A stretch of DNA of 64,000 nt from a virus, in IMG/VR virus record IMGVR_UViG_3300037235_000042, positions 34,272 through 98,271 of that record; one strand, given 5' to 3'. Of the stretch, positions 1 to 64,000 are shown in pieces. Positions within the stretch are counted from its first letter, which is position 1, and every line of letters begins with the position of its first letter. Below the pieces are notes generated by a model that saw nothing but the letters and a program-made list of their open reading frames with translations, was not told the origin of the DNA and ran no database searches. Both the position numbers and the translations under genes were made by a program.

Positions 1-5
1 CCCGT

Positions 6-254
6 TTGCCTATTGAACAACGGACGATCATGGCGCTGAATCTCTACCAGTGCTGGAAGGATGCACGGACAGTTCAGGAATGCCTGATCAAGTTGAAGGA
101 TCTGGAGAGGTATCTGGAAAAGGATAACGGTGGTCCAGGAAGCGGACATAGACGTAATCAATACGCGTTCAAATGCGGCCCGAGGGTAGCTGAGGTAATG
201 GAATTCGACCGCAGGATCGAGAGGTTGAAGGATCAGGTTACGACGGTCGAGTAA
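6..254 (+). CDS. hypothetical protein
   Basis: 82-aa ORF converging on the end of the late operon; start uncertain. Confidence 0.55.
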   Translation: MPIEQRTIMALNLYQCWKDARTVQECLIKLKDLERYLEKDNGGPGSGHRRNQYAFKCGPRVAEVMEFDRRIERLKDQVTTVE

Positions 255-259
255 ACCGA

Positions 260-451
260 TCAGCAATCCGGCTTGTGGACGATTATTAAAGTGTCGACGT
301 TCGGGATTATCTGCGGTCGACAGTCGCAATCCCTTCCGATCTTGTGGCCGTGATGAAACTGAACCCCGTCGATCTCAATCCCTTGTACGACGTCGATCTG
401 CACGACTTCTGCTTCACCGTCGTCGGGGATTACCAGCCATTGACGTTTCAT
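260..451 (-). CDS. small His/Cys protein (HxxxxxCxCxP...H), likely metal-binding
   Basis: HHGHKIGRDCDCRP...IIVH motif; last gene of the minus-strand operon. Confidence 0.6.
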   Translation of the reverse strand: MKRQWLVIPDDGEAEVVQIDVVQGIEIDGVQFHHGHKIGRDCDCRPQIIPNVDTLIIVHKPDC

Positions 452-683
452 CTTCTTGGGAAGAGTCGATCTCTTTCTTGAGTTCGTTGGCCATTTTTAA
501 CAAATGATCAGGTTCTTCGGACTCTAGGATTGACATAACCTCGTCGCGGGAGAGATCGATCAGGAATCCTCCGTCGATAGGCGAACTCCCGGCGAGGAAG
601 ATCGAACAATGATCGTCGTCGATGGGCTTGACCACGGCTAGGAGATCAGTGTTGATTAGTAATTCGTCGAGCAGGATGAACAT
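414..683 (-). CDS. hypothetical protein
   Basis: ATG directly follows the stop of the 844-aa gene. Confidence 0.6.
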   Translation of the reverse strand: MFILLDELLINTDLLAVVKPIDDDHCSIFLAGSSPIDGGFLIDLSRDEVMSILESEEPDHLLKMANELKKEIDSSQEDETSMAGNPRRR

Positions 684-3218
684 TTACCTATTAACCTCTT
701 CTCTGGTTTCCGTCTCTTCTTTCTGATCTTCCTTAGGCGCTGACTGTCCCGCGACCGCAGCTCCCGCGTAGCGTCCGACTCGACGAGGCTTATCCAATCT
801 ACCAGACTTGGCCGGAGTAATCTTAACCCTTCTAGGCGGTTTCGCTCCACGATACGCTGAGTATTGCGTTAACTGTCGGTCGAGATCCGCGATGGAGTTC
901 TGGATCTGTTGCTGCAGATCCGACGGTAACGCAGCATAAGGCGTGATATTCCGTCCTCCTCCAGCCCTGGCCACGTAATCCTGCAACCGCTTCATGGCTT
1001 GGTACGCCATCTGTGGATCGGTCGTGTACATCGTCCCTGGACCGACACGGGACACGTCACCACCAGAAGTTTCAGGGATCATTTGCCAGACGGTTTCACG
1101 TTTGGTCGGAGAGCCGGTAAAACTACGATCAGGCGTGATACTCCCTTTCGGGCCGATTTCAAGCTTTCGCTCCTTGGGTGGAGTGTAGTAATCCTTGTGG
1201 AACGCCGGATCACCACCGACGCCGGTTCTTCCCTTGTGCGAAGACGGCTCGAAAGGTTCATAGCTAGGATTGGGAACTTCCCGCGTCCCCGCGTACTCCA
1301 TCCGAGTCGACCGTTCATAAGGAGTGATTAATTCCTGAGGAATTCCGCCGTTGACGCGAAACATGGGCTCCCCCGGAGAGGAAGTAGTCATGTCACGTAC
1401 TGGAACAGCACTGAAACTGTCTGCTTGGCCTTTTCCGTAAACTCGATGAATAGGTGCTTGTGAAGACGATGGAAGGGCTTTCTGTTCCACCGGAGCGACT
1501 TCTACCTTTTCTCCAGTTGCACCTTCGCCGAGCTTCCCTACTCCTTGCTTGAACCAGAGGTTGAACTCCCCGGCTGGTTCACGTTCGAATCTTAACGCCC
1601 GCTTGGCGACGTGGCGTTCCCACAACGAACCGTGTTCCAGATTACCAAGATAACCTTTCGCTACTTCAGCTGCTTGGCTAGGGTCGACATCAGCGAAGTA
1701 GGTCGCGTGAATGCCGTCACGGAAGCGGATCGCCGCAGCTTCCCTGGCTCCGTATTGTCGAAGGTCGACTCCGCTTATTTCAGATAACTTCGGATACATG
1801 AACTGCCGGATCGAGTCAGCGGCGATCTTCCATGCGTAGATTGTGTCAGCGGACGCACCAATAGTCTTACCAGGGACTCCACTTAGCGCTCCCTTGATCT
1901 TCTTGTTCGCGGTTATTTTGATATCGTTCAACTCGCCGATATTCTTAGCGTCGTCGACACGGTCAGCGAGGTTGTAGAGCGCTCTGGCGAGTTGAGGGTT
2001 GGCTGCTTTCTCTTCTTCAGCTGCGGAATTCATCAGATCGTCTATGATCTTAGGCTTTATATCCTTGATGGAATCCGCCGCGTATTCCTGCGCGATCTTT
2101 CTAAACGGACGGTCAGCAATATCAACCGCGCCACTTGAAGCTTCTAGCGCCCGTCGTGCACCAGCGCGGATATTGCTCACGAACTTCCCAGTCGGGTTCC
2201 CTTGAGCATCAAACGCGGGTTCTACCCGTTGAAACCACTTCGCACCGCGCCGGACAGGAAACGATCCCGTGAACCGGCCTTTCATACTTTTGGTGGCCGG
2301 ACTCTCTGAGAAGAAATCCGGATGAACAACTCTTTCTTCCAAGGACCGCTGGTCGACGTAGCCGCTTTCCTGCAGCCATTGTTTCAACAAGGGTCGAACC
2401 TGTTGAGCGATCCACAAGTTATCATGGACTTCACCGTAGATCGGTGTTCGATCAGCTTGGGACTTCCCGATCATTGCGGCGAGACTTTCGTCTTCCTTAA
2501 CCGCGTGTCGGCCTGTAGCCTCACTGGATTCACTCCCGCCGACGACTTTCTTCAACAATTTCCCTGCGCCGATAGTTGCAGCAGGAACGGTAAACATCGA
2601 CGCAAGGCCACTAGTGTACATCCCTGCACCGAAGTCCCTCCAAGCCTGATCAGGATCGCCGCCGAACAAGGCTGAGGTGAAGTTAAGTGATTTCCAAGCT
2701 TCCTTTGCTCCACCTTCTTTATTCGCTTCAGGATGAGATTGGAGATAACGTTGGAATTCTGAATCTGGTCTATCGGTTAATTGCCGGAAGGGGTCGGTCA
2801 GTCCCTTGCCGAAGTTCAGCGTAGAATCCCAGATCTTCTTCCCGGTCATCGGTCGGCCAGTTTCAGGATCGTTCAGAATAGCCATCGGTGCGCCGAGCTG
2901 GTCGGCTATTCCTTTACCTAATTCAACGATGCCTGACGCTGCCCGGACGGTTCCGGCGTCGGACGTGGGTTCAACCTTTGTCTTCGGCCCAGCAGCAGGA
3001 CGTTTAGCCTGTGCATAAGCAGCTGGAGCCAAGCGTTCAATGGTCTCGTCGAATTTCCTGTCTGACAGCTTGCCGAAATCCGGATCATGTTGCGCAAGGA
3101 AATCCTTCTGCCCCTTGGGCGTCATGGCATGGAAATCCGGATCGTTCAGCACTGATTGGATGACTTGGGAGTTATCCTGGGGGCTGGACGCCTGCGGGTT
3201 GTTTTGCTCCGGGGGCAT
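684..3218 (-). CDS. large virion internal/DNA-ejection protein (putative)
   Basis: 844 aa, Cys-free, helical; N-terminal DPDF repeats; last of three such genes after nozzle and GNAT, as in podovirus ejectosome loci. Confidence 0.6.
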   Translation of the reverse strand: MPPEQNNPQASSPQDNSQVIQSVLNDPDFHAMTPKGQKDFLAQHDPDFGKLSDRKFDETIERLAPAAYAQAKRPAAGPKTKVEPTSDAGTVRAASGIVELGKGIADQLGAPMAILNDPETGRPMTGKKIWDSTLNFGKGLTDPFRQLTDRPDSEFQRYLQSHPEANKEGGAKEAWKSLNFTSALFGGDPDQAWRDFGAGMYTSGLASMFTVPAATIGAGKLLKKVVGGSESSEATGRHAVKEDESLAAMIGKSQADRTPIYGEVHDNLWIAQQVRPLLKQWLQESGYVDQRSLEERVVHPDFFSESPATKSMKGRFTGSFPVRRGAKWFQRVEPAFDAQGNPTGKFVSNIRAGARRALEASSGAVDIADRPFRKIAQEYAADSIKDIKPKIIDDLMNSAAEEEKAANPQLARALYNLADRVDDAKNIGELNDIKITANKKIKGALSGVPGKTIGASADTIYAWKIAADSIRQFMYPKLSEISGVDLRQYGAREAAAIRFRDGIHATYFADVDPSQAAEVAKGYLGNLEHGSLWERHVAKRALRFEREPAGEFNLWFKQGVGKLGEGATGEKVEVAPVEQKALPSSSQAPIHRVYGKGQADSFSAVPVRDMTTSSPGEPMFRVNGGIPQELITPYERSTRMEYAGTREVPNPSYEPFEPSSHKGRTGVGGDPAFHKDYYTPPKERKLEIGPKGSITPDRSFTGSPTKRETVWQMIPETSGGDVSRVGPGTMYTTDPQMAYQAMKRLQDYVARAGGGRNITPYAALPSDLQQQIQNSIADLDRQLTQYSAYRGAKPPRRVKITPAKSGRLDKPRRVGRYAGAAVAGQSAPKEDQKEETETREEVNR

Positions 3219-5403
3219 ACTTTTTGTTCAACCGTTCCTGGATTTCTTCGTCAGATTCCTTCTTCTCTCCAGCAGCAGCGTGGTGTTCCGCTGGTTCCGC
3301 TGATCGAGGGAACTTTTTATCCAGCTCCTCCTGCATATCCTTCGGCAGAAATCCCTTAGCTACATCGACGTCGTCTTGCAGGGTGTTGAGTTTCTGGGTC
3401 GCCTGAGCCTCGTCTTGGACATTGACGCCTAGCACGGGAAGTTCGTTCGACAACATGGCGTACATGGCCTGTTGAGGCTTACCGGAACTTCCTTGGAGCG
3501 AACGGATCGTAGCAGCGTTCGTCCAGGCGCGAAAGAAGTTGGTCAGATAAGTTTGTCCCGCCGGGCTCACCTTGCTTAAAGCTTCGTTGACTGCCGGGAT
3601 CGCTGACCAGTTGTCTTTGAAATATGCCAGCCAGCCATAGTCGGAAGAATCATGCCCAGCGGATTGAGTCTTGGCCAGCGAATCCAAAGCCCGCATGGCG
3701 ACTGAGATATTCTGCAGATCTTCTTTGTTCCTTAGAACGTTCAACGTAGATTTTCGCAGCCCGATATCCGTCTTCGATCCCGGCATGCCGTTGATCGTCA
3801 GTTCCTGTCCAGCGATAGCCTTAGCCGCACCTTGGTTATCCTTGGAGTATTTCTGGAACGCAATCGCGCCATGAGGAACGCCAGATTCTTGTGCGACCTT
3901 GTCTGCTTGTTTGAGATGATCTTCGACAGTTTTAGACTTATGGTGTTCAGGGGTAGGCTTCGTGGCCTTCGGAGGAACGTTGTGTAACGGCTGTTCTCCT
4001 CCTCCACGTTCACCTTCGCCGATTAGTTGTGCCCCTTCCTTAACCGCGCCTTCCGAGCCGACGTCGATTGGCTTGTCGACCTTCGTCCCCTTAGGTGGAG
4101 CGATCATCTGATGCTTGTACTGCGGCATGAACGGGACGACTAGTGTAGTAGGATTCCCGTTCGCGTCTCGTCCATCGATTTTTATATACTGCCCCTTCTG
4201 CGGAACCTTACCAACTTCTGCGCCTTCCCAAGTCTTGGTTAGAGGGTTGAAAACTCTTTGCACCGGTTGACCACTGGCGTCAGCGGTGGTCTTCAACTGA
4301 CCGGAGACGGTCATAGGTTCGTAGCGGACCATGGGCTGCCCGCCTGACTCGCCGTAGATAACTTCTCGGTAAGCATCTCCATCAGCCGGAGTGAACGTTC
4401 CACTCGGCCCAGGAACGCCGTTCGGATACATTTTCTTCAAATCTGTTCCAGTCACGTTCGGCCCGTAGCGGGGTGCGAAATACTTAGCTGCTCCTTGCGA
4501 GGCCGTTCCTCCGAGCGCCGAGATAGCGTCCTTAGTCTGCTGGATCTGACCGTCGTGTTGAGCCTTCGCCGCGTCGTCCATCTTCGACGTGTCCTGCTGC
4601 GTCAGGTCAGCCAGCTTACTCTGCAGCTCGACCTTCCGGGCTTCGTTCTCGGCGTTCTGTCCGCCGTATTTCTGATCGGCTTGGGCCTGTTTTGATCCTA
4701 GCTGATTGGCTTGGATATAAACCGGTGGCCCGAGCTTTAGTAGGGTTCCATAGATCCCTTCCATCTTCTCTTGGGGATCTTTCGAGAACGCTTGTTGAAT
4801 AGGATTAGCGTTCTGATCCTGTTTCTTTTTCTTCCCCTTTCCTTGCGGAGTGATCTGCGCACCGTAAATCCCCATCCAGTTCTTCCACGAAGTATCGACT
4901 GCGCCACGGGCTTGGTCGAATTCTTTCAACTGACTGTTGATCTCGTCGAGTCGGGCGGCTTGCTTGCTGGAATCTTCAGTCGGCTGACGAAGCGCTGGAT
5001 CACCGGCTGAAGCTTGGGCGGTTCTTGACTGGATCTCTCCTTCGATCTTCTTCTTCTCTTCCTGAAGTTTCTTCGGATCCCCATAACGCTTGACCATGTC
5101 GAGATATTTCTCGGCGTCGTTGTTATAGGAATACTGAGCAGCGTCGGCTTGCTTCTTCAGCTTCAGCGCCTTGATCTGATCAGCTTGAGCTTTCCCTTTC
5201 ATGTAACCGCGCAGGATGGAATCGCCCATCGAAGCGATCCCGCCCAAGGCTCCTTTGCCGCCACCGCCGAAGCCTAGGCTAGAAGGCTTGAACGGAGCCG
5301 GGGTTTCTACTTGTTGTGGAGGAGGCGCGGTGGCAGATTCCGGCAACTGTGCAGGTTGATAAGGCTGAGGGTCGGTCGGGTTATACTGAGGCGTCGTAGG
5401 CAT
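3172..5403 (-). CDS. virion internal/DNA-ejection protein (putative)
   Basis: 743 aa, Gln/Lys/Ala-rich coiled-coil, Gly-rich hydrophobic N-terminal patch (GGGGKGALGGIASMGDSIL), Cys-free; synteny. Confidence 0.6.
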   Translation of the reverse strand: MPTTPQYNPTDPQPYQPAQLPESATAPPPQQVETPAPFKPSSLGFGGGGKGALGGIASMGDSILRGYMKGKAQADQIKALKLKKQADAAQYSYNNDAEKYLDMVKRYGDPKKLQEEKKKIEGEIQSRTAQASAGDPALRQPTEDSSKQAARLDEINSQLKEFDQARGAVDTSWKNWMGIYGAQITPQGKGKKKKQDQNANPIQQAFSKDPQEKMEGIYGTLLKLGPPVYIQANQLGSKQAQADQKYGGQNAENEARKVELQSKLADLTQQDTSKMDDAAKAQHDGQIQQTKDAISALGGTASQGAAKYFAPRYGPNVTGTDLKKMYPNGVPGPSGTFTPADGDAYREVIYGESGGQPMVRYEPMTVSGQLKTTADASGQPVQRVFNPLTKTWEGAEVGKVPQKGQYIKIDGRDANGNPTTLVVPFMPQYKHQMIAPPKGTKVDKPIDVGSEGAVKEGAQLIGEGERGGGEQPLHNVPPKATKPTPEHHKSKTVEDHLKQADKVAQESGVPHGAIAFQKYSKDNQGAAKAIAGQELTINGMPGSKTDIGLRKSTLNVLRNKEDLQNISVAMRALDSLAKTQSAGHDSSDYGWLAYFKDNWSAIPAVNEALSKVSPAGQTYLTNFFRAWTNAATIRSLQGSSGKPQQAMYAMLSNELPVLGVNVQDEAQATQKLNTLQDDVDVAKGFLPKDMQEELDKKFPRSAEPAEHHAAAGEKKESDEEIQERLNKKYAPGAKQPAGVQPPG

Positions 5404-5406
5404 AGG

Positions 5407-6009
5407 TTAAGCCAATATCGCAGCTGTCCCCAGTTCCGCGCCCGATCCGGCGAGACTGCTCAGGGAGCCGAGGACATTCCCTTTCTGCTCCGCTTGGATC
5501 TGTTGCTCAGCGATTTGCTGATTACCGAGATTGGCTAGAGTGCTCGATCCAGCGCTTAAGCTGGAAATTCCCGTCCCTGCAGCTGAGATCGATTCCCCAA
5601 CCCCCTGACCAGCGATCTGCGCTAGGGCATTCGGAGCGCCTAGGAAAGCCTGAGTCGCGGTCTGGCCGACCTGTGCTCCTTTGTTCGCCTGAACGTTGGC
5701 CAAGGCGAGATTCTTTTCGCCGCCAGCCGGAGCGGATTCGAGAATTGACTGGGTTGCGCCTTGGGCGGATTGCTGGATCTGCCCGGCAGCAGGCCCGATA
5801 GCCTGCATGATCGACGAAGGATCGCCGGAAGCCAGTTTGGTGTAGAAATCTTCAGCGGTGGCTAGGCCGGGCTCGGTGAGGCCGAACAGGGTCTGTGCGT
5901 TCTGATTCTGTTGCTGCGCGATTTGAACCAGTGAAGTTTGGTTACTCAACTCCCCCTGAGTTACTTCCAGGCTCGCTCCCGCTGATCCGCCCTTCGAGCT
6001 TCCGCCCAT
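5407..6009 (-). CDS. small DNA-ejection/pilot protein (P22 gp7-like position and composition)
   Basis: MGGSSKGGS start, Ala/Gly/Gln-rich, hydrophobic Gly-rich C-terminus. Confidence 0.65.
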   Translation of the reverse strand: MGGSSKGGSAGASLEVTQGELSNQTSLVQIAQQQNQNAQTLFGLTEPGLATAEDFYTKLASGDPSSIMQAIGPAAGQIQQSAQGATQSILESAPAGGEKNLALANVQANKGAQVGQTATQAFLGAPNALAQIAGQGVGESISAAGTGISSLSAGSSTLANLGNQQIAEQQIQAEQKGNVLGSLSSLAGSGAELGTAAILA

Positions 6010-6667
6010 TTAATTCCCCGTCCTTATAGAGCCTAACTAGTTTCTGTTCAACATACTGTTCAAAATCTTCGATAAACAGGGTCGACGAGACTGCTCCAAC
6101 CAGTTTATCCCCCTGCATCATGTAACGAGGGATCAGGCCATTCTCGCGAAAGCCGAAAGTTCGTGTAAAGCGAGCAGTCAGCCCGTTGCTAGGGTAGCGT
6201 AAACCATGAATAGCCGTCACGTCGAACTGAACAAAAAAGTACGCCAAGCCGAGCATCCCCAGAATTTCCGCCTCAGGCCGTCCCCATACTTCTTTAAACA
6301 GGCCATACCCGGCGAACAGGGCTCGTTCAGGGCCGGTTTTATTCCCGATGACTGGTAGAGTTGACGGAAAACCGATTCCGGCCTCCTTGAACTCTTCCGG
6401 GCCAATCCAGATTCCAGCGATTATGACAGGACGAGTCGCGAGGTAGGTGGTTATGGCGTCGTGCGACAGGTCAGTCATGCCGCAGAACAGGGAAGGGAGG
6501 ATTCCTAAAGGAGACCGTCGCCCGGAATCTTTACACAACTGCCAAAGCTTGGTCAGGTAACCAGGAGGAAAGACATCTGTTCGACTACGGTCGTACAGCA
6601 TGACTTCGCAGTCGCCGATCCTGAACCCATCTTGTTTGAGCGCCAGAAGGACGGAATCTTCCTTCAT
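5942..6667 (-). CDS. GNAT-fold acetyltransferase-like virion assembly protein
   Basis: C-terminal GNAT/RimL-like pattern (IHGLRYPSNGLTARFTRTFGFRENGLIPRY); typical position before ejection genes. Confidence 0.6.
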   Translation of the reverse strand: MKEDSVLLALKQDGFRIGDCEVMLYDRSRTDVFPPGYLTKLWQLCKDSGRRSPLGILPSLFCGMTDLSHDAITTYLATRPVIIAGIWIGPEEFKEAGIGFPSTLPVIGNKTGPERALFAGYGLFKEVWGRPEAEILGMLGLAYFFVQFDVTAIHGLRYPSNGLTARFTRTFGFRENGLIPRYMMQGDKLVGAVSSTLFIEDFEQYVEQKLVRLYKDGELNGRKLEGRISGSEPGSNSGGVE

Positions 6668-7098
6668 TAGAATCCCGTGACGGTGAAGAAGGCCAAGATT
6701 AATGCTGCTACGAAGAAGAACACGCCATATGTTCCCAGAGCTAGGGTGAACGCGTAGCGACTTGCCGTGTAGTTCGATTGCATAGAACCGGTCATTGTGT
6801 AACGGGAGGCGATGTAACTTTCATAAGCCAACGTAACCCAGAGGTTGAAGATCAGCGAACTGACAGTGGAGATCAGGAACATTCCGCCGAGCATGGGAAC
6901 GTGTAGCTCGCCAAACTTGAACGCACCGACCAAAGAAAGGATGAAGATCGTCCAGTAAGTAAAACGATAAGGAGCCCAGACGACCGCGAACATGAACTTG
7001 TGCCCTGCGGGGTCCATTTCGTAAACCTTCCCGCGAAGCCGGAACCAGAAAACCAGCCAGAGCAGGACGAACGCGCTAATGCTAAGGTAGAACATCAA
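6667..7098 (-). CDS. 4-TM membrane protein
   Basis: four hydrophobic segments in 143 aa. Confidence 0.65.
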   Translation of the reverse strand: MMFYLSISAFVLLWLVFWFRLRGKVYEMDPAGHKFMFAVVWAPYRFTYWTIFILSLVGAFKFGELHVPMLGGMFLISTVSSLIFNLWVTLAYESYIASRYTMTGSMQSNYTASRYAFTLALGTYGVFFFVAALILAFFTVTGF

Positions 7099-7385
7099 TT
7101 CGACCTCTGGCCTACGACCATTTGTGGGACTGTTAGTGGAGAAGGACCATTCCAGGTGTTGGACGCGCTTTCCAGATTCGCCGCAGCACTAAGCAACGGC
7201 TGCATACACGGGGAGAGAAGACTGTATTTCCTCTTTATCAGGACGGCTCCAGCTAGTTTGTTGATCGCTTTGCTCATCGACCGGAGAGCGTCGACGATTT
7301 CCATTTCGGTCATGTCGTCCCGGATAGCAACGGACAGGGAATAAAGATCAGCCATTGAGATCTCCTCGCCAGAAGAGTAGAACAT
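7095..7385 (-). CDS. hypothetical protein
   Basis: ORF in operon, overlaps next start; true start may be the second Met (MADLY, GAGGAG upstream). Confidence 0.55.
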   Translation of the reverse strand: MFYSSGEEISMADLYSLSVAIRDDMTEMEIVDALRSMSKAINKLAGAVLIKRKYSLLSPCMQPLLSAAANLESASNTWNGPSPLTVPQMVVGQRSN

Positions 7386-7398
7386 TGTAAGAGATTGG

Positions 7399-7698
7399 TC
7401 AAGTCTTTTCTTGAGGATCGAGATCGATGGTCTTCCCGTTCAGGCTGATCAGTTCCATGTGGGATTGAGTCCGGCGAACGTGCTTGGTTAGCATCTCCTG
7501 ACCTACCCACTGGAGCCATTTCTGGATATCCCCGCCGAATTTCAAATCGAGCGCGGTTGACTCGATGGCGTAGGTTTCCTTAATTCCAGCTATAGTCTGG
7601 TTGGAATCGGTTAGCTCGATGATATGAACGAGGATCGTGTGATGACCAGTGGTTCCATCGACGGAAGGTTTCTCGATTTTCAGCTGATACTTCGACAT
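7399..7698 (-). CDS. hypothetical protein
   Basis: 99-aa ORF in operon. Confidence 0.6.
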   Translation of the reverse strand: MSKYQLKIEKPSVDGTTGHHTILVHIIELTDSNQTIAGIKETYAIESTALDLKFGGDIQKWLQWVGQEMLTKHVRRTQSHMELISLNGKTIDLDPQEKT

Positions 7699-7707
7699 TG
7701 GTAACCT

Positions 7708-8667
7708 TTATAATCGAGCCAGTATTCTAACGTTGCTACCCGTCACTGGAGGCGTTGCGCCTGCGGAAGAATTCGTGTTGTCACCCCCAGAACCATTGAT
7801 TATGACCACAGCTATAAGCGTTTGGCTATCGAAATTTGCAATTAATCTATTGGACTGAGAGTCGGCGGAAAATGGTCCAGTTCTGACTAGTTGTCCGCTG
7901 TTTTTCTGGAGCGAGTAGTAATAAGTCCCAGAAAGAGAAACCGAGCCTCCAGAAGAACTCCCATTCGGCGCGAACTGCTGATACGTGAACACTGTACTTG
8001 AATGGATGTTCAGAACTTGGAACGACCCATCAAACGACGAATCCGCTACGCCGCCGACGACCGCGTTCTCGCCGGGGATTATAGAATTCACGCCGGTCGT
8101 GGTCACGGTCACGATATTCCCTGACCGAACGATGGTTGAAATCGTATAAGAAGTCGGCAAGGTTAGAGTATCGTTGAACGCTGAGTAAGCAACGATGCTG
8201 CGGTCGACTTTCTGATGAACTCCTGAGGAGATTGTAACCGGGACGGTTCCTCCACTGGGAGATCCAAAGTTGACGGTAGAAGTGTTCGTCGTAGGCGCGG
8301 TCGACATCAGGTTGTTCAGAAACGAGGAGGAGGTCTCACGTTGATTAACGTCGTTCAACCGGCGCATGGATTGTAAGACATTCTTCCCTAATATTTCTAG
8401 AGCCTGCCGGATCGTCGCTGGGCCGTAGTTTGCGTCAGCATAGGCCTTCGACACCGCATCTCCAGGATTAGAAGGATCTCCGAGGTTCTGGATCGTGTTG
8501 CCGGACAGGTTCAGGTGGGATTTGACCGTGGTCGTTCCGCCGCTACCGATCAGCGAATCCAGAGCAGCGGTTATATTCTGTAAGGTTTGGTTCAGCAGGG
8601 TTAGATTAGGGTCGTCAAGATCGGACTTCTTGAACGTGACCTGCGGGATGGCTAGCTGGAGCGGCAT
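7708..8667 (-). CDS. tail-associated structural protein (fibre-stem motif + E1-FCCH-like beta domain)
   Basis: LNLSGNTIQNLGDPSNPGDAVSKAYAD fibre repeat; TVTTT...GENAVVGGV...FDGSFQV...TVFTY beta module. Confidence 0.6.
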   Translation of the reverse strand: MPLQLAIPQVTFKKSDLDDPNLTLLNQTLQNITAALDSLIGSGGTTTVKSHLNLSGNTIQNLGDPSNPGDAVSKAYADANYGPATIRQALEILGKNVLQSMRRLNDVNQRETSSSFLNNLMSTAPTTNTSTVNFGSPSGGTVPVTISSGVHQKVDRSIVAYSAFNDTLTLPTSYTISTIVRSGNIVTVTTTGVNSIIPGENAVVGGVADSSFDGSFQVLNIHSSTVFTYQQFAPNGSSSGGSVSLSGTYYYSLQKNSGQLVRTGPFSADSQSNRLIANFDSQTLIAVVIINGSGGDNTNSSAGATPPVTGSNVRILARL

Positions 8668-8681
8668 CTTGGGGCCAATGA

Positions 8682-8966
8682 CTAAACGCTAACCGCTTCT
8701 ACCTTTCGCACGCCTCGACGAGCAGCGAAGTTCTCCGTGAAATCCCGGTCGTCGTCGGATAGGCGTTGGACTAAACGGAAATCCACATCAGCGTGGAGAC
8801 TTAAATAACGTTCGAAACAACCGTAGCATAACCGGAGCTTCCCGACCTGGAACAGAGCCTTCGCGTGACATTCACGGAGATAATTTTCCCCGGTTTGCGT
8901 CGAGACGAGGTTGAAGCGATAACGGCATTGTTCAGGATCGCCGGTTGGATAGTAGGATTTCTTCAT
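8682..8966 (-). CDS. small Cys-containing hypothetical protein
   Basis: C..C..CYGC pattern. Confidence 0.5.
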   Translation of the reverse strand: MKKSYYPTGDPEQCRYRFNLVSTQTGENYLRECHAKALFQVGKLRLCYGCFERYLSLHADVDFRLVQRLSDDDRDFTENFAARRGVRKVEAVSV

Positions 8967-8991
8967 AGATTGTCGGGTAGCTCCTTTCGCT

Positions 8992-11900
8992 TCATGAGGT
9001 CACTAGTTCTGATCTCTGGTAGCCCTTAGCTCCAGCGTCGATTACAGGTTTCTGATCTATCTGTGGAGCGTTCCAGAATTGCAGGTTCCCCGTCGTTGTG
9101 GCGATCAGCCGAAACTGGCGCAACTTTATCGCCGGGAATCTCACTCGCGTTGGGGATTCTGATCTAGCCGCGTTAGTTGGCAGGGTGAATGAGTAATAAG
9201 AATTCACATTCCCGTCTGCGTAGATGCCGACTATCACTGGAGCTGTAGACGTGTAGTCGAAATAGCCTTGCTTGACCAGCTTAGATTCGTCGGTGCCGAA
9301 CTTTATCCAGTAGGTGTCGTAGGAGTTTAGCTGAGCGGCTAGTTCTGCGGCCAGCATTTCCATCTGGTAGATAATCGGCGCGACAATCACAGATCCGCTC
9401 AACTGTGCGCTCAGACGATAAGCTTCTTGGCCGAATCCGGCGTTGACCGTGAACTGGAATTTCTGCCGAACTGCCCCGGTGAACGAGGGGAGAGTAATCG
9501 GCGCGACGGATCCGTTGTTGTCGTCGAACAGAAGTTCAAGCGTTAAGGACTGCCCGTTCGGATTGGCGTCGACCGTGACCATGTTGTACTGTTTCTGGTT
9601 GTTGGGGAGACTCTGGTCGTAGTAGGGAGTTTGCAGGGTGAATGAGATCGGGTATTTAACCAATGCTCCTGAGGCCCAGCCCGCATCATCGTAATCGCCA
9701 ACCTGATCGACTGCGACTACGAAGTTCGTTCCCGTTTGTGAAGCTGAAGGCTGGTAGACTCGGGCGATCACTAGAGTGTTTGTATCGGCTTCGTAGTTGA
9801 TCGCGTTGACGAATAAATCGTCATTCTTCCAGCGGTTGTATGTCGACCAATATACCAGTCGATGATTGTTCCCGTCTGTTCCTGGGTAGATCACGAACAC
9901 TCTGTTGTTCCAGAACGCCATCTTCACCTGACTGATCAGAGCTTGATTCAACGGGATCAATGGCGAAGGGCTAGGCGTTGTAGGCTGATTCTGGAACAAC
10001 CATTCGATAGTTGCTGAACGATAAGCGCCGTCGGTTCCGTTAAACTCCCGGACCCCGTCGAATCCTAAATACCAGATCGCCGACTCCGTCTGACACCATC
10101 CGAAACTCGCTGCGAGTCCGTGTTTCGATCCCGTTGGCTGGGCGACTGGCGGATTCGATGGATAGATCTGATACCAAGTAGACTTAGTCGCGATGAACAG
10201 AGTCCCCCGGAAATTAATAACCCCCATGATCGGATCTGAAGGATTCGACACTGGGATATAGTTCTGGGGTGGGAAGTTCTCTGGGAATCCGGGGTTCGAG
10301 AAATACAACAGATGAGGATTGTTGGGATCGCCTGCCAGCCAGACTTGGTTGTAGGCTAGAGCAACTAGATTGCATGGAATCGCTGGCTTCGAGAACACTT
10401 GAACCTGTTCTCCAGCTGCATGCGGAAGTTGAACACAGGCTTGAAACGAGCCCGTCCCCCCGACAGCTACGATAGTCTGTTCGAGATCAGAAACGTTGCC
10501 GATATTCACGATCTGCCCGACGACGAACGTCGCAGTAAGTTGCGTAACTGAAACGGTGATGGGGATGAACGGTGCGGTCGGGCTAAGCGCAGTAGTTAAG
10601 GTCGTGACGATAGGGTTCTGTAAAGTGCTGCTGACCGGGGGGTCATTAGCCAGGTTTAGCGGAAGCTGTTCGAACAGATCAGCGTCGGTGAAGATGTCAT
10701 TGTAGCTGAAGGTTCCAGTTCCGATGACGTTAGGAATCTGATCAACCAGCAACCACGCAGGGCCAGGAAGCACTCCGCCGCGACGATAGATTCGAACGTG
10801 GGTTACGCGAGGATTCGGACTGTATTGCCCTTGAACGTTTATAGGTTGCCGGAGAACGATCAAGGTGGATATTCCCGCAGGGTTGTAGGTGGTTACTGGA
10901 TAGTATTGAGATGAGCAAGGATTCGACTCAGTGTTGGTTACGGCGTCAAAATATGTATAACGATAATCATATCCGACTCCGCCGTAGGAACTTGGCCCAG
11001 CTCCACTCAGCGTATAAAGTCCGTTCAGCCCAATCGCCGTCGAACCTTGGGTGTTAGTGATGATCTGAATCTGCCAGCCGGTAACCTTCGACCAGTCCGC
11101 TCCCGGTTCGTCGGCGTTCCCGACCGGCAGGAAGTCTCCCTTTCGCATGTAGACCACCGACCATGCCGAAGTTCCAGTGCTGATGTTCACAGGTTGAAGC
11201 CGAGGGACCGATGGATCGCTGATGGTTAGAGGTTGTTGTTTTATCTCAGTCTGAGTGTCTTGTGGAAGGGTGAGTAGGCCGAAAGTGTTGGAATTAACCA
11301 CGCCGCCAGCTTGACCTGAGACTTCGTTGGTCACAGCTTGAGCTGGAGAGGTCGTGCTTGGGGAGGAGACTCCAGTTTGGAAAGTTTGAGGCGTTATACT
11401 CTTGTAGTAATAGGTTGAAGTATAACCCGACGAGTTGACGTCGAATTGAAGTCTGATCTCCTGTACGACTTCCGGCGAGCCGACCTGGATGACTAGGACT
11501 ATGAAATCATCCGGGGTCATGTTAGTCAGAACCGGGAACGACCCTGTGGTCTTGCCGATGCTGCCGATGGAATTCGTCGCCACAGTCCCGTTCAGGGCGT
11601 TGAACAAGAAGCTGTCCGTGGCCGCGTAGGTGCCGCCGAGGAAGTTTATAACGTTGAACTTGGTCGTGTCTTGGGTAGTATCGAACTTGACCATGAACTG
11701 GCCGGTGTGGTTGCTCAGGCCGATGCAGCCGTCTTGGACAAGCGCGGAGGAACCGTCCGTACAGGAATATTTCTCGTAGGTCAGGACGCCGGTGCCGCTG
11801 CTGCCGTTCACCGTAGCAATGGTCGTGATAGTCGTGATCGTGAAGCCGCTGGTGGTAAATCCTGTGCCAGTATCGAAGGCGTCAATCCCACCTTGGAAGA

Positions 11901-12456
11901 TTCCCAGCGCTCCAGGGAGAGTATTAACGACCTGGGTCGGACCAAGAATCCCCCAGCTCACCGGGTTACCGATTCCAGAATCTTTTAACATGGCCAAGGC
12001 GTCGGCGATGAATAGATAAGGCTGCGCGGACTGGTAGCAAGGGGTGACGAGTGTGGAAAATTGCTGCCCAGATAAGTTGATAACCGTCCCACCGTAGATA
12101 TTGGTCGGGGAGAGTTTGGTGAAGGGTCCTTGGCTATCGCCAGCCCTGCGCCAGAGCGTATTCGAAGAAGGTCCAGTTACGCCAACGTAACGCCAAGTAG
12201 ATGAACCTGAGACCAGCCGAGCGATAGTGTTCGGCGGCCCGGTGAAGAAATAATTCGACGTTCCGATCCCTAGAGGATCTCGATTGATGATCAGCGAGCC
12301 GTAGCGAGAGCTAAGAGATTGTTCCTCGCGTTCTTCACAGGAATCGAGATTGAGATACCAGCCTTCGCCAGGCGGACGGTCAATTGTGTAGCGGGAGTAT
12401 ATTCCGCGACTTTGAAATATATATGGCCAGTTTTTGTATTTAGTGTCGGTGCTCAT
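8992..12456 (-). CDS. tail nozzle/hub protein (P22 gp10 / T7 gp12-like beta-propeller) with inserted domains
   Basis: 1154 aa; propeller-like segment YNQVWLAGDPNNPHLLYFSNP...PENFP, IWYLGFDGVREFNG, C-terminal TPYYD..PNNQKQY. Confidence 0.7.
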   Translation of the reverse strand: MSTDTKYKNWPYIFQSRGIYSRYTIDRPPGEGWYLNLDSCEEREEQSLSSRYGSLIINRDPLGIGTSNYFFTGPPNTIARLVSGSSTWRYVGVTGPSSNTLWRRAGDSQGPFTKLSPTNIYGGTVINLSGQQFSTLVTPCYQSAQPYLFIADALAMLKDSGIGNPVSWGILGPTQVVNTLPGALGIFQGGIDAFDTGTGFTTSGFTITTITTIATVNGSSGTGVLTYEKYSCTDGSSALVQDGCIGLSNHTGQFMVKFDTTQDTTKFNVINFLGGTYAATDSFLFNALNGTVATNSIGSIGKTTGSFPVLTNMTPDDFIVLVIQVGSPEVVQEIRLQFDVNSSGYTSTYYYKSITPQTFQTGVSSPSTTSPAQAVTNEVSGQAGGVVNSNTFGLLTLPQDTQTEIKQQPLTISDPSVPRLQPVNISTGTSAWSVVYMRKGDFLPVGNADEPGADWSKVTGWQIQIITNTQGSTAIGLNGLYTLSGAGPSSYGGVGYDYRYTYFDAVTNTESNPCSSQYYPVTTYNPAGISTLIVLRQPINVQGQYSPNPRVTHVRIYRRGGVLPGPAWLLVDQIPNVIGTGTFSYNDIFTDADLFEQLPLNLANDPPVSSTLQNPIVTTLTTALSPTAPFIPITVSVTQLTATFVVGQIVNIGNVSDLEQTIVAVGGTGSFQACVQLPHAAGEQVQVFSKPAIPCNLVALAYNQVWLAGDPNNPHLLYFSNPGFPENFPPQNYIPVSNPSDPIMGVINFRGTLFIATKSTWYQIYPSNPPVAQPTGSKHGLAASFGWCQTESAIWYLGFDGVREFNGTDGAYRSATIEWLFQNQPTTPSPSPLIPLNQALISQVKMAFWNNRVFVIYPGTDGNNHRLVYWSTYNRWKNDDLFVNAINYEADTNTLVIARVYQPSASQTGTNFVVAVDQVGDYDDAGWASGALVKYPISFTLQTPYYDQSLPNNQKQYNMVTVDANPNGQSLTLELLFDDNNGSVAPITLPSFTGAVRQKFQFTVNAGFGQEAYRLSAQLSGSVIVAPIIYQMEMLAAELAAQLNSYDTYWIKFGTDESKLVKQGYFDYTSTAPVIVGIYADGNVNSYYSFTLPTNAARSESPTRVRFPAIKLRQFRLIATTTGNLQFWNAPQIDQKPVIDAGAKGYQRSELVTS

Positions 12457-13676
12457 GCTGATCGCCTCTTAGCTTGTTGACCGGAATTCATCATCCCCTT
12501 TATCCAACGAGTCGTGGCCACAACGCCCATTTCGAAACGTTGATGGCAGTAGCTAGCAAGTTGCTCCGATCTTTCTTCACCATCTTTTGAGAACATATAC
12601 TCCAGCGTTTTGTATTTGACGTAGTGTAGAACCAGATCCGGAACCGCAAAGCCGTCAGTCAGTGCCAGAGAGTCTGTGTCTCGGATTGAACACAACAATT
12701 CAACTGGGAAACTAGAACTAGGTTTACCCCCTACACCCCACCTATAATTTCCTCCACGATCTTCCCACCAATTTTTAGGGTAAAGTTGAAATTCCGATTG
12801 CCAGTTCCGGTCCTGCATTGTCAGTTGTTCCTGACTGACTTCGTACAATCGAGTCAGGGGAAGCGATGCGAACGATCCAACGGCTGTGTTCATAATCCCG
12901 TTGGTTAATTGGAGGAAGAATGCCATCCCGTTAGGCGCGATCAGAGGGAGCTGCGTCGGCGCTGATGGAGTCTGCGAGGACATCGGAGCGCTGTGGAGAA
13001 TTCCGCTGCTTCCGCCGACAGAAACGATGGTCAGCTGCCATGTCAGGCCACTAGCCGTATCGTTGACCAAGATCCCGGTTGGAGCCGTGCCCGCGACCGG
13101 CGTGGTGTCGACGATTCCACTGTTGGTAACGATGATCTGCCAAGCCTGCGAGGCTGCGTCTAGGAGAATGAACGAAGCCGGAGGAATCGTAGCCAACGCG
13201 ATCCGTTCGATCTCGATACAGGTTGAAGGGGTCGATTGGTAGATCTGCCCATAGGCTATGGATTGATAGAAGAACTGGAATATGCAAGGAACTCGGGCGA
13301 GGAATTCGTTCTGGGCTCGGGACAGGTAGCCTAGGACTTCGGATTGAGTGAAGAAGGGATCGCCTGCGATGGCTTGGGTTGAAAACGTAGGTCCAAATAC
13401 GCTTGCGCCGGAGTTATGGGAATTCGCAAAAGTAGCCGTGATCGACGTTCCTGGTACGAACGCCGTTACAGTCACAGCTTCCTGATTAGGCGTGTTGGCG
13501 TCGACGATGATCTGAGCGCCGACGTAGATTCCTAAGGTCGAGCCGATGGTTACGGTTTCTGGACCTACGGAAGAATTCTGGGTAAGAGTTGTCTGCAGAA
13601 CTGGTTCTAAAACGTGGTAGGAAATCTCGCACAGCAAAGACCAGACCGACCGACTTCCTAAGCCCGGATTGGCCAA
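12453..13676 (-). CDS. head-tail adaptor/ring protein paralogue with inserted beta domains
   Basis: FFTQSEVLGYLSRAQNEF helix; C-terminal VPDLVLHYVKYKTLEYMFSKDGE; directly upstream of nozzle. Confidence 0.6.
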   Translation of the reverse strand: MANPGLGSRSVWSLLCEISYHVLEPVLQTTLTQNSSVGPETVTIGSTLGIYVGAQIIVDANTPNQEAVTVTAFVPGTSITATFANSHNSGASVFGPTFSTQAIAGDPFFTQSEVLGYLSRAQNEFLARVPCIFQFFYQSIAYGQIYQSTPSTCIEIERIALATIPPASFILLDAASQAWQIIVTNSGIVDTTPVAGTAPTGILVNDTASGLTWQLTIVSVGGSSGILHSAPMSSQTPSAPTQLPLIAPNGMAFFLQLTNGIMNTAVGSFASLPLTRLYEVSQEQLTMQDRNWQSEFQLYPKNWWEDRGGNYRWGVGGKPSSSFPVELLCSIRDTDSLALTDGFAVPDLVLHYVKYKTLEYMFSKDGEERSEQLASYCHQRFEMGVVATTRWIKGMMNSGQQAKRRSA

Positions 13677-13793
13677 GACACGTCTCCCCCGCCAATACTG
13701 TGTTGACCTTACGCGGTCGTTTGTGAGACAGTATGGCTGAACGTGTCGGATTTTCTCAGAGGGCCGACCTCTGGCAAGGAATGGCCCTTCAAG

Positions 13794-14228
13794 TTAAGCT
13801 ACGACGGCTTCCTTCTTGATCTCCTCTTTCTGATCGTTCTTGGCTTGATTCTGTTGAGTCTGAGTTGCTAACTGGGGCTGAGGTTGAACGCCTTGAGGCT
13901 GTTCAGGCTGAAGTTGAATCCGTGGGCTCTCAGGTTCCTTCGCCGAGAGCGATCCAGTTCCACCACAGATATCACAGACTGACTTATATTCCGACTTTCC
14001 ATCCCAAGGCGCGACTGAGCCGACCATTCCTTCCCCATCGCATTTCAAACATTGAGCGATATAACCTGAGACCAGACAGAATTTACAATAGGTCTTCAAC
14101 GGCGGAGGGAGTTTGGAATTCCCACAGTGTTCGCAGACTCGGATCGGACCTCGGTACTTCGCTACGTCGATGTGATTGTCATTAATCATTTTTGAACCTC
14201 GGCTATCCATGTTACTACGAATCGACAC
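13794..14228 (-). CDS. zinc-finger protein with DnaJ-type CxxCxGxG repeats
   Basis: CEHC, CKFC, CLKCDGEG, CDICGGTG; Gln-rich tail. Confidence 0.6.
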   Translation of the reverse strand: MSIRSNMDSRGSKMINDNHIDVAKYRGPIRVCEHCGNSKLPPPLKTYCKFCLVSGYIAQCLKCDGEGMVGSVAPWDGKSEYKSVCDICGGTGSLSAKEPESPRIQLQPEQPQGVQPQPQLATQTQQNQAKNDQKEEIKKEAVVA

Positions 14229-14237
14229 AATAAAGCT

Positions 14238-15695
14238 CTAGTTTCCAAGACAGAACCAGTTAATATGCCCAGTATCGCTGCCTACGCTATCGGTCGGAGT
14301 TACCCCAGTGGTAGAAGTGACGAAACTTAATATCCCAGTCATGGTGCCTATTCCATTCCAGCTCCCAAAGCACTGGGGGGCTACTGCATAAGTTGTCGCA
14401 AAGTTTTGTCCTGGACAAGTTCCAGAACTCAACGTACACGTACCTTGATCGCTGATCTGTAGACGGTAGTTCTGCAACTTCATGGCTGCCGAATTTCCAG
14501 ATAATTGGGTAGTGCAATAATTGACAGAAGGGTTTCCAGCTCCACTAATCAGGGTAGGAAGAGCGCCCCCAGTACGAGGACACCACTGAATAGTACCAAA
14601 TGCTATAGCATGCACGTAGCCATTAGTCAACGTATTGCTTGACGCAGTTATAGTAGTGTTTTGTACGTTTAAGCTATCACCAGAGAAAGTTATGAATTCC
14701 GGAATAGTTCCAACACCTGTGTCCGCCAGCATCAAACCCCCAAGCATGGTTATATTATTATTACTACCAGTAGACTTGATAAAATCTCCAGTCGATCCAA
14801 CGCCATTCATCTCTAAGTGAACTCCATTTAGTGTTAGATTAATAAAGTTCGCAGGCATCACTATGCCAAGTGAACCAGTACCTAAATTTGTCTCTATGTC
14901 TGTGCCTTGGATATAAACGTCCACAGACGTGCCCAAAAGGATATCTTCTATCGTATTTTGAAAAGTAGTCCCTTGGAGGATCCACATCACGCTCCCCGCA
15001 TTAAAGTTGACGCCAATACCATTGTTAGCGATCATTGGCTGAACAAAGCCTGAATCAAAAGCGTTCATGATAGCAGCTGTACCCCAACCCTGCATTGCGA
15101 CATTTTCAAATATCACGCCTTGTGTTGGGAAGTTCGGGCCATTGCCGACGTTGGCACCAACAGTAGTGCTGGTAGCCCCTGAAATATTACAATTCATATA
15201 ACATAGAGTCAGGTTGGAGATCACTCCTGGGTGGCCATTAATACCCAAATTACCTCCCCAATTAATGACGAACGCTGTCCCCGTGCTACTACCTGTCCAG
15301 TTTAAACAGGTTGGTCCTGAACCAGCTCCAGTGAGATTGACTATCTTGCCTACAGTGTTGAACACGATCTCTGTGGAAAAATTATAGCAAGTAGAATTAG
15401 GGGATACAAAAATCGTGCCTCCTGGGGACGGTAGAGATGCATAAGCTAGATTTATTTCAGCTCCTATGTCTGCTCCACCTCGGGATAATGCAGAGTTCAC
15501 ATACTGAACGCCGTTTAGGATAGAGGTTATAGTCGGCCCTGTGGTCGTGGTCGTGCCGCTGAAGGTGTTGTTACCCGTGAATAGATTGTTAACATCTAGT
15601 GCAGCGAAGGTATGGCCTTGTGAAAGTAAGAGAGAAGATAGGATCATCAGGACTACGAAAGCAGCGAGCAGTTTATAGGGAGTGGTCATGTTCAC
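14238..15695 (-). CDS. tailspike-like beta-helix protein with N-terminal signal peptide
   Basis: YKLLAAFVVLMILSSLLLSQGHTFAA leader; NNLFTGNNTFSG fibre repeat; ADIGAEINLAYASLPSPGGTIFV beta-helix cap; C-terminal F..TYAVAPQC...INWFCLGN domain; visibly AT-richer than flanks. Confidence 0.65.
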   Translation of the reverse strand: MNMTTPYKLLAAFVVLMILSSLLLSQGHTFAALDVNNLFTGNNTFSGTTTTTGPTITSILNGVQYVNSALSRGGADIGAEINLAYASLPSPGGTIFVSPNSTCYNFSTEIVFNTVGKIVNLTGAGSGPTCLNWTGSSTGTAFVINWGGNLGINGHPGVISNLTLCYMNCNISGATSTTVGANVGNGPNFPTQGVIFENVAMQGWGTAAIMNAFDSGFVQPMIANNGIGVNFNAGSVMWILQGTTFQNTIEDILLGTSVDVYIQGTDIETNLGTGSLGIVMPANFINLTLNGVHLEMNGVGSTGDFIKSTGSNNNITMLGGLMLADTGVGTIPEFITFSGDSLNVQNTTITASSNTLTNGYVHAIAFGTIQWCPRTGGALPTLISGAGNPSVNYCTTQLSGNSAAMKLQNYRLQISDQGTCTLSSGTCPGQNFATTYAVAPQCFGSWNGIGTMTGILSFVTSTTGVTPTDSVGSDTGHINWFCLGN

Positions 15696-16384
15696 CTTTT
15701 CGGGATAGAATTCAGTCCTGTAATCCCGCCAAAACTTCGACTGAACAACAATGGATCCTTGCGGTCTTCAATCTGGGTCATTCTCTGAGCTAAGGTTAAA
15801 TAAGACTGGTAGAGAGTCATGGATTCTTTGAACTCCGCTCCTGATTCCTTAATTCTACAGAAATGGGCACTGTACATTTCAAGCGCTTCAAAGAATTCGT
15901 CATGGAACGGAACTACCTCGGTCCCAGTGTAAGGCCAGTTATCAGCCGTTGGATAAGGAATAGTTGTGATACTGACCTGTGTAGGAGCATTCGGAGCCGG
16001 ATGGACGAAAAATAACCCACCGAGCCCGACTGGCCCCCAGCGTTGTGGGATAGGGGCAGTATCCGCTTCCCATGATGATCCCCATGAAGCTTGTTCGTAG
16101 TCCATAGAGAACAAGGAAACCCGCCAGAGCGGGGAAGATGGGCCTTGGATATCCGTGATCAGCAACTGACCTTTAGGCATCTGTTGCCAGACTGTATTTG
16201 GAACGAGGTTGAACGGTTGGTTGACCAGAAAGTCCGGACGCCCGACTAGGATCAAGAGATCATTGCAGGCTTCGATCAGACCAGAATAGAGTTCGTTCGA
16301 GAGATTCCAGAAAACAGGAGGATTGTTCTCTTCTAAACGGTTGATGACCTGTCCTGCCAAGACGCTGATTGGAGTGGTTCCCAT
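15692..16384 (-). CDS. head-tail adaptor/ring protein paralogue
   Basis: VINRLEE..PVFW..ELYSGLIEACNDL; FFVHPAP; VPFHDEFFEALEMYSAH pattern of phage adaptors. Confidence 0.6.
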   Translation of the reverse strand: MGTTPISVLAGQVINRLEENNPPVFWNLSNELYSGLIEACNDLLILVGRPDFLVNQPFNLVPNTVWQQMPKGQLLITDIQGPSSPLWRVSLFSMDYEQASWGSSWEADTAPIPQRWGPVGLGGLFFVHPAPNAPTQVSITTIPYPTADNWPYTGTEVVPFHDEFFEALEMYSAHFCRIKESGAEFKESMTLYQSYLTLAQRMTQIEDRKDPLLFSRSFGGITGLNSIPKR

Positions 16385-16488
16385 ATCTTATTTCTTGCCT
16401 AGGATAATATCATCATATTTGAGTTTTCATTGTGAGTATTTCGTCTCTATTGAATTTCCCAGAGCCTGTGGTAAAGTGTCAGACCTTT

Positions 16489-16716
16489 TTATTGAATCAC
16501 CACGTTTGCGCCTTGCATGTTTACAGTGCCGGTAAAATTCACCTGATTACCCGATGCACCAACCGGACACATCCGCATATAACCTGTAATCGGCTTGGGG
16601 CATTGCGCCACGGTCGGAGCAATTGGGCCGACTCCGAGAGCACCGTAGGAACCGCTAGCCTTGACCCAGAGCACGAATCCACCAACCATTAAGATTACCA
16701 AGAGAACGATTTTCAT
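16489..16716 (-). CDS. small exported/membrane protein
   Basis: MKIVLLVILMVGGFVLWVKA leader, one Cys pair; ATGA coupling to upstream gene. Confidence 0.55.
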   Translation of the reverse strand: MKIVLLVILMVGGFVLWVKASGSYGALGVGPIAPTVAQCPKPITGYMRMCPVGASGNQVNFTGTVNMQGANVVIQ

Positions 16717-19700
16717 CGGGCATCTCCCTCCACTAAAAAATTACCCGCCATGAACCATGCTGCCGGAGAGCTGTTAGTCACACCTGCCGGAGCAATCGCT
16801 GCACCCATTACGATATAACTTCCGCCGCTGTCAAAACTCGGTGTGTAAGCTGCGGGAGTAACTCCTAACCGATATTCAGAAAGATCGTCTGCGGTGTCGT
16901 TAACCCCAACAGCATACGGAGTAAGAGCACCGAGCGCAGTATCTACACAGGCAAACCAGACAGAATCATTATTCGCCGCTGTAACGTTGGATACACTCGT
17001 GGAGCACTGGCCTGAAGCTCCTGCCGACGATCCGACCGCTGCAAAAGTCGTAGTGCCACCAACCGTAGAATTGCCCTGAAATTCTCCGCCGAGCACGGTG
17101 CCAAAGTTAGAACAATCAGAAACTCCGCTCCCGGTGAACGACACCGTAAAGGTTGCGCTCGAAGTATTGGGAGCGATGAAACCAAACAAGGCACTCACGT
17201 TGCCAGTCGTGTTGCCCAGTGGAGCAATCAACTGCGTGCTGTTTGTCCAGCCCGTAGCCGTCAAGGTGATAGCCGTAATCGTCCCACTGGAAGGATGGCA
17301 ATCAACCGCGAATAACACTGCATCTCCAGTTCTGGCTGGAGTGCAGGAAAAAGTCGGTGTGTTGCTTGCACCAGTGAGGATAGCGCTGGTCGAACAGCCT
17401 CCGCTAATGTAGCCTATTGGTATCCCGGTTCCCTGCAATGCAACGGAATCCGGTGAACTGGTGGCGTTGGTTGTAAAAATGAGTGAATAATTCTGACTTC
17501 CGAGCGCGTTCGGAGTGAAGGTTACGCTCACCGTACAACTGCTCGTCGCGGCCAGCGTAGAACCGCAAGTGGTAGAAGATTTCACATACTGCGAATTATT
17601 GGTGGCGATGCTGACAATGTTGAGTGTGGCGTTCCCGGTGTTGGTGAGCGTTGTTGTCTGCCCACCAGAAGTCACGTTTAGGACTTGGCTGCCAAACACC
17701 AGCGTAGTCGGAGATAAGGACACAATTGGCCCGGTCGCAACTCCCGTACCCGTAAGATTTATCGTGTCCGGGTTGCCAACGTTATCTGGCACGCTGATGG
17801 TCGCGGGCTTCGATCCTGCTGAAGTCGGACTGAAAGTTACAACGAATGTGCACGTCGCATTTACCGCAAGATTCTGACCGTTGCAGGTGTTACTCGATAT
17901 CGCATACTCCGCATCGCTGGGCGATCCTAGAGTGCCGATATTTAGAGTTCCGCTCGTCCCGTCGTTAGTGATGGTCACCGTGATCGGGCTGCTGCTTGAG
18001 CCATCGTTGATCAAACCAAAAGCGACCGGAGACGGGCTGTACTGAAATCCTGGGCCGGACGATGCGGTGTACTCATAAGTCCCAACGTCCCAAGCTCCGC
18101 TGGACGGGCGAGTATTGGCGGTAGTTGCTGGGCAGGTATTTACGTGAGTGCTTGTGTTGTAGAAACAGGCGTAGGTTGTGGCTGATTTACAGGCCGTCGC
18201 TGCTGCACTTAATCCTGCCGTGGCTAGTGCCGCACAGTAACCGCCCGTTTCATTGGTCCCCACCCCTACCGTAGAATTGGTCGAAGCCAGCGGAGAATAA
18301 GCATAAGTCTCGCTGCTGGTGTACTGATCGAACTTTGGCGTAACGTTGGCATCCGAGTAGGTCGGACAGGCCGTGGTCGTCCCGCCAGAAGTATTCGACT
18401 GGCATAAATTAGTTGTGCTTACCTGCGTGCTGCATCCCGTTCCGATGGGTGTTGAGGTGTCGTCGATGTAGTGCTCATTGGTGTCGTTCACGGCTGCGGC
18501 AGTGTACCCGGAACAACGAATGATGACTTGGGAATAATTACTCTGCCATGTGTTGTTGAAGAAGGTGTAGGGGCCATTGGCGTTTGACCCCGCCGTACCT
18601 CCTATATTCAGGTACTCCAGATTCCCGATGTCGTAGCCTACATTGTTGAAAATGTAGTCCGTCGTGATCGTGCTGCCATTGCATCCGTAAGAACTGATCC
18701 CAGTGTTGCACGGCGGCGAGAACCACAGGAAGACTCCGCCACCGCTCGTGATCCCTGCCTCTACGTGGCGAAACACGTTGTTGTAAATGGCATTCGCGGT
18801 GGTCGGGTTATCCGGGATGCCTTCAATCATGTTCGAGTGGCCGTTTTCAAAAAAATATTCGTAAAGGTTGTCGTGGAAAAGATGAAGCCCATTAGCGCCG
18901 CCTGGGGCGCACTGCGTCGTATAGCGAAAGACGTTGTAGGCTACGTTGTAGAATCCACTAAAACAAAGGCCCTCCCCAATAGGATCGGAGTCCGCAAAAT
19001 CCACCACGTTGTTGACTATGGTTTCTCCGACGCTGCTGTTGTTCACGCCACCTTGAAAAGCAAAATTGTTAAAGCAGTACACGCCAGCGCAGTTTTGCCC
19101 GTTCTGCACGCCGAACTGCGGGTGACTCGATCCGTGAATATAGAGATTTTCTAGGGCGAGCGGCGGAACCCCACCGGAGCAGCCGGAATTGCACATGCTG
19201 CCGTATCTCACGTAGGTGTCGTTGCCCTGAACTACAAAGTTCGGGGAGCCTTGTGATTCATTGCAGATCCCCAGCATCTCAATGTTGTCCACGATGTAAT
19301 ATTTCAGGCCGCTTACATTCAGCATGTTGTCCGTGCCGCCCGAAATCTGATAGACGCAGGCCGAGACGTAATTGCAATTCTGACTGGCATAGCCCGTACC
19401 GTTTGCATAACAAGCCGTGCCTGTGGCTGCAAAGCACGTTGCTCCATCGGGCATGGTTCCCAGAGTCGAGCCGTTGCACGGTGAATTGTCGGCATTGAAA
19501 GCAGGACGGACCCATGATCCGCCCGAGTACCATGACTTATCTACTCCGACGTAGATGGGATTCGTACTCGTTCCCATTGGGTAGGGCGAAACGCTGAAGT
19601 TCCACGTTCCCCCGGTGTATGGAGTGGCACCATTATTTCCAAAGTGCCACATATCTCCACCGCGGAATATGATTCCGGTTCCCGCTGGTAGCGTGGCGCT

Positions 19701-19964
19701 TTGCACCGTCAAACAATTACTCGCGCAAGTTGGCATCTGTGGGGCGTGCGCCCAAGGATGTCCACTGGCTTCGCTCAATCCATCATTCGAGTCGGAACCA
19801 TTAGACGCCACAAAATAACAGCTTGTCACTCCCAGACTGGCAAGCGTGACCAGCGTTCCTTGCGGGTTCGCTGGATTCGTATAGTTAGCACCAGACGGAC
19901 ATGTCCCGCCAGCTCCAAATGACGGGACTATGAATAAGAGCGGGATAAGCCAGCGGAGTTTCAT
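16713..19964 (-). CDS. secreted Cys-rich right-handed beta-helix protein with two choice-of-anchor-D-like Ig domains
   Basis: MKLRWLIPLLFIVPSFGA signal peptide; YFVASNGSDSNDG..PWAHAP, IIFRGGD.W, WDVGTYEY; two SP..L.FG...TLTN.G...C...V.F.P...G...L.GTG Ig repeats. Confidence 0.75.
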   Translation of the reverse strand: MKLRWLIPLLFIVPSFGAGGTCPSGANYTNPANPQGTLVTLASLGVTSCYFVASNGSDSNDGLSEASGHPWAHAPQMPTCASNCLTVQSATLPAGTGIIFRGGDMWHFGNNGATPYTGGTWNFSVSPYPMGTSTNPIYVGVDKSWYSGGSWVRPAFNADNSPCNGSTLGTMPDGATCFAATGTACYANGTGYASQNCNYVSACVYQISGGTDNMLNVSGLKYYIVDNIEMLGICNESQGSPNFVVQGNDTYVRYGSMCNSGCSGGVPPLALENLYIHGSSHPQFGVQNGQNCAGVYCFNNFAFQGGVNNSSVGETIVNNVVDFADSDPIGEGLCFSGFYNVAYNVFRYTTQCAPGGANGLHLFHDNLYEYFFENGHSNMIEGIPDNPTTANAIYNNVFRHVEAGITSGGGVFLWFSPPCNTGISSYGCNGSTITTDYIFNNVGYDIGNLEYLNIGGTAGSNANGPYTFFNNTWQSNYSQVIIRCSGYTAAAVNDTNEHYIDDTSTPIGTGCSTQVSTTNLCQSNTSGGTTTACPTYSDANVTPKFDQYTSSETYAYSPLASTNSTVGVGTNETGGYCAALATAGLSAAATACKSATTYACFYNTSTHVNTCPATTANTRPSSGAWDVGTYEYTASSGPGFQYSPSPVAFGLINDGSSSSPITVTITNDGTSGTLNIGTLGSPSDAEYAISSNTCNGQNLAVNATCTFVVTFSPTSAGSKPATISVPDNVGNPDTINLTGTGVATGPIVSLSPTTLVFGSQVLNVTSGGQTTTLTNTGNATLNIVSIATNNSQYVKSSTTCGSTLAATSSCTVSVTFTPNALGSQNYSLIFTTNATSSPDSVALQGTGIPIGYISGGCSTSAILTGASNTPTFSCTPARTGDAVLFAVDCHPSSGTITAITLTATGWTNSTQLIAPLGNTTGNVSALFGFIAPNTSSATFTVSFTGSGVSDCSNFGTVLGGEFQGNSTVGGTTTFAAVGSSAGASGQCSTSVSNVTAANNDSVWFACVDTALGALTPYAVGVNDTADDLSEYRLGVTPAAYTPSFDSGGSYIVMGAAIAPAGVTNSSPAAWFMAGNFLVEGDAR

Positions 19965-22900
19965 TGGAGAAGTAACGCCATTGCCGCTTGCGGGTTTGCG
20001 GTCTGATTACCCGTCCCCGTTGATGGTAACGTAATGGTTGTGCTAGACACCTGCCCTCCCGATACCGTAGCGGTCAAAAACCCTTGCGAATATGGCATTG
20101 GCGTTTGCCCATTTTGATAACCGATTGCATATTTTATTGTGGTTCCTGCGCTAACCAACATCAAAATCGCATTGCCTCCCGGCCAATTTACAGTACCTTG
20201 GGAGCACGCAGAGTTCGTCGCGCTCGTCCAGCCAGTGGAGGCCTCGACTGCCGCCGTAGTGCTGCACCACACCTTACCCGCAGTATCAGCCAGTCCCCAC
20301 GAAGACGGGTTTGTTCCATCGGCAGTTGATATGTAAATCGTCATATGGGTAAAAGTGGTTGCCGGAATGTAAACTGTGCCGAACTCAACCGTGTTACCAG
20401 AGCTGGTAAAAATCTGAGTATCGCAACCGCCGCCGCAGCCTGCTGAATTGAGCCAGAAAGACAACTGATTTGCGCCTATTGCTGGCCCCCGTCCGTGAAC
20501 GTAGTTGCTTCCGTTGGAGCAAATCTCTACGCTTGTTCCCGGCGTGATCGGGAATCCCGTATAAGCCGTACCGTCCAGCGTTAGGCTATTTGTACTCAAG
20601 AGTAAATTGTAGGGAGCTGACGCCAGCGAGTTACTCACGATTTCACAGGGCATGTTGCCGCTAACGAGAGCAGGAGCGCTGGCGAGCAGGGTATGCGTCA
20701 CCGCAGTTGATGAGGAAATTGTGTAGATGATTTCCGTCTCTGGCGTCGTCGCGTTGGAAAAATCTCCTGAAACTGTGGAGTAGTTCGCCGTCTTGGTGAG
20801 AGGTGTGATGGTTGCAGGAGCACCCGAACCACCGCCGCTTCCTCCACCTGAAGGGGTTCCAATAAACATCAACTGATCGGTAATTGTGTTTGAAGTGCTG
20901 GCGCTACTAAACGTCGCAAACGTGTCGAGAAACAACGCTGCCGTAAGGTCGATATTACTGGATGTCGCTGTGTTCGCGTCAGAGTAAGTAGTAGTGACGA
21001 CACTGCCTGAGGTAAGATCAATGGCCGCTACTCCGTGGCAGATTAAGTTGCCGGTTGAGCCAGTGGTCTTTGTACCGCACTTTAGGTTGGCGTTAAATTG
21101 ATTGTTAGCTCCGGTCACAGTAGTCGCGCTTGCCAACGCTGCTAGAGTTACGACGGTTCCTGAGCCGCAGCCCGAGACGGTACAAAGCTTGAACGTCAAC
21201 GTAAGCGAAGGCGTTGATGTCGTGCTAAATATCCCTGAGCTATGGATAAGCGTTGGAAAGCTGGCCGAATTTAAGTATCCCGCTGTAAGAGATAGTTCTT
21301 GAAGCTGCTGGGCAGTCGTAACGCTATTATTCGCTGTGACTGGCGTAGTGTTCGATACTGCTAAGGAATTCAAACATCCAGTCGTACTTACGCCTCCATT
21401 TGCTGTTGCACAAACTGGCGTTCCAACTGTTGTGCTGATTGTCGCAGCCGAAGCAAGTCCGGTATCGGTTCCTACAATAGCTTCCGAGGAGGTAACCGTG
21501 CTCGCAGTCGCTGCTATAGCAACCTGCCCAGCGGTCATGCCAGACAGACTTCCGCTAATCGTATTACAGCCCCAGGCGTGTGTTGTCGTGTTATACGTCA
21601 GGGCGCTCGTTCCAGCCGAGCAACTTGGAATCGCAACGTCCGTTGGGGCTGCCGTGCTGCCTGTTTCGTTCTGATAAATAGAGTCGGCGGCTAAGGTTGG
21701 AAGCTGGGCTAGTGTTGCATTTCCGGTGAGTCCGGTAAATGGAACGCCAGTGAAGTTGGTCCCTGTCAGTGTCGGTGCCGTGTTGCAGGAGAATCCTGTC
21801 GTGGTTGAGAATTGCATGACCCCGGTGCAGGCCGGGAATGCTGCAAAGGTCGGGAAGTAAATCCGGTCCCAGTTAGTCGCTGCATCGGAGTATACGAAGC
21901 TGGCGAAGTTGTTGAGGATCGTGCAAGTGGAAGCGCCGTCGCACAGATCGGAATGGCCTGCGTTTGGGGTGATTGTCATGGTCGCGCCTTCGGTATTTCT
22001 CAGAGCGAAACCGTCGTTATTGGTGAATCCCGATGAGGCCAGAGATGGCAGAGCTAAAGCCGTACCCGTCGTCCAATTCAGGAAGTTAAAGCGATCAGTC
22101 GTTAGCAGTGTGACCGGATTCGTCGCATCAATCGGCACGCCCGCTAATTGCCACACTTCCGCTGCTGCGGCTCCTGCTGATGGAGTATTCGTTAGGAATT
22201 GCGGAACACTATTGGGTGCGGTCGGCCCTGCTAATCTTGCCGCTGCTGGCGTGGCATTCTCGTAAATGATGTCTCCGAGCGTGGTCATGGGATTCGCAAA
22301 ACCGCTTGTCTGCGCCACGCAATCGCTGGCTTGTGGCGTGAATACGTAAGTGGCTGTGTTGCATCCGGTTAGCCCTTGAATCAAAGTAGCGGCCTGGCCT
22401 GCCGTGGCTGCCGTGTCTGCCGCGCTCGCAGTGCCATACCTAAATCCAGTGATGCTGGTCGTTGAGATTGCGCCTGCGCTGGTGATCGCTAGCGGGAGTG
22501 TCGCACTTAGGCCCGCACTGCCCACATCGGCAATCGGAATAAGGTTCGTACATGTGCTGCTTAAATTCTTGCTAGCATCGGTGCAGATGGGAAGTGAGGC
22601 TGTCAGGCTACTGTCGTTGAATAGCGGTGCAGTTACTGAAGTCCCGGCAGTGGCTGCACCCCCGATGCTGAAGGCGTGCGTGACTAAATTGTCTACAAAG
22701 AAATTGGCAGCACCATTGGCGGTATAGGTCGCCGCTGGTCCGTTGTACGACCATGCGGCAGTTCCATATAAGCGATTGCCCACATCGTAAACGTCATCTA
22801 CGATGGCGAACGTTCCAGCATCATGTTCCGATGCCATCATGTTAACGGTAAGCGCAGTCAGAACATTGCTGCTTCCGCCGATAACGTCGATTCCATACTG

Positions 22901-24328
22901 GGTCTGCTCATAATTTAACTGCCCAATGTTCATCCCCGGCGAAATTCCGCTTCCTGTGGGATTATTGATCACGACACAAACTTCATCGTAACCACAAATA
23001 AGGTGTTGCACGGCAGCGTGTTCAACTAACGTCAAAGCGGTAGTAAAGCCATCAGCCCGCAATGTTCCAATGTCGATCAGGTCGGGATTCCCGGCACCGG
23101 GAGCGATCACACATACACCGCCTGCGGTCGGAACTGCCACGGGGACGCTGCCCACATCGCAACTATTGAATCCCGGCATCGAGAGTTGGCCAATGGCTAC
23201 TGCGTTGATCGCGCTGTAAAGTGGATTAACCGTCCTACGAAATGCGATTCCATTGACGATCAACTTGACGGCAGTGTACCCACTGTTTCCGCCCGTGGAT
23301 GATCCAGCGCCCGCGATTAGATCGCAACCCGTGCTAGCGGTTTGAATCACCGTGCCGCCTTGGGCTGCCCCGTTATCTAAATTTAGCGCGGGCGTGAGGC
23401 CTTCGATGTCTACAACTGCGAATGGGGTATCGACGAAAGTTGCGGTGTTGATCGTCGGAACCAGAATCATCGAGGTTGCGGCATTGGAGGTCTGACAAGC
23501 GGTGTTTACGTTGAATACCCCAGAGGGTAGAAGAATCTTTGCTTCGGTCGATGTCGTAGCCGTGTTAACTGCTGCTTGCAGTGCAGCACCATCATCGTGA
23601 TAAACACCTTTGCCTGCAGTGGTTGGCGCAGAACTGCAAGCCGGGGAGATCGTCAGATTCCCTGTCGCGACCGCTGTGATCTTGCTCACGCAATCACTCG
23701 TACTCGACCCCGGACAGTGTTGTGTTCCGGTTGCGCCTGCACCGACGATACACACTCCCTGATTTACTGCAAAGTCAGTGATCGAGGCGACATTAATCGA
23801 AGTTGTGGTGCTGGCTGTACCAGAAATAGTAGTGCTAAGATTCGCGCCGGACGAAACGACGAGCGCTGACGATGGAATGGAAACAGTTGGATTGATCGGA
23901 CCTGAAACTAGGTTCTGCGCCGAAATTGCCGAGATACTAGAAATTGTTCCGGTTCCGCTGGTTGCCAGCGAGGCCCCGCTTCCCACCACCATTGCTGCTG
24001 ATGTATTCGTAGCTGAGGTAATCGCACTGAAGGCAGGGGCCGATGCCGACGATCCGGCAAAGGCCCACGCCGATCCAGTATAGATACAGGCTACAGCGTT
24101 CGTCCCGCTACCGGTCGTACAGTCACTGGTTGTAGATCCGTCAGAGACCGTGGCGAAGAAGCCACGGGATTTTCCGGTGGGTAGAGTAGCCACAGTGTAG
24201 ATAGTAAGTCCGCCACCCCCACCGCCCGGACCTCCACCACCGCCTTGTTGAGCGAACACGGGGATAGCCAGTAGGAATAGGCTTAGACAGAGGTTAAGTT
24301 TCCTGCTACACAATTGCGAACGAGACAT
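19961..24328 (-). CDS. mosaic tail fibre/tailspike protein (pectate-lyase-like beta-helix) with signal peptide, ~1455 aa
   Basis: likely start at ATG 24328 (MSRSQLCSRKLNLCLSLFLLAIPVFA|QQ); YTVATLPT..TVSDG module; DDGAALQAAVN..ILLPSGVF helix cap; NPMTTLGDIIY..AARLA fibre motif. Confidence 0.7.
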   Translation of the reverse strand: MSRSQLCSRKLNLCLSLFLLAIPVFAQQGGGGGPGGGGGGLTIYTVATLPTGKSRGFFATVSDGSTTSDCTTGSGTNAVACIYTGSAWAFAGSSASAPAFSAITSATNTSAAMVVGSGASLATSGTGTISSISAISAQNLVSGPINPTVSIPSSALVVSSGANLSTTISGTASTTTSINVASITDFAVNQGVCIVGAGATGTQHCPGSSTSDCVSKITAVATGNLTISPACSSAPTTAGKGVYHDDGAALQAAVNTATTSTEAKILLPSGVFNVNTACQTSNAATSMILVPTINTATFVDTPFAVVDIEGLTPALNLDNGAAQGGTVIQTASTGCDLIAGAGSSTGGNSGYTAVKLIVNGIAFRRTVNPLYSAINAVAIGQLSMPGFNSCDVGSVPVAVPTAGGVCVIAPGAGNPDLIDIGTLRADGFTTALTLVEHAAVQHLICGYDEVCVVINNPTGSGISPGMNIGQLNYEQTQYGIDVIGGSSNVLTALTVNMMASEHDAGTFAIVDDVYDVGNRLYGTAAWSYNGPAATYTANGAANFFVDNLVTHAFSIGGAATAGTSVTAPLFNDSSLTASLPICTDASKNLSSTCTNLIPIADVGSAGLSATLPLAITSAGAISTTSITGFRYGTASAADTAATAGQAATLIQGLTGCNTATYVFTPQASDCVAQTSGFANPMTTLGDIIYENATPAAARLAGPTAPNSVPQFLTNTPSAGAAAAEVWQLAGVPIDATNPVTLLTTDRFNFLNWTTGTALALPSLASSGFTNNDGFALRNTEGATMTITPNAGHSDLCDGASTCTILNNFASFVYSDAATNWDRIYFPTFAAFPACTGVMQFSTTTGFSCNTAPTLTGTNFTGVPFTGLTGNATLAQLPTLAADSIYQNETGSTAAPTDVAIPSCSAGTSALTYNTTTHAWGCNTISGSLSGMTAGQVAIAATASTVTSSEAIVGTDTGLASAATISTTVGTPVCATANGGVSTTGCLNSLAVSNTTPVTANNSVTTAQQLQELSLTAGYLNSASFPTLIHSSGIFSTTSTPSLTLTFKLCTVSGCGSGTVVTLAALASATTVTGANNQFNANLKCGTKTTGSTGNLICHGVAAIDLTSGSVVTTTYSDANTATSSNIDLTAALFLDTFATFSSASTSNTITDQLMFIGTPSGGGSGGGSGAPATITPLTKTANYSTVSGDFSNATTPETEIIYTISSSTAVTHTLLASAPALVSGNMPCEIVSNSLASAPYNLLLSTNSLTLDGTAYTGFPITPGTSVEICSNGSNYVHGRGPAIGANQLSFWLNSAGCGGGCDTQIFTSSGNTVEFGTVYIPATTFTHMTIYISTADGTNPSSWGLADTAGKVWCSTTAAVEASTGWTSATNSACSQGTVNWPGGNAILMLVSAGTTIKYAIGYQNGQTPMPYSQGFLTATVSGGQVSSTTITLPSTGTGNQTANPQAAMALLLQ

Positions 24329-24950
24329 TATATTGGTCTCCACTTGTGCCCAGCACGAACAGCTCAGACATCGCGAATGGGTTGCCGAAAAAGTTTTCAG
24401 TCGCGGAATAGTAATAGGGATTAGCCAGAGAAGCGACCTTCGGCAGTTTGAAAATCCGGCGGAACGTGGCGGACATGTTATAAGAGTTTCCAATATAGAG
24501 GAAATTCCCAGTCCCGCCGTCTTCGAGGGTTACCAGAAGATTGTTCGCGGTCGTGTTAGGGATGATGAAGGAGCCCGTGCCAAACGCTCCGGAGACGTGG
24601 GAGTTTTCAGTCACGACGCCTGGGCCGCCACCGACACCGGTTTTCTTATAGCCTAAGGTAACGGTGTTAACAGTGGTCCCGCCAATACTTGTGATTAGGA
24701 CGTCTTCTGCGTTCCCTCCGGCAGGATCGACAATGAGCGCGTTCATTCCAGCGATGGACTGACCAGCAGGACCGCCGAAGATGGAAGTAGCATCACACAC
24801 GCTGCCAGTGGTTACAGTGGCCGTTCCTAAAGTAAGGGTGATCGGAGCCTTGGAAGGAGCGCCGATCCCAGCAGTGATCCACGAACCGACTAAGGGCTGA
24901 GCGACGGTTGACGATGCCAGCGTAAAAACTGCAAACGAGCGGAATGCCAT
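24306..24950 (-). CDS. virion structural protein (beta-rich)
   Basis: Thr/Gly-rich, LIVDPAGGNAEDVLITSI module also seen in adaptor/nozzle inserts; AGGAGAG SD. Confidence 0.55.
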   Translation of the reverse strand: MAFRSFAVFTLASSTVAQPLVGSWITAGIGAPSKAPITLTLGTATVTTGSVCDATSIFGGPAGQSIAGMNALIVDPAGGNAEDVLITSIGGTTVNTVTLGYKKTGVGGGPGVVTENSHVSGAFGTGSFIIPNTTANNLLVTLEDGGTGNFLYIGNSYNMSATFRRIFKLPKVASLANPYYYSATENFFGNPFAMSELFVLGTSGDQYNVSFAIV

Positions 24951-25333
24951 TAGCTCTCCTCTTGGTCGTTTCGGTTCTGTTTCCCGGTGAAAGCTGGATG
25001 TTTCAACGTGTTATTCCCACTACCCCAGCCATAACCTCCGACCTCAGGGCTGTACTTAGCAGCATCGTGCATTCGTTCTGGTGAAGCTCGACGGCGGGTG
25101 ACGGTGACGTTACACGGGGAGGACAGCATGCCTGGGTAATTACGCTGCCGTCCCTTTGGCTGACGGGATGGAGTACAGTCGATGTGAGTTTCCATGGGCA
25201 TGGTGGAATCGCCGACGACTGAAGTTACGGAACGGGAATTGACGGAGAGAGGATGCTTGCCGGAATCGCCTTCGACGTCGCGGCGGTAACCACGAACGCG
25301 GTCGGATTCAGGAGTGCGGACTGGTTTAACCAT
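24950..25333 (-). CDS. basic, probably disordered hypothetical protein
   Basis: AAGGAG SD, TAATG coupling. Confidence 0.55.
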   Translation of the reverse strand: MVKPVRTPESDRVRGYRRDVEGDSGKHPLSVNSRSVTSVVGDSTMPMETHIDCTPSRQPKGRQRNYPGMLSSPCNVTVTRRRASPERMHDAAKYSPEVGGYGWGSGNNTLKHPAFTGKQNRNDQEES

Positions 25334-25346
25334 TGTTCAAGTCTCC

Positions 25347-25820
25347 TTAAGCGACCAGTAATTTATCCTTGGTCGTCGGTCCTACGTTAACGCCGACCAT
25401 GTCGTCTCGCTGCTCAGGTGGCGTCCATTTCCACTTATAATCGTGTCTGATGTCTCCTGCCCAGTTCTCATGCTGCGGCGGCGTATCGAGAGCTTCCTGA
25501 GTCAAACAATGAGAAGCATGATGGACGAAGCCAAACTTCTTCTCAGCGGCTCTCAACTCCCGTTCGGAGTTAACCTTGACCGGCTTGTTGTTCTCGTCGC
25601 GGACGTGTTGCAGGGTGAGATTCTCGAATGGATTGTGGGCCGGGCCACGTTTCATGGCGAATCTCGTCGGAGCCATTCGAGTGTGAACTCGGGAGATTAG
25701 ACGTTCGAGGTTCTTCGAGTCACACTTCGGACAAGCGACCATGGCTTCGTGGGCCTTGGTCAGGATCAAGGCTTCGAACTCGATATGACAGTCTAAACAA
25801 CGTTCGTCGAATATGGGCAT
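25347..25820 (-). CDS. FmdB-family zinc-ribbon protein
   Basis: MPIFDERCLDC.IEFE...CPKCDS..LERLIS signature. Confidence 0.75.
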   Translation of the reverse strand: MPIFDERCLDCHIEFEALILTKAHEAMVACPKCDSKNLERLISRVHTRMAPTRFAMKRGPAHNPFENLTLQHVRDENNKPVKVNSERELRAAEKKFGFVHHASHCLTQEALDTPPQHENWAGDIRHDYKWKWTPPEQRDDMVGVNVGPTTKDKLLVA

Positions 25821-25823
25821 TGG

Positions 25824-26042
25824 TTAAGCGACTCGCTTTTGTTCCTGTTCCTGTTCACGTTCCTCAACCCAGGACCGTTTGATCTCCAAGAGAACCTTGT
25901 GTGTCCAACCTTCCGCTCGGCGGATATTCCGTTCTGCTAAACTCAACCAAGGCTCTCGCAGCATCCGTCTCCATTCCTGAACTGATCGATTCCGTAACTG
26001 CATAAGGAACCAATAAGCCAAGGCTTGGTCGGAGATCGACAT
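25824..26042 (-). CDS. hypothetical protein
   Basis: 72-aa ORF filling operon gap. Confidence 0.45.
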   Translation of the reverse strand: MSISDQALAYWFLMQLRNRSVQEWRRMLREPWLSLAERNIRRAEGWTHKVLLEIKRSWVEEREQEQEQKRVA

Positions 26043-26110
26043 CTTGAGATAGAACTCGGAGATATGGTATTCGAGGCTTAGGGGAGGGAACTAGGAGAAG
26101 TGAAAATTTG

Positions 26111-27118
26111 TTACCAGTCGCCGTCGCTGTTGGTCGACGATCCGACCGGGTGTAACACGTCGTAGAACGCATCGCCGGGATCGACCATGGGCATCTGCTC
26201 CCAACGCTGGACGACGTCCTGACGGTAGAGTTGTTCGTCGGCCTGTTCCATGGCCATTAGCTCCCCGGCGAACTCCTGCATTTTGGTCCGGGAGACCGCT
26301 AAGGCAGTCGCAGGGTCGTAGTAGGAATTCTCCTTCGGGCGATAGAGCAGGCAGTCAGCGATAGCGCGAGCCACGAGAACGTCCGAACGCATGAACGCTG
26401 GAAGCACGTCGGAGTCGTTCACGAGGTTCGGCGGCTGGGTATAGGCGAGATAAGGAAAAGTCTGCTGAATCATCGACGCCGGGTAGAGTTCGAACTGGAA
26501 GTTTCCGTTCGGATCCGGAGGCATCGAGGCCAGACCCCAAGGATACAATATCTGCAGCCGCGAGGGGTCTCGGGCGTTCAAGGTCGCCTGATTCAAGTTG
26601 ACCCACATCCGGCGTTGAAGCTGGAGGTTGATGCATTCGATGATGAACTTTATGTTCGGGATCGAGTAGTATTGCTGGACGATGAAGTAGCCGGTTGAGG
26701 ACTGGGAAGGCGAGCCCCACGGGAGTTCGAGGGTTAGGGTGGTGGAATTGGGAACCGCGATGATGTTGTAGATCGGGTTTATGTAGCCGACGCGAAGGGA
26801 CAGTCCGACTAGGGAAGAGGTGAAGTTCGTGCCCGTGCCAGTGACAGTAGCGGAACCGTTGGTGACTGCGATGGTTCCGGTTGAGTAGTAGGCTGGAGAA
26901 ATTATCTGGCCCTTTCGTAATGTCCCTACCCATAATCTTTTATCTATGACTGAACGCAAAGCGTTATTTAGAAAAGTTTGCACCATGCTAACGCTACAAG
27001 AGGGGTTCCAAGAAAGACATTCTCCAATCATTTGTCCGAAACTCTGTTGAGCAACATACGGCTGATTGCCGTTCGGGCCGATCTGATTCGGTATGGCTTG
27101 AGGTGGAATGATCGGCAT
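26111..27118 (-). CDS. head-tail adaptor protein with inserted beta domain
   Basis: FGQMIGE...FLNNALRSV N-helices; TGTIAVTNGSATVTGTGTNFT insert; FELYPA, LPAFMRSDVLVARAIA. Confidence 0.65.
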   Translation of the reverse strand: MPIIPPQAIPNQIGPNGNQPYVAQQSFGQMIGECLSWNPSCSVSMVQTFLNNALRSVIDKRLWVGTLRKGQIISPAYYSTGTIAVTNGSATVTGTGTNFTSSLVGLSLRVGYINPIYNIIAVPNSTTLTLELPWGSPSQSSTGYFIVQQYYSIPNIKFIIECINLQLQRRMWVNLNQATLNARDPSRLQILYPWGLASMPPDPNGNFQFELYPASMIQQTFPYLAYTQPPNLVNDSDVLPAFMRSDVLVARAIADCLLYRPKENSYYDPATALAVSRTKMQEFAGELMAMEQADEQLYRQDVVQRWEQMPMVDPGDAFYDVLHPVGSSTNSDGDW

Positions 27119-27120
27119 AT

Positions 27121-27164
27121 AAAAACCTAATGGGCCTCAGCTCCCTTCGAAGCTTTGGCCCATT
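27121..27164 (-). terminator. intrinsic terminator after capsid/decoration genes
   Basis: AATGGGCC...GGCCCATT stem (27129-27136/27157-27164) followed on the minus strand by AGGTTTTT. Confidence 0.55.
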
Positions 27165-27214
27165 CTACGCCTTCTCGGGGAAGAGAAGAACGATTAAACT
27201 TCTTCGACCTCAAC

Positions 27215-28372
27215 TTATCTCTGACACATCACGAGCGCTGTCCATGAGTAAGTGGTCAGGTTCGTGCCCGCAGCAATCTCGACAGAATCCTCCGGAGCCG
27301 CGCCCACGATCAATGGAGCTGCAGCGCCAGCGTCCGCACCGGTCGAGATATTCGCGTGGTTGAAGTTATATTCAAACAGCGCGTTGGTCAGGCCAGTTGC
27401 GATGACCGTGCCGACGTAACCGTTCAGCGCGGCTCCGTTGGTCAGGCCTTGGACCATCACTAAAGTATTGACTGGAAAATTCTGGACGGCGCTTAGAGAA
27501 ACCACGTTCGACGTCAGAACGCTGTTCGTTACGGAAGCCGAGAAGCCAGTAGTGATGGGCGTCCGGCCTTGCGTGACCATAGGAACAACGGATCCGGTGG
27601 TTTCTGAGCCAGTGGTGACGTTGGCATGGTTCAGGTTGAACGTGAACTGGGTCGCGGAAGCGGTTAAGACTTGAACCGTGTAACCGTTCAGAGCTGAAGC
27701 GTTCGTTAAACCTTGCAATAGGACTAGCTGGCCAGGGACGAACGTGTTGGCCGCAGTGATTGTGCCGACGTTCGACGCTAGGACGGTTGTGGTCGGGATT
27801 CCTGTAGCCACGCCTGCGAAGGTTGCTCCACCGCTCTGGGTCACGACTGGGTAGGCTAGAACTCCAGTATCGGCGGCTGAGCTGACTGCACCACCGATCC
27901 CCGCCCATGTGAACGAGAAGGTTGTAGCTGTGGCAGCAGTGACGTAGACGAGTTGTCCGTTGGCCTTAGCGATATTTCCGTTCGCTGCTCCTTGGAAGAC
28001 TACGAAGCATGGGGCCACGAGAGAATTAGGCGCGGTGATGGTTACCAAGTTAGCCGCTGTACAGACGCTCAGGGTGGAAGTTCCAGTCGCTGCTCCCAAG
28101 GTTAGGAACGTTCCAGACGGCGTGCCTGGGCCTTCAACTTGAAGCGTTCCTAGAGTGCTTTGATAAGCGAGTTCAAATTGCTGAAAAGAAGTCGACGCGC
28201 CAAGTTGAAGAACCCCGGCCAAGTGAATCCCGTCGAGCCCGAACAGCCCAGGCGTGAGCGGATAGCCTCCGGCAGGATAGCTCGAATCGCCGGTGATGGT
28301 GAACAGGCCGAACGGGGTAAGTCCGGCGAAGTCCAGCCCAGAATCCCCAAGTTTCGTAATCGTAAGCGCCAT
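27215..28372 (-). CDS. head decoration/fibre protein with three tandem beta-sandwich repeats
   Basis: GDSSYPAGGYPL...EIAAGTNLT frame interrupted by three ~65-aa repeats (QGLTN..ALNGY...F..N.NHAN). Confidence 0.6.
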   Translation of the reverse strand: MALTITKLGDSGLDFAGLTPFGLFTITGDSSYPAGGYPLTPGLFGLDGIHLAGVLQLGASTSFQQFELAYQSTLGTLQVEGPGTPSGTFLTLGAATGTSTLSVCTAANLVTITAPNSLVAPCFVVFQGAANGNIAKANGQLVYVTAATATTFSFTWAGIGGAVSSAADTGVLAYPVVTQSGGATFAGVATGIPTTTVLASNVGTITAANTFVPGQLVLLQGLTNASALNGYTVQVLTASATQFTFNLNHANVTTGSETTGSVVPMVTQGRTPITTGFSASVTNSVLTSNVVSLSAVQNFPVNTLVMVQGLTNGAALNGYVGTVIATGLTNALFEYNFNHANISTGADAGAAAPLIVGAAPEDSVEIAAGTNLTTYSWTALVMCQR

Positions 28373-28407
28373 TTTCCGTACCTCGCGAAACTTTCAAATC
28401 TTTCAAC

Positions 28408-29046
28408 TTAGAACAGGGGTAAATTGGCTTCGACGTCAGCCAAGTTGCTCGTGACTGTTCCGATGACCCAGCCGAGTAGCTTGTTGGTTGGGGCGGTGTT
28501 GACCGCAACGCCGGTCGGGGTCCAAGCAGTGGCTGAGCCGACGAGGCCTTGACCTTGCGAGGCTGAAGCGACGTAGGCTCCACCGATGTAGCCAGAAAGC
28601 CCGATGAACACGAAAGAGCCGTTCCCGCTGTTACGCAGGACAGAGATAGTGAACGCGGTTGTGCCCAGAGCAGTCGTGTTCGGCAGCAGCCAGCCTGCGA
28701 TAGAGTTGGCGTCGGCTAGTTGGGATTCAGACTGGAGATCGGTGACTTGGGTGTAGGTCTCGTCCGTCCAGTAGACCGGGGCAGGACCGGCTTTGACGGC
28801 GGTCGTGTCGGTGCTTTTGAACAAAACGTATTTCACCCATAGCCCTGAGCCTGACCCCTTCGACGTTGAAGCAGTCAGATATTGGTTTGACTGCAATCCG
28901 CCCTCACCAGCTCCAAGGAAATAGAGCGATCCCAGAGGGTTCAACGCGCCGTTGTTCTGCACGGTAGAGACATAAGGATCAGCGGTCCCGAAGACTCCGT
29001 TGCCCAAGACCAAGTTGGACGAGATTACTGGGTAATTTGGTAACAT
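28408..29046 (-). CDS. capsid decoration/cement protein (putative)
   Basis: directly after MCP, strong GAGGAG SD, beta-rich. Confidence 0.55.
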   Translation of the reverse strand: MLPNYPVISSNLVLGNGVFGTADPYVSTVQNNGALNPLGSLYFLGAGEGGLQSNQYLTASTSKGSGSGLWVKYVLFKSTDTTAVKAGPAPVYWTDETYTQVTDLQSESQLADANSIAGWLLPNTTALGTTAFTISVLRNSGNGSFVFIGLSGYIGGAYVASASQGQGLVGSATAWTPTGVAVNTAPTNKLLGWVIGTVTSNLADVEANLPLF

Positions 29047-29108
29047 TTTCTATTCTCCTCGCCCGATTGGGCAAGCTCAATTTCTATCAACCTACGACCA
29101 GATTACGA

Positions 29109-30080
29109 CTAGCTCGTGACTCCAGTCATGATGAATCCCAACCTCGGGGCCGTCACCACGATATCTCCGCCGTAGATATTCTGTCCCGCCATATCGATAG
29201 AGTTCGGCAGCTCCTTGAAGCCAGTAAAGCCGAACGCGAACAACGGATCCTCGGACACGTAAGCGTCGATATAGCTGGTGTTCATGCCGAAGATATCTCC
29301 GGACGGGCAGTATTGATCGACCACCACGGCCATTCCGTTAAACAGGAAGGATTTGAACCCGGCTCCCTGGAGGTCAGGGTCTTCCTTGAACGTGCGTTGC
29401 AGAGGAAGCATCTTGGCCCAAAAGGAGTTGTAGATCGTCTGGGTCGTGGCAATCAGGTCGGGCTGGTTAGGTCCGAAGGTCGCTTGACCGTAGGCAGTTT
29501 GCAGAGAATTCAAAGTGAACGGCCCGGCGAGATTGATGTAGTAGCCGTTGATGCCGTTCGACGCGCCCGTGCCCACGGCTGAACGGGTGACGCCGCCGTA
29601 GGACGCGTAGTTCGTGCCATCGTCGTAACCAGCGAGGATACCGTCTAGCGCGATCTGACTAGACACCGTGCCTTGACCGTCGCGGTAGAAGTCCTGGATC
29701 AGCGCCTGCGCGAGGGATTGTTCCCCGTTGACCATCTTGGGCTCGATGAAGTTCATGACCGCTTCCGGGCCACGGTTCAGAGGGAGGGCGGTGCGCTGGA
29801 TCGTTATATTGCTGTAATAATATTTGGGATTGAAGAACATCGCCGTCTGGGTCTGGACGTAGGAAATGTCGAACACGCCGCCCGGAGGAAACGGCCCGGC
29901 CTTCAACGGAGCGTACTGAAAGGGGACTTGGATCTGCAAGCCACCTTCAAAGGGCTTGGACATCTTGCCGCCCTTCCAGACTTTGACGAAGACTGGGCTA
30001 ACCTTAAAGTACGCGTCGACCATTTCATTGGACACGTAGTTGACAGTTACGGCGGAGATGTCCCCATAAGTGAGCGCCAT
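29109..30080 (-). CDS. major capsid protein (HK97 fold)
   Basis: GGLQIQVPFQY, LDGILAG, YGGVTRS, PDLIATTQTIY, GFKSFLFNGMAVVVDQYCP, NTSY motifs; follows scaffold. Confidence 0.85.
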   Translation of the reverse strand: MALTYGDISAVTVNYVSNEMVDAYFKVSPVFVKVWKGGKMSKPFEGGLQIQVPFQYAPLKAGPFPPGGVFDISYVQTQTAMFFNPKYYYSNITIQRTALPLNRGPEAVMNFIEPKMVNGEQSLAQALIQDFYRDGQGTVSSQIALDGILAGYDDGTNYASYGGVTRSAVGTGASNGINGYYINLAGPFTLNSLQTAYGQATFGPNQPDLIATTQTIYNSFWAKMLPLQRTFKEDPDLQGAGFKSFLFNGMAVVVDQYCPSGDIFGMNTSYIDAYVSEDPLFAFGFTGFKELPNSIDMAGQNIYGGDIVVTAPRLGFIMTGVTS

Positions 30081-30619
30081 CAGTTTATCCTCTTATCTCG
30101 ATCAACCTCTGACACGACTACCGCGTCAGACGGAAGATGCGGAGAATTTATTGCACGCAATTTATTTCGTAAATCCTCGTGTGCTTGAAGCTCTACAATC
30201 GAAATCTTTTTACCCTGCGATCCTTTAACCTTCAGCCGCATGAACGCCAGACCAATTTCAGCCTGTTCTCGTTTCATTATGAAATACGGCAAGCAATGTT
30301 CCAAGATCACGACCGCTCGCGTGTTGAACATCCGCCACGATTGGCAAACCTTGTTGCTCCGATAACTGGTAACTGCATTCTTGATCAGGTAAACAGCACC
30401 ACTAAAATTGTTCTGTAGCCACTCATGTAAACGAGGGTCAGTCCCAGAAACGATGACCTCCAGGTGGTATTGGAGATTGGTATAGCCCTTACGCTTACTA
30501 CGAGTGATTGAGATACAACCTTCTCCATCGATGAAGGCAGCTAAACGTGCCCAGTTTAGTTCAGACACTAAGGCGACCTTAGCTTCGAAATCTTCGCGAG
30601 ACGTTAGAGGTCTAGCCAT
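30080..30619 (-). mobile_element. free-standing single-motif LAGLIDADG homing endonuclease
   Basis: WARLAAFIDGEGCISI motif; LPYFIMKREQA downstream motif. Confidence 0.85.
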
Positions 30620-31392
30620 TAGGCCGCTGCCCCTTCTCTTGCCCGTTCAAGCTGCGCCAACCTCTCGGCAGCCTCCATAGCCCTAGTCTTTCCGTTTCCA
30701 TCTCCGGTCGTCTTCTTCGCGTCGGCGATGATCTGCTGGGCCGGTGACATGGACGCAGTGTGCGTCTGGGCCGGGACGGACTGGGAAGAAGTGAATTGTT
30801 TCTTGGCTTCTTCGACTTCTTTCTTGACCCGAGCTTCGATTCGCTTTTCCGATACCCAGTTGTTGTAGGCCGCGCTGATCGACGGCCAGTTCGCACCGGA
30901 TTTCTTCTGCTCGTTGACGTATTCGTCGAACTTAGTCAGGTCGAGGGACTCACCGAACTCCTTCTCGTGGGTGGACTCGATCCGGCTTAACTCATGGGAC
31001 GTTTTCAGCGCTTTCGAGAGGATCTGTCCTTCGTATTCAGGGAGCTTGGAAGCAGGGATGAAATCCTTCTTCAAGGCGTCGAGCTTGCTGTCGAGCAGAG
31101 TGGTTAGCTCGGCTAGGATAGACTTGTTGTCCGGAGTTCCGTTGTTCCGCGCAGCAGCGGCCTGACGGTCAGCTTCGGCTTTGTCAGCCATGGCCTTGCG
31201 GTCTTTTTCCGCCTGTTCGACACGCGCCCGTTCAGCTGCGTCGTCTTGGTCGTCATCGCCTTCTTCGCCCGTGTAGAATCGGTACAGCCGCTCGCCTTCT
31301 TGGAGACGTTTGGCGACGTCGGATTTGGCGGCGATCTTCGCAGCGGCGTCCTTGCCGACTAGAGCTTCGAGTTCTTCCAGGATTGTTGCCAT
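30619..31392 (-). CDS. capsid scaffolding protein
   Basis: charged coiled-coil protein between portal and MCP. Confidence 0.65.
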   Translation of the reverse strand: MATILEELEALVGKDAAAKIAAKSDVAKRLQEGERLYRFYTGEEGDDDQDDAAERARVEQAEKDRKAMADKAEADRQAAAARNNGTPDNKSILAELTTLLDSKLDALKKDFIPASKLPEYEGQILSKALKTSHELSRIESTHEKEFGESLDLTKFDEYVNEQKKSGANWPSISAAYNNWVSEKRIEARVKKEVEEAKKQFTSSQSVPAQTHTASMSPAQQIIADAKKTTGDGNGKTRAMEAAERLAQLERAREGAAA

Positions 31393-31441
31393 TTTGTGTA
31401 GTCCTTTTTCATTCCCCGAGATTTTAGATCTTACGTCCTAA

Positions 31442-31816
31442 CTAAGCTGGAACCGGTTGTGTTTCCATTCCCCCACCGCCTGCGTCCGGAGCCGGTCCCT
31501 GACCTTCCATGGCAGTTGGCTGTGGAGCTTCCTTCGACGGACTACCAGCCCCGTCAGCCTTCACGAACTTATCGTTGTACTTCTGCAGGAGATCGGAGAA
31601 CTGTTGGATCATGTCTCCTTTTTCCTTGTCTTCCCCAGCGGCTTTACGCCATTTCTCAAACACCCGGAACAACGTCTTGACGATTTCAACTTCGTCCTCT
31701 CCGGCGGGCTTCTTCTCTCCCGGAGGCTTCGGGCCGCCACCGCCGCCCGGCGCACCCATCCCAGCCATGTTCGAGTAGAACGAAGGTGGCGCAGGCGGCT
31801 TGGTGGGCGGGGCCAT
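31442..31816 (-). CDS. Pro/Gly-rich head-module protein
   Basis: disordered termini with central helical hairpin. Confidence 0.55.
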   Translation of the reverse strand: MAPPTKPPAPPSFYSNMAGMGAPGGGGGPKPPGEKKPAGEDEVEIVKTLFRVFEKWRKAAGEDKEKGDMIQQFSDLLQKYNDKFVKADGAGSPSKEAPQPTAMEGQGPAPDAGGGGMETQPVPA

Positions 31817-31822
31817 AGAAGG

Positions 31823-32044
31823 TTACTTAGGGCTAATCCCTTTCGACTTGTTCATGTGGCCCTCTGGGTAGCCGGTCTTAACATTGATCGGATCAGTTTC
31901 CTTCGGCCAGACAGTTCCTTCACGGAGGTCATGCCCGAACATGTGCATCTCGCCGCCCTGGATTGAAATAGTCGGCGGAGCGGAACCGAAAGACCGTTCC
32001 CGGACGTTCTCTTTCATCTTGGACTTGATTGGATCTTTGCTCAT
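31823..32044 (-). CDS. small head-module protein
   Basis: AGGAG SD, 73 aa. Confidence 0.55.
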   Translation of the reverse strand: MSKDPIKSKMKENVRERSFGSAPPTISIQGGEMHMFGHDLREGTVWPKETDPINVKTGYPEGHMNKSKGISPK

Positions 32045-32122
32045 CTGATAACTCCTGGTGAGAAGGTTGAGGAGAGGTTAAACTTGAAAGATCAACCTCT
32101 CCTGGAATCCGCTTAGCGGACG

Positions 32123-32173
32123 TTAGCGCTTGTGCTTACGTCCACCCTTTTTGCGACCCTTTTTACGTGCCAT
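32123..32173 (-). CDS. 16-aa basic micropeptide MARKKGRKKGGRKHKR
   Basis: read directly from sequence; AAAAGGAGAG SD upstream; below the ORF-track cut-off. Confidence 0.65.
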   Translation of the reverse strand: MARKKGRKKGGRKHKR

Positions 32174-32239
32174 CGGGTTCACTCTCCTTTTCTGAGATGT
32201 GAGGGTTTAGAGTTATGAATCCCGGCCTCCACCGTGATA

Positions 32240-32303
32240 ATTAAGGACCGGTGAAATCCTTAATCGAGAATGAGCGTATAACACGTCTATAGCCGAAGTA
32301 CAA
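32240..32303 (-). promoter_or_regulatory. capsid-operon promoter and leader hairpin
   Basis: TTGTAC-17-TATACG with extended TG; ATTAAGGA/TCCTTAAT stem at 32240-32264. Confidence 0.45.
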
Positions 32304-32325
32304 CAGAACAGAAAATATTTTTTAC

Positions 32326-34122
32326 CTACTTGCCTTTCCCGTGTTGGCCTTTGCCGGTTAGAGCGGCGTTGGCAGCGGCTACGAGTAACTTCAACCGGGC
32401 TTCTTCGAGCAGTTCTTCCTTATTGCGTTCGAAGTTGAAGTTAGGCTCAATCAACCGGAACAAACCACGAGAACTCAAATCGCCCATCTTCCGTAGCTGG
32501 AATGCGGCTTGGATCTTGTCGTTCTTTTCAATGGCCAAGGTTGATCCGGGCTTGATCACGAAGCTGAACTTGCGGACAAACTCTTCTGGCTTCATTCCTG
32601 AAGGTCGGGCTTCGCCGTAGATCGGGCGATAGTCGGCGGAGGTGATACCTTTGCCGCCCAGGATTTCGATGCGATGACCGACGGAGTAGAACTGGAGCAT
32701 GTTGCAAATGCCCATGTAGCCAGAGTCACGGAGGAAGCTTTCCAGAGCCCGAGATTGAACCCGGACTGGGGTAGAACGGGAATTCTTGATGGTTTCGAGC
32801 GCGTCTCCGCCGGGGATTTGCTTCTTGCCTAGAGCTTGGGTAATGGCTGAGCCGGTTGAAGTAGCTTCAGCTTCCTTTGAGATGTCCTGAAGATAGGTTA
32901 ACACGAACGCTGGGAGTTCACGGCGAGCTTGGAACTCGGGAGCTTTCGGAGAGTTGTTGTTGTATTTAATCTTTGCGCCGTAGGCTCCAGGGTCGAGCGC
33001 TTCCCAATCGGCGGGCGGGAACGCGGCTTTGGGCGCGATCAATGTAGGCTCGATGATCGAGATGATCATGTCGAGGATTCCGCCGTTCACCCGGTTCAGG
33101 ATGTTGTTCATCTGCATGATGGGCTTCATGGCAGGCATGCCCGAGAGCTTCCACGGAACGCGGAACGGGCGGAAGGTAGAGAAGGGGAATTTCGCGTGCC
33201 AGTAAGGGTTCGGAGAGTCAGCGAGCACGCAACCCCCAGCCGTGACGATCACGCGACCCCGAGGGTAGAGTTTCTCGCCAGGCTGAACGAGGTAGGACCA
33301 AGAGAATTTATCGTTCGGCACCCAGACCGGCTCGCTAGCTTCATTGACCGCATCATCGCGGAGCCAGAACTCTTTCAACATCGTCATTTGATATTGAGCA
33401 GAGATTGACTCGGGGACATCGCCTAGGAGTTGCTTGAGGACCGTGCCCATCCGGTTCCAGGATTCCTTGGAGACGTGTTTAGGCTTCATGACCTCGGAGC
33501 CGGAGAGGTCGGAGTATTGAGGATCAGGTTTTACCCGCCGGGCAGTTTCACCGTAGGTCCGCAACAAGTGTTCCAAGGTAACGACGTGGTAGTAGATCAG
33601 GCATTCGGCTTGCTGGAGATCCGTAGCCGCGCCGATGATCGCGAGGTTCCACGGGGCGATGGGGATCATTTGAATATCGCCCATGCCGCCGTTCAGGGAA
33701 GAGTTCCACTGAAGCTTGGCGTAACCGGTGTGGAGAAGGCCATAGGTAACGATGTCTTGGAGTGTGGCTTCGAAGTCGGAACGGAGAGCCCAATGGACAG
33801 CGAGCTGATTGAGCATTTCCTCGAACTCGTTGAAGTCGCCTAGGGAGTTGAACAGTTTGACTTGGAAGTCTAGCGCGAGGTCGGTTAACAGGCCGACGTT
33901 CTCCCAGAAATGCTTGTGGACCTTGTTAACCACCGGACGGGAACGAGCCCGGCGCATTTTCTCCGTCCATTGCTTTCCTTCCAAGTAATCCATGAGCTTC
34001 ATGGTGTCGCGGATTTCTCTCTCGCGATCTTTGTCCTGCATGGATTGCTGGAACAGGGATTCGGTCCACTGGATGACGGATTCTTCGAATTCCAGAGGCG
34101 AAGTTGGGATAAGCGCGGGCAT
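32326..34122 (-). CDS. portal protein
   Basis: 598 aa; YLEGKQW, RPVVNKV, GYAKLQWN, KLYPRGRVI, NPYWHAKFPF; between terL and scaffold. Confidence 0.85.
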   Translation of the reverse strand: MPALIPTSPLEFEESVIQWTESLFQQSMQDKDREREIRDTMKLMDYLEGKQWTEKMRRARSRPVVNKVHKHFWENVGLLTDLALDFQVKLFNSLGDFNEFEEMLNQLAVHWALRSDFEATLQDIVTYGLLHTGYAKLQWNSSLNGGMGDIQMIPIAPWNLAIIGAATDLQQAECLIYYHVVTLEHLLRTYGETARRVKPDPQYSDLSGSEVMKPKHVSKESWNRMGTVLKQLLGDVPESISAQYQMTMLKEFWLRDDAVNEASEPVWVPNDKFSWSYLVQPGEKLYPRGRVIVTAGGCVLADSPNPYWHAKFPFSTFRPFRVPWKLSGMPAMKPIMQMNNILNRVNGGILDMIISIIEPTLIAPKAAFPPADWEALDPGAYGAKIKYNNNSPKAPEFQARRELPAFVLTYLQDISKEAEATSTGSAITQALGKKQIPGGDALETIKNSRSTPVRVQSRALESFLRDSGYMGICNMLQFYSVGHRIEILGGKGITSADYRPIYGEARPSGMKPEEFVRKFSFVIKPGSTLAIEKNDKIQAAFQLRKMGDLSSRGLFRLIEPNFNFERNKEELLEEARLKLLVAAANAALTGKGQHGKGK

Positions 34123-34179
34123 GGACAGGTCAGAGGGAGGATAGCACGCAGGGGGGAAGGAAGGCTATTTGAAGTAGAA

Positions 34180-34707
34180 CTAAGTTGTAGCGTCGGAGCG
34201 CAGACCGGCAGCGTGGAGGATAGGGGCTAGCAAGTCGAGTTGTTTCTGCATGGCTTCAATCGTGCGTTCCTGTTCCTTGGCGTTGTGAAGCATGGCCACG
34301 ATGTCCTTTCCGGACTTAACGCCTTGGAGTTTCAACTCCTTGATCTCCGGGCCTTCGATGAAGATTATCGAGTCATCGGCTAAGGCTGCGAACACGGTTC
34401 TCAGGGTTACCAGGAGACGACCGGAGAATTTATCGTTTAATCTCTCCCATAAGGTAGGGTGAATCCATATCTCCCGTTTGACGTCGGTGTCCGCTGGTTG
34501 CTCGATGATTTTAGTTTTGATCATCTCGATCAGCTCGCCGCGCTCGGACATGGCCATTAGTTCCTTGTACGAAAATTGATGTGAAAATGTGCATTTAAAG
34601 AGGAACATATCACGGGAGAGGACCACGTCGACGTTGTTACGTTTACAGGTCGGGCAGAATATGTAGGAAGACCGTGGGTCCAACTGGGGAACGATGTTCT
34701 GGGGCAT
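34180..34707 (-). CDS. hypothetical protein with N-terminal CxxC..CxxxH zinc site
   Basis: CPTC...CTFSH. Confidence 0.55.
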   Translation of the reverse strand: MPQNIVPQLDPRSSYIFCPTCKRNNVDVVLSRDMFLFKCTFSHQFSYKELMAMSERGELIEMIKTKIIEQPADTDVKREIWIHPTLWERLNDKFSGRLLVTLRTVFAALADDSIIFIEGPEIKELKLQGVKSGKDIVAMLHNAKEQERTIEAMQKQLDLLAPILHAAGLRSDATT

Positions 34708-34719
34708 AGGCTACTCTAA

Positions 34720-35316
34720 CTACTGGATCTTATCTATCTTTAAGATTGGTTTACTTGGACTCTTCGGAATTAGGCTAACACCATTCCACAACTCCCCCAT
34801 AGGACCGTCACCCACATAAACTTTTCTGTCATAAACATCGTCGATTTTAGGGGCTACAGGCAAAGTCCAAGAATTAAACTTGTAGAAAATCCACCAAGAA
34901 AAATTGAACAATTTTTTGGCAAACTTCAACCTAAAAACCAAATCCAGATCTGGATGTTTCCTAACATAGGACGCCCAGGCTAAATTACGTGCAGCTTTGT
35001 AGGGATTACTGCCCACAGCAGACTTTATCACAGGACCAGCCGCATGGACGTACATGATAAAGGCCATGTTGTCGTAGACCAGATTAGGGCCAAAACAATC
35101 CAACAGATGAGAAGAAAATTGACGCTTGGCAGGCTCAATGCCGTTGTATATTGTCGAGAACTCTTCAGTTGTCAAACATACTATTGGAATCTCCTTGTCA
35201 TTGTATGAAATGGTTTTGGGCCTAGAAGACCAAGGAGGAAAACTACGTGCAGGTAATTTGAGAGTCACTTCAGATTTGATCCTCGACAACAACGCACGGT
35301 GGTTCATACTCGACAT
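34720..35316 (-). CDS. AT-rich hypothetical protein (moron-like)
   Basis: composition differs visibly from terL and portal. Confidence 0.5.
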   Translation of the reverse strand: MSSMNHRALLSRIKSEVTLKLPARSFPPWSSRPKTISYNDKEIPIVCLTTEEFSTIYNGIEPAKRQFSSHLLDCFGPNLVYDNMAFIMYVHAAGPVIKSAVGSNPYKAARNLAWASYVRKHPDLDLVFRLKFAKKLFNFSWWIFYKFNSWTLPVAPKIDDVYDRKVYVGDGPMGELWNGVSLIPKSPSKPILKIDKIQ

Positions 35317-35346
35317 GCTAATCCTACAACTATGAAGTAGTCAAGA

Positions 35347-37551
35347 TCAATCTTCTTCTGAGATCGCTCCGCCGCCTTCGTGATGGTTCAAGTTAAGCAG
35401 ATCACGCATTGCCATCACGGCATCAGGCAAAATATGACGGTCCTTCATTCCGTAGTTAGCATACAATTCACGTTCAGCTCCAGCAGCGTCAGGGGAGTGT
35501 ATCGGCGACCAGCAAGTGTTGGCCTTCATGGCTTGGACCGCTATTATGCGCCAGGGCAATTTCACTTTATAACGGTCTTCCATCTTCTGAATCAGGTTCT
35601 TCCCCTCTTCTTCGGAAGGGACTTGTTCGATCTGTCGCATGTACTGATCGTAGATCGCATAGACGGAAGGAACCTTGGGCCTGTTATCCTCTGTCCTTCC
35701 GCTGGAACCTTCGGATAGTTGACCACCGAGCGCCAGACGTTCTCGAAGCGCGGTTAGCCCGATCCCCGCACTCATTACCATGTCATCGTTGTTGTCGATT
35801 CCTGCGACCTTGATCTGGTCCTCGTAACGTCCGAAATCGCGCATTTCTTCGATCAGATGTTTGTCACGAATGATAACGGTTTTATCGATCAGGGCTTGAT
35901 TCATCCGGTTGATCATCTCCGGACGGGTCTTCGAAGAGGTCATCCAGTGGAAGTAGAGAGTCAGGGCGTTGGTGACCTTGTCGAGATGCTTCCAGCGATA
36001 GAGGTTAGGGTAGTCTAGTAGCCATCGCAGATCGTTACCGGTTGTGATCCCGTATCCCGTGTACTCAACCGCGATCTCGGCCATGTGATACCAGACGCCA
36101 AGAGCGGCGAGGACTCGGGCGTAGTGGGAAGGGTCGATCAACCCATGCCATGAGGCGACCTGAACATCAGGCTCGCCCAGAGCGCCAATCCGCCAGACGC
36201 AGGCAGCCGAGAAGTCTCCGCCGTCGCCTGAGCTGCAATCCGCGCCGATGTAGTACTCGACCGCGTCGGATTCGTCCGGGAGTTCCCAGACCCAGAGACG
36301 GTCGAGGAATTCTGCTTTGTCTAGGAGGTCATGTTCTTCCGGCGGACGGAGTTTCGGCCCGAGGCTAGAGCTGAACGTCGGTTGAGTATCGCAACTAGTG
36401 AATTGAATCTCCCCAATTAAGATCGGTGGACGGCAGTTCTGCGATTCCTGTTCGTTCAGGCATTTCCGAGGAAACGCACAGAGGCCTGAGGAGACGAAGG
36501 CTTCGCCAGGGGTTATGGGGTAGGACTCGGCGTGAGTTTCGTCCGAGCCGGTAGCGTTGATCGTAGCTTGAATCTTCCGCCGACGCCATTTGAAGAAACT
36601 GGAAGGGATGGTGAAGTTGTCGAGTTCTTTCACCTTTAGACGGATGGTTCGTTCGTCATCGGTTAGAGTGAATTTCTCCCCGGCTTTCAAGGGAATGGAA
36701 TATTTCCGGACTTTGTAGACTGGAATGAAGATCGGCGTCCATTCAGATTGCCCACGTTCCGCTGCCATCCACATGTTGTAGAACAGGCCAGAACGCCCGA
36801 ACGCTGTGGACTCCATGATCGCCAGAAGGTCACGGGCGTTCATCGAAGGCTCGATGTCACCTGTCCAAACGTCGGCATCAGGCCAGCGGCTGACTTCACT
36901 CGCATGCAAAGTTCTCACGGTCCGACCGATTAGGACCCCGGATTTTCTTTGAGCATTGGATACAAGCAACGTAGAATCTAGTCCTGGATCAGTCTGCCGT
37001 TGTCTCTCATCCGTCCGGGTGAACATCATGTGGCGTTCTTGCTGGACCGAGCCCCGTTCTGGCTGCATCCACCAAGGGAGGTTGTCGTAGGCATAGGTTG
37101 AACGACGCCAGAGTTCAGCGGTGGTTTCTTCGTCCTGGGCCATAATTACCGAGAACACGCGAGGCTCGAAGATCGTCCGGTGGAAGACGATCCCGCCGAC
37201 GAAGGTGGTTCCGCCGGTTTGCCTAGGCTTGAGAACGATTCCCCGGAAGCAACCGTCCTGCGCCCAGCCTTTTTCCATGGCCTCGAAGATGATTTCTTGT
37301 TGATCGAGGAACGGATACATGGTTTGAACGTGGCCGTGCTCGTCACGGATCAGGTGGTAGTTTTCCAGATAGTAACGACGGGAGAATTGACAGAGTTCGA
37401 TTTGTTTATCAACCCAGTCGAGTTCAGATTGATCAAGAGAATTCCAAGCTTGTTGAAGGTCGAAACCAGTTTTAGTCGGGAACTGGAGAAGTTTCTCGTC
37501 TAGCAGGTCAATTGCGTCATTTAGGTTGTTGTCTCTACGAGGAACTCTCAT
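35347..37551 (-). CDS. terL: terminase large subunit
   Basis: Walker A LKPRQTGGTT, Walker B LHASEV, MESTAFG coupling motif, nuclease YYIGADCSSG..DFS and NNDDMVMS. Confidence 0.92.
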   Translation of the reverse strand: MRVPRRDNNLNDAIDLLDEKLLQFPTKTGFDLQQAWNSLDQSELDWVDKQIELCQFSRRYYLENYHLIRDEHGHVQTMYPFLDQQEIIFEAMEKGWAQDGCFRGIVLKPRQTGGTTFVGGIVFHRTIFEPRVFSVIMAQDEETTAELWRRSTYAYDNLPWWMQPERGSVQQERHMMFTRTDERQRQTDPGLDSTLLVSNAQRKSGVLIGRTVRTLHASEVSRWPDADVWTGDIEPSMNARDLLAIMESTAFGRSGLFYNMWMAAERGQSEWTPIFIPVYKVRKYSIPLKAGEKFTLTDDERTIRLKVKELDNFTIPSSFFKWRRRKIQATINATGSDETHAESYPITPGEAFVSSGLCAFPRKCLNEQESQNCRPPILIGEIQFTSCDTQPTFSSSLGPKLRPPEEHDLLDKAEFLDRLWVWELPDESDAVEYYIGADCSSGDGGDFSAACVWRIGALGEPDVQVASWHGLIDPSHYARVLAALGVWYHMAEIAVEYTGYGITTGNDLRWLLDYPNLYRWKHLDKVTNALTLYFHWMTSSKTRPEMINRMNQALIDKTVIIRDKHLIEEMRDFGRYEDQIKVAGIDNNDDMVMSAGIGLTALRERLALGGQLSEGSSGRTEDNRPKVPSVYAIYDQYMRQIEQVPSEEEGKNLIQKMEDRYKVKLPWRIIAVQAMKANTCWSPIHSPDAAGAERELYANYGMKDRHILPDAVMAMRDLLNLNHHEGGGAISEED

Positions 37552-38236
37552 CTTTGATTACCTCTTCTTCAACATCGTCCTCGAACTCAGCGTCTTCAAT
37601 GAGCGGTACGGGATCGCTGGAGTCTACGTCATTGGTCAGGCCTCGGGCTTCGCGTTTTTTATGAATCCGGTCTTCGAACGACCGCCCGCCAATGTTGGTT
37701 ACGGAGCCGACTTGGGTGCCGAAGTTCACGTTAGTTTTAGATTCCTTGGACGCTACCATATCCCGGAGATCCTTGAGGTGTTCAATGACCCGAGCGCGAG
37801 TGTTGTAGTCAATTTCTACGATTTCGCGTACTACGTGTTTCTGAGTAGGTTTGCCGTCTACGAGGACTTCAATGACCTCGGAAATGGTGCGAGTCTTGGT
37901 CGCGGTGGCGAATTCGCCGATTATTTGATCCAGGGATTCGAAATGCTTCAGGATTATCTCGTGAGCTGAAGCGGTGACGATAGGGAGAGAGTTGATCTGC
38001 TGCCAGGTTGCGACGGCTTGGATAGACTCGCGGATTTTCTGGGGGTCGACCGGCCCGTGGGGTTCAGCCAGGGCGATATCTTCGTCGGTTATGCCCAGAC
38101 GGGATTTGGCGTAACGGGCGAAGTCCCGGCGGGAGGGCTTTCTAAGCGTCGTCTTCGCCTGAGGCTTGGAGATCGCCTCGGGCAGTCGGGTTGTAGTCGA
38201 CAAACTTTTCTCCGGGTTCGGGAGTTGCGTATTCAT
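37535..38236 (-). CDS. terS: terminase small subunit (putative)
   Basis: immediately upstream of terL; HTH-like N-half, acidic tail; start uncertain. Confidence 0.5.
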   Translation of the reverse strand: MNTQLPNPEKSLSTTTRLPEAISKPQAKTTLRKPSRRDFARYAKSRLGITDEDIALAEPHGPVDPQKIRESIQAVATWQQINSLPIVTASAHEIILKHFESLDQIIGEFATATKTRTISEVIEVLVDGKPTQKHVVREIVEIDYNTRARVIEHLKDLRDMVASKESKTNVNFGTQVGSVTNIGGRSFEDRIHKKREARGLTNDVDSSDPVPLIEDAEFEDDVEEEVIKDESSS

Positions 38237-38594
38237 CAGGTTTTAGACCGGCTCCATTTTGGGAGATTGTATCACGGTCGCTGAGCATGAACTTGGCGAG
38301 TTCGCCGAAGGCCACGCAGGCCTTCTCGATCCGGGAGGCGGAGAGGAGGATGGATTTCGAAGCCGATTCGAGGCCTTCACCGTTGAGCCGACTGATCATG
38401 GCCGTTAGGTCGGACTTGTGGAGTTTGAGGAACTCGACTAGATTGTCCTGCCGGGATTGCAGGTCGGACTGGATTTGGGTGATGGTTCGTCGAAGCTGGA
38501 GATTGGTCCAGATTAAGAGGCCAACGCCAGAGATCAAGACTGCGAGGAACAGTCCAGCGATCAGGGAGAGGACGACGATGCCGATAGTTCCCAA
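38142..38594 (-). CDS. single-TM coiled-coil protein (inner-membrane spanin-like topology)
   Basis: N-terminal 25-aa hydrophobic helix followed by heptad region. Confidence 0.5.
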   Translation of the reverse strand: MGTIGIVVLSLIAGLFLAVLISGVGLLIWTNLQLRRTITQIQSDLQSRQDNLVEFLKLHKSDLTAMISRLNGEGLESASKSILLSASRIEKACVAFGELAKFMLSDRDTISQNGAGLKPDEYATPEPGEKFVDYNPTARGDLQASGEDDA

Positions 38595-38831
38595 TTAATC
38601 AGCCTCGACCAAGGTTAGAATACATTGATCGTCACGGGAAGCGTCGTAACGGATACATAAGGTTCGATTCTTCAAGCGTTCCGCAATCTTGTCGGAGTTG
38701 GGGACTACTAACAGTCCTCCAGCTTCAGCGACCAAGTAGCCTAGAACATCGACTACGTCTTGGGCTATGTCGGTCGGGACATTGTCGTTGGTTAAATGGA
38801 TGGGTTGTTCGTCGTCTTCCGGTTCTGCCAT
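38595..38831 (-). CDS. hypothetical protein
   Basis: GGGAGG SD before MAEPEDD. Confidence 0.5.
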   Translation of the reverse strand: MAEPEDDEQPIHLTNDNVPTDIAQDVVDVLGYLVAEAGGLLVVPNSDKIAERLKNRTLCIRYDASRDDQCILTLVEAD

Positions 38832-39034
38832 TCGGCCTCCCAAGACTTCCCCCATTGATAATGAGCATGACGGCTCAGGTTGAATTCCCATTGCTGGTTG
38901 ACGAAGGAGATATAAGCGGTTAAGGGATCCTCGGCGTGGAGGAAACGTTGTGGGATGTAGGTTAGTGGGATAAGGGATCGGGATTTGACATAGGTTGTTG
39001 TCCCGAGGGATCGAGGTTTGAACATGACTGACAA
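38792..39034 (-). CDS. hypothetical protein
   Basis: fills operon gap; start uncertain. Confidence 0.35.
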   Translation of the reverse strand: MSVMFKPRSLGTTTYVKSRSLIPLTYIPQRFLHAEDPLTAYISFVNQQWEFNLSRHAHYQWGKSWEAEWQNRKTTNNPSI

Positions 39035-39038
39035 TGAA

Positions 39039-39821
39039 TCAACTCGCGATCAGGTTGAGATCAGCTTCCAGAGTTTTCAGGTCAAGTCCGCCAGGGGTCA
39101 ATTTTGTGACTTGGTTGAACCAGTCCTCGGTGATCAGGACGTATTCCTCATCGACGTATTGGGAACTCCACGCTGCCGAGGCCTTCTGATCCCACTTCGC
39201 CCAAGTCACGTAGTCGTCGCCGAGGGAGCCATAGCCAGGGTGTAGGATGGCATGCCCGCCTTCGATCTGGCCGTTTGAGACTTCCCATGATTGACCAGCG
39301 GCGAATTGGGTCTGGGCCGTGTCGGGAAGCTGAACGCCTGTGCAGGTCGCGCCGAACAGATCGACTCCCAGCCGACGATGGATGAGATTCGTGTGATCGA
39401 TCTGCGCCCATGCAAGGATTTTATGCCCGGCGATGCCGGTTGACTGTAAATAGGCGAACGCAGCAGTCATGGATGTCCCGTTGTCGTTCGCGCCGGTCGT
39501 GGGATCGAAGCCGGTGACGGCGCTGTAGGCTCCGAGGACGTCAGCGAGAGTTGGAATGACGACGTTTCCCGTATGAACAGTCGTGAGGATCAAGAAATCC
39601 GCCACCATAGCCCAGACGCAGCAGCCGTATCTATCGTTGCCGTACATCTGCATGGCTTCGATAGGAGTTTTGTACTCGCGGTAGACCTTGGAAGCCGGAG
39701 ATAGACCAGGGGCGTTCCACCTTTTGGCTATTCCTAAGCCGTTGATATGTGGAGTTACCAGATATTTGGCGAAGGATAGGGTTTTAGGGTGGAACGCCGG
39801 AGCGAGCTTGCCGAGCTTCAT
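39039..39821 (-). CDS. papain-like (clan CA) cysteine peptidase
   Basis: GNDRYGCCVWA catalytic Cys, GGHAI catalytic His, YVTWA. Confidence 0.7.
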   Translation of the reverse strand: MKLGKLAPAFHPKTLSFAKYLVTPHINGLGIAKRWNAPGLSPASKVYREYKTPIEAMQMYGNDRYGCCVWAMVADFLILTTVHTGNVVIPTLADVLGAYSAVTGFDPTTGANDNGTSMTAAFAYLQSTGIAGHKILAWAQIDHTNLIHRRLGVDLFGATCTGVQLPDTAQTQFAAGQSWEVSNGQIEGGHAILHPGYGSLGDDYVTWAKWDQKASAAWSSQYVDEEYVLITEDWFNQVTKLTPGGLDLKTLEADLNLIAS

Positions 39822-39830
39822 GGTTGATCC

Positions 39831-40457
39831 TTAGTTAAGCTTCGGTGCTGCCGGGCCGAAGTTCTGCTGCAAGGTAGCGTTGAACTGTTTTTTGAAGTCT
39901 GATCCGTTCTTGATCATCTTGTTGTTAGTGGCTTTGAACGTTACCTTGCCTTCGACGTTGTTGACGATGTTCTCTACGGAGGTGATAGCGGCAGAGATTA
40001 TGTTCACCGCCGCGACGACTTTGGCTTGGCTGCTGGGGTCGAGGACTTGGAACACGGGGAGGATGGATAACACGTCCTGTTGCGTAGTGGCGATCAAGGC
40101 GTTAATCTTCGCTTGGGTGGTTGGGTTGGTGGCTAGATCGCCCTGGAGCTGTTGGATCAGACTGCCCAGTTGGGTGACGTCGGACTGGAGTTTCGGTGCC
40201 CAGGTATTGACAGCGGAGGTGACGGTCGGAGGAACGCTAGTCCCAAGTAGAGGGAGGACGGAAACGACGATCTGAACCGCTGGGCCGACTTCTTGCAGGA
40301 TTGTATTAACGTTGTTCACCCAAGTTTGCACGTTGCAGGCGAAGCCGGAAACGAGGATGACCAGAGCCATCAGCAGGGCTAAGAGGGTGTAACGCGCTGG
40401 GCGGATGGAACGGTCGATTGCGATGCCGATCAGGGGAAAGCTCAACGTAGTGCTCAT
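39831..40457 (-). CDS. putative lipoprotein
   Basis: basic residues, hydrophobic core, GFAC lipobox-like site; helical body; AGGAG SD. Confidence 0.55.
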   Translation of the reverse strand: MSTTLSFPLIGIAIDRSIRPARYTLLALLMALVILVSGFACNVQTWVNNVNTILQEVGPAVQIVVSVLPLLGTSVPPTVTSAVNTWAPKLQSDVTQLGSLIQQLQGDLATNPTTQAKINALIATTQQDVLSILPVFQVLDPSSQAKVVAAVNIISAAITSVENIVNNVEGKVTFKATNNKMIKNGSDFKKQFNATLQQNFGPAAPKLN

Positions 40458-40494
40458 GGTAATTCTCCTATAGTCAAATTTAGTCAGCCCGTAA

Positions 40495-40980
40495 TCAGGC
40501 TGTCTGGGTGATCGTCACCCCGGTCAATGGTGTGATCACGGGAACTGGAACCGTATCTTGGAATGAGCCTACGACTACGGTTAGATTGAATGTCGTCAAG
40601 GTTGATCCCGCCGGAACTGATGCTACCACTGAGGTTCCATCTGAGGAAGCAGCCAAGGAAATCGACGGGTCTGAGGCTGTCCATTGTGGGGTTACGCCTT
40701 GCGGCAGAGATGCAGTCGATGGGACAGGTTCAACTTGGAAAGTTCCCTGACCGCCTACAGTGATACCGGTGATAGCCATGAGCTTGGCTCCTTTACGTTG
40801 AAATATTCTGACATTGGTTATAGGTTGAAGACGTTCCAGCAGGCTGAGAATCTGGCTTAACTGGAAAACGATTATGAAACAGGACGATATAACAACACAT
40901 GCCATGAAGGCAAGGAGTAAAATCTCCCAACGGTGTTCGGCGATGGTAGCTTGGCCGAGCGAGTAGAGCAGGGAGTTCAT
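40495..40980 (-). CDS. TM-anchored Ig-like (Big_2-like) protein; internal start at 40779
   Basis: TM at residues ~18-41; C-terminal PQWTASDPSI..DGTSVVA Ig module. Confidence 0.55.
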   Translation of the reverse strand: MNSLLYSLGQATIAEHRWEILLLAFMACVVISSCFIIVFQLSQILSLLERLQPITNVRIFQRKGAKLMAITGITVGGQGTFQVEPVPSTASLPQGVTPQWTASDPSISLAASSDGTSVVASVPAGSTLTTFNLTVVVGSFQDTVPVPVITPLTGVTITQTA

Positions 40981-41192
40981 TTGCGCCCGTTGCGGACATA
41001 GGTGTAGAGAGTCAATTTCTTGATGTTAAGATGCTTGAGCATCTTCTTCCCAGGTTGACGAACTCCGCGCAGAACATGAGCGATAAACTGATAGCTAACT
41101 CCGATGACCTTGGCGTATTCTTCGAGGGTACGGTCGCCCCTGTCTTCCTTGAGTAAATCGACGACTTGATCGGTGGTTAGGTATTCCGGCAT
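40977..41192 (-). CDS. XRE/Cro-like HTH regulator
   Basis: TLEEYAKVIGVSYQFIAHVLRGVRQPG. Confidence 0.75.
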   Translation of the reverse strand: MPEYLTTDQVVDLLKEDRGDRTLEEYAKVIGVSYQFIAHVLRGVRQPGKKMLKHLNIKKLTLYTYVRNGRK

Positions 41193-41202
41193 AGGCTACT
41201 AA

Positions 41203-41231
41203 AGTGTAGACGGATACAAAGATGGAGTCAA
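41203..41231 (-). promoter_or_regulatory. sigma70-type promoter, near-leaderless
   Basis: TTGACT-17-TACACT, 10 nt before ATG, no SD. Confidence 0.65.
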
Positions 41232-41238
41232 GGGGAAG

Positions 41239-41475
41239 TTAATCAAGTTTAGGCGGTTCCAGCCCCCATTCGGCCTGGAGGAACCCGATATCTCCTTTGA
41301 GGATTCTGTTGAATAGAGCAGAACAGGCCTCGTATGAGACCCGAATACAGCCGACTTTTATGGAGTTAGCGCGGAGTTCTACTTCCGGGTAGCGGATGGT
41401 TCCGTCGCTGTAGATGACGCGGAACAGGCCGTTTTCGTCGAGGGTGAGTTTCGCGCCACGGTTGGGTGGGGCCAT
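41239..41475 (-). CDS. hypothetical protein
   Basis: ORF in operon. Confidence 0.5.
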   Translation of the reverse strand: MAPPNRGAKLTLDENGLFRVIYSDGTIRYPEVELRANSIKVGCIRVSYEACSALFNRILKGDIGFLQAEWGLEPPKLD

Positions 41476-41476
41476 C

Positions 41477-41929
41477 TTATAAATCCTTCAACGACAATGA
41501 ACCACCGTTGTCGACGAACCACCCCTGCCGGAGCAACGGACCGATGAGGTTACTGGAACAATTGGAATAATCCATCTTCAGGGCTGCTGCCAGTTGTTTA
41601 CGGCGCATCGAGCCTTGGAGCATCAGGATATCGATGGCTTCGGCGTGGCGCGGGGGTAGCTTCTTCTTTATGGCATCCCACTTCGACGATTGAGTTTCGG
41701 ACGCGGAAGAGAGATCGTCGATATCGAACTCGCCGGAAGCGATCTGTTTCATCGATTTCACCAGAAGGTTGAGCAGGATCACGACGGCATCCCGTTTGAC
41801 GAGATCGAGACGGGATTCCAGCATCTCCAGCCGACGTTCCAGTTCGCGAACTCGGGACAGGAGTTCTACGTGGTCAGGGAGTTCGGAGTACTGAGGATCG
41901 CCGGAATCAAGCAACCGAGGAGACGACAT
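41477..41929 (-). CDS. coiled-coil + C-terminal winged-HTH protein
   Basis: GSMRRKQLAAALKMDYSN...LLRQGWFV. Confidence 0.6.
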   Translation of the reverse strand: MSSPRLLDSGDPQYSELPDHVELLSRVRELERRLEMLESRLDLVKRDAVVILLNLLVKSMKQIASGEFDIDDLSSASETQSSKWDAIKKKLPPRHAEAIDILMLQGSMRRKQLAAALKMDYSNCSSNLIGPLLRQGWFVDNGGSLSLKDL

Positions 41930-42162
41930 TATTTTAACCTCTTCAAAGTTTCTGGAAGTTTTACGATCTCGGCTCGTTTAGAATTACGCGGGAAACGTTT
42001 TTCTACCTCAGACCATATAGCCGAAACCACATCTGGACGCTTTTCGGTTAACCATTGAAATCCCAACTGTCTGGCGTATAAAAATCGACTTGTGGCATTA
42101 TTACGCTTAGGAGACGGAGACGACATCGCCCACCCCCGAGGTGATTTGTTTCGAGAAGCCAC
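41929..42162 (-). CDS. hypothetical protein
   Basis: TAATG coupling to next gene; start uncertain. Confidence 0.4.
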   Translation of the reverse strand: MASRNKSPRGWAMSSPSPKRNNATSRFLYARQLGFQWLTEKRPDVVSAIWSEVEKRFPRNSKRAEIVKLPETLKRLK

Positions 42163-42709
42163 GCCACGCCCGTTCAGTCATCGCCGTCGCACCGTAGATT
42201 TCCATCCAGCGCATGCAGTGGATCGTACCTCGAATAGCGAGAACGTTCCAGCGTTGTTCTTTGAAACCGTCGCAAGCTATAACCCGTTCGTGTTCTACAT
42301 TCTTCTCCCCACGAGCCCATGCCCGCGCCCGATCTCGATGCTTGGTTAATTCATGGAAGGCGACGATGTCTGGAGTCGGGCCATCGGGATGAACCCGCTT
42401 GGCTTTTTCCATGTAGGAACGGTCGATCTGCTGCACGGTAGGGACTTCACCGATGAAGCCAAGAGCTTCCTGCCACACGAAGTCGTTGATCGGCTTGAGT
42501 GACAGGTAGAGTGAGACTCCGGCATCTTCGCTGCTGGCATCGTTGCGGGTGATCAGCCATGAGGTCGCACCTAAAAGTTTGAGTTCCTTCTCCAGTATGT
42601 CTACGGATTGGAGATAGGTTTTCTTCCACGCCGGACGGCCCTTACGATCCTGGAAACGTGTACGCGGCCAGCCCTCCGGCCAGTTCAACGGGCGTTGTTC
42701 TTCCTTCAT
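42107..42709 (-). CDS. phage J-domain (HPD) protein
   Basis: PLNWPEGWPRT N-terminus; KAKRVHPD. Confidence 0.7.
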   Translation of the reverse strand: MKEEQRPLNWPEGWPRTRFQDRKGRPAWKKTYLQSVDILEKELKLLGATSWLITRNDASSEDAGVSLYLSLKPINDFVWQEALGFIGEVPTVQQIDRSYMEKAKRVHPDGPTPDIVAFHELTKHRDRARAWARGEKNVEHERVIACDGFKEQRWNVLAIRGTIHCMRWMEIYGATAMTERAWRGFSKQITSGVGDVVSVS

Positions 42710-42856
42710 CGGGATAGCTACCTTCCTTTATAACGCTTCCTCAACTTCCACCATTGCAAATAACGGATCAGTTGACAGAGTAAACAATCGTCGGTCTCGG
42801 AACAGGAGAGGATGTGTTCGCGGACATGGACAGGGTAGAAAGACACTGAACATAGT

Positions 42857-43225
42857 TTATCTGACCTTCTCCGCATGCGGTTCCTGAACGCACACGCCGT
42901 CGAACTTTAACCACTCCTTCATCTCGTGAAGTTCCATAGCACGGATTAAATTTATGATAAAACAATCGACGATCTGAGCGTCGTCCAAGCGTTCGAGGGC
43001 ATCGGAGAAAACAGAAATCTGCTGGCTGAGTTGGATCTCGACCTTCGGATTGTCGATGCTTGGCTGAGTCATCGTGCCTTGGAGGATGAAAGTTCGCCAA
43101 CGTTCAGGTTGGAGATGGCTAGGATCGAATTCATGCGGAGGAATAACTCTCAGTTCCCATCCGGGTTTGTAGGTAATGCGGGAGACGATAGATGAGAGCC
43201 GTTCGTAAGCAGACATCATGGTCAT
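42857..43225 (-). CDS. conserved phage hypothetical protein
   Basis: ITYKPGW and ELHEMKEWLKFDG..PH motifs. Confidence 0.6.
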   Translation of the reverse strand: MTMMSAYERLSSIVSRITYKPGWELRVIPPHEFDPSHLQPERWRTFILQGTMTQPSIDNPKVEIQLSQQISVFSDALERLDDAQIVDCFIINLIRAMELHEMKEWLKFDGVCVQEPHAEKVR

Positions 43226-43389
43226 TTCAGGAATTCCTCAATCTCCCTCGGACTCAGCGGTTCGATCTTCAACTCTTGCGTTTCGGCCCGGTCGAGCAGA
43301 GAGTAGAACCAGTCAAGGAAACGGTTAGACGGCGAGTTTGACGTCGTTGGGAGAGAAGAAGGATGAAAACTGGTGAAGATCCAAGACAT
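43222..43389 (-). CDS. 55-aa hypothetical protein (not in ORF track)
   Basis: MSWIFTS...EIEEFLK; AGGAG SD; ATGA overlap with next gene. Confidence 0.45.
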   Translation of the reverse strand: MSWIFTSFHPSSLPTTSNSPSNRFLDWFYSLLDRAETQELKIEPLSPREIEEFLK

Positions 43390-43421
43390 TCATTAGACTC
43401 CTAGAAAGTAGAATTAATCTA

Positions 43422-43742
43422 CTACCGTTTGGTAGAAATTGCAAGAACTTTTTTCCTCTTCCTAGCCACGTCTCTGGCTCCATTTCCGTTTCCGTTTCCA
43501 TTCCCATTTCCGTGACCGTTCCCGTTCCCGTTCCCATGACTGTTCCCGTTCCCGTTCCTACCCCCGGCCCCGTTCTGAACCTCCCCCGCTGTCCAATCCC
43601 ACGGCTTCAATCCTCGCCACTTCCTCCGGGCATCCACCCATTGATGAGCTTCGACGATCAGCTTGTCCCAGTCCGGATGGTTCAGGTGGAAGTTCTGGGA
43701 GAAGGCCTTGAAGCCGTGGCCTGGGCCTTGAGGAATGGCCAT
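43422..43742 (-). CDS. protein with Gly-Asn repeat tract and basic tail
   Basis: (GN)n encoded by a CCGTTC-type hexamer repeat at ~43480-43560. Confidence 0.5.
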   Translation of the reverse strand: MAIPQGPGHGFKAFSQNFHLNHPDWDKLIVEAHQWVDARRKWRGLKPWDWTAGEVQNGAGGRNGNGNSHGNGNGNGHGNGNGNGNGNGARDVARKRKKVLAISTKR

Positions 43743-43783
43743 CGGCGGATTTTACTACGCTTTCCCGAGAAGAATAAGCAGGA

Positions 43784-44242
43784 CTAGAATTCTCCTTCGG
43801 CGACTTGGAACACCCGCAAGCCACGGGCTCGGAACATATCGACGACCTGTTTACGGTCCTCGAACACGCCGCCGATCTTCTCGGAGTTGACTAATGGCCG
43901 CCATTTAGGGTCCAGCACGAACTGGTCGAGCATCTCCGCTTTGACGATGTAATCCTGGCGATAGTCTCCTTGCTTACGCATCAGTAACACATCGTAGAGC
44001 ACGTTTTCCCGTCCCAGCCAGCGAATGGTCTTCTCGCGGCATTCATCGCTTCGTCCGCTGAAGATGGCGATGTAATTCCCTTCAGAGTTCAACGCCCGGT
44101 TGATCTCGATGATTTCAGGGATGGGCTTGTCCTGATCGCAGGCTTGATAGAAGGAAGTCCAGTCGGCAGGTTTCGACTGGATGAAGTGAAGTCGATGGTT
44201 GAGGTTAGCGAGCGTGCTGTCGAGGTCGAAAATATAGATCAT
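43784..44242 (-). CDS. HAD-family 3'-phosphatase (T4 PseT phosphatase-domain-like, stand-alone)
   Basis: IFDLDSTL, FSGR, LLMRKQGDYRQD, FEDRKQVV. Confidence 0.85.
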   Translation of the reverse strand: MIYIFDLDSTLANLNHRLHFIQSKPADWTSFYQACDQDKPIPEIIEINRALNSEGNYIAIFSGRSDECREKTIRWLGRENVLYDVLLMRKQGDYRQDYIVKAEMLDQFVLDPKWRPLVNSEKIGGVFEDRKQVVDMFRARGLRVFQVAEGEF

Positions 44243-44514
44243 CTAGGAATCTCCAATTCCGACGCCACTCTACATTCCCGCGACGTCAGCAATAACCAAT
44301 AGAACACCATGAACATTTGACACTGTTCATTCCGGCAGTAGATCTCCTTATATATGGAGTCTTTCTCGTGCTGCCCGAGGCCGCCGGATTTGAACGAGAG
44401 ATCCTGACCGCATTCCGGGCAGGAGACGTGGATATGGAGGTTCAGCCCAGCGGGAGGGGGGTTGTCGGGGGACCACATCTCAATTCTTCCCCGTTGAAGT
44501 CTGGGTCGCTTCAC
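44239..44514 (-). CDS. zinc-ribbon protein
   Basis: CPEC...CRNEQC. Confidence 0.5.
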   Translation of the reverse strand: MKRPRLQRGRIEMWSPDNPPPAGLNLHIHVSCPECGQDLSFKSGGLGQHEKDSIYKEIYCRNEQCQMFMVFYWLLLTSRECRVASELEIPR

Positions 44515-44743
44515 CGGATTTATACTTGGCGATAAACTCTTCCAGGGCCCGGATCATGGTGTCACGCTGAGCATTCGAGATCCATGTGAACTCCGGCCCG
44601 TCGAAGGCGAAGATCATGAGCGCGAAGCCTATCCGTTCGTTCTCCAACTGGATAGCCGAGCCCAGCATGTGACCAAGATCGCGACAGTTGGCTTCCATCC
44701 GGCGGAGGAGTTGCGGGTCGATTTCTTCCCGGTCCCTGGCCAT
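44480..44743 (-). CDS. conserved phage hypothetical protein
   Basis: GFALMIF...WISNAQR..MI motif. Confidence 0.6.
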   Translation of the reverse strand: MARDREEIDPQLLRRMEANCRDLGHMLGSAIQLENERIGFALMIFAFDGPEFTWISNAQRDTMIRALEEFIAKYKSGEATQTSTGKN

Positions 44744-45159
44744 TAGTCGGCTCCTAGATCATCTCGTACAGTCATGATAATTTTCCCGAGCTGATTCTCG
44801 CCTACCCCATTAGAAGTTCCCCAAAACGTATCACCCCACCAGTTTCCCTCTTCAATCTCATGCGGGGCCGTCGCCAGAAGTTTCGACCGAAGAGGTTCCT
44901 TTGAGAATTTCTGGGCCACTAACGCCTTCATGACCTCGACTCGGACTTGGTCCCAATGAGGCCGGAGTTTCACCACTCGTCCGAGACGCTTGGCCTCCGA
45001 GGCTTTTATGTGGACAAACTGGGCTCTGTCTGACAGGTGACGGCATTTCGCTGCTTGGTAGGCGTTCTCAACCGAGGGATATTCTACGCCTTCGTAGACG
45101 ATGAAGCAGGACCAGAAGTTAGAGAGAAAACGATACTGTCCGCTCAGTTCAGGGATCAT
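44743..45159 (-). CDS. NADAR (YbiA-like) ADP-ribosyl hydrolase
   Basis: FLSNFW, YPSVENAYQAAK, AKRLGR, KFS, LLAT, EEGNWWGDTFWG, GENQLGKIIM. Confidence 0.9.
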   Translation of the reverse strand: MIPELSGQYRFLSNFWSCFIVYEGVEYPSVENAYQAAKCRHLSDRAQFVHIKASEAKRLGRVVKLRPHWDQVRVEVMKALVAQKFSKEPLRSKLLATAPHEIEEGNWWGDTFWGTSNGVGENQLGKIIMTVRDDLGAD

Positions 45160-45167
45160 ACTACTAA

Positions 45168-45196
45168 GTTGTAGCGCAAGGAAGGAAGAATGTCAA
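45168..45196 (-). promoter_or_regulatory. sigma70-type promoter, leaderless-type, for the NADAR operon
   Basis: TTGACA-17-TACAAC, 8 nt before ATG, no SD. Confidence 0.6.
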
Positions 45197-45539
45197 GAGA
45201 ATTCTAACGACAACCCTCCGTAGTCTGCTTTCCACTCTTCCTCAACGATAACACCGGTTCGAAATTCATACTACTAAAAAGTAGTAAGATTAAAAATGAA
45301 ACTGGAAATTGTTTGCGAATACCCATGCGCTCGCCGAGCACTCTGTTCCATACCCCGGTACCCTTGGACCTAGGGGCCGGGGCTGGGGCAGACTGTCCGG
45401 TCGGCGCGGTTAGGTCGACAGGCTGCTGGGGTATAGCTGGAAGTAGAGCCGACTCTTGGTGAGGTATAGCCAGATGTTATAGGTGTGTAACTGTTATATG
45501 GTTCGCTGGGGAATCGTGCGCCTGTGGACGAATCTTTAC

Positions 45540-45569
45540 TTGACAGGTGTTCTGAGCATAGGTTAATGT
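45540..45569 (+). promoter_or_regulatory. early sigma70-type promoter
   Basis: TTGACA-18-TAATGT containing GCATAGGTTAATGT. Confidence 0.55.
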
Positions 45570-45592
45570 TCCTGCCACGGAGGGTTACACGG

Positions 45593-45790
45593 ATGAGACA
45601 CATACAAGGATACAGGATTACCGGACGATTCACAGTCGCATGTCCTACTTGTGGAGGTAACACTACGCTGAAGTATGTCCGTTTACACGGCGGCCAGTGC
45701 AAGCATTGTGCGGAGCATTGTGCGGAGCCAGTGGAGAAACGTGCGTCACGCGAGGAGCAACACGCGAGGTATATAGATTGTGGTCCGTAA
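45593..45790 (+). CDS. zinc-finger protein
   Basis: GGAGG SD; CPTC...CKHC. Confidence 0.55.
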   Translation: MRHIQGYRITGRFTVACPTCGGNTTLKYVRLHGGQCKHCAEHCAEPVEKRASREEQHARYIDCGP

Positions 45791-45910
45791 GCTTGGGACG
45801 ATAGGGATTAGTTCCGACATTAGCCTCTGCCAAGAGGGGCTATTGATGTAACTAACGCGACAGTCCGGCAGTTCGATGAGTTGACCGACGGTCCGCGAGA
45901 GGTGATGAAG

Positions 45911-46099
45911 ATGCAATATACGCAACGTCCCCAGGTAGTTCAGACGCATGACTCACGCTATGATCATTCCCCGGTTAAGCCTACACACTTTCAACGGTTC
46001 CTGAACGAATGGGCAGAACGGCAGGCTATTAATAAGGATACAGCCAAGGTAGAACTATCCGACCTGTCAGCTTGGGAAAACGAAGGAGGTGCTCTATGA
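45911..46099 (+). CDS. hypothetical protein with WENEGG motif
   Basis: GAGGT SD; C-terminal WENEGGA. Confidence 0.5.
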   Translation: MQYTQRPQVVQTHDSRYDHSPVKPTHFQRFLNEWAERQAINKDTAKVELSDLSAWENEGGAL

Positions 46100-46188
46100 C
46101 TCCAGTTCAAGCTTTTCTCCTTGCTTACGTGGTAGATACGCTCATTCTTGGTTGGCTGATCTCTCGGGACATGGGAGGTGGGTTATGA
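46096..46188 (+). CDS. 30-aa membrane micropeptide (not in ORF track)
   Basis: AAGGAGGT SD; MTPVQAFLLAYVVDTLILGWLISRDMGGGL; ATGA overlaps at both ends. Confidence 0.6.
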   Translation: MTPVQAFLLAYVVDTLILGWLISRDMGGGL

Positions 46189-46289
46189 CTCTACTTCACA
46201 ATCTCGGGTCGTATCTTCTTTATATGGTCCGAATTCGATGGTTTCTGTTGATGGTTAGAATCCGGTCAATCCTCGGAGGTCGGCTATGA
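46185..46289 (+). CDS. 34-aa basic/hydrophobic micropeptide
   Basis: GGAGGT SD; MVRIR twice; ATGA overlaps. Confidence 0.55.
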   Translation: MTLLHNLGSYLLYMVRIRWFLLMVRIRSILGGRL

Positions 46290-46489
46290 CTCAAGTGACT
46301 GAATTCCTTAGCTTGATTCCTTGTGGCGCGGCGATTCTAGCCGTTCTGACTATTCTGGCCATTGGCGCGATTCTAGACGCGATTGTCATGCGGGATATGT
46401 GGGTAATTCGTGTTCTAGCCGTTGTCGTTCTGTCGCTGGTTAACCTTTACATTCTGTTAACTTTGCCGATTCTCGGAGGTTTGTTATGA
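46286..46489 (+). CDS. 2-TM small membrane protein
   Basis: GGAGGT SD; two hydrophobic helices. Confidence 0.6.
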   Translation: MTQVTEFLSLIPCGAAILAVLTILAIGAILDAIVMRDMWVIRVLAVVVLSLVNLYILLTLPILGGLL

Positions 46490-46689
46490 CATCTCTCAGA
46501 TGGTTTGACCCATTGTCTGATCAACCTGCTAAGGCATTACCGCCATGCACGTTATGTGGCCACCATGGCGTCACGGTCGACGTTATGGAAGGAATATTGT
46601 GCCTGCAATGCGCTACGGGTAAGGCTGAATTACTGGTCATGCAATACGCTTTGTCGGCTGAAACGGAGGTAGATCGTGAGGCTAATTGA
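46486..46689 (+). CDS. zinc-finger protein
   Basis: CTLC...CLQC; GGAGGT SD. Confidence 0.55.
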   Translation: MTSLRWFDPLSDQPAKALPPCTLCGHHGVTVDVMEGILCLQCATGKAELLVMQYALSAETEVDREAN

Positions 46690-46972
46690 ACAGGATAACT
46701 CTGGGAAATTCACCGCTTTAGCCCTAGTCGGACTGGCTCTGTTATTCATCGTTCTAGCCTGTCTTGGATGCCGGGCAGAGGATAAGCCTAGGCTGAATCC
46801 TCGGCAGGATTGGACGGTCGGACACAAGGCCGATGAGTCGCAACCATCGTTGACTCGGATGGTTCATGGTGTCGAATTGTCGATTCCAGTTCAACGTAAT
46901 CCGCAGGTCTCTATTGCCGTTCCTGTCGTTCATGTAGTTAGAATCCTACATACTTTCAGGGGGAGAAAATGA
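46676..46972 (+). CDS. putative lipoprotein/membrane protein
   Basis: hydrophobic leader ending LACLGC. Confidence 0.5.
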   Translation: MRLIEQDNSGKFTALALVGLALLFIVLACLGCRAEDKPRLNPRQDWTVGHKADESQPSLTRMVHGVELSIPVQRNPQVSIAVPVVHVVRILHTFRGRK

Positions 46973-47193
46973 CTCAACACGCGGTGAAACACGCCACACG
47001 GGCGCTAAAAGTGGTTGTCAAACACCATAACAAGATTGTGCGGGTTACGATCTTCGTGGTCATAGTTTGTGCAGTGGTTGTGACTCACGAATCCGGCTTG
47101 TCACTTCTGGCCATAGGTTATAAAGCCTTGGAAATGTTCGCCGATGTCGTGGCGGATAGGGTATTTCCAAGTGAGTGGGTTGAACATAGGTAG
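46969..47193 (+). CDS. small membrane protein
   Basis: TM VTIFVVIVCAVVV; ATGA overlap. Confidence 0.55.
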   Translation: MTQHAVKHATRALKVVVKHHNKIVRVTIFVVIVCAVVVTHESGLSLLAIGYKALEMFADVVADRVFPSEWVEHR

Positions 47194-47222
47194 AGTTAAG
47201 TTAGAGTTAAGCTAGTGAAAAT

Positions 47223-47255
47223 AAAGGCCTTAGGTCGGTATGACTAAGGCCTTTT
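47223..47255. terminator. bidirectional intrinsic terminator
   Basis: AAAGGCCTTA...TAAGGCCTTT inverted repeat between convergent operons. Confidence 0.7.
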
Positions 47256-47312
47256 CGTTGTTATACGCTCGGTTGGCGTTATTGGGACGGGTAGAATAGA
47301 ACGCGCGCGCGC

Positions 47313-47861
47313 CTAGGGCAGGGTAGGCTTAGGGGAATCGGGCTCTACGGTCGCGACGGTCGCGTCTGGCAACGTCACCATTAGACGCGGGATTCTATAG
47401 CGGTAACCTGTCGAGATGTCCTCGCCTTTGATGTACGGTTTTAGCTGTACGATCTGGTAATCGTGGCCGTTAGTGAGCCGGATAGTTTCGCCAATTTTCA
47501 ACTGTCGAGCTCTGGCTAGTTTCGCAGCCCGATTAGCATGGTATGCGCGGACACGTTTCCGCCATGCAGAGGCGAATTCTCCAGTGGGCTCTGGCACCAT
47601 TTCCAGGTAAGCAAGTGGACACGATACCTCGCACGGTCCCATTGACTCTGTTAGTGGTTTGTAGCCCCATCCGTCACGCTGGTCGCCATTGCGCAAGAGG
47701 TAACAACCGATGTAACGTTGCTTTGGTTCCTCTTGGATTTCGCCGACTGTCCAGAGGGTAGTGCCTCGGAGACAATGAGCCAGAGTTTTATGACGGTCGG
47801 AATCCTTGATTAATTCCGCGATCTGTTCTTTGCAAGAGTTAGCGCCGAAGTACCAGCCCAT
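47313..47861 (-). CDS. DUF6927-like protein
   Basis: WGYKPLTESMGP...CPL.YL..AWR motif. Confidence 0.55.
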   Translation of the reverse strand: MGWYFGANSCKEQIAELIKDSDRHKTLAHCLRGTTLWTVGEIQEEPKQRYIGCYLLRNGDQRDGWGYKPLTESMGPCEVSCPLAYLEMVPEPTGEFASAWRKRVRAYHANRAAKLARARQLKIGETIRLTNGHDYQIVQLKPYIKGEDISTGYRYRIPRLMVTLPDATVATVEPDSPKPTLP

Positions 47862-47863
47862 TG

Positions 47864-48130
47864 TTAGTTACCTCCCGCCATGACATAGGCGATTGCGTTG
47901 TTCTCATTCTGCCAATTGCGAATTAGTTCCCGCGTTGTGGTTTCTGATTCCCAAGTACCGACAGTCCGTTGTCGATAGACTTGATAATCGGTAATGCTTT
48001 GAAAGTCTCCGGCTTTGGACTTGATTTCCTCTGCCGTGGGCTCATGACGAAAGGTGTATTCATAAGAACTGGTGAAACCTTCCCAAGTCTCGCCAATGAG
48101 CCGGACGGTGTAGATCGTTGATTCTTGCAT
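47864..48130 (-). CDS. hypothetical protein
   Basis: ORF in operon. Confidence 0.55.
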   Translation of the reverse strand: MQESTIYTVRLIGETWEGFTSSYEYTFRHEPTAEEIKSKAGDFQSITDYQVYRQRTVGTWESETTTRELIRNWQNENNAIAYVMAGGN

Positions 48131-48133
48131 GGG

Positions 48134-48460
48134 TCACCGTTTCACTTTCGCCATTGCTTTAAGTTCCGCCTTGATGCGGCGCGCTACTGGGCCGCGCCAA
48201 GTCTGGGCATTGGCTAGGAAATAGAGGACTATCGAGACTGCGGAATCACAGAAGTAGTCCTCCGAGATTGAGTTAAGAGTGGACATGGCGTCTAGATAGG
48301 GGACTGCTCCGAAGTAGACGGGAGACCAGTTTTTGCGGATTTCACGGGCGATCTCAGACAATGGTCTCGGAGAATCACACTTTGGACACTTGCCGATTGG
48401 CCCATGATACTCAGTTTTACACTTCTCACATGTTTGGTAGAGCGTCATCGTTTCAGTCAT
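48134..48460 (-). CDS. zinc ribbon fused to conserved phage domain
   Basis: CEKC..CPKC then RPLSEIAREI..W..YFGAVPYLDAM..YFLANAQTWRG. Confidence 0.65.
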   Translation of the reverse strand: MTETMTLYQTCEKCKTEYHGPIGKCPKCDSPRPLSEIAREIRKNWSPVYFGAVPYLDAMSTLNSISEDYFCDSAVSIVLYFLANAQTWRGPVARRIKAELKAMAKVKR

Positions 48461-48508
48461 TGTTGTATCGCACCTCTCATAGTTAGATGTTAAGCTATGC
48501 TCAAGGAT

Positions 48509-49561
48509 TCAGAATCCGTCTGCCGTTACGCGGTCCTCCATTGAACGGACTTCCAAGCATAGTTGACCGTTAGCGTTGAATTCCTTCAATCCCTTGGATT
48601 CAAGAAAATCCTCAGGCGTAGCGTAGCGATTGGCATCGTCGCGGCAGTCTCCAGCGAAGTCCCAAGGATGAAAGCAGGAACAGATGCCGCATTCGAAAAT
48701 CGTCCATTTTTTCGTAGCTGGATAGATCGGCTCTACGCCAGAGTAAGGAACGGACTTGCCGTCTCGATTGACGGAGATTAGGAATTCCTTGCGCCGTCCG
48801 TTTTTGGAAACTAACTCTTCGACCCATCCGGCGATGGGCCAGTTTTTGGTTCCCTTGAGATGATGAGCGGAAGAGTAGCCAAAACCGCCTTTACGCCAGA
48901 TTTTCCCTTTGATCTTGTAAGCGACGGCATCATGAAGTTCTAGCGGTCGCTTTCCCAGATAGGTTAAAGTGTGTAGGCGTGCACTGTCAGTGTCGCGAGT
49001 CTCGGGGAAGTGTTTTTCCGCCACGTGGCAGCAACGTTCAAAGTTCTGGCCACATTCAACGATGGCCCAATCCGGCTCTGGCCCATTGAGATCGTAGGTT
49101 CCGGCTAAATCCTTGCCGTTGTAGACGGATAGACTGGAAGTGGGAATGTCGAAAACGTAAGCCCATTCCAGATCGTAACTCGCCAGGGTTAGAGGATTGG
49201 CGGATTCGTGACGCTCGCCATGGCAATAACATTGTGGCCGGGCGATATGTTTTAGCCTCAGGTAACGGCGATAACGTTTTCCCCAATCGGCTGAGGATTC
49301 TCCGGTTTTATGTTTCGGATAACCTTTGGACGAATTGCCGTAGCCAGGGGTTAGGCTGAAGTCCTTTTCGCAGATGGTAGACCATCCGGCGGGATGCTTG
49401 TCGATTAGCGTGGTTAGCATCCTTGGGAGATTCTTGTCGAAGTGGCCGATGTACAGCCGCCATAAGTTCTGACCTAAACAGGTCGGATAGCTGTCCCAAT
49501 GATGGTAGACGCCTGTCGGGCCAGATGGACCGTTGCGCAGGATAGCTCCGTTGGTTGACAT
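48509..49561 (-). CDS. conserved phage protein (MST...Y.HWDxYP..LG family)
   Basis: MSTNGAI, VYHHWDSYPTCLG, EWAYVF; start at ATG 49561 with GAGGT SD. Confidence 0.6.
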   Translation of the reverse strand: MSTNGAILRNGPSGPTGVYHHWDSYPTCLGQNLWRLYIGHFDKNLPRMLTTLIDKHPAGWSTICEKDFSLTPGYGNSSKGYPKHKTGESSADWGKRYRRYLRLKHIARPQCYCHGERHESANPLTLASYDLEWAYVFDIPTSSLSVYNGKDLAGTYDLNGPEPDWAIVECGQNFERCCHVAEKHFPETRDTDSARLHTLTYLGKRPLELHDAVAYKIKGKIWRKGGFGYSSAHHLKGTKNWPIAGWVEELVSKNGRRKEFLISVNRDGKSVPYSGVEPIYPATKKWTIFECGICSCFHPWDFAGDCRDDANRYATPEDFLESKGLKEFNANGQLCLEVRSMEDRVTADGF

Positions 49562-49607
49562 TTTTCGCACCTCTTTTCAAGTTTGAGTTTCTAAGTTACC
49601 AGAGGTT

Positions 49608-49690
49608 AGATTACATTAACCTATGCTAAGATTCAAGAGGTTTGGAGAATTATTTTTTAATTTGCAACTTTGTGCGGAGGATGATAATCT
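49608..49690. promoter_or_regulatory. divergent promoter pair
   Basis: minus: TTGAAT-17-TAATCT (49636..49608); plus: TTGCAA-17-TAATCT (49662..49690), both with extended TG. Confidence 0.6.
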
Positions 49691-49700
49691 ACATGTTCGT

Positions 49701-50447
49701 ATGCACAAATCAGTCCGATTAACCTCTACCAAGTTGCTCACGGTAGAGAATCCCAAATCAAGCAAAGGTGAGAAGTTCGGTTATCTGACAGGGATTCTCT
49801 ATCTAGCCCCGGCGCAGGAATCCGGAGTGGTCAATGTCTGCCCGTTCAGCACGGAAGGATGCCGGGCTGCGTGTCTGTATGATGCCGGAATGAGCCGAGT
49901 GTTCCCGAAGATTAAACAGGCCAGGATTAGGAAAACGAAATGGTTGTTCGACGACAGGGAAGGATTTCTCCGCGAGCTGCGGAATGATATCCGGCTAGTA
50001 GCGGAAAAGGCGGAACGGGAGAATTTAATCCCCACATTCAGGTTGAATGGGACGAGTGATCTGCCGTGGCTCGGGATGCAGATGGCTAGGGAGTTTCCTC
50101 AGTACATTTTCTACGACTACACAAAAGTAGTAAGACCGTGGCTTAGGCAACTGCCGAATTATCACATTACGTTTTCCCTAAGCGAATCGAACTTTCAGGA
50201 TGCATTCGACTGCCTGCAGCATGGGATGAATGTCGCGGTCGTGTTCGACGTTCCAGCGAAGGGGAAGAATCGGAAAGCGGAACCGCTGCCGGAAATGTGG
50301 CGGGGAGTTCACGTAGTCGATGGAGATTTGACGGATTTGCGCTTTCTAGACCAGCACAGGTTCGGGCTAGTGGTCGGCCTGAGAGCGAAGGGGAAAGCTA
50401 AACAGGATCAAAGCGGGTTCGTACAGATTTCAGGTTTGAACGGCTGA
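49701..50447 (+). CDS. GP88-family protein (Cys-triad, Fe-S/radical-SAM-like)
   Basis: LYLAP, VCPFSTEGCRAACL, RLNGTSD, FYDYTK, NYHITFS.SE, DGDLTDLRFLD, GLRAKG. Confidence 0.75.
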   Translation: MHKSVRLTSTKLLTVENPKSSKGEKFGYLTGILYLAPAQESGVVNVCPFSTEGCRAACLYDAGMSRVFPKIKQARIRKTKWLFDDREGFLRELRNDIRLVAEKAERENLIPTFRLNGTSDLPWLGMQMAREFPQYIFYDYTKVVRPWLRQLPNYHITFSLSESNFQDAFDCLQHGMNVAVVFDVPAKGKNRKAEPLPEMWRGVHVVDGDLTDLRFLDQHRFGLVVGLRAKGKAKQDQSGFVQISGLNG

Positions 50448-50463
50448 GTCGCACCTCCCGTTC

Positions 50464-50499
50464 GGGCTGAGGTTGATTGATTGACTTCGGCCCTTTTTT
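50464..50499 (+). terminator. intrinsic terminator
   Basis: GGGCTGAGGTTGA/TTGACTTCGGCCC stem (G-U pairs) + T6. Confidence 0.65.
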
Positions 50500-50612
50500 A
50501 TTTCCAGAAAGTTCTTGCATCCTTTCCGGAGTCATGCTACTCATATGTAGTACGAAGTTCACAGTAGGTCCGGTTAGATGAGTTGAGACCACGGTTGAAC
50601 TGAGGTTAAACA

Positions 50613-51692
50613 ATGCAGATTTACTCAGCAAGTCATCAATGGTCGACCAGACCAGAGGATGAAAGATTCCCCACCTTACAAAGCCTGCTAGACGCTACCA
50701 AGGCTTACTACCAGTCAGCGATTGAGCGGGAAGCGACGATTTCCGACCTGCGGACGGAAGAGGTCAATGGGGACGTTCAACTTGTGGGGAGACAGAACGC
50801 TCCGGCCAAGTTGACGCATTGGAGTTTCGGTCAACTGGCCAGTAAGGTCGGCGCTCCGGCGGAATATCTCAGGAACATCCCTGCGACACTGGCTTGTCAG
50901 AATCTCAACTGGGGATTGAAGAATCTGGCGGAAAAGTCTGAAACGGCTAGCTTACTGCTGCATAACAACGGGAGCCTGCTGCTGAGAGCTATAACCAGTC
51001 AGAAATACGTGAGAATCTGGAACTGGGAAGTCGCTGAGCGGCTGCTCGGAATGCAGGAGTACGGATGGGTTCCGGCGGAGTCAGACTTCAACATGGCGAA
51101 GGATAGCGATCTGGCGCGGGAGAGGGATCTGTACGCGAGCGATCACGATATGTTCGTTTTCCTCTGCAACGGAGAGTCCAGAGTCGCGGAGCCGGGGAAT
51201 CCTGAAGGGTTGAAACGCGGGATTATTGTCGAGAATTCCGAAGTCGGTTCGAGTGCGCTGAAGATGACTAAGTTCCTTTACAGAGGGAGGTGTGGGAACC
51301 ACATCTGCTGGGGAGTCAGCAAGATGATGGAGATTTCCGTCCGTCATGTTGGCGATGCCCGGAACAAGTGGAGCCAGTATCAGTATGAGCTGAAGAAGTA
51401 TGCGGAGTCGTCCGTCCATGAGGATGAGGCTAGGATTTCGAGCGCGAAGACTCGGATCATCGCCGATACGAAGGAGCAGGTGTTGGATCGGTTCGGGCAA
51501 AGGAACTTGAACCTGAGTCTGAAAACTCTAACGGCGGGGTACGATGCGACCAAGCCGGAAGAGGACGGCGACCCACGGTCGGTCTGGGGAGTGGTGAACG
51601 GGCTCACACGATTTAGTCAAAGCCTGCCATATGCCGACCAGCGGATTCAGATTGACCGGGCTGCGGGGAAGTTGATGGAAGGGAGTTTCTAA
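50613..51692 (+). CDS. DUF932-like protein
   Basis: QWSTRPEDERF, THWSFGQL, LYASDHDMFVF, NSEVG, CGNHICW, WGVVNGLT. Confidence 0.6.
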   Translation: MQIYSASHQWSTRPEDERFPTLQSLLDATKAYYQSAIEREATISDLRTEEVNGDVQLVGRQNAPAKLTHWSFGQLASKVGAPAEYLRNIPATLACQNLNWGLKNLAEKSETASLLLHNNGSLLLRAITSQKYVRIWNWEVAERLLGMQEYGWVPAESDFNMAKDSDLARERDLYASDHDMFVFLCNGESRVAEPGNPEGLKRGIIVENSEVGSSALKMTKFLYRGRCGNHICWGVSKMMEISVRHVGDARNKWSQYQYELKKYAESSVHEDEARISSAKTRIIADTKEQVLDRFGQRNLNLSLKTLTAGYDATKPEEDGDPRSVWGVVNGLTRFSQSLPYADQRIQIDRAAGKLMEGSF

Positions 51693-51694
51693 AA

Positions 51695-51886
51695 GTGACC
51701 CTTGCCGCCTACGAGTTAGACGACGACAACGAAGCTACCGGCACTGTTTACCACTTCTGTAGTGAATGGTGCCGGGATCAGTTCACCTCGGACGCCATCA
51801 AGGGAATTAACTTCTCTTGTGGGAATTCGTCAGACGCAATTCAAGGAACGGTCTGCGATAACTGTGCGGGGAAGTTGGACGTTTGA
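51695..51886 (+). CDS. small Cys-rich protein
   Basis: FCSEWC...CDNC. Confidence 0.5.
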   Translation: MTLAAYELDDDNEATGTVYHFCSEWCRDQFTSDAIKGINFSCGNSSDAIQGTVCDNCAGKLDV

Positions 51887-51969
51887 ATTCCTTGACCGGA
51901 CCGGGCTGCGCATGGTTACACGCAGGATTTTTAAAATTTATGTTTGGTGGCGGAACAGTGGGGAAATTT

Positions 51970-52227
51970 ATGACCGGAGAAAAAGTCAAACTTCTGAACC
52001 TGTCCTGTTGTCCTTGTGGCTTTCCCGTGCTGCACGATCATATCAAGCTAGGCGCGGAATACACGATCTACCCGGAGACGATCAGGAACGGGTTCAAGTA
52101 CTTCTGTGGCGGTTGTGGACGGACACAGAATGACGTAATTGTGGTTGACGCGGATCAGCCAAGCGGAGGCGAGCCAATGCCGTTGCCGCTGGTTCTATTT
52201 CAAGTTCGAGAGGAGACTATACAGTGA
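51970..52227 (+). CDS. zinc-ribbon protein
   Basis: CPCG...CGGC; start uncertain. Confidence 0.5.
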   Translation: MTGEKVKLLNLSCCPCGFPVLHDHIKLGAEYTIYPETIRNGFKYFCGGCGRTQNDVIVVDADQPSGGEPMPLPLVLFQVREETIQ

Positions 52228-52574
52228 ATCAACACGAAGTTAAGTTACAGGACGGGAAATTGACCCTATCGGCAATCCCCGGCCAGGAGGTTTGTGATTT
52301 CTGTTCCTCGCCAGAGATCGTGAAGGATTACGATTGTCAGGATTTTCATCTGCCGGTCGGGGGATCGACCATGACAGCCGGGAGTCTAGGGAAATGGGCT
52401 AGCTGTGCGGAATGCGCGAGGTTGATCGATGCTGAGGATCGGGAAGGGTTGGTGGTTAGAAGTCTGGAGTGTTTTTACAGGAATAATCCCCAGACTCGAT
52501 TGAGCCAAGCTGAAGGGATCAAGAGGTTTCTGGAGGAGTTGCATGGGGAGTTCTGGAGGTTGAAGCGAGGTTAA
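52224..52574 (+). CDS. zinc-binding phage protein
   Basis: CDFCS...WASCAEC; AGGAG SD. Confidence 0.6.
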   Translation: MNQHEVKLQDGKLTLSAIPGQEVCDFCSSPEIVKDYDCQDFHLPVGGSTMTAGSLGKWASCAECARLIDAEDREGLVVRSLECFYRNNPQTRLSQAEGIKRFLEELHGEFWRLKRG

Positions 52575-52594
52575 CAAAGCTGGAAAAATAGTTC

Positions 52595-52623
52595 TTGACA
52601 TAGGTTGAGAGATGGGATACAAA
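52595..52623 (+). promoter_or_regulatory. sigma70-type promoter with TAGGTTGA spacer motif
   Basis: TTGACA-17-TACAAA, A-rich UP tract. Confidence 0.6.
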
Positions 52624-52680
52624 GTTGTAGTGTTCGCTGGTTCAACATTCAACATTTCAAAGAATTGAGAGGTTAAAAAG

Positions 52681-52884
52681 GTGAATATCCGCAAAGCGTT
52701 AATGCAGGCCGCTCACGAGTTACTCGGGCAATCTCCTGTTCTAAGTGAGCAGGACCGGAATCTGGCCGCGATTGAGATTCTGCAGTTCGTCAAACAGGTT
52801 GATCTGGTGGCTGGGCAGGTGGAACAGTTGCTGGCGCAGAAGCTGACGGAAGAGATGCAGGGGAAGGGAATGGCTCAGGCCTAA
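52681..52884 (+). CDS. hypothetical protein
   Basis: GAGGT SD, GTG start. Confidence 0.55.
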   Translation: MNIRKALMQAAHELLGQSPVLSEQDRNLAAIEILQFVKQVDLVAGQVEQLLAQKLTEEMQGKGMAQA

Positions 52885-52888
52885 AGTC

Positions 52889-53152
52889 ATGCGAACCATC
52901 TGGAAATTTCCGTTGCGCGAACTTGGCGTTAATATTCTGTCGATGCCAAACGTTCACAAGTTTCTAACCGTTCAGCTTCAGGAGAGGATTCCTACGTTGT
53001 GGGCTGAGGTTAACTCATCGGCTCCGACTCAGGAGGTCGCAATTTATGGCTATCCGACTGGCGGAGAAGCTCCAGGGCCGGACGAACAGTATATCGGGAC
53101 AGTTCAGCTTGACGGATTTGTTTGGCACTACTTCGCCAAGGATTTGGACTAA
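52889..53152 (+). CDS. conserved phage protein (IWKFPL..YIGTVQ..VWH family)
   Basis: recognisable motif set. Confidence 0.65.
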   Translation: MRTIWKFPLRELGVNILSMPNVHKFLTVQLQERIPTLWAEVNSSAPTQEVAIYGYPTGGEAPGPDEQYIGTVQLDGFVWHYFAKDLD

Positions 53153-53199
53153 GGGATCGTCCGTCCTCTCTGAGGATGAACGAGAGGGGAGTTCGAGGA

Positions 53200-53568
53200 A
53201 TGGAAATTCCCATCTACTTAAACAACCATCCATTCCTCCCTCCCCCGGAACAGGTTGATCCGAAGATGAACGCTGCTGTTGCTGCTGCTGCCACTCGTCT
53301 GGAAGTTCTCAGGCTTCGCGGGGAAGGTCCGGCTAAACTGACTCCGCGCCAAGTTGAGGTTGTAAAACTGGTCGCGGAAGGGAAGTGTACGAAAGAGATC
53401 GCCGGGGAACTGGGGATCGCCGCGAGGACGGTGGTTACGCATAGACATAATATCTTCACGAGACTGGGGATTAGAGATCGGGTAGTGCTGACGCATTGGG
53501 CCTTGGCGGAAGGGTTGCTGAGGAATAAGTTTCAGCAAGGGGATCAGCCAGGGGGAGATCGGCTATGA
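53200..53568 (+). CDS. LuxR/GerE-type HTH transcription regulator without sensor domain
   Basis: LTPRQVEVVKLVAEG...KEIA.ELGI..RTV..HR.NIFTRLG; start uncertain. Confidence 0.8.
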   Translation: MEIPIYLNNHPFLPPPEQVDPKMNAAVAAAATRLEVLRLRGEGPAKLTPRQVEVVKLVAEGKCTKEIAGELGIAARTVVTHRHNIFTRLGIRDRVVLTHWALAEGLLRNKFQQGDQPGGDRL

Positions 53569-53774
53569 GAGAACCAGAGTTGATGGGGAACTTTGTCGAT
53601 CAGGTCAGGCAACAGGAGGATTACGCCTACGCCGACCGGCAAGAGTTTATATGGACCGTGGCCCATCCATGGCTGTCCCTCGCCTACCGGATCGTCGGCC
53701 TGTCAATCATGGCCGGATGCGCCGGGCTGATCGGATGGGGGTTGTGGGCACTAGGGAGGTTAGTGATCAGGTGA
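53565..53774 (+). CDS. small membrane protein
   Basis: C-terminal TM; ATGA overlap. Confidence 0.55.
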   Translation: MREPELMGNFVDQVRQQEDYAYADRQEFIWTVAHPWLSLAYRIVGLSIMAGCAGLIGWGLWALGRLVIR

Positions 53775-54007
53775 GTTATAAACGGAAGATCGAGCTGAGA
53801 CCGACGATTCTGGAATCGGTGAATGGCCCGGCGGGGGTCGTTACTCGAGGGCAAAGAAAGCCGACGTTTAGACTGACAGGCAGGAGCTGGCCTGTCTACG
53901 GCATCCCTTCGTACCTACGGGGAGCTGTCAACATCGCCGAGGCTACTCCCGGCTACCTTCTCCAGAAGCTAGGCCAGCGGATCTACGAGTTCAGGATCGA
54001 ACCATGA
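53771..54007 (+). CDS. hypothetical protein
   Basis: GTGA overlap, GGAGGT SD. Confidence 0.5.
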   Translation: MSYKRKIELRPTILESVNGPAGVVTRGQRKPTFRLTGRSWPVYGIPSYLRGAVNIAEATPGYLLQKLGQRIYEFRIEP

Positions 54008-54066
54008 TCGAACTTCTCCCCTTGGTGGTCCTGCTAGCGGTGATTGTCTATTGGGAGTGTTGCTGA
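54004..54066 (+). CDS. 20-aa hydrophobic micropeptide MIELLPLVVLLAVIVYWECC
   Basis: ATGA overlap with upstream stop. Confidence 0.35.
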   Translation: MIELLPLVVLLAVIVYWECC

Positions 54067-54426
54067 TTGGCCCATATAGCCTACCAAGGTGTCCTGCAGC
54101 GCCTACGAGCCCTGCCGAACGATCTCAAACGAATTTGGGCTGGAGGACGTAAATCCGAGATCGTGGCTCATATTGCAGCTAATGCGATTCTTCTCTCCGA
54201 AGCAGCTCTATGTTCTCAATGTGAGACTATTGGCGACTCCTTGAACCGTTGTCCTAGGTGCGGGTCGGACGCCTTGATAGCCCTCACGAGGATCATCCCT
54301 CAACATGAAGACTCGATCCGCCTAGTCTGCGATCCGGTCGAGCCCGCTGTCAGGAAGCCGGTCGAACAGGAATTCTATCGACCAACGAACAGGAATTGGT
54401 TCCTCGTCTCAAATATCTCAAAGTGA
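54067..54426 (+). CDS. zinc-ribbon protein
   Basis: CSQC...CPRCGS; start uncertain. Confidence 0.5.
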   Translation: MAHIAYQGVLQRLRALPNDLKRIWAGGRKSEIVAHIAANAILLSEAALCSQCETIGDSLNRCPRCGSDALIALTRIIPQHEDSIRLVCDPVEPAVRKPVEQEFYRPTNRNWFLVSNISK

Positions 54427-54431
54427 GATCT

Positions 54432-54600
54432 ACGGACACCGGACACCGGACAGACACCCGTCCGGTTATTCCCTATATGAGAAACAGGCATATACGTGAT
54501 GAATATATATAATTATGATGTCCTAAGTGTCCTATATGTCCTATAGTTATTAATATCAATAAGTTACAAACAGGACAGCTCCAGACAGATAGGACACTCA
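54432..54600. repeat. putative replication origin: GGACA/TGTCC iterons around AT-rich tracts
   Basis: GGACACC-GGACACC-GGACA-GACAC; TGTCCTA x3; AT-rich ATAGTTATTAATATCAATAAGTTA; AGGACA x2; next to helicase 3' end. Confidence 0.65.
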
Positions 54601-54644
54601 TTAGCATAGGTTGATTATGGCCTAGGTTATTGTAGTTCTAAGAG

Positions 54645-56189
54645 TTAGTTCACTTTTCCCTTGATTTCCACCGAGACCGGCCCGTCTGAATCGTCTTCCT
54701 CCGGATCGGCTATCAAGCGAATTCCGACCACTCCCCTGGCGGTGTGCTCGGAGTTTCTCTTGCTGATTGCAAAGCCTTTATTCTTCAATTGGCTGGTTAA
54801 ATGAGTAATACCGAGACCCGGAAAGTAACCTTGTACTTTACACCATTGGGTCCAACTTGCCCATAGACGGGAGTTTAGCTCGAAGCCATCTGAGGGTCTC
54901 AGGGTACACTGGTCAAGCCACATCTGGATACTATCCATAGTTTCCAAGTAACTATCTGATGATGTGGTAACCGATGCTGGAGGTGTTAGCCCTAACTCTA
55001 ACCATTCAATACATCCATCGAGCATCCAACGTAGAATTTGCGGGTACTCCGCCTCCAGTTTGAAAGCGAACCTGCCGTCACGGACAATGTCTGTCCGGGG
55101 ATTGAAGGTCTTGTCGTCCGGGAATTTGAAGGTAGCTTTCCACTCGACGATCTGAAATCTCCGCCGCTCGGCCTCGCCGACGTTCGACAGGATCGGCTGG
55201 TTGTTACACGATATGATCAGGGAATGGCTGGGAAGAAACGTTACCGAGTCACGATGGACTCGACGGGCAGTTATTGGGTCGGAACTGGTCAGGCGCTTAA
55301 GTTGAACCAGTCTCCAGGTACGGCCTTCTTCGGTTTCTTGGGCGACTACTAGGCGTTTCCCTTTTAAATCCATCAATTCGGTCGGATGAGTTTCATGTCG
55401 GGACATCATCAAAGGTTCAGTACGCATGGTGTGTGCGTAATCGCCCATGATCTCGTGTAGACAGTCTAGAAAGGTCGACTTCCCATTCCCTCCGCCCCCG
55501 ACGAACCATGTTAAAGCCTGTTCGCGGGTTGATCCGGTCAGGGAATACCCGGCTAGACGTTTTAGGTAACTGATAACTTCCTGATCGCCTCGGAGAGCCT
55601 TGTTGAGGAAGTCAAGCCATAGAGGACAATCCGCTTTGTCTGCAGGGGAGATTTTTGTAGTCTTCGAGATGAAAGTTTCCTTGGTTGGAGTGGTAACCTG
55701 ACCGGTTCGGAGATCGATCAGCCGGTCAGGGCAGCCTAAAAGCCAAGGATCGCCGTCGAATTTGTCAGGTTTGACGCTTAGAAGGGCTCTGGCTTGGGCG
55801 AGACAGTTCTGGATCGAGTGGTGGCTGTCGGATTTATGCGACCACGCGATCTGACGGGCTTTCTCCTCCTTAGCTAAGGCTGTCGGAGCTTTCATCTCCA
55901 TGGCGTCGGCCCGGCGAAGCTTGTTCGTTTCCCAGACGATTTGGTAGATCTTGAATTCCTGATCCTCGCGCCAGAGGCCGTTGTCAGATTTCAACAGCCA
56001 ACGGTCGGCAGCGGCGTCGTGACAGATTTTCCCGCCGAACAGGTAGTGAAGGAGCTGGGCGTTGCCGACATCGGAGGGGGAGAATTGAGTGGCTTTCTTA
56101 CGTTTTTTACTGGGTTGCGTTGGTTGAGGTTGGGCTGGTTGCGTTGGTTGCGGAGACGGAATCGGCTTACCGGACATTAGATCTCCCAA
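54645..56189 (-). CDS. D5/P4-family SF3 replicative helicase (D5_N + ATPase + wHTH), no primase domain
   Basis: SDVGNAQ, FDGDPWLLGC..IDLRTG, YSLTG.TREQ, Walker A GGGGNGKST, LKGKRLVVAQE, RRFQIV. Confidence 0.88.
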   Translation of the reverse strand: MGDLMSGKPIPSPQPTQPAQPQPTQPSKKRKKATQFSPSDVGNAQLLHYLFGGKICHDAAADRWLLKSDNGLWREDQEFKIYQIVWETNKLRRADAMEMKAPTALAKEEKARQIAWSHKSDSHHSIQNCLAQARALLSVKPDKFDGDPWLLGCPDRLIDLRTGQVTTPTKETFISKTTKISPADKADCPLWLDFLNKALRGDQEVISYLKRLAGYSLTGSTREQALTWFVGGGGNGKSTFLDCLHEIMGDYAHTMRTEPLMMSRHETHPTELMDLKGKRLVVAQETEEGRTWRLVQLKRLTSSDPITARRVHRDSVTFLPSHSLIISCNNQPILSNVGEAERRRFQIVEWKATFKFPDDKTFNPRTDIVRDGRFAFKLEAEYPQILRWMLDGCIEWLELGLTPPASVTTSSDSYLETMDSIQMWLDQCTLRPSDGFELNSRLWASWTQWCKVQGYFPGLGITHLTSQLKNKGFAISKRNSEHTARGVVGIRLIADPEEDDSDGPVSVEIKGKVN

Positions 56190-56474
56190 TGGCCAGGAGA
56201 AGCTTTCCTCGAAGAATAAGGAAGGAGGAAGGGGAATGTCCGAAGTTCCCCTTCCTTATTCTTTTTTGGAAGAAGCCAGGAGATCAACCCTAGCTTGCCT
56301 CTGAAGGCGAGGAGAACTATAGCACGAAGATTAAGGGGAGTACAGGAGATTTTAGATGTGGTTACGGGGTTTGGGGGATTGTGTTTTGGAGAGGAAATCC
56401 GAGGGAAAATCCGGGCTGGTTGAACAAAACTGATCGTCCGTCGTGAGGACGCCAAATGAGGAGAATTTTTCTCC

Positions 56475-56503
56475 TTGACAGAGGTTGAACGAGGGAGTAG
56501 GGT
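56475..56503 (+). promoter_or_regulatory. sigma70-type promoter with GAGGTTGA spacer motif
   Basis: TTGACA-17-TAGGGT. Confidence 0.6.
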
Positions 56504-56525
56504 AGATAGGAATCACGGAGGCGTG

Positions 56526-56687
56526 ATGGCTGAGAGGAAAGTGGTTTGCAAGAATTGCGGAAAGCCAATTTGGTTCGACTCAATACCCGGACGCGGTTGG
56601 CGGCACGAGAGTCCTGGCGGCGGCGGTTCCTACGAATGCAGTTCCCGGAAGTACGCAGAACCCAATGGAGAAGAAAATCGTGGCTGA
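56526..56687 (+). CDS. small zinc-binding protein
   Basis: GGAGG SD; CKNCGKPI..WRH..C. Confidence 0.55.
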   Translation: MAERKVVCKNCGKPIWFDSIPGRGWRHESPGGGGSYECSSRKYAEPNGEENRG

Positions 56688-57108
56688 GAGGAAAGCAGAG
56701 CACACACCCGCAGAAAAATGGTTTGCGGAATTGTGGGGATCAGCAGAGTACGATTGTGGCCCCGAGGACTATGAATGGATGGTCGAGCAGTCTATCGCGG
56801 CGATGCGGCGACTGAAAGCATTGCCCGAACCCACACCGGGAACTTGGTCACTCAAACGACGCGTAAACTCTCGCGGAGATTTCCTTGGATACGCAATCCA
56901 TGGTGGAATGGGTACCGTAATAGGTGAAATTTATAGCGTTAAAGATGCTCGCCTTATAGCCCAATCTCCCGACCTACTCAAAGCTGCCAAGTGTTTCGTG
57001 CGCTGGGTAGACGCCTGTTGGGGAGCCTCGGAGATTCTATCCTCGGAAACCCTGAAAGAATACGAAGAGGCCAAAGAAGCCATTCGTAAGGCAGAAGGCG
57101 GGGAGTAA
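56680..57108 (+). CDS. phage protein with TPG.W...DARLIA.SPDLL.A motif
   Basis: common phage motif; GTG start at 56680 inferred. Confidence 0.6.
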   Translation: MAERKAEHTPAEKWFAELWGSAEYDCGPEDYEWMVEQSIAAMRRLKALPEPTPGTWSLKRRVNSRGDFLGYAIHGGMGTVIGEIYSVKDARLIAQSPDLLKAAKCFVRWVDACWGASEILSSETLKEYEEAKEAIRKAEGGE

Positions 57109-57111
57109 AAC

Positions 57112-57309
57112 ATGGCAACTGATATTAATCCCGAGTTTGAACGCTGGGTAGTAAAGCAGACGTTTAGTGGACTCGATACGCCTTTATCCGATGGCACTAA
57201 ACGGTTGATGCAACGAGCTTTTGAAGCGGGGCAGAAGCAGCAGGCGGATCAAGACGCCATAATCGTTGAATCGCTGGACGAGTTACGTAAGGCAGAAGGC
57301 GGGGCCTGA
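57112..57309 (+). CDS. hypothetical protein
   Basis: GGGAG SD. Confidence 0.55.
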   Translation: MATDINPEFERWVVKQTFSGLDTPLSDGTKRLMQRAFEAGQKQQADQDAIIVESLDELRKAEGGA

Positions 57310-57352
57310 TATTTTATGACTTTCCGTTCGCGAGCAGCAGAGGAGCGTAACA

Positions 57353-57568
57353 ATGGCAGGTAATCCTAATGGGCACCACGAAGAGTTCTACTGGGCTGGT
57401 ATGGGCAAATCTGATTTTGAAGAATTGCCAGATGAATTGCCTGGTCACTATGCGGTTGATGATGGGTTCTGTTCGTGCGGGGTTTTATGCGAAACAGGAA
57501 CAGGACTTCGCAGACACTTGGCTGAGGTTTTACGGACCCCACATCGGCAATCCGCCGAAAGAGAGTGA
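57353..57568 (+). CDS. small C2H2-like protein
   Basis: CSCG...RHLAEV; GAGGAG SD. Confidence 0.55.
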   Translation: MAGNPNGHHEEFYWAGMGKSDFEELPDELPGHYAVDDGFCSCGVLCETGTGLRRHLAEVLRTPHRQSAERE

Positions 57569-57954
57569 GGAAAAACGTGTCAAAAGTTTGGCGTTGTTTC
57601 TTTTGCGATGAAGTATTTCGTGATCGCAAATCTGCGCACGAACACTTTGGAGACGAGAATTGCGTGACCGATCCTCCAGCGTGCATAGACCCATTACGCG
57701 CTGACGAGAAACAGCGCCTCACCGAATTGCGAGAAGCACGCGAACACGCTCTCAAAGCCTTCAATGAGCGCGACCGGGCCGAAGAACTTGCGGAAGGATT
57801 ACAGGCTGAACATGACAATTTTTTTCGATACTTCGGGCCAGACTGCCGCACGATGTGGCAAGCCGCCGACCGTTACAAGAACGCGCTGTATGAATTGGAA
57901 CTATTGAAGGATTCTCGCGTGTCCTCGCTCGAAGCTCCCCCGGAGGCGAAGTAA
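57565..57954 (+). CDS. C2H2-finger + coiled-coil protein
   Basis: WRCFFCDEVF...AHEHFG. Confidence 0.6.
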   Translation: MRKNVSKVWRCFFCDEVFRDRKSAHEHFGDENCVTDPPACIDPLRADEKQRLTELREAREHALKAFNERDRAEELAEGLQAEHDNFFRYFGPDCRTMWQAADRYKNALYELELLKDSRVSSLEAPPEAK

Positions 57955-57955
57955 T

Positions 57956-58156
57956 ATGGCCGATAAACTAAAGTTCAACAAGCCGACCTTGCGCATTATA
58001 TTCAGTGCCTTGTGCGATGCGGTGGATTGGCAGGACTCGCTAGCCGATTCTTGGAAACACGAGCCGAAGTCGGCGGACTTGCGGCGAGCTAAAGCGAAAT
58101 CCTTGCAGTATGCCAATATCCGCGAGCAAATAGGCGAATTCTTGAGGGGTGCCTAA
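57956..58156 (+). CDS. hypothetical protein
   Basis: GGAGG SD. Confidence 0.55.
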   Translation: MADKLKFNKPTLRIIFSALCDAVDWQDSLADSWKHEPKSADLRRAKAKSLQYANIREQIGEFLRGA

Positions 58157-58386
58157 TGGCCGATCCCGTCAAAGAGATCTCACAGATATTAGCAGAGATG
58201 AAGCCCTTGACTGCCAAAATGGAGCGCCGGATTTTGGAGTGGAGGCCAGAATATCCCGGCCGTGCGCCGAATGTGGACGTTGGCTTGTACAAGCGTGGGT
58301 TAATTGAAGATATGTCGGCAGTTCCATTGCGGCTGACAATTAAAGGCGAAACCATTCGCCGAACCTTATTGGCGAGAGAGGGGTGA
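58156..58386 (+). CDS. hypothetical protein (wHTH-like)
   Basis: LYKRGLI...LTIKG. Confidence 0.55.
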   Translation: MADPVKEISQILAEMKPLTAKMERRILEWRPEYPGRAPNVDVGLYKRGLIEDMSAVPLRLTIKGETIRRTLLAREG

Positions 58387-58389
58387 CTA

Positions 58390-58602
58390 ATGTCCGATCC
58401 CAGAGAGATTGCAGAGTTGATCGACAAAGACACAAATTACCACGCCGTGGAACGCATTGAGCGGGCGATCCGCATGACCATCGAGGCCATGTTACCGTTC
58501 TGTGCCCATCAGAGCACCACAATTAAAGCTGGAGCTATGCGTTTGCCGACCGAGGCTGAGATTTGCGCCCGCATCAAGGCAGAGTTGGAGAAGAAAGCAT
58601 GA
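58390..58602 (+). CDS. hypothetical protein
   Basis: operon context. Confidence 0.5.
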   Translation: MSDPREIAELIDKDTNYHAVERIERAIRMTIEAMLPFCAHQSTTIKAGAMRLPTEAEICARIKAELEKKA

Positions 58603-58973
58603 GCAAGTTTAGAATGGAAGTGTCTAACGGGGATTCGACTTGGTGGGAAGATTATGAGCGCCCACAGGTTCGAGACGAAGCCAGCGCTCGCGTAGCCGCC
58701 CAGCAACTTGTTGATTATTTTAATTCCACACTGCATCCTAAAGAGAAGCCGCGTACCCTTTTGTCAGTTAAATTTGGGGCCGGAAACTCACTAAAACAGC
58801 ACCGATGGGACAAACAAAATCTTGTAACGATTCGGCGTCGCGGTCTCTATTTCGATGAGATGAAATGCCGTGATTGTGGCGTTACCGGCAAGAGATTTGG
58901 ACTGCAAGAGGTCACACTTGACCGCAAATTCAAGGCGAAGAAATATTTAGTTTGTCAGGCGGTGAAAGCATGA
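58599..58973 (+). CDS. phage protein with H.W.K.NLVT..C..CGVTGKR motif
   Basis: ATGA overlaps at both ends. Confidence 0.6.
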   Translation: MSKFRMEVSNGDSTWWEDYERPQVRDEASARVAAQQLVDYFNSTLHPKEKPRTLLSVKFGAGNSLKQHRWDKQNLVTIRRRGLYFDEMKCRDCGVTGKRFGLQEVTLDRKFKAKKYLVCQAVKA

Positions 58974-59287
58974 ACGCAACAGAGAAGGCGAGACAGTGGC
59001 TCATCCCGCAAAAGGATGAATACGCCTCAGTCTTAGACTATGGACTGGATCTTGAGCAAGTTGCAATATTGTGCGGCAATTACGCCCGTGCCGCCGAACT
59101 CGCAGCCTATGAAGAGTGCTGCAAAGCAGTGTGCAAGGGCTGCAATGAGGGTTTAGCGTGCCTTTCACACCCACATCAAAATGGAGATCATCTCGATCAT
59201 GATAGGGATGGTTTTTTGTTGCGGTGTGCAGCTACTGACATTCGCAGTCTCCCCAGGTTTCAGGAGTTGCAGAAATCTAAATCTTGA
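58970..59287 (+). CDS. Cys/His-containing hypothetical protein
   Basis: ATGA overlap; VCKGC..H..C. Confidence 0.55.
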   Translation: MNATEKARQWLIPQKDEYASVLDYGLDLEQVAILCGNYARAAELAAYEECCKAVCKGCNEGLACLSHPHQNGDHLDHDRDGFLLRCAATDIRSLPRFQELQKSKS

Positions 59288-59360
59288 TCGTCTATGAATT
59301 TGCGCACGAAATAGTACACAACGGGTCCCTTCCCTAAACAAGGGAGAAAGTGATGGTGAG

Positions 59361-60137
59361 ATGACGAAATACAATCTGGAGCGGGTGACGATTACCGGAG
59401 CTGACGGCAATTCCAATATTGAGCGATTGATGGAAATTTCCCAAGAGTTCCCCTTTGTAGAATGGGGTATTTTAGTGTCTCGCCGCGCTGAAGGCACTCC
59501 GCGATTTCCGGGGCGTGAGTGGATTGACGAATTTGTCGAGGTCTGCCAAGCGCAGGACACGCCCATAGATGTGTCCATGCACGTTTGTGGTGCGTGGGTG
59601 CGTCAAATGCTCGTAGGGGATCTGGAGTGGTCGGAACTTCCAAGTGTGCGCCATATATGCCAGCGCGTGCAGATCAACACTCACGCGGAGTTACATAAGT
59701 CCACAACTGGCTTATGGAAAAGCCTGAAAGAGCAGATCGACAAAGAATTCATCTTCCAATGGGACGGCATAAACGATCATCTCACTTATGCGGCCTTCGC
59801 TGGCGGTCTGAAAGTTGCCGCACTCTTCGACACTTCTGGCGGTGCTGGCATCCTGCCACTGTCATGGCCGAAGCCGATAAAATCATTCCCGTGTGGCTAC
59901 GCTGGTGGGCTTGGGCCAGAGAACGTGGCGCAACAACTGCGCAACATTGGCCGTGTCTGCGACCAACCGTTCTGGATCGACATGGAGAGAAACGTCCGCA
60001 CCTTCAACGATGCGGGGTTAGATATTGCCTCAGTGCGCAAGGTGTTACATATCGCCAAGCAGTTCTTACGTGTCGATAAACGGAGCGCCGAAGAGGTTCA
60101 TGGGGAGGGACCCATTGCGAGCACTCAACGAAGATAG
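59361..60137 (+). CDS. phosphoribosylanthranilate-isomerase-like TIM-barrel protein
   Basis: TITGAD, VEWGIL, RVQIN, LFDTSGGAG, GYAGGLGPENV, WIDME. Confidence 0.7.
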   Translation: MTKYNLERVTITGADGNSNIERLMEISQEFPFVEWGILVSRRAEGTPRFPGREWIDEFVEVCQAQDTPIDVSMHVCGAWVRQMLVGDLEWSELPSVRHICQRVQINTHAELHKSTTGLWKSLKEQIDKEFIFQWDGINDHLTYAAFAGGLKVAALFDTSGGAGILPLSWPKPIKSFPCGYAGGLGPENVAQQLRNIGRVCDQPFWIDMERNVRTFNDAGLDIASVRKVLHIAKQFLRVDKRSAEEVHGEGPIASTQRR

Positions 60138-60180
60138 TCGTGGAAAATAAAAGGGGCGGTTTGCATAAGGAGAGAAGCCA

Positions 60181-60435
60181 ATGTGGTTAGCACCGAATGC
60201 CGAACAAATTGAAGCGGCTGCGGACAGCCTAAAATCCGCAGATCCGAAGATGCTGCAATCACAGGCAAAAGAGTTGATGTCATTTGGTCCTGGTCGAGCG
60301 CAACAAATTAACGCTTCGGGCTTGTCCGAAGATTTTCAGGTTGGATATACGCTCGGCCTGCAAACTGCTCGGAAGGTTCTTTCGGGAAGCGTGGCGCTTG
60401 CACTAAAAGGTGTCGATCCATCGGAAGTTCTTTAA
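60181..60435 (+). CDS. hypothetical protein
   Basis: AAGGAG SD. Confidence 0.55.
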   Translation: MWLAPNAEQIEAAADSLKSADPKMLQSQAKELMSFGPGRAQQINASGLSEDFQVGYTLGLQTARKVLSGSVALALKGVDPSEVL

Positions 60436-60485
60436 CTTTTTTGGGCTGAGGGGCTACGCGATAGCGAGGGAGAGGGGGAAATGGG

Positions 60486-60734
60486 ATGAAGTTCGAGGCC
60501 AAGCAATATCACGAATGGTCATGCGAGATTTCAAGGGGAGATGTGCAGTGTCCATATGTAACTCCCAGCGGTAGCGGTTATCTGTGCTGCGGGTGGAAAG
60601 CTGGTCACCCAGATACACTACCCCACGAGATAGTGTACGACCAACCATCCCCGCCTCCAATCAGGAGATGGTTCATTCAAAGGGAACACGTCAAGCATCA
60701 ATGCCTGCCAGACATAGGCGGAGATCCGCAATGA
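60486..60734 (+). CDS. Cys/His-containing hypothetical protein
   Basis: C..C..GH..PH. Confidence 0.5.
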   Translation: MKFEAKQYHEWSCEISRGDVQCPYVTPSGSGYLCCGWKAGHPDTLPHEIVYDQPSPPPIRRWFIQREHVKHQCLPDIGGDPQ

Positions 60735-61018
60735 AACATCTCTCCCTGCTTCTCTTGTGTCTCTGCGGGATAGGGTACGGACAAACGAGTGCGGACTTCT
60801 GCCTGCCTAACGAGTGTGGGTACATATTTGGTCCGGCTCCGATCTTGCAGGCCGCACTGCCCGATCAGATACTCTACCAATGCTGCCAATTTACAGACCT
60901 CTCGACTGATTTCTGGGAGCACATCGAATGCGATCATGGAGTGTGCACGATGACGCCGGAAATCTATTACCCTCCGCGCATTCAAGTGCCAGAGCCGAAA
61001 GGGTTGCAAGGTCGATGA
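60731..61018 (+). CDS. small exported Cys-rich protein
   Basis: MKHLSLLLLCLCGIGYG|Q signal peptide; ATGA overlap. Confidence 0.5.
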   Translation: MKHLSLLLLCLCGIGYGQTSADFCLPNECGYIFGPAPILQAALPDQILYQCCQFTDLSTDFWEHIECDHGVCTMTPEIYYPPRIQVPEPKGLQGR

Positions 61019-61044
61019 ACGAACTCAAACCGAAAGAGGACTCC

Positions 61045-62364
61045 ATGACAGAAGTTATAACTCACTATGCCCACAGAAGTGGCTACACCGCCGGGCAACG
61101 CTGCCCAAGATTAGGATTCTGGCAATATTTCTATCAAGGAATCGGAGTGGAACGTTTTCGCCTGGACGTCCCTTTAGCTCGCGGGATCTACGTCCATCGT
61201 GGACTGGAGAGATTACTCCTAGGCCAGTCAATCGACGATTCCATAAAATTCGCTCTCGACGAGTTCGACCGGGAGATCGCCTCTCGCGGACTGGAGGTCG
61301 CCTCGCTTGAAGACTCCAGTTACGTCTACAAGGAACAACGAGCGTTGATCGAGGCTATGTTATACGGCTGGTGGAAGAAGCGGTTTCCGGTGCTACTCGA
61401 TCAGTACGATATTCTGGAAGTCGAGCGGGAGGAAGAATGGGATCTCGGGGAGTTCGACACTCAGTATGGAAAATGTCGTCTGGTCTGGCTAGGGAAGGCC
61501 GATGCTCTGTTGAAGGAGAAGGATTCCGGGGATTTGTTCATCCAATCGTTCAAAACGACGGCAGACTGGGATTCGCGGAAGGATTCCGCCGCGATGCATG
61601 ATGTGCAGGGATTGTCGGAGCTGTGCGCAGTGGAACATCGTTTAGCTGGGTGGTGGGAAGGCGTACAACCGAACGCCCAGTTGGAACAGCATTGCGATGA
61701 TCTCGTACATCGACATTTAGCTACGTGTTCCGAACCACCGAAGATCATGGGAATTAGGATGGAACACTTGCTGGCCGGGAACCGGATCGCCTACAAGAAG
61801 ACCGACGGCCAGAAGGTTCAATACAGCCCACTGATCAGAGGTTACAAGAAAGACGGAATCACCCCTGAGCTGGATGAACTCGCCTGGAAGTTTACGTGGA
61901 GCGATGAATTTGGAGAGCATAGGCTGGGAAAGGGCTGGCGAGCGTTGAACATGTGGGAACAGGAAGGCGGGGTTCGGGCGTGGATCGATAAGCTAGCCGA
62001 TCAACAGGTTCAGGCTGAGTTAGGAGATTGTCTAGAGCAGCAAGTGATTGCGCCGATACCTTATTACAGACAGGAACAGGACGCGATTGACTTTGTACAG
62101 CAAATGATCGCCGAGGAATTGAGGAAGTTCGAAGGTCGACAACGTTTAGCCCAAGTCCAATCACCTGAGGAAGAACGCTTCGTGCTTAATTCTCTGTTCC
62201 CCCAATATAGGCATAGCTGTGACTATCCAAATCTTTGCAATTACTCCCTTGTGTGTTTCGATCCTGGATATGCTGAAGATCCGGTTAGAACCGGCATGTA
62301 TCGTTATAGAACGCCTCATCACAAGGCCGAGAAAGATGCGCTTGTCAATATAGTGCTAAAGTAG
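61045..62364 (+). CDS. Cas4/AddB-like PD-(D/E)xK exonuclease with Fe-S cysteines
   Basis: QRCPR, RGIYVHRGLE, EVERE, KADAL..SFKTT, CDYPNLCNYSLVC; start at 61045 (GAGGA) or 61015. Confidence 0.75.
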   Translation: MTEVITHYAHRSGYTAGQRCPRLGFWQYFYQGIGVERFRLDVPLARGIYVHRGLERLLLGQSIDDSIKFALDEFDREIASRGLEVASLEDSSYVYKEQRALIEAMLYGWWKKRFPVLLDQYDILEVEREEEWDLGEFDTQYGKCRLVWLGKADALLKEKDSGDLFIQSFKTTADWDSRKDSAAMHDVQGLSELCAVEHRLAGWWEGVQPNAQLEQHCDDLVHRHLATCSEPPKIMGIRMEHLLAGNRIAYKKTDGQKVQYSPLIRGYKKDGITPELDELAWKFTWSDEFGEHRLGKGWRALNMWEQEGGVRAWIDKLADQQVQAELGDCLEQQVIAPIPYYRQEQDAIDFVQQMIAEELRKFEGRQRLAQVQSPEEERFVLNSLFPQYRHSCDYPNLCNYSLVCFDPGYAEDPVRTGMYRYRTPHHKAEKDALVNIVLK

Positions 62365-62370
62365 TATATT
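62342..62370 (+). promoter_or_regulatory. leaderless promoter of HNH gene
   Basis: TTGTCA-17-TATATT, 6 nt before ATG. Confidence 0.65.
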
Positions 62371-62376
62371 TGCTAC

Positions 62377-63075
62377 ATGAGTAAATCACAAGAAGTTTGG
62401 CGCGATATTCCGGGGTGGGAAGGGCTGTATCAAGCTAGCACTTGGGGTAGAATTCGCAGGCTGAATATACTAAAACCTTCCTTAACCTCGGGCACAGGCT
62501 ATCCAGCAGTTGGGCTCCCTGCCGAGTCGGTAGGAAAACACACGACGTCTAAACGTCATCATGTTCATGCGTTGGTCGCACTGACGTTTATTGGGCCTCG
62601 TCCGCTAGGGATGCATATTGACCACAAGGATGGGAATAGGGAGAATGCTGAACCAGAAAATCTTGAATATGTAACTCCCAAGGAGAATAATCATCGGTCC
62701 TATGTTACGGGAAATAATCGCCATCGACTCTCTGAGAAGCAAATGGATAGGGTCGCAGACCTTTACTTCGAGGACGGTCGGTCAGCCCTCAGCATCGCCA
62801 AAGCTTTAAAGGTGAACATCAAGGCTATTCACAGTATTGTTCAGATTTGGCGGTGTCAGGCAGGCCCAAGAAAGAAGAATCCTTACCAGCACAAACTAAC
62901 GCGGAAGAAATTCGTCGAGATGAAAAAACTTTACGAGACTTCTGGCCTGACAATTACGGCGGTTGCGAAGGTTTATGGACTGAGTCCTTCCCACGCCAGT
63001 CGAGTATTGAAAAGGGATTCATGGGGCGATCCTCGACGTGTGTACAAAACTGAACGTGAAGAAAATAAGTCGTAA
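62377..63075 (+). mobile_element. NUMOD4-HNH homing endonuclease with C-terminal HTHs
   Basis: EVWRDIPGWEGLYQAS..GRIR; VH.LVA..FIG...IDHKDGNRENAEPENLEYVT..EN..H. Confidence 0.88.
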
Positions 63076-63084
63076 AAATTTCCC

Positions 63085-63113
63085 TTGACATAGGTTGATT
63101 TGGGTGGTTTAAT
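63085..63113 (+). promoter_or_regulatory. sigma70-type promoter with TAGGTTGA spacer motif
   Basis: TTGACA-17-TTTAAT, extended TG, A-rich UP tract. Confidence 0.6.
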
Positions 63114-63129
63114 CGGTTTCTCATCTTTT

Positions 63130-63336
63130 ATGAGTTATCATCCACTGACATCCGAATCTGGCGGTGACGAACTATCCCGCATCGAAGAAGCGCAGAAAAT
63201 CTGCCGTCTGCTTGAGGAATTCTACGACCAGATGACCGACAAGGAAAAAGGAATGATCGAGCAGATGACCGATTGTGATTACTGTTCAACCAAGCAGTTG
63301 TTTTTTCTTCGCGATATTAAAGATCGGTATTTATGA
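63130..63336 (+). CDS. hypothetical protein
   Basis: MTDKEKGMIE..STKQLFFLRDI. Confidence 0.55.
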   Translation: MSYHPLTSESGGDELSRIEEAQKICRLLEEFYDQMTDKEKGMIEQMTDCDYCSTKQLFFLRDIKDRYL

Positions 63337-63494
63337 GCCAAAACGGCGAAGTCTGGGTAGGGAACTGTCCACATTGCGGTCGAACTGGCCTGGTGCTAAG
63401 CCGGAAGCACAAAGAGATCGATCCGGCCAAGCTTTACTGTCCGGAATGCCGGGAAGAGTGTCTGTTGTCTGAGATCAAGTGGTCGAGACTTTAG
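63333..63494 (+). CDS. 53-aa zinc-ribbon protein (not in ORF track)
   Basis: CPHCG...CPEC; ATGA overlap. Confidence 0.55.
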   Translation: MSQNGEVWVGNCPHCGRTGLVLSRKHKEIDPAKLYCPECREECLLSEIKWSRL

Positions 63495-63517
63495 CTTAAG
63501 CAAAGGGGAAGAGATCA

Positions 63518-63820
63518 ATGTCTAGAGTTAACGGCGTTGCGGCAGAGCTGGTAGGAGATTGGGAGCTGGTAGTATCCGCCCAGTTCCAGGCAGACGGTTA
63601 CCTAGTCGTCGGGTTCAGGCGAGAACGGGAAATCGGATCGGTCGAGCTGAATTTATTGACCAAACTCCCGTTCAGGATAATCGGGGAAGCTACCTACGCC
63701 GACGCGTTGAGGCAATTCGCACGCTTGGTAGAACTTACGAATTGTGGTGAAGAACCGCTTCCGCCGCCCGAAGGGTATAAATTCTACAAAACAGTCGTCG
63801 CTGATCGATTCAGCGATTAA
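63518..63820 (+). CDS. hypothetical protein
   Basis: AAGGGGAAG SD. Confidence 0.55.
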   Translation: MSRVNGVAAELVGDWELVVSAQFQADGYLVVGFRREREIGSVELNLLTKLPFRIIGEATYADALRQFARLVELTNCGEEPLPPPEGYKFYKTVVADRFSD

Positions 63821-63844
63821 CTTAAGTAAAAAGGGGAAGAGACT

Positions 63845-64000
63845 ATGGCAGATCAGAAGTTCGTGCAATTCCTGCGTGAACTGGCGGATTGGTACGAAGA
63901 GCATCCAACCGTTCCAGCTCCCTATGCGCTCGAAGGGGAAACGGTTTCCGTTTATCTATTCGGGCACCCGAATCCTAAGGAAGTTCTACGGGCGATTGGA
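63845..64000 (+). CDS. hypothetical protein, truncated by window end
   Basis: MADQKFVQFLRELADWYEEHP..., open to the end. Confidence 0.55.
   Translation, partial: MADQKFVQFLRELADWYEEHPTVPAPYALEGETVSVYLFGHPNPKEVLRAIG

Follow-up and report, generated by a model that had tools for sequence, protein, structure and literature searches.

The stretch of DNA analysed here (the window, 64 kb) is the right-hand part of a 98,271-bp IMG/VR virus record that has 127-bp terminal repeats and a GC content of 52%, and its source is an uncultured tailed soil phage of ~98 kb, probably associated with Acidobacteriota. The late arm runs on the minus strand from the large terminase gene through the portal gene to the gene for the major capsid protein (MCP), with gene assignments in the head block made from PHROG matches, composition and synteny in relatives. 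Behind the portal gene lies a short open reading frame (sORF) of 16 codons, accompanied by the following genes and sites.

35347-37551, minus strand: large terminase gene of the late arm, separated from the portal gene by two small genes
32326-34122, minus strand: portal gene (phrog_156 at 1e-14 and a weak SU10/P22 portal Pfam match), the upstream neighbour of the sORF
32191-32182, minus strand: Shine-Dalgarno (SD) sequence AAAAGGAGAG, 8 nt ahead of the sORF ATG
32173-32123, minus strand: 16-codon micro-gene (the sORF), 16 sense codons plus TAA, with ATG at 32173-32171 and TAA at 32125-32123
32044-31823, minus strand: g73 (73 aa), the downstream partner of the sORF, with its SD AGGAG at 32056-32052
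31442-31816, minus strand: g124 (124 aa), a P/G-rich protein by composition, in the head block
30619-31392, minus strand: g257 (257 aa), by composition an acidic coiled-coil, scaffold-like protein
30080-30619, minus strand: HNH endonuclease gene (phrog_5046, 3e-15), between the scaffold-like and MCP genes
29109-30080, minus strand: MCP gene (PHROG match)

The gap between the portal gene and the sORF is 152 nt and the spacer between the sORF and g73 is 78 nt. The initial annotation had described the sORF as the first gene of the capsid block, and the gene order agrees: the sORF precedes g73, g124, the scaffold-like protein and the MCP. The portal has 223 relatives in the protein collection that was searched. 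The HNH endonuclease gene is present in some relatives only (L007, L008, L016-L018 and L054) and so looks like a mobile insertion.

From its ATG at 32173 to the end of its TAA at 32123 on the minus strand, the micro-gene encodes MARKKGRKKGGRKHKR, a 16-residue peptide with ten lysines or arginines, one histidine, three glycines and no acidic residue, for a net charge of +10. The sequence, start, stop and composition given in the initial annotation match the minus strand exactly, and the strong SD that it claimed is borne out by the pairing energy: the duplex with the anti-SD sequence amounts to -12.3 kcal/mol, the best among 29 minus-strand late-arm genes, the second-best of which reaches -9.1 kcal/mol and the MCP gene -5.8 kcal/mol. 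A scan of the whole 98-kb genome found the sORF to be the only ATG-plus-SD reading frame of such composition. Two ways in which the short frame might form part of a longer product were considered and rejected. A programmed -1 frameshift at the AAA-AAG runs would lead nowhere, since stops close the -1 and +1 frames a few codons on, and the slippery pattern lacks conservation, many relatives having AAG-AAA instead. Read-through into g73 is blocked in the window by a second in-frame stop, even though the two genes share a frame there, and the frame relation between the sORF and g73 differs among relatives. The sORF of locus L007 (7721-7783) holds a canonical slippery heptamer, A-AAA-AAG; because the family does not conserve the pattern and the shifted frames end immediately, this heptamer is probably incidental.

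Relatives of the locus were collected with a portal profile search, which returned 80 IMG/VR loci and 8 contigs from GTDB genomes; a single-protein portal scan of IMG/VR gave no match. The loci compared leave out the closest portal relatives, P0001 and P0002, which are 81-84% identical. A metagenome scan for close portal relatives returned one 2.1-kb fragment that ends inside the portal gene, and a nucleotide search with the cassette against 50,697 phage records gave no match. In most loci a mechanical scan detected a same-strand basic sORF downstream of the portal gene, and when the search was anchored on a g73 profile, a basic sORF with an ATG and SD was found directly upstream of the g73 homolog in 74 of the 74 loci that contain g73, against a background for the same criteria of 4 in 1760 random 420-nt windows on the opposite strand (~0.2%). 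The initial annotation had made its case depend on a conserved ORF and SD in relatives, and every one of the 74 assessable loci has both. The 14 loci without g73 are those in which the sequence ends near the portal gene or are the most divergent members, and three independent sORF matches come from contigs of GTDB metagenome-assembled genomes (MAGs). The gene is conserved across portals down to ~34% identity.

The pattern of change within the family is that of a coding sequence. Among 39 distinct nucleotide versions, nearly all with AAAGGAG 6-9 nt upstream of the ATG, the differences at codon positions 1, 2 and 3 number 89, 59 and 224, and in 32 close pairs 162 codon changes are synonymous and 94 non-synonymous. 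Loci L037 and L049 encode an identical 22-aa peptide despite 12 synonymous changes, and L010 and L016 likewise share one peptide despite 5. The sORF frame is uninterrupted throughout and the remaining frames carry stops, and lysine plus arginine make up on average 54% of its residues versus 17-18% in the other sense frames. The sORF is thus almost certainly a translated gene, and comparison of the sequences indicates that the reading frame and its SD are under purifying selection on amino-acid composition. That it might be a chance frame in a purine-rich spacer, with no product, gains something from its very short length, since low-complexity sequence may stay open by chance, and from two reverse-complement frames that are also mostly open. 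Against this stand the retention of ATG, SD spacing and stop in all 74 loci, across portals as distant as those just mentioned, the third-position bias, and the preservation of one peptide through 12 synonymous changes. Judged by conservation and substitution pattern, the chance reading is effectively refuted, and we regard it as scarcely credible.

The family comprises 41 distinct peptides, which range from 16 to 52 aa and are most often 22 aa long. In 39 sequences the commonest residues are K (233), R (207), G (153), H (68), A (45) and S (38), lysine plus arginine accounting for 57%, glycine for 20% and histidine for 9%, and P, L, N, Q, C, F, Y and W are absent from all of them. The ends are conserved, with a MAR start and a KR end, the C-termini being KR, KRxK and similar. 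In the loci whose portals have ~34% identity (L008, L066, L079 and L097), the peptides gain a short non-basic N-terminal piece. Locus L078 (6459-7058) has three tandem small basic proteins (42-81, 61 and 52 aa) that all end G-S-G-R-[SM], the last of which has a start like that of the window's peptide and lies right before the g73 homolog; the shared ending may be a docking tail. None of ten peptides from relatives (20-52 aa) turned up in a collection of 15 billion predicted proteins, in which the neighbouring g73 is represented by 185 clusters. Gene callers therefore miss these peptides, and the description as unannotated is borne out for the family. Nor did the peptide family match any Pfam, NCBIfam, PHROG or PDB profile, and a literature search returned no description of such genes in tailed phages, the paper on mycobacteriophage Patience offering nothing of use on small basic proteins in virions. 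For small basic ribosomal proteins such as bL34, bL36, bS22 and bTHX, no NCBIfam or Pfam match was obtained at E <= 10, a threshold at which the composition filters of HMMER may hide weak matches.

The 185 clusters of the g73 family, with proteins of 53-81 aa, are all labelled hypothetical and are lineage-specific; they share the motifs E-E-[ST]-F-G, F-G-H and V-K-T-G-Y-P, and g73 has no Pfam, NCBIfam, PHROG or PDB match. AlphaFold2 predicts the family, from 30 sequences, to be without secondary structure (pLDDT 60). A g73 homolog follows directly after the sORF in 74 loci. The distance to the portal gene is by comparison elastic: inserts of ~1.2 kb in L004 and L014 and of ~4 kb in L062-L064 separate the portal gene from the cassette, and despite these inserts the sORF stays 60-140 nt ahead of g73. 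Because the inserts part the portal gene from the sORF-g73 pair, the cassette goes with g73 rather than with the portal, and the gap behind the portal gene is, judging from these loci, a hot spot for extra genes.

The micro-gene is embedded in structured RNA. A 229-nt segment covering the cassette folds with z = -4.1 relative to shuffled sequences, and the following elements can be distinguished in and around it.

32303-32298 and 32280-32275, minus strand: candidate promoter hexamers TTGTAC and TATACG with a 17-nt spacer, unsupported
32263-32241, minus strand: leader hairpin 1, a 7-bp stem (TTAAGGA/TCCTTAA) with a 9-nt loop, present in both the MFE and the centroid folds
32238-32219, minus strand: leader hairpin 2, a stem (ATCACGG/CCGGGAT) with one mismatch and the loop UGGAGG (32231-32226)
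32143-32107, minus strand: stop-codon structure, in which GGACG (32143-32139) pairs with CGTCC (32122-32118), or alternatively a small hairpin at 32121-32107
32103-32070, minus strand: intercistronic hairpin of 14 pairs, -18.5 kcal/mol, with no U-tract behind it

The leader hairpin and the two downstream hairpins of the initial annotation are all present in the fold; leader hairpin 2 is an element beyond those that it listed. At the site of leader hairpin 1, relatives have a hairpin, often one with a GNRA loop flanked by GAGGC and GCCUGAC, as judged by eye. For leader hairpin 2, the loop U-G-N-A-G-G is invariant in 21 distinct aligned sequences, compensatory changes occur at four of the five inner pairs, and the covariation score is 0.69 versus 0.17 for shuffled alignments, with none of 500 shuffles reaching the observed value and a slid partner scoring at most 0.11. 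An A-rich tract and then ACCG(A/C)UCC follow downstream of this hairpin. Within its own genome the motif forms a hairpin only at the sORF locus. Several clades without the UGNAGG hairpin keep the sORF, and other leader motifs occur in some sub-clades. The possibility that GGTGNAGGCC is a repeated promoter or operator was discarded, as the one further copy on the minus strand (38372-38381) falls inside coding sequence and does not fold into a hairpin. Closer to the start codon, the SD has a possible pairing partner upstream, UCACAUCUC (32202-32194), which would sequester it in part, and an SD hairpin appears in the fold.

Around the 3' end of the sORF, the last codons pair with bases just past the stop in 18 of 32 distinct relatives (p <= 0.05 each, by shuffling), which places the stop codon in a hairpin loop, and the arms of this hairpin covary with the penultimate codon; the window's own pairing is not significant (p ~0.24). 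The larger hairpin beyond it is general. Every one of 34 distinct sORF-g73 spacers contains a stable hairpin (-16 to -36 kcal/mol, mean z -2.7), 15-50 nt before the g73 start and with a GNRA or UNCG tetraloop in ~20 of the 34. None of the 34 spacers has a run of T behind this hairpin, the next 8 nt mostly containing 0-2 T and at most 4, and a terminator scan of the minus strand found none. Searches of the leader and spacer RNA against Rfam 15 gave chance-level matches only, such as one to a miRNA model with an E of 0.38 and a score well short of the gathering cut-off. The promoter proposed in the initial annotation, TTGTAC-17-TATACG, is without statistical support: the hexamers exist, yet a consensus promoter scan called nothing there, and sigma-70-like scores upstream of the relatives' sORFs are no higher than in shuffled sequence (7.65 vs 7.85). 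In one clade an A/T-rich hexamer resembling a -10 element was seen by eye ~7 nt before leader hairpin 1.

Several groups of small basic phage proteins invite comparison. In the Microviridae phiX174 and alpha3, a hydrophobic/aromatic C-terminal anchor docks the J protein on the coat protein. In the present family, 39 sequences are free of F, W, Y, L and P and thus offer no such anchor, and no similarity to the J family was found in a Pfam scan of ten members at E <= 10 or in a PDB profile search. In the absence of both sequence similarity and a hydrophobic anchor, the peptide family is not a member of the J family. The resemblance lies elsewhere. Like J of phiX174, G4 and alpha3, the peptide is very small, highly basic, free of acidic residues and directly encoded, and just as J is made late from a gene adjoining the capsid gene, the sORF heads the capsid block. 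J and H are packaged basic peptides of the Microviridae, and J, a directly encoded basic peptide of the mature virion, offsets the charge of the genome (PMC7096446). J nevertheless belongs to ssDNA T=1 viruses without a packaging motor, whereas the sORF is carried by a 98-kb tailed phage with a terminase and a portal; tailed phages as a group are without arginine-rich arms and depend on packaging motors (PMC7096446). Among known systems, the peptide family would work most like J.

The internal proteins IPI, IPII and IPIII of phage T4 are also basic and are found inside the head at ~1000 copies, where their lysines contact DNA phosphates (PMC3012670). These are folded proteins of 8-20 kDa with an N-terminal capsid-targeting sequence that is trimmed by the prohead protease. 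A 16-mer that starts with MAR and continues with basic residues is too short to include a targeting sequence, and none of the ten head-module proteins was recognised as a prohead protease; on both counts the peptide is not an internal protein of the T4 type. A possible analogy for the pair formed by the sORF and g73 is offered by small, partly extended virion proteins of the podovirus T7 located at the portal barrel or in the tail channel, namely gp6.7, of which 12 copies surround the portal barrel, and gp7.3, of which 6 copies are present and whose lysines touch the DNA end (PMC11784390). The T7 proteins differ in having 88 and ~100 residues and defined helices, and in being encoded before the portal gene. 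As for the RNA, intercistronic stabilising hairpins set the differential expression of operons such as puf and malEFG. As in those operons, a stable hairpin free of a U-tract stands right after a short upstream cistron, from which we infer that the upstream mRNA may here too outlast the rest.

Taken with its surroundings, the peptide could serve as a bulk polycation in head assembly or DNA packaging, accompanying or conditioning the DNA and perhaps residing inside the capsid, a reading that we favour tentatively, at somewhat short of an even chance, because of the composition, the position in the module and the arrangement of SD and hairpins. A peptide of such composition would be expected to have hardly any activity other than binding polyanions; head assembly or DNA packaging is suggested by where its gene stands in the module; and the combination of the strongest SD, a structured leader and a 3' hairpin free of a U-tract resembles set-ups that overproduce one short cistron. 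The product would be an unstructured 16-residue polycation of K, R, G and H, made in bulk late in infection from a short mRNA segment that the hairpins would shield and that the strong SD would make highly translatable. It would bind nucleic acid electrostatically and act in head assembly or packaging as a counter-ion encoded by the phage, much as polyamines or the lysine-rich internal proteins of T4 do, and would probably enter or remain in the capsid alongside the DNA. In the head of a tailed phage, the lysines of the T4 internal proteins share the balancing of DNA charge with polyamines (PMC3012670). Against this reading speaks the general lack of arginine-rich arms in tailed phages and their dependence on packaging motors (PMC7096446). 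By our arithmetic, neutralising all 98 kb would take ~10^4 copies of the peptide, which leaves partial neutralisation as the most that can plausibly be expected.

The constant link to g73 and the intricate RNA folding, with a stop codon enclosed in a hairpin loop, would suit a regulatory or a low-copy structural role equally well. The peptide may be a structural or assembly partner of g73, present in a few copies in the portal, the core or the channel of the tail, where the two might hold the end of the DNA in place or make up for mismatched symmetries, in the manner of T7 gp6.7 and gp7.3. This possibility, which we consider unlikely, draws on the invariable co-occurrence and adjacency of the two genes, on the predicted lack of secondary structure in g73, as in proteins that acquire a fold only by binding a partner, on the T7 precedents (PMC11784390), and on the non-basic N-terminal extension or GSGR[SM] tail of distant clades, either of which might be a docking piece. 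An SD unmatched in the late arm, together with a stabilised mini-mRNA, points however to a number far above 6-12 copies per virion; the window's peptide has no non-basic segment for specific docking; and no sequence similarity to the T7 proteins was found in Pfam and NCBIfam scans. A different role would be regulation in cis, in which translation of the sORF remodels the stop-codon and intercistronic hairpins and thereby sets read-through, mRNA stability or the translation of g73, scaffold and MCP, the K and R codons sensing the supply of tRNA-Lys and tRNA-Arg or the speed of the ribosome; no phage gene for either tRNA was found in the window. The sORF is indeed at the head of the operon, in 18 of 32 relatives its stop codon is enclosed in the loop of a hairpin showing covariation with the last codons, a strong hairpin stands behind it at all loci, and the upstream anti-SD sequence can partly sequester its SD. 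We nevertheless judge a leader peptide quite unlikely. The terminator hairpin followed by a U-tract that marks trp/his-type attenuation is not found, the U-tract being missing from all 34 spacers, and the hairpin does not include the SD of g73. When antiterminators were sought, the pairing of the last codons past the stop was seen in 18 of 32 relatives, and no conserved alternative pairing rivals the large hairpin. Retention of glycine, histidine, the MAR start and the KR end, with twelve amino acids excluded, exceeds what a codon sensor needs, and length variation from 16 to 52 aa would shift any logic based on ribosome position. The translation-coupled attenuator of the initial annotation is thereby weakened, by the lack of a U-tract, the free SD of g73 and the selected composition; what speaks for it still is the stop-codon hairpin of many relatives.

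Another alternative to the bulk polycation is that the peptide is an RNA-binding autoregulator, or the cassette a dual-function RNA, such that the peptide or the ~230-nt RNA binds the UGNAGG hairpin or other RNA and controls late expression. An invariant loop on a covarying stem is typical of a site recognised by protein or RNA, the hairpin is unique to the sORF locus in the genome, the cassette folds with the z of -4.1 given above, and both arginine-rich-motif peptides and ribosomal-protein leaders provide analogues. In antiterminators of the lambda N type, a helix-forming Arg-rich motif binds a boxB-type hairpin next to boxA. Hairpins with GNRA or UNCG loops flank the sORF, but the peptide is lysine-rich, 20% glycine and without helix-forming residues, unlike the motifs of lambda N and P22 N; moreover, the sORF persists in several clades without the UGNAGG hairpin, and no Rfam family matched. 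We hold this explanation to be very unlikely.

Were the peptide to act as a bulk polycation, its gene would bear on the physics of the phage head. The balance of DNA charge in tailed phages is usually credited to metal ions and polyamines, with folded internal proteins contributing in T4, and to these a conserved polycation micro-gene of the head module would add a counter-ion that the phage itself encodes, with a synthetic 16-mer as a directly testable handle on packaging and ejection. Whatever its function, a late gene conserved throughout a large soil-phage lineage (at least 74 loci, with portal relatives in the hundreds) escapes standard annotation, and the leader UGNAGG hairpin is an undescribed conserved RNA motif that accompanies it. 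A broader conjecture, conceivable although we think it doubtful, is that many tailed phages encode oligocations of 12-50 K, R, G and H residues, invisible to gene callers and produced in bulk from a hairpin-protected mini-mRNA that heads the capsid operon, which would be co-packaged as a substitute for polyamines and would tune packaging force, condensation and ejection, the histidines adding a dependence on the pH of acidic soil. The present clade would then be one lineage of a widespread, hitherto undescribed virion component of tailed phages.

The association with Acidobacteriota comes from the GTDB contigs with a related portal (L092-L099), all eight of which were binned in MAGs of that phylum, namely of Acidiferrales, Acidobacteriaceae, Terriglobales, Terracidiphilus and Sulfotelmatobacter. 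One of these contigs, of 102.8 kb, is probably a whole phage genome binned with its host. By MCP, the nearest cultured relatives are the Tunturiibacter phages Tunturi 1 (PP887698) and Tunturi 2 (PP885685), at 26% identity for the MCP and 18% for the portal; both are acidobacterial podoviruses (PMC11924767). Their module has the same order as that of the window, with TerL, a small protein, portal, (HNH), small basic ORFs, a P/G-rich helical protein, a scaffold-like protein and MCP; Tunturi 3 was rejected as a relative, its head module being different. The slot that the sORF and g73 occupy in the window is filled in the Tunturi phages by a 22-codon, K/E-rich, SD-led sORF, unannotated in the GenBank record of Tunturi 1 (L082:5650-5718), and, just behind it, the annotated 43-aa basic protein gp5 (L082:5735-5866). 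Unlike the window's peptide, the 22-aa product has five glutamates, and with portals only 18% identical, homology of the Tunturi products to the peptide family is not established.

Two further basic sequences of the same genome deserve mention. Outside the window, at ~32944-33126 on the minus strand of G000:C1, lies a 60-codon SD-led ORF that is very basic and rich in K, R and A, and beyond it and the sORF the genome has no further SD-led basic small ORF of appreciable size. Immediately upstream of the cassette, the C-terminus of the portal (32326-32360, minus strand) is a Gly/Lys/His-rich tail, TGKGQHGKGK, which resembles the micro-peptide in composition, and the consensus of the portal profile likewise ends in TGKG.
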